Source: an uncultured Methanosarcinales archaeon (GTDB lineage: Archaea; Nanobdellota; Nanobdellia; Woesearchaeales; CAYNLP01). Taken from it: DNA of 20,000 bases. The stretch covers positions 49,586 through 69,585 of the forward strand of contig CAYNLP010000003.1 in NCBI GenBank assembly GCA_964398115.1. Direction: 5' to 3'. The position numbers and the translations under genes are program-made. The notes beneath the pieces were generated by a model that did not search any database, was not told where the DNA came from, and was given only the letters and a program-made list of their open reading frames with translations. Below are positions 1-20,000 of this stretch, piece by piece (within the stretch, counting starts at the first letter, position 1; each line of letters opens with the position of its first letter).

Positions 1-114
1 CATCTTCATCCCTACGATTTTCATCCCTACGTCTTCAAACCTGTTTAGAATTTCTCCAGTTAACCCTCTTCTTACACCATCTGGTTTGATTAGGACTAGA
101 GTTCTTTGTATCAT
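1..114 (-). CDS. ndk: Nucleoside diphosphate kinase, N-terminal part (runs off the window)
   Basis: Not in the ORF track. Manual translation from ATG at 114 gives [38 protein letters not shown], the typical NDK N-terminus (RTLxxIKPDGV). TAATG overlap with the rpl24e stop; conserved archaeal L7Ae-S28e-L24e-ndk order. Confidence 0.95.
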
Positions 115-305
115 TATGCTTTCTTACCTTCTTTGATCATATGGTATTCTTTAGTCCACTTTGTAGTTCGTGGTTTCCTATCTAGTTTTAGCATGTTTTT
201 CTCACATTTGCTACTGCAGAAATCCATTATACTTCCTGATTTAGTTACTAGCTTCTTTCCTGTTCCGGGTTCAATTTCTTCTTTGCAAAAGTCGCATACA
301 GCCAT
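114..305 (-). CDS. rpl24e: 50S ribosomal protein L24e (eL24)
   Basis: CDFC...IEPGTG...FCSSKCEKN...RKPR..KWT zinc-binding signature; operon context. Confidence 0.97.
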
Positions 306-308
306 TTT

Positions 309-548
309 TTATCTACCTCTTCCTCCTCTACTTAACGGTCTTGCTTCGATGTCGGTTTCTCGAAGCATTAAGGTGTCTCCTACCCTTACAGGTCCTCGAA
401 CGTTTCTTCGGATTGTTTTGTTCTTATCTTTTCCTTCTAATATTTTGCACCTGACTTGAGTGGCTTCTCCTTTAGTTCCTGTTCTTCCTACTACTTCTTC
501 CACTTTTGCTGGTACTGCTTCCGAAAATGGATCTTCTTGATCTGCCAT
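309..548 (-). CDS. rps28e: 30S ribosomal protein S28e (eS28)
   Basis: [21 protein letters not shown]...[25 protein letters not shown] matches the eS28 consensus. Confidence 0.97.
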
Positions 549-552
549 TTTT

Positions 553-855
553 TTACAGTTTCTTCATAACGTCTGCAGCTTCGCCAGGTTCTGTTATCGC
601 AACGCTTGCTGTTGCGACGTTCAAGCCTGCAGCTGCTCCCAATTCTTCTTTGCTGGAGACTGTTACGTGTTTCACATCTTTTTCTTCGCAAAGTAGTGGT
701 AAGTGCATAACTACTTCTTCTGGTTCTACGTCATCTGCAGAGACTACTAGCTTTGCTTCTCCTCTTTCAATGGCGTTTGTAGTTTCGTTTGTTCCTTTTC
801 TAATCTCGCCTGTTTTCCTTGCGAGTTCAACTGCTTCATATGCTTGATCACTCAT
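553..855 (-). CDS. rpl7ae: 50S ribosomal protein L7Ae (eL8), K-turn-binding protein
   Basis: [42 protein letters not shown]...[20 protein letters not shown] at 866-872. Compact 100-aa form. Confidence 0.97.
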
Positions 856-927
856 TTTCTGTTTAACCTCCTGGTAACGAGAATGTGTTACCTCTTTCCA
901 CCCTCTCGGGCTTCATCATTCATCGGT
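856..927 (-). promoter_or_regulatory. Structured 5' leader of rpl7ae with K-turn/box C-like motif, two hairpins and SD
   Basis: Minus strand reads CCGATGAATGATGAAG (926-911), then GCCC-GAGA-GGGT GNRA hairpin (911-900), GGTAAC-N8-GTTACC hairpin (892-873) and AGGAGGT (872-866). Confidence 0.65.
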
Positions 928-947
928 ATTTTGGGAGAAAAAGAACC

Positions 948-957
948 TATTTAAAAA
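948..957 (-). promoter_or_regulatory. TATA box of the rpl7ae operon
   Basis: TTTTTAAATA on the minus strand, about 22-25 nt upstream of the start of the structured leader. Confidence 0.6.
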
Positions 958-959
958 GG

Positions 960-1652
960 TTACGGTCTGTTATAGACAGAATTTTGAACTTGATCATTTA
1001 TTTCCTTGTACTTTTGCAATCTAGGCAGGGCAAAGTCCTCAACATACAAATCTGCAATTTTATCCACGGTTCCTTTCATAAGTGGTTCCATAGTTTTAGA
1101 TGTTACGTATCCAGTGGCTACCGCTGCTAAAGCACTCTCCACTAAATCGTTTCCAATCCAAATTCCAAGCATTCCTCCAGCAACTCCTAGGAAGCCACCT
1201 CCAAAAATTTTTCCTGCACTGTATCTCAAATCACGCCAATCTTCTCCCAGTGAATCTACAGTATCTTTACTTCTTACAGATTCAAATAATCTTTCTTCTT
1301 CATTTTCTACTAAGTTTTCAAGTCCATCAGCAAAAACGGTTTGACTTTCTACACTTCCTCGAACATTTATCTCAGGCTCGTTCAATCCTGGGATATATTT
1401 ACCTAAAGCGGATTTAATCATTATCTCATCCAAGCACCATCTATAATCTTCGATAGCACTATCAGATAAACTCTCAGGATTTACGTCGTGTTCAGAAATG
1501 AATTCATCTGCGTCAATTTCTGTTTGGATTCCAGAATCTATATACATGCGAAGCGTTTGAGTATTTACACTGGCCGAAGATTTCAAATTCTTTAATAACC
1601 CGCCGTATTCTCTAGATAATTCTCCTCTTTCTGAATTTGGTATGTATCGCAT
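960..1652 (-). CDS. Hypothetical protein with a C-terminal glycine-rich hydrophobic hairpin (probable membrane protein)
   Basis: Long ORF with acidic composition like its neighbours. ATG at 1652 is preceded by GGAGGGGAGG and preferred over TTG 1673. Hydrophobic stretch IFGGGFLGVAGGMLGIWIG...ALAAVATGYV. No family recognised. Confidence 0.7.
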   Translation of the reverse strand: MRYIPNSERGELSREYGGLLKNLKSSASVNTQTLRMYIDSGIQTEIDADEFISEHDVNPESLSDSAIEDYRWCLDEIMIKSALGKYIPGLNEPEINVRGSVESQTVFADGLENLVENEEERLFESVRSKDTVDSLGEDWRDLRYSAGKIFGGGFLGVAGGMLGIWIGNDLVESALAAVATGYVTSKTMEPLMKGTVDKIADLYVEDFALPRLQKYKEINDQVQNSVYNRP

Positions 1653-1687
1653 CCTCCCCTCCACTCTCTTCAAACAAACGCGTTTAG

Positions 1688-1720
1688 TTATAAAATTTTC
1701 TATATCGGTGTATTTATATA
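1688..1720. promoter_or_regulatory. Divergent promoter pair (TATA boxes)
   Basis: TTTTATAA on minus (1695-1688) facing the hypothetical gene; TTTATATA on plus (1713-1720), about 25 nt before ATG 1745. Confidence 0.55.
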
Positions 1721-1744
1721 GAAGTGTTTAAATTTTCAAATAAA

Positions 1745-2605
1745 ATGCTGTTATTTTCGAAAATAATGGGAGGATTGGCACTTTTCTTTGCTATGTTGGA
1801 AGATTTAAGGACGAGAGAAGTGCCTGATTGGATAAGCTTTGGTCTTATTTTCATATCTTTGGGTACCGCGGCTATCTTCTCAATACATCTAGAGGATTAT
1901 TCTTATATTGTGAAAAGCGTTAGTGGATTAATTATTTGTGTAGGTATTGCTTACTTAATGTATTACACAGCCCAATGGGGCGGGGGTGATTCAAAACTTT
2001 TAATGGCGATGGGAGCGTTGTTCGGCATCGACATTTTCAATCTTACGAGGGTACCAAACTTGATTATCCTTCTAATTAACATTGCAATCATAGGAGCTAT
2101 TTACGGAATTTCATGGAGTTTGTATGCTGCTTTGAGGAATTGGCAAAGTTTCAAGCAAAGTTTCAAAGAAAAAATTTATAGTGATCGTTTCAAGAAAATC
2201 CGCAAATACAATATTATAATTGTCATCCTATTCTTAGTAGCGTTGTTTTTCGTTCCTTTCTCCTTCAAAGCCTTATTGGTGGCAGTTATCTTATTCTTGT
2301 ATGTAACACTCTACCTTTGGGCTTTCATAAGAAGTGTTGAAGAAAGTTGTATGATAGTTGAAAGAAAAGTTGAAGATCTTGTCCCAGGAGATTGGATAGC
2401 GGAAGAAGTAAAGATTGATGGTGAACACGTCATCGGAGTTGAAGATCTCGGTATTAGCGAAAAGCAAATTAAGAAAATCAAGGATAGTGATTTAGAAAAA
2501 GTTGTTGTTAGAGAAGGAGTTCCTTTCGTTCCAAGCTTCTTCATAGGTTACACACTCACTTTATGGATTGGAAACTGGATTGCTTTACTAGGGCAACCTC
2601 TCTAA
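1745..2605 (+). CDS. Prepilin/prearchaellin peptidase, A24 family (FlaK/PibD-like)
   Basis: Multi-pass membrane protein with both catalytic aspartate motifs (EDLRTREVPD and WGGGDSKLL) and the archaeal C-terminal part (L.PGDW...EGVPFVPSF). Start ATG 1745 chosen from TATA spacing; the ORF track uses GTG 1724. Confidence 0.9.
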   Translation: MLLFSKIMGGLALFFAMLEDLRTREVPDWISFGLIFISLGTAAIFSIHLEDYSYIVKSVSGLIICVGIAYLMYYTAQWGGGDSKLLMAMGALFGIDIFNLTRVPNLIILLINIAIIGAIYGISWSLYAALRNWQSFKQSFKEKIYSDRFKKIRKYNIIIVILFLVALFFVPFSFKALLVAVILFLYVTLYLWAFIRSVEESCMIVERKVEDLVPGDWIAEEVKIDGEHVIGVEDLGISEKQIKKIKDSDLEKVVVREGVPFVPSFFIGYTLTLWIGNWIALLGQPL

Positions 2606-3100
2606 ATGCTTAGTAAGATAGTTTTCTTCATCTCCTTCAACTTTTTCTTTCTCACTGGTCTTAACAGGTCTCTTGGGTTTTTTATCTTCACTGTGCCCTA
2701 TCAAGTCTGCCTGGTCTTTAATACTCTTCTGAGCTTGTTCTAACACGCCGTCGTCAGCTCTCTCAGCATCCCATTCTAATCTTAAGTTGTCACTTTCCGA
2801 TCTTGTAACCACGTCCATGTGTAAGTGACTATCAAACATGTCTCCCTCATTAACTATAATATTAGTCCCTTCTGCCCCTAATTGTTCAAACAAAATGCTA
2901 GCGACGACGTTACCCACTTGGAACATGTGCTGTACCGCTTCATGAGTTAAATCATCAAAACTTTCTGCGTGTTCCTTACTATAAACACGAACGTGGCCTT
3001 TAGTTGCGGGCTTAGCTGGTAAAACCACATGCGCATGAGGATCGGTATATATTATCATACCCTCTCTTTCCTCAATGCTATTACAAACTTGACAATTCAT
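2588..3100 (-). CDS. HIT-fold protein, degenerate (triad HLHMD)
   Basis: CQVC, PATKGHV, KEH, GAEGTNIIVN and SHLHMDVVTR; ATGA overlap with the upstream HIT gene. Confidence 0.85.
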   Translation of the reverse strand: MNCQVCNSIEEREGMIIYTDPHAHVVLPAKPATKGHVRVYSKEHAESFDDLTHEAVQHMFQVGNVVASILFEQLGAEGTNIIVNEGDMFDSHLHMDVVTRSESDNLRLEWDAERADDGVLEQAQKSIKDQADLIGHSEDKKPKRPVKTSEKEKVEGDEENYLTKHLERLP

Positions 3101-3891
3101 TTGAACAACCTCGAGACTTTATCTAAGTCAGCATCTTCAGAATTTTCTAATTCGTCCTCAGACTTGATATCATCATCTTCGTCAGCCATTTCTTTCTTAT
3201 TTACTTCTTGTAATTGAGAGCTTAATTCATCAATATTTATATCTTGAAATACTTGTTTAAGTTGAGGATTCTCCTCTATTAATTGTTTGAACTTTTCAGG
3301 TTTTTCTGCAATTAACTTCCTAACTTCAGGGTTCTCTTCTAAAACCATTGCAAGCTGTTCTTTAGCCTTTTCTCCACTTTCTTGGTCTGGCATTTTTCCT
3401 TCTTGTGCTAGTAAAGCTTGCATAGCCTGCCCTACTCCTTTTTGTAAGGGTTCTAACAATTGTGATTGATCTACACTTTTTTCTGCGAGCGTGAATTGAT
3501 CTAAGCCATCACCACTATCCCTAGGTATTATGTGAAACAAGAAATGGGGGGATTGTTGCCCTGCTACTGCACCGTTTGCCATGAAGACTGTCGTTCCTAA
3601 GCTAGGCAGTCCTTTTCTTATAGAAGCGCACAAATCCTTGGTTAGTTTAAACATGTGTTTAGAAGTTTCTTGTGGGATGACAGGAAGAACAGGATAATGT
3701 TCTTTCGGTAATACTAAAATGTGGCCTTTCGTTGCCGGTCTTATATCCATTATGGACAGTATTTTATCATCTTCATACACTTTTTTGCTGGGAACTTCTC
3801 CATTTACTATCTTGCAGAATATACAATTTTTCTTCTGCAATTCAGCTATTTCCTCTTCACTCATGTTAGAAAGTTCTTCTTCCGTTACCAT
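3097..3891 (-). CDS. HIT-fold (Hint-like) protein, degenerate (triad HFLFH), with acidic helical C-terminal extension
   Basis: NCIFCKIV.GEVPSKKVYEDD, DIRPATKGHILVLPKEH, NGAVAGQQSPHFLFHIIPR. Start ATG 3891 is about 25 nt from a TATA box; the ORF track uses GTG 3906. Confidence 0.9.
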   Translation of the reverse strand: MVTEEELSNMSEEEIAELQKKNCIFCKIVNGEVPSKKVYEDDKILSIMDIRPATKGHILVLPKEHYPVLPVIPQETSKHMFKLTKDLCASIRKGLPSLGTTVFMANGAVAGQQSPHFLFHIIPRDSGDGLDQFTLAEKSVDQSQLLEPLQKGVGQAMQALLAQEGKMPDQESGEKAKEQLAMVLEENPEVRKLIAEKPEKFKQLIEENPQLKQVFQDINIDELSSQLQEVNKKEMADEDDDIKSEDELENSEDADLDKVSRLFK

Positions 3892-3915
3892 GTCTTTTAA
3901 AGACACGAGTTTTTG

Positions 3916-3948
3916 TTTATAAAATTATCGAGAAGAAAGTTTTTAAAC
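3916..3948. promoter_or_regulatory. Divergent promoter pair between the HIT operon and UPF0182
   Basis: TTTTATAAA on minus (3924-3916) about 25 nt from ATG 3891. Purine-rich BRE-like AGAAAG followed by TTTTTAAA on plus (3940-3947), about 25 nt from ATG 3973. Confidence 0.6.
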
Positions 3949-3972
3949 GAGTCCTTAATCTTTCATATTTGT

Positions 3973-6651
3973 ATGAACCTTAAGGACTTGGGGAAATGGT
4001 TGGTTGGAATAATCTTTGTTGCAGTGATTTTCTTATCTAGTTTTTCAAACCTACTTGGTAACTTTTGGTGGTTTGAAGCGCTCAATTATCAGAATGTTTT
4101 TATAAGAATTCTTTCTTACAAAGTAGGTGCTTTCTTAGTAGCATCTTTGCTTTCAGGACTGATCCTAACAGTGGGTTATAGGTGGACTATTCATAATATA
4201 AGAAAAGATAAACAGTACGTGGATAGCAAGTGGCCTTACCTAACAATTGCTTTAGCTTCCGTCGTTATAGGTTTTTCTTTCACCGGCGCGTGGGATGTCA
4301 TACTTAAATTCTTACACACTACTCCTTTCAACGTCGCCGATCCCGTATTTGCACAAGACGTAGCATTCTACACTTTTGAACTACCTTTCTACAAAACAGT
4401 AGTTAGTTTCTTAACCACTACTTTCATATTATCCCTGCTGACATCTCTCTTCCTATACGGAGCTTACTTTGCCAGTGAAGAATATGAAGAAATTGAACCC
4501 TTAACAGGACGGAAAATGCAGGGTAAAAATTTCAACTTCAGCAACTTCATGGATAAAATAAGTGAATATGCTAACGTGCATTTAAGCTTATTCCTTGCTT
4601 TCATATTTTTAACAATTGCAGCCAACGTGTTTTTCTCTAGGTTTGACTTATTATATTCAGAAATGGGTGCAGTTTTCGGTATAGGTTTTACCGAAATGAA
4701 CGTTACACTATTGGTATTGTTAATAATTTCCATAGTGGCTTTGATAGGAGCAGTTGGTTTATTCGCTAATGCTTGGTTGAAGAAGAAATGGATGATTTGG
4801 GGAACTGTATTGACCTTAGTAGTGATAGCAATTATTGGAAACATCGCTAGCTGGGGTGTGCAAAGTTTAGTAGTAGAACCGGACGAGTTTAACAAGGAAA
4901 AACCGTTTATTGAAAACGAGATTGAGTTCACAAGGAAAGCTTACAATTTGAATAAAGTTGCGGAGGAGCAATTCCCTGTATCACCTAATTTGACAAAAGA
5001 GGAGATTAACGCCAATCCTGAAACTATAGAAAATGTGCGTTTATGGGATTGGAGACCATTGTTAAAAACTTATAACGAATTACAAATTTTCAGAACTTAC
5101 TACAATTTTAACGATGTGGATGTAGATCGTTATCCAATTAATAATAAAGAAACTCAGGTGATGGTTAGCGCTAGAGAGATAGATCTTGATCAACTACCTC
5201 CTCAATCTCAAAGTTGGGTTAATAAACACTTGGTATACACTCACGGTTACGGTTTGACAATGAGTCCTGTGAGAGAAGTGAGCAAAGAAGGATTACCCGA
5301 GTTGATAGTGAAGGATATTCCTCCAAAAAGCAAGCATATTAATATTGAACAGCCCAGAATTTACTATGGTGAAAACACTCACACTTACAATATTGTAAAC
5401 ACACAAACTCAAGAACTTGATTATCCCAGTGGTGAAAGAAACGTTTACACCAATTACGAAGGAGAGGGGGGAGTAGAACTTTCTCTTTTCAGAAGACTAG
5501 TTTACGCAATTGCATTTGGCGATCCTCAAATATTTTTCTCAGGGAGTATAACACCTGATAGTCAATTGCAATTCCATAGGAGTATTCAAGATAGAGTTCG
5601 AACGTTAGCTCCATTCCTAAAATACGATGCTGACCCTTATATTGCAGTAGCAGATGGAGAAATGTACTGGATTTACGACGCTTACACCACTACCGACAAG
5701 TATCCTTACAGCAAAAAGATGAATTTCAAAGATGAAAGAATAAATTACATCAGAAATAGTGTAAAGGTTGTTGTAAATGCCTACAGTGGGGAGACAAACT
5801 TCTATGTGAGTAACGAAGAAGATCCAATCATACAAACATACCGAGATATATTCCCCTCCCTGTTCAAAGATTTCTCGCAAATGAGTGAAAGTTTGAAAGA
5901 ACATATCCGATATCCGGAAGATATTTTCCGAGCACAATCCAAAATGTACTTGGATTATCACATGCGAGATCCAAACGTTTTCTATAACAAAGAAGATAGT
6001 TGGAGGATTCCAAACGAAGTATTGAGAGGTAGAAACACTGAAATGGAACCTTACTATATCATTATGAAACTTCCTCAAGAAGATGAAGCTGAATTCATGC
6101 AGATACTTCCATTCATCCCAAGGGGTAAAGAGAACATGATTGGTTGGATGGCTGCTAGAAGCGACCCTCCTAACTATGGAGAGTTAAAATCTTACTTGTT
6201 CAGCAAGCAAGAACTCATATTTGGACCGATGCAGATAGAATCCAGAATTGATCAAGACACGGAAATAAGTCAACGAATAACCTTGTGGTCTCAAAGCGGC
6301 TCCAGTGTGTTCAGAGGAAACTTATTACCAATACCAATTGAAGACACCATATTATATGTGGAGCCATTATTCCTGCAAAGCCGGGGTGAAGGTTCATTGC
6401 CGGAGTTGAAACGTGTAATAGTAGCGCAAGGAGATAGACTCACCATGCAACCCACTTTAGATGAAGGCTTAAATGCTCTATACGGCGAAGTTAACCAAAC
6501 ACCTGTACAACCTCAACCACCAGTTCAAGATAGGAATATGAGTCGTTTGAGACAATTATATAATGAAGCTTCTTCCGCTCTCCAGAGAGGAGATCTAGCA
6601 ACGTATGCAGAGAAAGTACGACATATTGGTCAAGAAATAGGTGCTGAATAA
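3973..6651 (+). CDS. UPF0182 family integral membrane protein (COG1615)
   Basis: N-terminal multi-TM region (WWF..L.Y..VF; DPVF..DVAFY.F.LPF), then ENVRLWDWRPL, YYNFNDVDVDRY, WVNKHLVYTHGYG, PRIYYGE, NYIRNSVKVVVNAYSG, HIRYPED, FYNKED.W, GNLL.IPI..TILYVEPLFLQ, LPELKRVIV. Likely start ATG 3973. Confidence 0.93.
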   Translation: MNLKDLGKWLVGIIFVAVIFLSSFSNLLGNFWWFEALNYQNVFIRILSYKVGAFLVASLLSGLILTVGYRWTIHNIRKDKQYVDSKWPYLTIALASVVIGFSFTGAWDVILKFLHTTPFNVADPVFAQDVAFYTFELPFYKTVVSFLTTTFILSLLTSLFLYGAYFASEEYEEIEPLTGRKMQGKNFNFSNFMDKISEYANVHLSLFLAFIFLTIAANVFFSRFDLLYSEMGAVFGIGFTEMNVTLLVLLIISIVALIGAVGLFANAWLKKKWMIWGTVLTLVVIAIIGNIASWGVQSLVVEPDEFNKEKPFIENEIEFTRKAYNLNKVAEEQFPVSPNLTKEEINANPETIENVRLWDWRPLLKTYNELQIFRTYYNFNDVDVDRYPINNKETQVMVSAREIDLDQLPPQSQSWVNKHLVYTHGYGLTMSPVREVSKEGLPELIVKDIPPKSKHINIEQPRIYYGENTHTYNIVNTQTQELDYPSGERNVYTNYEGEGGVELSLFRRLVYAIAFGDPQIFFSGSITPDSQLQFHRSIQDRVRTLAPFLKYDADPYIAVADGEMYWIYDAYTTTDKYPYSKKMNFKDERINYIRNSVKVVVNAYSGETNFYVSNEEDPIIQTYRDIFPSLFKDFSQMSESLKEHIRYPEDIFRAQSKMYLDYHMRDPNVFYNKEDSWRIPNEVLRGRNTEMEPYYIIMKLPQEDEAEFMQILPFIPRGKENMIGWMAARSDPPNYGELKSYLFSKQELIFGPMQIESRIDQDTEISQRITLWSQSGSSVFRGNLLPIPIEDTILYVEPLFLQSRGEGSLPELKRVIVAQGDRLTMQPTLDEGLNALYGEVNQTPVQPQPPVQDRNMSRLRQLYNEASSALQRGDLATYAEKVRHIGQEIGAE

Positions 6652-6653
6652 CA

Positions 6654-6661
6654 TTTATATA
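6654..6661 (+). promoter_or_regulatory. TATA box of the P-type ATPase gene
   Basis: TTTATATA ending 26 nt before ATG 6688. Confidence 0.55.
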
Positions 6662-6687
6662 GTACCGGTAGTAAAAAAACCTTGTAG

Positions 6688-9309
6688 ATGGAAGCTTACA
6701 GCAAGGATAAAAAAGAGGTGTTAGACTTCTATAGCTCTTCAGAAAGTGGTCTTTCTAGCAGTGAAGCCGAACAGCATTTAGAAAAGTATGGTGAGAACGA
6801 GATTGAACAAGGTGAAGAAATAAGCCGACTGGAAATATTTCTAGAACAGTTCAAAAGTTCTATAGTGTGGGTTTTGATAGTAGCCACAGTAATATCGGCA
6901 TTGCTAGGTGAATGGATTGATGCAACCGCTATCTTGATAATACTGGTTTTGAACGCAATACTTGGATATATACAAGAGTTTAGAGCAGAGAAATCAATTG
7001 AAGAGTTGAAAAAGCTTGCCGCGCCAAAAGCCACAGTTTTGAGAGATGGTAAACCAGTTGAGGTTGAATCTAAAAATGTAGTACCAGGAGATGTTTTATT
7101 ATTAGAAACTGGTGATAAAATCCCAGCTGATGCTAGAATTCTTAACTCTGACAGTTTACAAACTCAAGAAGCTGTACTGACAGGAGAGTCAGTCCCTGTT
7201 AAAAAACATTCTGACACTCTCACTAATGGTTTAGAGGTTGGAGAACGTAAAAACATGATTTTCTCAGGTACTGTCGTGACTAAAGGAAAAGGTAAGGCAG
7301 TAGTTACCGAAACAGGTATGCATACTGAAATGGGGCAAATCGCTGATATGATACAAAGCAGCGGAGAATCTATGACTCCATTACAGGAGAAACTGGATGT
7401 TTTAGGTCACAAGCTGGGAATTTTAACTTTAGTTGTTTCTGCTGTTGTTTTCTTAGTAGGTGTTTTCAGCGGTAGAAGCATGTTAGAGATGTTCTTGATA
7501 GCGGTTAGCTTAGCTGTCGCAGCTATTCCTGAAGGCCTTCCGGCAGTCATTACTATATCCCTTTCGTATGGGGTTCAGAGGATGTTGGATGAAAACGCGT
7601 TGGTTAGGAGACTTCCTAGCGTGGAAACTTTGGGGAGTACTACTGTTATTTGTACGGATAAGACTGGCACTTTAACTCACAATGAAATGACTGTGACGAA
7701 GTTGTTTGTAGATGATAGAGTTGTGGATGTGACGGGTCGAGGTTACGAACCTGACGGAGAAGTTCAAGGTAAAGTTGATCCGATGGTTTTCAAGATTGGC
7801 GCTTTGTGTAATGATTCAAAGTTGGTAGAAGAGGAATGGACTGTCGTTGGAGATCCAACAGAGGGTTGCCTCTTAACAAGTGCTCGAAAAGCTGGTTTGA
7901 ATGAGAAAAAGTTAGAGGATGAAGAACCTCGGATTGGTTCTATTCCATTTGATAGTAAAAGAAAGAGAATGACTACTATTCATAAAACTGGTGATGGCAG
8001 GTTTGCTTATATGAAAGGGGCTCCGGAAGTTGTTTTGGATAGGTGTGATAGGCGTTTGGTCAATGGTGAAGTTAAAGAACTAACTGATAGTGATAAGGAA
8101 GAGATATTGGAAGCTAATAAAGATTTTTCTCAAAACGCTCTGCGTGTTCTCGGATTTGCTTACAAAAAAATTGAGGAGAAAGAAGAGTACGGTGAAGAAG
8201 ACGAACAGGGCATGGTTTTTGCTGGATTACAAGGCATGATTGATCCTCCTAGAGAAGAAGTTAGAGAAGCTATCAAGAAGTGTAAGAAAGCAGGTATTAA
8301 AGTTATCATGGTTACGGGTGATCATAAAAACACTGCGCTTGCCATCGCGGACGAACTTGGTATCGAGGGCAAGGCTTTGGAAGGTAAGGATATGAAGAAC
8401 ACTAACTTGGAAGAAGAAGTTGAAGATATTGGCGTTTTTGCTCGTGTGAGTCCCGAGCATAAATTGGCTATAATCAATGCTTTGAAAGATAATGGTCATA
8501 TCGTGGCTATGACTGGTGATGGTGTTAACGACGCTCCTGCTTTGAAGAAGAGTGATATCGGTGTTGCAATGAGGATAACTGGTACGGACGTGGCTAAGGA
8601 AGCAAGTGAGATGATATTAACTGATGATAATTTTGCTAGTATTGTCAACGCTGTTGAACAAGGAAGAGGAATTTATGACAATATCAAGAAGTTTGTTAAT
8701 TACTTACTTTCTAGCAACTTCGGTGAGGTTTTAGCTTTGTTTTTAGCTATGATTATTGGATTTACTGGTTCAGATGGTAATCTTATAGTTCCTTTCCTCG
8801 CGTTACAGTTGCTATGGATTAACTTAGTTACTGATAGTTTACCAGCTCTAGCTTTAGGGGTGGATCCTCCAGAAAAAGATATAATGAGTAGGAAACCTCG
8901 AGATCCAGAAGAGAAAATTATTAATTCTAACATGGCTTGGAACATCGGGGTTATCGGAGTGTTAATAGCTATCCCTTCATTAGTCTTGTTCGACTTATAT
9001 TTGCCTTTGGAAGAAAAGGCTCGTACGATGGCAACTACTAGCTTGGTCGTGATGGAAATTGTTAGGTTACAGATGATTAGACAGAGTTATCATGTAGAAT
9101 TGGGGGACAATCCTTACTTGATATGGTCTGTGCTTGGAGTTTTGACTTTACAGTTTATTGCTGTCTACACACCATTGAACAGCATTCTTGGTTTCGTCCC
9201 ACTAGAGTTAGTAGATTGGGCATTGGTTGGTATTGGCGGTGCTCTCATGCTAATAGTTGGATTGGGAGCTAGTGGTTTGATAAAGAGATGGACTCATAAA
9301 AGAGATTGA
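6688..9309 (+). CDS. P-type cation-transporting ATPase, type IIA (SERCA-like Ca2+ pump)
   Basis: TGES, IPEGLP, DKTGTLT phosphorylation motif, KGAPE, MVTGDH, TGDGVNDAPALK. Membrane motifs SSNFGE (M5) and WINLVTD (M6). Confidence 0.96.
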   Translation: MEAYSKDKKEVLDFYSSSESGLSSSEAEQHLEKYGENEIEQGEEISRLEIFLEQFKSSIVWVLIVATVISALLGEWIDATAILIILVLNAILGYIQEFRAEKSIEELKKLAAPKATVLRDGKPVEVESKNVVPGDVLLLETGDKIPADARILNSDSLQTQEAVLTGESVPVKKHSDTLTNGLEVGERKNMIFSGTVVTKGKGKAVVTETGMHTEMGQIADMIQSSGESMTPLQEKLDVLGHKLGILTLVVSAVVFLVGVFSGRSMLEMFLIAVSLAVAAIPEGLPAVITISLSYGVQRMLDENALVRRLPSVETLGSTTVICTDKTGTLTHNEMTVTKLFVDDRVVDVTGRGYEPDGEVQGKVDPMVFKIGALCNDSKLVEEEWTVVGDPTEGCLLTSARKAGLNEKKLEDEEPRIGSIPFDSKRKRMTTIHKTGDGRFAYMKGAPEVVLDRCDRRLVNGEVKELTDSDKEEILEANKDFSQNALRVLGFAYKKIEEKEEYGEEDEQGMVFAGLQGMIDPPREEVREAIKKCKKAGIKVIMVTGDHKNTALAIADELGIEGKALEGKDMKNTNLEEEVEDIGVFARVSPEHKLAIINALKDNGHIVAMTGDGVNDAPALKKSDIGVAMRITGTDVAKEASEMILTDDNFASIVNAVEQGRGIYDNIKKFVNYLLSSNFGEVLALFLAMIIGFTGSDGNLIVPFLALQLLWINLVTDSLPALALGVDPPEKDIMSRKPRDPEEKIINSNMAWNIGVIGVLIAIPSLVLFDLYLPLEEKARTMATTSLVVMEIVRLQMIRQSYHVELGDNPYLIWSVLGVLTLQFIAVYTPLNSILGFVPLELVDWALVGIGGALMLIVGLGASGLIKRWTHKRD

Positions 9310-9316
9310 CCGATAT

Positions 9317-9324
9317 TTTTATAA
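9317..9324 (+). promoter_or_regulatory. TATA box of the metallophosphoesterase gene
   Basis: TTTTATAA ending 26 nt before ATG 9351. Confidence 0.5.
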
Positions 9325-9350
9325 TGAAGTAAGTTGTTCTTTTTATTAGA

Positions 9351-10202
9351 ATGAAATTTTTGATAATTGGTGACTTACACGGTAAAGTACCTGAATTTTA
9401 TTATGATGATTTCGACGCTATCATAGCACCGGGTGATTTCTGCAGTAGTGAAATGAGGGAATACGTTTTTGAGGCTATTGAAAGACAGAATGATGGTGAA
9501 GAAATCCAGTGGTATGACATTCCTGGCAAGGGTGAAGCGAAAGAATTAATTGAGGAAAGCCTAGAAGCGGGTCGTGAAGTTTTAGAAACTTTGAATGATA
9601 AAGGCGTTCCTGTTTACTTGGTTCCGGGCAATTGGGATTGGACGAGTCAAGTTGAAGAAGATTGGGAGTTTCTTCAAAGAGATCATTTTGAAGAAAAGTT
9701 AATCAAAGGTTTGGATAACGTTGTTAACTTAGATATGTGGATTGCCGATACGGATGGATTTCAGATAATTGGTTATGGAAGGAGTTATGGACCTGAATAT
9801 CCTCAGAGTGAGGAAGAACTTGAAGGTCTTGACTTGGATGAGTTGAAAAAGGTTAAGGATGATCATGACGAGACTTTTGACAAACTTGCCAGTTTATTTG
9901 AACAAGCTACCAAGCCTGTTATTTTCTTAACTCATAATGTTCCGTATGATACTCCTTTAGATGTTGTTGGTATGGAAGAGAGTCCGAGGCATGGAGAGCA
10001 TTATGGAAGTGTTATATCGAAAGAGTTAGTTCGGGAATATCAGCCATTAGTTTGTATTGGGAGTCATATACATGAACATTATGGACAGTGTGAGGTTGGA
10101 AACACTACTGTTATCAACTCTGGTTTTGGAAGTGACAAAAATACTTTGCTTGAAGTTGGAAATGGGAGAATTAAGAATTTGGAGTTTCATCAGACAGAGT
10201 AA
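9351..10202 (+). CDS. Calcineurin-like metallophosphoesterase (Icc-related)
   Basis: Five motifs in order: GDLHG, PGDF, PGNWD, THNVP, GSHIHE. Confidence 0.9.
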   Translation: MKFLIIGDLHGKVPEFYYDDFDAIIAPGDFCSSEMREYVFEAIERQNDGEEIQWYDIPGKGEAKELIEESLEAGREVLETLNDKGVPVYLVPGNWDWTSQVEEDWEFLQRDHFEEKLIKGLDNVVNLDMWIADTDGFQIIGYGRSYGPEYPQSEEELEGLDLDELKKVKDDHDETFDKLASLFEQATKPVIFLTHNVPYDTPLDVVGMEESPRHGEHYGSVISKELVREYQPLVCIGSHIHEHYGQCEVGNTTVINSGFGSDKNTLLEVGNGRIKNLEFHQTE

Positions 10203-10239
10203 GGTTTAAAACTATTATTACCTTTTAATTTTCTTTACT

Positions 10240-11214
10240 ATGAAAGATTTTTTAGAAAAGTTAGATACTATCCCTGATACTGAAGATATTGAGATTAAAC
10301 CTGGTTTTGAAGATCGATATAGAAAGCTTTTGGGAAGTGATTATGGAGATTTCTTAAGGTATAGTTTGTCTTTTTTGAATAAGAGTATTCGTGTGAATAC
10401 TTTGAAAGTTGACGTAGAGACTGTTAAGGAAAGATTGAGTGAGGGTTGGAGTTTGGAAAGTATTCCTTGGTGTAAGGAAGGTTTTTGGATTGAGGATAAG
10501 GAGAAGGAAAGATATGACATTGGTAATATTCCAGAGCATCAACTTGGTTATTTTTATGTTCAGGAAGCGGCTAGTATGATACCACCTCTTGTTTTAAATC
10601 CTGGTGTTGATGATAAAGTGTTGGATATGTGTGCTGCGCCTGGTAGTAAGACAACGCAGATGGCTAGTTTAATGAATAATAAAGGGGTTTTAGTTGCGAA
10701 TGATGTGAGTACTAGTCGCATGGGTGCTTTAGGTATTAATATTCAAAAGTGTGGGGTGGAGAATGCTGTCATGACTCAAATGCCTGGTCACGTGTTTAAG
10801 CATAAGGAAACACGTTTTGATAAGGTGTTGGTTGACGCACCTTGTAGTGGGACTGGCACGATAAGGACTAGTTTGAGGACTTTGAAAACTTGGAATCCTG
10901 ATAGTATTAGGAAATTGCAGGGGGTTCAAAAGCAGTTGTTGGATAGTGGTTTTGGCTCTTTGGAAAAAGGTGGTGTAGTGGTTTATAGTACTTGTACTTT
11001 AGAGCCGGAGGAGAATGAAGAGGTTGTTACTTACTTGTTGGATAAGTATGAAGGTGCTGAGCTTGTAAGTTTTGATTTAGATATTAATGAGAGTGAAGTG
11101 GTGAGGGAGTTTAATGGAGAGAGTTATCATAGAGATATTGATAAGTGTTTGAGGATTTATCCGCAGGATAATAACACTGAGGGTTTCTTTGTTGCTAAGA
11201 TTAAGAAGAAATAG
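10240..11214 (+). CDS. RsmB/NOP2/NSUN family RNA cytosine-C5 methyltransferase
   Basis: SIRVNTLK, FYVQEAASM, VLDMCAAPGSKT (SAM binding), FDKVLVDAPCSGTG (motif IV Cys), VYSTCTLEPEENE (motif VI Cys), EGFFVAK. Possible TATA TTTAAAA at 10205-10211. Confidence 0.96.
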   Translation: MKDFLEKLDTIPDTEDIEIKPGFEDRYRKLLGSDYGDFLRYSLSFLNKSIRVNTLKVDVETVKERLSEGWSLESIPWCKEGFWIEDKEKERYDIGNIPEHQLGYFYVQEAASMIPPLVLNPGVDDKVLDMCAAPGSKTTQMASLMNNKGVLVANDVSTSRMGALGINIQKCGVENAVMTQMPGHVFKHKETRFDKVLVDAPCSGTGTIRTSLRTLKTWNPDSIRKLQGVQKQLLDSGFGSLEKGGVVVYSTCTLEPEENEEVVTYLLDKYEGAELVSFDLDINESEVVREFNGESYHRDIDKCLRIYPQDNNTEGFFVAKIKKK

Positions 11215-11215
11215 T

Positions 11216-11653
11216 TTACTTTCTTGCTTTTTCGATCTTGCCTTCTAGGAGGGCTTCTAGGCTTTGGTCGTTTACTTTGATAACTTCCCATCGTACTCCT
11301 GGAATGTCTCCTTTGCTTTTTCCCATGCTTCCTCCAATGCATTCGATGGTTACTTCGTCGTGTTCGTCAATTAATTTAATCGCGTCTTCTCCGGGTACGA
11401 ACGCGCTTACTTGCTTTCCGTTTTTGATAAGTTGGACTCTCACACATTTTCTCATAGCGCTGTTTGGTTGTTTAGCTTCTAACTGCATTTTTTCTAAGAC
11501 TATTCCGGATGCTTGGCTAGCTCCGCTAAGAGGATCGCTTTTTTCTTTCAAGCCGTAGAGCTTGCTGACGTATTCCTGGTTGGACTTTCTGTGCTTTTTC
11601 CTTCTATCGTTAAGTTTTTTTCCAGCGTTTAGTCCGTTTGCTTTTTTTCCCAT
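11216..11653 (-). CDS. rps12: 30S ribosomal protein S12 (uS12)
   Basis: [22 protein letters not shown]...IDEHDEV...GDIPGVR; archaeal type. Confidence 0.98.
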
Positions 11654-12075
11654 TATCCTTCAACCTTTATATCTTCAAATTCGAAGTAGTGGTCGACGAT
11701 TTTTTTCATCTTTTTGAGGTTTCGACCGTTTCGTCCTATGATAAGACCGTTGGTTTGTGAGTCTCCTCCGTCGATTCGGATGATTCCGTCGTCGTCTTCA
11801 ATCTTTTCAAGTTCTAAGGGATTTAAAAAGTTTACTATGAATTGTATGATGTCGTTGTCGTATTCGACTATTTTCACTTTTTCGTTGATCATATCTTGTA
11901 TTTTCTTAACGTTTTTCTTGTTACGTCCGAGGGCTTTTCCCATTTCGCCTTCTTGTACTATGTATGTGAGTCGGTCTCTGTAGTAAAAGGCGTCTTTGAC
12001 TTTTGCCCCTGTTTGGTCTTCAAACAAGGTTATTTTTTTGATTAGTTCTGTGTCGTACTTCACTTTAGAAAGCAC
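11653..12075 (-). CDS. nusA: Archaeal NusA (two KH domains)
   Basis: [10 protein letters not shown] and [13 protein letters not shown] motifs; canonical position between rpl30e and rps12; GTG start. Confidence 0.93.
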
Positions 12076-12336
12076 CTATTTTTTGCGGGCTAGAACTGTG
12101 ATTGGGTATGGTTCTCTGCAGAGAACGCCTACTTCTTCATTTGTCATGTCTAGTTCTTCTAGTTCTGTCCCGTTCATGTTGCAGTATCTTTTCAAATCTT
12201 TGAGAACTTTTTCGGGTGTGTTGTTAGCTGTGAATACTTTGTCTAATTCGTCTTTTTTGAGCATTTTCTTCACTTCTTCTGTTCCTTTTACTATTTGTTC
12301 TGTGTCTGCTATTTCTCTTACTTCTTTTTGTGTCAT
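12076..12336 (-). CDS. rpl30e: 50S ribosomal protein L30e (eL30)
   Basis: L7Ae/L30e fold (G.EEVKK...VFTANN.P...NEEVGVLCREPYPITVL); canonical position after rpoA''. Confidence 0.88.
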   Translation of the reverse strand: MTQKEVREIADTEQIVKGTEEVKKMLKKDELDKVFTANNTPEKVLKDLKRYCNMNGTELEELDMTNEEVGVLCREPYPITVLARKK

Positions 12337-12339
12337 TTT

Positions 12340-13479
12340 TTATTCACTTTGTTTTTTTGTTACTAGTCTTGGTAATCCTGTCCCGACTGGTATGGGTTGG
12401 TTTATCATAACGTTTTCGATTACGCTGTTGAGTTCGTCTATTTCTCCTATTAGGCTTGCGTTTATTATGTGTTTGAGTGGTGTTTCGAAGCTTGCTCTTG
12501 CTAGCACGCTTGGTTTTTCTTTTACAATGCCGTATCGGGTTATTCCTTGGAGTTCTCCGCTCATTGTCATTAGATCAGCTACGAGCATTATGTGTCGGAT
12601 GTCGATGTTGATACCTTGGCTTTCTGTTACTTGGTTGACTTCGTTTATTATGGCTTGTCTTACGGCTTCGACTCCGAAGCATTCTTCTATTTCGTATAGG
12701 TCATTGCTTGTAGTTCTTGTTGGATCGACTTCTTTGTACTTTAACACTCTTTTCAAGTTGGTGCCTGATGTTACGATGACGTATTCGTCTCCTCTTTTTA
12801 CTGGGAGTACTTGGTCTATTCCGTTTATTCCGCTGATGTATACGTCTTTAATTTTTTCTTTTAGTTTGTATATATCTCCGGCTTCTTGGCCTTCGGCTGG
12901 TTTGATTACTATTGTTGTGTCTTCTAGGGTTAGGTTGAATTTTTTGTAGGGTTTCTTTCTTTTTACTTTGCCGAATACTCTTCTTGCGCTTAGGCTGTAG
13001 TTTTCTAGTTTGTTTTTGCTTAGTTTAACTTTTAGGCTTGATTCTGCCATGTCTATGCTTATTTCTTCTATTAGGTCTTTAACTCTGGTTTCTTTGATTC
13101 TTTCGGCTATTTTTTTGACTTGTTCTTCGTCTTGTTGGTATTCTTCTTGTAGGTATATTTCCATCATTTCTGTGCTTAATGTTTTTCTTGCGTCTAGGAT
13201 TTCGATTAGTCTGGGTAGGCCTGTTGTGACGTTCATTTCTGCTACTCCTGCGAAGTGGAACGTGTTCAGAGTCATCTGTGTTCCTGGTTCTCCTATGCTT
13301 TCTGCTCCGACGAGTCCTACGCTTTCCCCTGGTTCGGCGAGGCTTTTCTTGTATTCTTGGTGTACGCGGTCCATTATTTGTTCTATTTCGTTATCGGACG
13401 CGTCTGCTGGTAGGTTATCTTTGACGTCTTGGATTACTTGTTTTGGTAGTTTGTCTTCGTATTCTTCGACTACGCTCAT
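12340..13479 (-). CDS. rpoA2: DNA-directed RNA polymerase subunit A'' (Rpo1C)
   Basis: [21 protein letters not shown] trigger loop, [44 protein letters not shown] upstream; ATGA overlap with rpoA'. Confidence 0.98.
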
Positions 13480-16049
13480 TCTTCTGTCACCTCATCGATT
13501 ATGTCTCTGACGTTAAGCCGTCCTTCTTCGCTTTTGCTTACGTCTAAACCGTCTTCTCCGTAGTTGTATTGTACGATTCTTCCGGCGGCTTCTCTCACGG
13601 TGAAATCATATTCGACTTTGAGGTCTTGCAATGCATTTGCGAGTCTTCTGTATAGATATCCTGATTTGGGTGTTCTTAATGCTGTGTCCATAAGGCTGTC
13701 TCTTCCAGTCATTGCCATGAAGAACATTTCGTGTGGGTCTAGTCCTTCTTTGAAGCCGTGTTGTATGAATCCTCGAGCGGCGGGTTTTAAGTCGTTTCTT
13801 TTGAACGCGCTTAAGGTTCTGTCTTTATATCCGGTTTCGATTCTTCCTCCTCGTAGGGCTTGTTGTCCTACACACGCGGCCATTTGTGCTACGTTGATGA
13901 GGTTTCCTCGAGCTCCGGATTTGACCATGCTCATCGTGTTTGAGTGTTGTTTGGCTTTTTGTGCTACGACTTTTCCGCTTTCGTTTCTTGCTTTGTTTAG
14001 TCTTTCTAAAATTTTGAGTTCTAGTGTTTCTCTCAGGTCTCTTCCTGGTATTAGGTCGAGTTCGCCTTGTTCATATTTTTTGATTAGGTCATCTACGTCT
14101 TTGTTTGCGTTTTCAATGATTTTTTGTACTTCTTCTTCGGCTTCTGGTGTTAGGTCTACATCTGCTAAGCCGCTTGTAAAGCCGAATTTGGTTAGGACTT
14201 CTAGTCCGAGTCTGTATATGTGTTCCATTATTTCTACGGATTTGTCTTCTCCGTATTTCTTGTGTAGTCTTCTTAGGAGGAGTCCGCTGCCGACACCGAT
14301 GTTTCCATCGTTTAATATGCCTTCTTTCATTTCTCCGTTTTCTATGAGTACGGCGTCTTCGTCGTCTTTTCTTTCTTTGTAGTTGAAGTCTTCGGGCATG
14401 ATGCAGCTGAATACTTCTTTACCTTCTAGGACTTTTTTGTCTGGTAGGTTGGAGAAGTCTGTGACTCCTATGCTTGCTAGTAGGTCGATGGCTTCTTCTT
14501 TTGTAACGCTTAGGTATTTGGTTAAGAGGTAGTTTCCTGAAATGGCGTCTTGGATGCATCCTATGATGCTAAGTCCGTATCTTGGGCTGATCATTTGTGT
14601 TTGTACTTTCATTAAGAGTTCTGCTTCAGCTCTTGCTTCTTCGGTTTGTGGTATGTGGAGGTTCATCTCGTCTCCGTCGAAGTCTGCGTTGTATGGTGGA
14701 CACACGGCGGGGTTTAGCCTTAGTGTGTTTCCTGGTAGGACTTTTACTTTATGGCACATCATGCTCATTCTGTGTAGGCTTGGTTGTCTGTTAAAGAGTG
14801 CGATGTCGCCATCGAGTAGGTGTCTTTCTACTTTGAATCCTGGTTCTAGTTCTTCTAGGAGTGTTTCTTTGGTTTCTTCTGTTATTTTCTTTCTTCTTCC
14901 GTCTGGTCTTATTATATAGTTAGCTCCTGGGTATTGTTCTGTTCCGTTTTGTATGAATTTCTTTAGGTAGTCTTTATTCCATTCTGTGACTTTTTCTGGA
15001 ACGGTTAGTTTTTTGGCCATTAGTTCGGGTACTCCAACGTCGTTGATTCCGAGCATTGGGTCTGGGCTTATTACGGTTCTTGCTGAAAAGTTGGTTCTTT
15101 TTCCTGCTAGGTTGTTCCTTATTCTTCCTTCTTTGCTCTTTATTCTTTGTGTTAACGTCTTTAATGGTTGTCCGCTTCTGTGCCTGGCTGGTGGTAGTTG
15201 ACTTACTGTGTTGTCGAAGAAGGTGGTGACGTGGTATTGTAGTAGGTCCCATAGGTCTTCTATGATTATTTCGGGTGCTCCTGCGTTGATGTTTTCGAAT
15301 AGTCTTTGGTTTATTCTTACTACGTCTCCAAGTTTGTGTGTTAGGTCGTCTTCGCTTCTTTCTCCGCTTTCTAGTGTGATGCTTGGTCTGGTCGTTACTG
15401 GTGGTATTGGTAGGACGGTTAATACCATCCATTCTGGTCTTACAACTTCTGGGTTCATACCGAAGATTTTGCAGTCTTGGTCGGTTATTTTTTCAAGCCA
15501 TACTCTGATTTCGATTGGGCTTAGTCTTTTGTCTCCTGCCATGAAAGTTGTTGGTTTTTCTAAGGTTATTTTGTCTTGTTCTGTTTCGCAGTGTGGACAT
15601 TTCTTGATTGTTCTTAGTTTTTTGATAATTTCTTTTACTCTTTGTCTTTTTTCTTCGTCTCCGAATTTTTCTTCAATTTCATCTAGTTCATCTTTGTAGT
15701 CTTCTAAATCACTGTCTGGGATTAGTATCCTTCCGCATTCTTGACAGCTACTTCTTAAGAGGTCTTTTACTATTTTTACGTATTTGTAGTGGATTACTGG
15801 CCTTGCTAGTTCGATGTATCCGAAGTGTCCTGTGCATTCTTTGAGTTTACTTCCGCACGTTTTGCATTTGAGGCCTGGGTCGATGACTCCCATTCTTACG
15901 TCCATTAGGCCTCCGTCTACTGGGTAGCCTTCTTTGTCGTATAGTTCTGGAGTTACTACTTTCGCAGCTGCCATTTCTTTTATGAATGATGGGCTCATAA
16001 CTCCGAAAGTGATTTCATCGACGAATTTGTAAACTGGAATGTTTGCCAT
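13476..16049 (-). CDS. rpoA1: DNA-directed RNA polymerase subunit A' (Rpo1N)
   Basis: CKTC..C.GHFG zinc site, catalytic [35 protein letters not shown] bridge helix; SD GGAGG upstream. No intein visible. Confidence 0.98.
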
Positions 16050-16062
16050 TTTTTGCCTCCGT

Positions 16063-17865
16063 TTAGTATTTACCTTCTAGTTTGAGTTTTGGATAGACTG
16101 TCATTGACTTCAACTCGTCTAGGAAGAGTTTGAATGCGTAACTAATTTCTACGTTGCTTACTTCTGTGTCTTCTCCGCACACGCTGCAGTAGTGTTGGTT
16201 TTTCCTGTTGTCGTATACTGCTACTAGGCCGCATTCTTCGCAGACTGGAACGGTTGTTTGGTCTGCGTCGAATCTTTCTTTGAGTGTGAGGCTTGCTCCG
16301 TGTGCGACGAATGTGTCTTTTTCCATTTCTCCTAGTCTTAGTCCTCCTTCTTTGCTTCTTCCTTCTGTGGGTTGTCTTGTTAGGAGTTGTATCGGTCCTC
16401 TTGCTCTTGCGTGGATTTTGTTTGCGACCATGTGTTTGAGTTTGAGGTAGTACATGTTTCCTACGAATATTCTTACTTTGAATTTCTCGCCTGTGGTTCC
16501 TGAATACATTGTTTCGGTTCCGTCTTCTCGGAATCCCATTTTCATTAGTTCTAGTCTGAGTTTCTTTTCTGGTTCGCCTTCGAATGTGGTGCCGTCGATT
16601 CTTCTTCCTGCCATAGCCCCGGTTTTTCCTCCGAGTATTTCGATCATGTGGCTGACGGTCATTCGTGATGGAACACCGTGTGGGCTGAATATTATGTCTG
16701 GTTTGATACCGTTGGCTGTGAAGGGGACGTCTGCTTCGGGTAGTTTGATGCTGATAACTCCTTTTTGTCCGTGTCGGCTTGTGAATTTGTCTCCGATTTC
16801 TGGAATTCTTCTGTCCCTCATACGCACTTGTGCTAGTTTGTTTCCTTCATCATTTTCTGTTAGCATTACCATATCTACGATTCCTTCTTCGCCGTGTTGT
16901 AGTGCACTGCTACTTTCTCTTCGGCTGCTTGCGGCTAGGTTGTAGTCTTCCATGCTGCTTAGGAATCTTGGTGGGCTTGTCTTTCCTATTACGACGTCGC
17001 CTTCGCTTACTTTTGCTTCTGGATATGTGAGTCCGTCTTCTTCTAGGTATCTGTAGTCGTGTTCGCTTCTATATCCTTTCACGTCTTTGTCTGGTATTGT
17101 TATTTCGTCTACGAGTCCTCCGCTGTATCTTAGTTCTTCGCTTGTTAGTGGTCTGAAGTAGGTGTTTCTTGCGAATCCTCGGTCGATGCTTCCTTGGTTA
17201 ACTACGATTGCGTCTTCCATGTTGTATCCTTTGTAGCTCATCACTGCTACTACTACGTTTTGTCCGCTTGGGTGTTTAGCGAAGTCTAGTATGTCGTGTG
17301 TTACAGTACTCACGATGGGGTATTGTGGGTAGTGTAGTAGGTTGGTGTCGGTGTCCATTCTGCTGTAGAAGTTGGCTGCGTAGAAACCTACTGCTTGTTT
17401 TTGATTCTTTGCTCCTTGTGTAAGCCTTACTCCGTGGTTGTGGTTTCCGTATGGTACTAGGCTTGCAGCGATTCCTAACATGTCTAAACTGCTTATTTCT
17501 AGGTGTGTGTGGTCTTCTGTTACTTCTTCTTCTCTAAGGGCGACGAGTGCGTTTTCTTCTTCGCCCGCGTCTAAGTATTCTATTAGGCCTTCTTCGATTA
17601 GGTCTTGCCAGGTCATTTCTCCTTCTTCTAATTTTTCGATGTGGTCTTCTGTAACTAGTGGTTCTCCGTCTTCTACTACTATGAGTGGTCTGCAATATCT
17701 TCCTTTACAAGTTTCTATATATATTTCGTCGTGTTCTTCTTTTACGTAGATGTTGACAAATTCTTGGACGTCTCCGTTTCTTCTTTTTTCTACGAATTTG
17801 TCTCTGAATTCTTGTGCGTCGTCGACTTCTCCTACGAATTTTTTGTTTATGTAAACATCTGCCAT
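16063..17865 (-). CDS. rpoB1: DNA-directed RNA polymerase subunit B' (Rpo2C)
   Basis: GYNMEDA, GDKFTSRHGQKG, PSRMT, LKHMVANKIHARARGP, GGLRLGEME, C-terminal zinc ribbon; SD AGGTGA. Confidence 0.98.
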   Translation of the reverse strand: MADVYINKKFVGEVDDAQEFRDKFVEKRRNGDVQEFVNIYVKEEHDEIYIETCKGRYCRPLIVVEDGEPLVTEDHIEKLEEGEMTWQDLIEEGLIEYLDAGEEENALVALREEEVTEDHTHLEISSLDMLGIAASLVPYGNHNHGVRLTQGAKNQKQAVGFYAANFYSRMDTDTNLLHYPQYPIVSTVTHDILDFAKHPSGQNVVVAVMSYKGYNMEDAIVVNQGSIDRGFARNTYFRPLTSEELRYSGGLVDEITIPDKDVKGYRSEHDYRYLEEDGLTYPEAKVSEGDVVIGKTSPPRFLSSMEDYNLAASSRRESSSALQHGEEGIVDMVMLTENDEGNKLAQVRMRDRRIPEIGDKFTSRHGQKGVISIKLPEADVPFTANGIKPDIIFSPHGVPSRMTVSHMIEILGGKTGAMAGRRIDGTTFEGEPEKKLRLELMKMGFREDGTETMYSGTTGEKFKVRIFVGNMYYLKLKHMVANKIHARARGPIQLLTRQPTEGRSKEGGLRLGEMEKDTFVAHGASLTLKERFDADQTTVPVCEECGLVAVYDNRKNQHYCSVCGEDTEVSNVEISYAFKLFLDELKSMTVYPKLKLEGKY

Positions 17866-17867
17866 GG

Positions 17868-19357
17868 TTAATTCACCTTTTCGAGTCCTATTTCTTCTGC
17901 TACTTCGTGTACGCTTTCTTCATCTAGTTCTGGAGCTGCTCTGGCTAGGATGGCTGTGTTTTTCCTCAACCCTATGTTTGTTCCTTCGGGTGTTTCTGAT
18001 GGGCAGAGCCTTCCTAGGTGTGTTGGGTGGAGGGCTCTAGCTTCGAAGTTTTCTTGTTGGCTTGAAAGTGGACTGACCACTCTTTGCAAGTGGCTTTGTA
18101 CTTGTAGGAAGTTTAGTCTTTCCATCCTTTGGCTGACTCCTTTTCTTCCTCCTACCCAGTTTCCGGTTGCCATGCTGCTGTATAAGCGTTGGGTGAGGAG
18201 TTTTTCTCTTATTATTACTTTGATGCTGGGTTGTTTGCCTCTTTTGACTAGTCTTTGGAAGTTGTATAAGAGGTCGCCTACGAGTACTTTGAGGTTTACT
18301 CTGAACAGGTCTGCCATGAGGTCTCCTGCGAGTTTAACTCTTTTGTTGTGGTAGTGGTCTTTATCGTGTGTTTCCATTTCTCCGTTTGCGACTGAAATGT
18401 ATTTTTTCATCATTTTGCACAGGTTGTGTGCTTTCATTATTCGGTCGTCTGGTTCTCCTCCGACGTGTGGGAGTAGGTATTTGTCTAGTATTTCTCTCAT
18501 TCTTTCCAGCCTGACTTCTTTGCTCTGTGTGACGCCCATTTTTTCGGCCATGTATTCTAAAGCGTCCTCTTCACTTTTTATATCGCTGAATTCATGGATG
18601 TTGACTAGGACTTCGCTGTTTGTTCCTAGATCGACTTGTTCCATTATTTTATTGTCTTTTACAAGCCCGAGTGCTTTTATTACGACCATTAACGGCATTT
18701 TCTTTACTCTTGTGAAGGTTAAGTAGTAGATGCCGTCTTTTCTTTTTTCTAGGTTGTGTGGTATTTTGTAACTGCCTCTCTCGCTGAATATTTTTCCNNN
18801 NNNNNNNGGTAGTCGCTTACTCCACTGCTTGCTTCTTCAACCATTACAGTGTTGCTTGCGAGGTCTTCAATGTTTACGACAATCTTTTCACTTCCGTTGA
18901 TTATGAAGTATCCTCCTGGGTCGTCTGGATCTTCGTTGTTTTCTATTAGTTCTTCTCTATCCATGTCGCTTAGGTGGCAGTATTTGCTTTTGAGCATGAT
19001 CGGCAGGTTACCGATTTGTGTTTTTAGCGTTTCTCTTTTTACGCCGTTGACGTGGCTGCTTACTTCTAAATATATGGGTGCTGAGTATGTTAGTTGTCTG
19101 AGTCTGGCTTCGTTTGGCGTTATTTCTCTTTTGCTGCCGTCAGCTTCTGTCATTTCTGGTTTGCCAACCCAAATGTTTTCTAAGTGGATTTCGTATTCGT
19201 CTACGTTTGGCGGTATGATGGTTGGTTCTACTTCTCGGTTGTCATCCACTATTCTTTGCATTTCTTTATCTACGAAGTGGTTGAAACTTTCGATGTTGGC
19301 TTTTACGATAGAGTTGTCTTCGAAGTATTTCCTTAGTAGGGTTCTTGCTTTATTCAC
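17868..19357 (-). CDS. rpoB2: DNA-directed RNA polymerase subunit B'' (Rpo2N), one gene interrupted by a 10-N assembly gap
   Basis: ORF 18749-19357 (P.EARLRQLTYSAP, DPGGYFIINGSEK) and ORF 17868-18698 (DKDHYHNKR, FEARALHPTHLGRLCPSETPEG.NIGL) are consecutive parts of Rpo2N. After the Ns the second frame is open from 18797 (GKIFSERGSYKIPH...). GTG start at 19357. Confidence 0.95.
18798..18807. other. Scaffold gap (10 N)
   Basis: Literal run of n. The true gap length must be 2 mod 3 to keep rpoB'' in frame. Confidence 0.99.
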
Positions 19358-19919
19358 GGATTACACTCCTGTAAAATTGTACTTGTCCTGCTGTTGGGCT
19401 GCTTCTTGTTATTTCGATGACGTCGCCTTCTTCGACGTCCATGTGCCGAATTGCAGGGTCGTCTTTCCTGATTTTCGGCATTTCTTTCGTGGTTGCTTGG
19501 AATTCTTCATATACTTTTTCTGCTTCTTCTTCACTTAGTTTATTGTGTTCTGGGATTAATTCGTGATGGATTTGTTCTCCTTCTTTTCTTCTTTCTTCAA
19601 CTTCTACGCCGAGTTCTTCTAAGAATTGGTTTATCATTTCGTCTTTTAAGTCGCTGGTTGATAGTTCTATACCGAATTCGTATTTGGCGTAGTCTTTTAT
19701 CTCGGCTTTTGTCATGCGTTCAACTTCGTTCTTTGTTATGTGTACGTCTTCGGCTTTTCTTTCTGCTCGAGCTTCTTCCTCGAGTTCTTCTAAGAATTGA
19801 TCTATCATTTCCGCCTTTTTGTCATTTAGAGAAAGACTTATATCGTATTCTTCGTCAGCGTACTCTTTCAATTCTTTCTTAGTTTTTTTCTTGAGTTCGC
19901 TTTTTGTTTCTTTCGCCAT
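19350..19919 (-). CDS. rpoH: DNA-directed RNA polymerase subunit H (Rpo5) with an approximately 115-aa N-terminal repeat extension
   Basis: C-terminal HELIPEHNKLSEEE...MPKIRKDDPAI...GDVIEITRSSPTAG...YRSV is RpoH. ATG 19919 has SD GGAGG at 19926-19930; the ORF-track start at 19967 lies inside the tRNA. Confidence 0.95.
   Translation of the reverse strand: MAKETKSELKKKTKKELKEYADEEYDISLSLNDKKAEMIDQFLEELEEEARAERKAEDVHITKNEVERMTKAEIKDYAKYEFGIELSTSDLKDEMINQFLEELGVEVEERRKEGEQIHHELIPEHNKLSEEEAEKVYEEFQATTKEMPKIRKDDPAIRHMDVEEGDVIEITRSSPTAGQVQFYRSVIRE
19611..19907 (-). repeat. Two in-frame 126-bp (42-aa) repeats in the rpoH N-terminus (19782-19907 and 19611-19736)
   Basis: TKSELKKKTKKELKEYADEEYDISLSLNDKKAEMIDQFLEEL vs TKNEVERMTKAEIKDYAKYEFGIELSTSDLKDEMINQFLEEL, 24/42 identical by hand count. 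Exact 19-bp DNA match cgagttcttctaagaattg at 19610 and 19781. Confidence 0.92.
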
Positions 19920-19936
19920 GTATAGCCTCCATAAAG

Positions 19937-20000
19937 TGGGCCGGGCGGGATTTGAACCCACGACCACTCGGTTAAAAGCCGAGTGCTCTATTGCCCAACA
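19937..20000 (-). tRNA. tRNA-Lys(UUU), 5' end outside the window, CCA not encoded
   Basis: Minus strand: AGAGC-A-CTCGG-CTTTTAA-CCGAG (anticodon arm, TTT), GTGGG-TTCAAAT-CCCGC (T arm), CCGGCCC-A (3' acceptor strand and discriminator). Confidence 0.93.

Follow-up and report, generated by a model that had tools for sequence, protein, structure and literature searches.

Archaeal RNA polymerase (RNAP) subunit H (RpoH or Rpo5) is described as a bare assembly domain (PMC3906176). The point at which the archaeal protein considered here carries its extension corresponds by topology to the attachment point of the jaw of eukaryotic Rpb5 (PMC2675907, PMC3906176, PMC11162788). In both, an extra N-terminal part is joined to the conserved assembly domain, and by topology it lies where the downstream DNA channel ends (PMC3906176, PMC2675907). 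The Rpb5 N-terminal domain is reported to contact downstream DNA, a contact described as absent from archaeal elongation complexes (PMC3906176, PMC11162788). In Sulfolobales, the small, helical and lineage-specific subunit Rpo13 docks beside Rpo5 where the Rpb5 jaw would sit, and it has been proposed to act with DNA (PMC2675907). A foreign N-terminal domain on RpoH of Pyrococcus was rapidly lost according to PMC3906176, which suggests that such additions are not neutral.

The window, the whole 20,000-nucleotide stretch of DNA analysed here, contains an rpoH gene that departs from the bare archaeal form (Table 1). Its product is a genuine in-frame fusion of two helical repeats and an ordinary RpoH/Rpo5 core, encoded by a single uninterrupted minus-strand reading frame, and the 189-residue protein with the repeats ahead of the core is thus as a sequence-only reading of the same DNA had described it. 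The gene heads an operon with the order rpoH-B''-B'-A'-A'' (Pfam domain scan), in which the same strand carries, after rpoH, the genes rpoB'', rpoB', rpoA', rpoA'', an 86-aa ORF, NusA-KH and S12, the 86-aa ORF being possibly L30e-like when judged by eye. At the rpoH stop the frame shares 8 nt with that of rpoB'', which starts with GTG at 19357, and an assembly gap of 10 N lies within rpoB'' at 18798-18807, 543 nt beyond the end of rpoH. On its upstream side rpoH is bounded by a tRNA gene immediately before it, whose anticodon loop reads UUU (Lys) from the letters; ARAGORN gave no match for this gene, which is truncated at the end of the window.

Table 1. Features of the rpoH region, with positions counted along the window.
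Feature	Position	Strand	Description
tRNA gene	19937..20000	minus	Rfam RF00005, 36.2 bits, model positions 14-71 of 71; 5'-cut by the window end
GGAGG (Shine-Dalgarno-like)	19926..19930	minus	6 nt before the ATG at 19917-19919; sequence read directly
rpoH	19350..19919 (including stop)	minus	189 codons plus stop; two HeH-like modules, then the RpoH core
Module 1	19782..19907	minus	residues 5-46, more diverged copy; module HMM independent E 8.7e-24
KKKTKK patch in module 1	19875-19892	minus	residues 10-15
Inter-module acidic helical linker	19737..19781	minus	residues 47-61, net charge -3
Module 2	19611..19736	minus	residues 62-103, near family consensus; module HMM independent E 3.3e-26
Flexible linker to core	19590..19610	minus	residues 104-110; disorder to about residue 117
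RpoH/Rpo5 core	19353..19589	minus	residues 111-189; Pfam, phmmer, Foldseek
rpoB''	17868..19357	minus	Pfam Rpb2 domains 1-3; ORF broken only by the assembly gap

By sequence, predicted fold and operon position, the core is a canonical RpoH. Pfam PF01191 (RNA_pol_Rpb5_C) matched residues 118-186 with E 6.6e-24 (83.9 bits against a cut-off of 23.5), NCBIfam NF007129 scored 88.5 bits against a cut-off of 83, and phmmer aligned residues 111-188 with residues 4-81 of a solved Rpo5 (E 8e-17). The core was predicted by AlphaFold2 (AF2) with a pLDDT of 90-97, and all 47 Foldseek matches of this predicted core at E<=1e-3 were Rpo5/H or Rpb5 chains, 8cro_H aligning over 70 columns with E 4.3e-8, TM 0.84 and rmsd 1.4 A. 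It is 49-51% identical to the short RpoH proteins of the two nearest genomes, and these C-terminal 79 residues of the protein correspond to the standard core of archaeal RpoH/Rpo5 (8cro, 4qiw, 2waq). With 189 residues and a 110-residue N-terminal extension, the protein exceeds the size of an assembly domain alone (about 75-88 aa), which leaves the membership of the core unaffected.

Translation of the full frame is suggested by the region around its start and by the frame itself. The first ATG does have the good Shine-Dalgarno sequence claimed for it, GGAGG at 19926-19930 with a 6-nt spacer. Start candidates in frame are ATG1, TTG17, ATG38, ATG69, ATG95, ATG147 and ATG160, and a frame scan found no ATG, GTG or TTG between residue 95 and the beginning of the RpoH core, so that the core alone could not be made from a canonical start. 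Of the findings named in advance as speaking against the fusion, a start near the RpoH domain thus has no candidate codon in the stretch from residue 96 up to the core, and the assembled sequence shows neither a stop nor a frameshift that would part the repeats from the core. The extension also shares the codon preferences of the operon (GAA 22 vs GAG 3, AAA 12 vs AAG 4, GAC 6 vs GAT 2) and has a similar GC3.

The repeats were confirmed as two 42-aa units with a 57-aa period and 24 of 42 positions identical, a hand count with residues 5-46 and 62-103 in register giving the same value. BLASTP between the 57-aa halves aligned 38 positions with 20 identities (E 6e-12), and a MAFFT alignment of the two repeats held 25 identical columns in 47; at the DNA level repeats within rpoH are short and weak, the repetition being visible in the protein only. 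The first repeat carries the KKKTKK patch in an otherwise acidic protein, as had been noticed, the pI of the whole protein being 4.77. In the full-length AF2 model both copies form a helix, an extended loop and a helix; in module 1 the predicted elements are helices at 6-10 and 14-25, a loop, and a helix at 34-56, helix 2 thus running into the linker as far as residue 56. A 53-aa piece containing module 2 (alignment A1) was predicted with pLDDT 84, with helices at 15-26 and 36-47 and a loop at 27-35. The models thus point to a module of roughly 45 residues consisting of a short helix, helix 1, an extended loop of 9-10 residues and helix 2. The full-length model has a pTM of 0.42 and a pLDDT below 50 at residues 110-117. 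Acidic linkers join the modules, whose predicted arrangement is loose and resembles beads on a string. A complex prediction of two module copies (alignment A1) scored 0.01 against a mark of 0.42, a result that counts neither for nor against self-association.

Such an extension sets the protein apart from other RpoH proteins. The usual archaeal length, given by the sequence-only reading as about 75-85 aa, was borne out, 105 of the best 120 of 372 homologues having 70-88 aa as against 189 aa here. Sequence searches, in which the best 120 of the 372 homologues were listed, found the module on no other RpoH, no identical or near-identical protein to the 189-aa RpoH was returned from the protein collections searched, and the literature searched gave no description of this architecture, in line with the statement that none was known. 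In the two nearest genomes, both Woesearchaeota MAGs (L001 and L002), RpoH has 81-82 aa and lacks the extension. With no second RpoH found to carry the module, the fusion is a singleton from a draft assembly. Among the 120 listed homologues, 11, on RpoH of other Woesearchaeota/Nanoarchaeota-type archaea, have a different addition at the same point, a Lys-rich N-terminal tail of about 20-38 aa; these tails are basic, of low complexity and probably unfolded, whereas the modules here are acidic and predicted to be folded. The window's proteins are acid-shifted, the RpoH core having a pI of 4.85 as against 9.4-9.6 in L001 and L002, and rpoB'' having values of 4.65/7.8 as against about 9.0; the proteome is probably salt-adapted.

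The assignment of the repeats to the helix-extended-helix folds (SAP, LEM, Rho N-terminal) stood in its structural part, as the predicted helix-extended loop-helix superposes best on domains of the SAP and Rho_N types, although none of the scores, for sequence or for fold, reached significance. The Pfam matches that had been expected were obtained in weak form: on the 103-aa N-terminus, HeH (E 0.029) and Rho_N (E 0.74) appeared under their gathering scores, and a search of 18 individual copies at E<=1 returned SAP on six (best 5e-4), Rho_N on three (best 0.0048) and HeH and Ish1 on one each, all below cut-off. No Pfam or NCBIfam model reached its cut-off on the module. Other weak Pfam matches were DUF6669 (E 0.001), HTH_19 and Dark_CARD. 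When the module profile was compared with PDB sequences, no HeH protein was found, and the best match was a designed homeodomain (E 0.039).

Structural comparison gave a similar picture. Among the Foldseek matches in the PDB with TM 0.50-0.57 were the SAP domains of Hcc-1 (2do1; rmsd 6.9 A over 53 columns) and of E1B-AP5 and Tho1 (rmsd 2.0-2.2 A over 38-39 columns), the SAP matches 1zrj, 4uzw, 1h1j and 4rec spanning 38-42 columns at 2.0-2.5 A; the E-values of the SAP matches were all 1.8 or above. Further matches were to FAN1, 3'hExo and DEK, which we take to involve a SAP domain. In BFVD, matches with TM 0.6-0.78 included three Rho_N-named and two SAP-named entries among the 50 rows listed, with a best E of 0.035, a probability near 1 and a TM of up to 0.78. 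Neither PDB nor BFVD yielded a Foldseek match of the module at E<=0.001, a lack of significance attributable to the small size of the domain. The ESM Atlas gave no usable match for residues 1-110; for residues 60-106 it gave scores of only 0.75-0.78, with Rho_N/SAP on 11-22% of the members of two clusters, which serves as a lead only. The module resembles SAP, Rho_N and HeH-LEM domains (PF02037, PF07498, PF12949) in size, in predicted topology and in being appended to varied hosts, and these families supply both its best-superposing structures and its most frequent weak Pfam matches. It differs from them in being strongly acidic and in having a tight consensus of its own, MTKDEIKEYAxEEYGIELSTNDLKDEMIDQF.

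As to conservation of the repeats, on which the earlier proposal had partly been staked, they are absent from RpoH of the two closest genomes and recur on 16 other proteins. In the protein collections searched, 21 copies were found in 17 proteins, and a module HMM was built from 18 rows (16 from other proteins and both window copies). The 16 hosts other than RpoH comprise eight ribosomal proteins, one bacterial RpoD, five proteins with hydrophobic segments, which look like membrane proteins, and two others, so that nine of the 16 belong to nucleic-acid machines. On the ribosomal hosts, which belong to both subunits and to at least six different kinds, the module is C-terminal, and long poly-acidic linkers precede it in S6e, L14e, L34e and S4; the RpoD (P0006) carries three N-terminal copies before a complete RpoD, and a stand-alone protein of 52 aa is made of the module. 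An alignment of 18 of the 21 copies (one per protein plus both window copies) has a mean column identity of 63%, with T14, K15, S31, K36 and M39 invariant and six further positions nearly so. The module is therefore a lineage-restricted, promiscuous add-on and is not specific to RNAP.

Several candidate carriers and origins were set aside. P0007 (3237 aa) was dropped as a carrier, being repetitive, with 25 Rx_N stretches and no module-HMM domain, as was P0014 (1171 aa), in which the module had independent E-values of only 0.003-0.12. A recent internal duplication within rpoH is not favoured, as the two copies (25/47 identical) are less alike than module 2 and the module of P0002 (32/43) or module 1 and that of P0010 (29/46). 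A tandem cassette common to RpoH and RpoD P0006 was rejected for want of copy-to-copy correspondence, repeat 1 sharing 25/47 and 20/47 positions with repeats 1 and 2 of P0006, and repeat 2 sharing 24/47 and 21/47. A phage origin was likewise discarded after 50,697 phage records, searched by tblastn with the 103-aa N-terminus as query, gave no match.

The proposal of a jaw-like module at the attachment point used by RPB5 holds for position, which matches by topology as described in PMC2675907, PMC3906176 and PMC11162788, but there is no similarity to the jaw in sequence or fold, and the module is not RNAP-specific. The Rpb5 N-domain gave no Pfam match on the 189-aa RpoH at E<=10, and Rpb5 chains aligned with the predicted protein in Foldseek over its C-terminal 66-70 columns only. 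The Rpb5 jaw is one compact domain of about 130 residues, whereas two small flexible modules are present here; the RpoH modules are not a jaw and resemble one by position only. The likeness to Rpo13 is also positional, Rpo13 being a separate subunit with a helix-turn-helix, whereas the addition here is fused to RpoH and HeH-like.

We tentatively read the module as a flexibly tethered SAP/Rho_N-like HeH unit that makes generic nucleic-acid contact at the downstream-channel locus, and place this at slightly under an even chance. Its conserved Thr-Lys and Lys, which stand at the N-termini of the two helices, would touch nucleic-acid backbones independently of sequence. On RpoH, the two copies would be tethered at the underside of the downstream DNA channel, where eukaryotes have the Rpb5 jaw and Sulfolobales have Rpo13, and might add a hold on downstream DNA or nearby nucleic acid. 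The Lys-rich tails may do the same job in non-acidic relatives, the folded module replacing the tail in an acid-shifted proteome. Counted against nucleic-acid contact are the charge of the module cores (net -5 or -6, pI 4.25), the sub-threshold Pfam, PDB-sequence and Foldseek matches, the five hosts that look like membrane proteins, the short RpoH of the nearest genomes with the singleton status of the fusion, and MCM_WH_arc, which matched four of the 18 copies in Pfam about as well as SAP did.

A role as protein-protein adaptor is a serious rival, even if on the whole doubtful. The module would then be an address tag whose ligand is a shared partner, or else its own copies anchored in the membrane, and which so gathers RNAP, ribosomes and membrane proteins; on RpoH it would recruit a factor or localise the polymerase and would not touch DNA. 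The range of hosts is consistent with this, taking in RpoH, RpoD, eight ribosomal proteins of both subunits and five proteins with hydrophobic segments. To our knowledge, no single site on the ribosome is common to the ribosomal hosts. The acidity of the module cores points the same way, and the long poly-acidic linkers of the ribosomal hosts would suit a nucleic-acid binder no better than a tethered protein ligand, and perhaps less well. However, this explanation comes with no candidate partner, the structures most like the module are SAP domains, which bind nucleic acid, and the Lys and Thr conserved where the helices begin would fit backbone contact.

It is improbable that the module binds nothing specific and is a tolerated, acidic and soluble appendage, spread by recombination in a salt-adapted lineage and fixed on RpoH by chance. 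The singleton status of the fusion, the short RpoH of the closest genomes and the acid shift of the window's proteins, the RpoH core included, are compatible with this explanation. Five invariant and six nearly invariant positions in 18 copies on unrelated hosts nevertheless argue for constraint, as do the confidently predicted fold, the bias of the hosts towards transcription and translation machinery (9/16) and the rapid loss of an RpoH N-terminal domain reported for Pyrococcus (PMC3906176). A chimeric or erroneous assembly, or an internal start from which the cell makes a normal short RpoH, is very improbable, for although the draft assembly has a gap in rpoB'' and no near-identical protein was returned from the collections searched, the frame is uninterrupted and without a start between codon 95 and the core, GGAGG precedes ATG1, codon preferences and GC3 follow the operon, and both repeats match at E<=1e-23 an HMM drawn mostly (16 of 18 rows) from other proteins.

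A broader and rather unlikely reading is that the module serves as a shared label for the gene-expression machinery in an acid-shifted lineage of tiny archaea and in at least one bacterium, tying transcription, translation and membrane together via a shared ligand, which would be nucleic acid, a hub protein or membrane-anchored copies. If this were true, RNAP would be marked via RpoH in the archaeon and via the N-terminus of RpoD in the bacterium, along with six or more kinds of ribosomal protein and several proteins anchored in the membrane, and the locus held by the Rpb5 jaw and Rpo13 would have been filled independently once more. What is found in this archaeon is a part, predicted to be folded, added exactly where archaeal RpoH is otherwise bare, and with the Lys-rich tails in 11 of the 120 listed homologues it suggests that innovation recurs at the RpoH N-terminus, next to the downstream DNA channel. 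Tightly conserved and without a name in Pfam or NCBIfam, the module is common to RNAP, a sigma factor, ribosomal proteins and proteins of membrane type, and offers a testable handle on the organisation of transcription and translation in very small, probably salt-adapted cells.

The RpoH part of the long protein is ordinary. Residues 118-186 match the Pfam model RNA_pol_Rpb5_C (E 6.6e-24), the NCBIfam RpoH equivalog is passed with 88.5 bits against a cut-off of 83, and residues 111-188 align to residues 4-81 of the solved Pyrococcus and Thermococcus Rpo5 chains. An AlphaFold2 model of this core (residues 111-189; pLDDT 90-97) superposes on chain 8cro_H with a TM of 0.84 and an rmsd of 1.4 A over 70 columns, and Rpo5/H and Rpb5 chains account for all 47 matches to the model at E<=1e-3, which identifies the core as a member of the RpoH/Rpo5 family. 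The unusual part is the N-terminal extension (residues ~1-110), which consists of two copies of a module of ~45 residues. Its two 57-aa halves align in register (20/38 identical, E 6e-12), and a hand count over residues 5-46 and 62-103 reproduced the 24/42 identities given by the sequence-only reading. At the DNA level the repeats are only short and weak, so the duplication is not recent. The basic patch described in that reading, KKKTKK, occupies residues 10-15 of a protein with an overall pI of 4.77, and its first 19 residues include 8 K and 4 E by hand count.

Features annotated in the window
Feature	Position	Strand	Detail
rpoH ORF	19350-19919	minus	189 residues; ATG at 19919, stop 19350-19352; ORF call and translation
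GGAGG	19926-19930	minus	6-nt spacer to ATG1
tRNA gene	19937-20000	minus	cut by window end; Rfam only
Two adjacent HIT-domain genes	2588-3906	minus	Pfam
UPF0182 family membrane protein	3913-6651	plus	912 aa; Pfam E 1e-285
P-type ATPase	6688-9309		
Type IV prepilin-like peptidase	1724-2605		

The long form is encoded as had been proposed, in a single uninterrupted frame behind a good ribosome-binding motif (table). Its ATG lies 17 nt downstream of a tRNA gene whose anticodon loop, read by eye, is UUU (Lys); GTG codons further upstream in the same frame lie within this tRNA or next to it, which makes ATG1 the sensible start. An internal start, raised earlier as a way in which the extension might vanish, would not yield an RpoH of normal length: in-frame ATG, GTG or TTG codons occur only at residues 1, 17, 38, 69, 95, 147 and 160, the one at 95 retaining part of repeat 2 and those at 147 and 160 truncating the core. 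A foreign chimeric piece is argued against by codon preferences common to the extension (GAA 22 vs GAG 3, AAA 12 vs AAG 4, GAC 6 vs GAT 2) and the operon (GAA 115 vs GAG 9, AAA 109 vs AAG 60, GAC 55 vs GAT 14), and by a similar GC3 (0.37 vs 0.34-0.41). The end of rpoH and the start of the next gene (GTG at 19357) overlap by 8 nt, and the same strand continues with rpoB'', rpoB', rpoA', rpoA'', an 86-aa ORF that reads as L30e-like, a NusA-type KH protein and S12, the usual archaeal arrangement, with rpoH as the first gene of the operon. A run of 10 N (18798-18807) marks an assembly gap inside rpoB'' and splits its frame into ORFs 18749-19357 and 17868-18698, showing that the window derives from a draft scaffold. 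Elsewhere in the window, the ORFs at 960-1673 (minus), 106-459 and 506-847 (both plus), of 113-237 aa, had no Pfam match at E<=1e-5.

A close rpoB'' (67-69% identity) was found in two genomes only, both Candidatus Woesearchaeota MAGs (loci L001 and L002). Their rpoH genes occupy the same place and encode 82 and 81 aa, which align with 49-51% identity to residues 112-189 of the long protein; the extension thus amounts to a clean insertion of ~109 residues behind the first two. In the window and in both MAG loci, the window's rpoH is the sole carrier of the module. In L001 a tRNA-Asp (1871-1945) lies ~290 nt upstream of rpoH, and ARAGORN found no tRNA in L002. An RpoH profile search over proteins of 44-331 aa returned 372 homologues, and among the best 120 of these, 105 measured 70-88 aa, in line with the length expected of archaeal RpoH, and 15 measured 96-149 aa. 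Eleven of the 15 (P0046, P0069, P0070, P0080, P0084, P0086, P0113, P0114, P0119, P0120 and P0130) carry Lys-rich low-complexity N-terminal tails of ~20-38 residues, and the remaining four look like over-called starts running into upstream sequence. The module was absent from RpoH in the best 120 of the 372 homologues and in shared-word searches restricted to the longer RpoH forms; a protein joining it to an RpoH core should have scored at the top of these searches. In the literature surveyed, mostly as titles and abstracts, no description was found of an extended archaeal RpoH, in agreement with the earlier impression of novelty, nor of Lys-rich tails as an RpoH extension or of the module on ribosomal proteins.

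The main change to the earlier picture is that the module is promiscuous across host proteins. With the 103-aa N-terminus as query, phmmer against 1.84 billion representatives found 16 proteins at E<=1e-3, and a word-based search found four, two of them new; none of these 18 is an RpoH. Searching them with a model of the two window repeats gave clear copies (independent E-value <=1.3e-10) in 16/18, P0007 and P0014 being dropped as carriers, which gives 21 copies in 17 proteins with the window RpoH included. Eight hosts are ribosomal, always with a C-terminal module: S6e (two), S17, L22, an S4-domain protein, L34e (two, one also with KOW) and one KOW/L14e-like protein. Five contain hydrophobic segments, as read by eye (P0002, P0003, P0010, P0013 and P0018), and two are a free-standing 52-aa protein (P0011) and a 130-aa protein of no family (P0009). 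The last, P0006 (577 aa), is a complete bacterial-type RpoD with three N-terminal copies; its residues 204-572 are spanned by the 370-position RpoD model, which leaves the first ~200 as an add-on, so that a second kind of RNA polymerase carries the module near its DNA channel. In P0008 and in P0012 an L34e domain, a KOW/L14e-like part (in P0008 by reading) and the C-terminal module share one polypeptide, which suggests that ribosomal protein genes have fused in that lineage. The RpoH fusion rests on one draft genome, and the module family on 17 proteins.

The module reaches the cut-off of no Pfam or NCBIfam model. Pfam matches to the 103-aa N-terminus were DUF6669 (E 0.001), HeH (helix-extended-loop-helix; E 0.029) and Rho_N (E 0.74); individually, the 18 aligned copies matched SAP (6/18, best 5e-4), MCM_WH_arc (4), Rho_N (3, best 0.0048), HeH (1) and Ish1 (1) at E<=1, none at gathering score. 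The best NCBIfam match to the module-bearing parts had E 0.0027, far from any cut-off, and a profile of the 18 copies against PDB sequences recovered no HeH protein, its best match being a designed homeodomain (E 0.039). Structure prediction is clearer than these sub-threshold hints. AlphaFold2 modelled repeat 2 from the 18-row alignment (pLDDT 84) as two 12-residue helices joined by an extended loop of 9 residues, with a short helix in front, a topology shown by both copies in the full-length model. Foldseek gave no significant E-value for the module, as expected at ~45 residues; the best-superposing PDB matches were SAP domains, including E1B-AP5 (1zrj; rmsd 2.0 A over 38 columns), Tho1 (4uzw, 1h1j) and Hcc-1 (2do1; TM 0.57 but rmsd 6.9 A). 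Further matches were entries of FAN1, 3'hExo and DEK, in parts which we take to be their SAP domains. A viral structure library reached TM 0.78 (three Rho_N and two SAP names among the 50 rows listed), and a language-model atlas gave weak leads in the same direction. The SAP/Rho-N-like fold class put forward earlier is thus supported by the predicted structure, whereas membership of a named family is not.

According to published work, the Rpb5 N-domain touches downstream DNA (PMC3906176), a contact that the archaeal elongation complex lacks (PMC11162788), and Rpo13 docks beside Rpo5 at a locus partly filled in eukaryotes by the Rpb5 jaw and in bacteria by an insertion in beta' (PMC2675907). 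Likeness of the extension to the jaw and to Rpo13 is one of position only, which is what remains of the jaw-like gain proposed earlier; the extension is not homologous to the jaw. In the full-length model (pTM 0.42; pLDDT <50 at residues 110-117) the modules are predicted to be tethered, without packing on the core, and with a linker of ~15-20 residues at the N-terminus of RpoH, the two HeH-like modules could reach the Rpb5-jaw/Rpo13 locus and the downstream duplex.

For the module itself, putative contact with a nucleic-acid backbone is tentatively favoured: the predicted fold is SAP-like, Lys and Thr are conserved where the helices begin, and most of the hosts belong to nucleic-acid machines. 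Mean column identity across the 18 copies is 63%, with T14, K15, S31, K36 and M39 invariant, and in the model T14-K15 and K36 lie at the N-termini of the pair of long helices. Such contact would be generic, with DNA or, on ribosomes, with RNA, most like the working of SAP, Rho_N and HeH units, yet in a module that fails the sequence thresholds of those families. The less probable alternative is an adaptor, a tethered protein-binding tag. Three points count against nucleic-acid contact: the strong acidity of the module cores (net -5 or -6), the long poly-acidic linkers in front of the module in ribosomal hosts, and the likeness of some hosts to membrane proteins. They suit a tag about as well, which keeps the preference for backbone contact tentative.

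The window proteins are acid-shifted: the RpoH core has a pI of 4.85 vs 9.4-9.6 in L001/L002, and rpoB'' 4.65/7.8 vs ~9.0, at a GC content of 40% vs 49-51%. This may be a sign of salt adaptation and of a salt-adapted branch, in which the modules would perhaps correspond, in folded and salt-tolerant form, to the Lys-rich tails of relatives.
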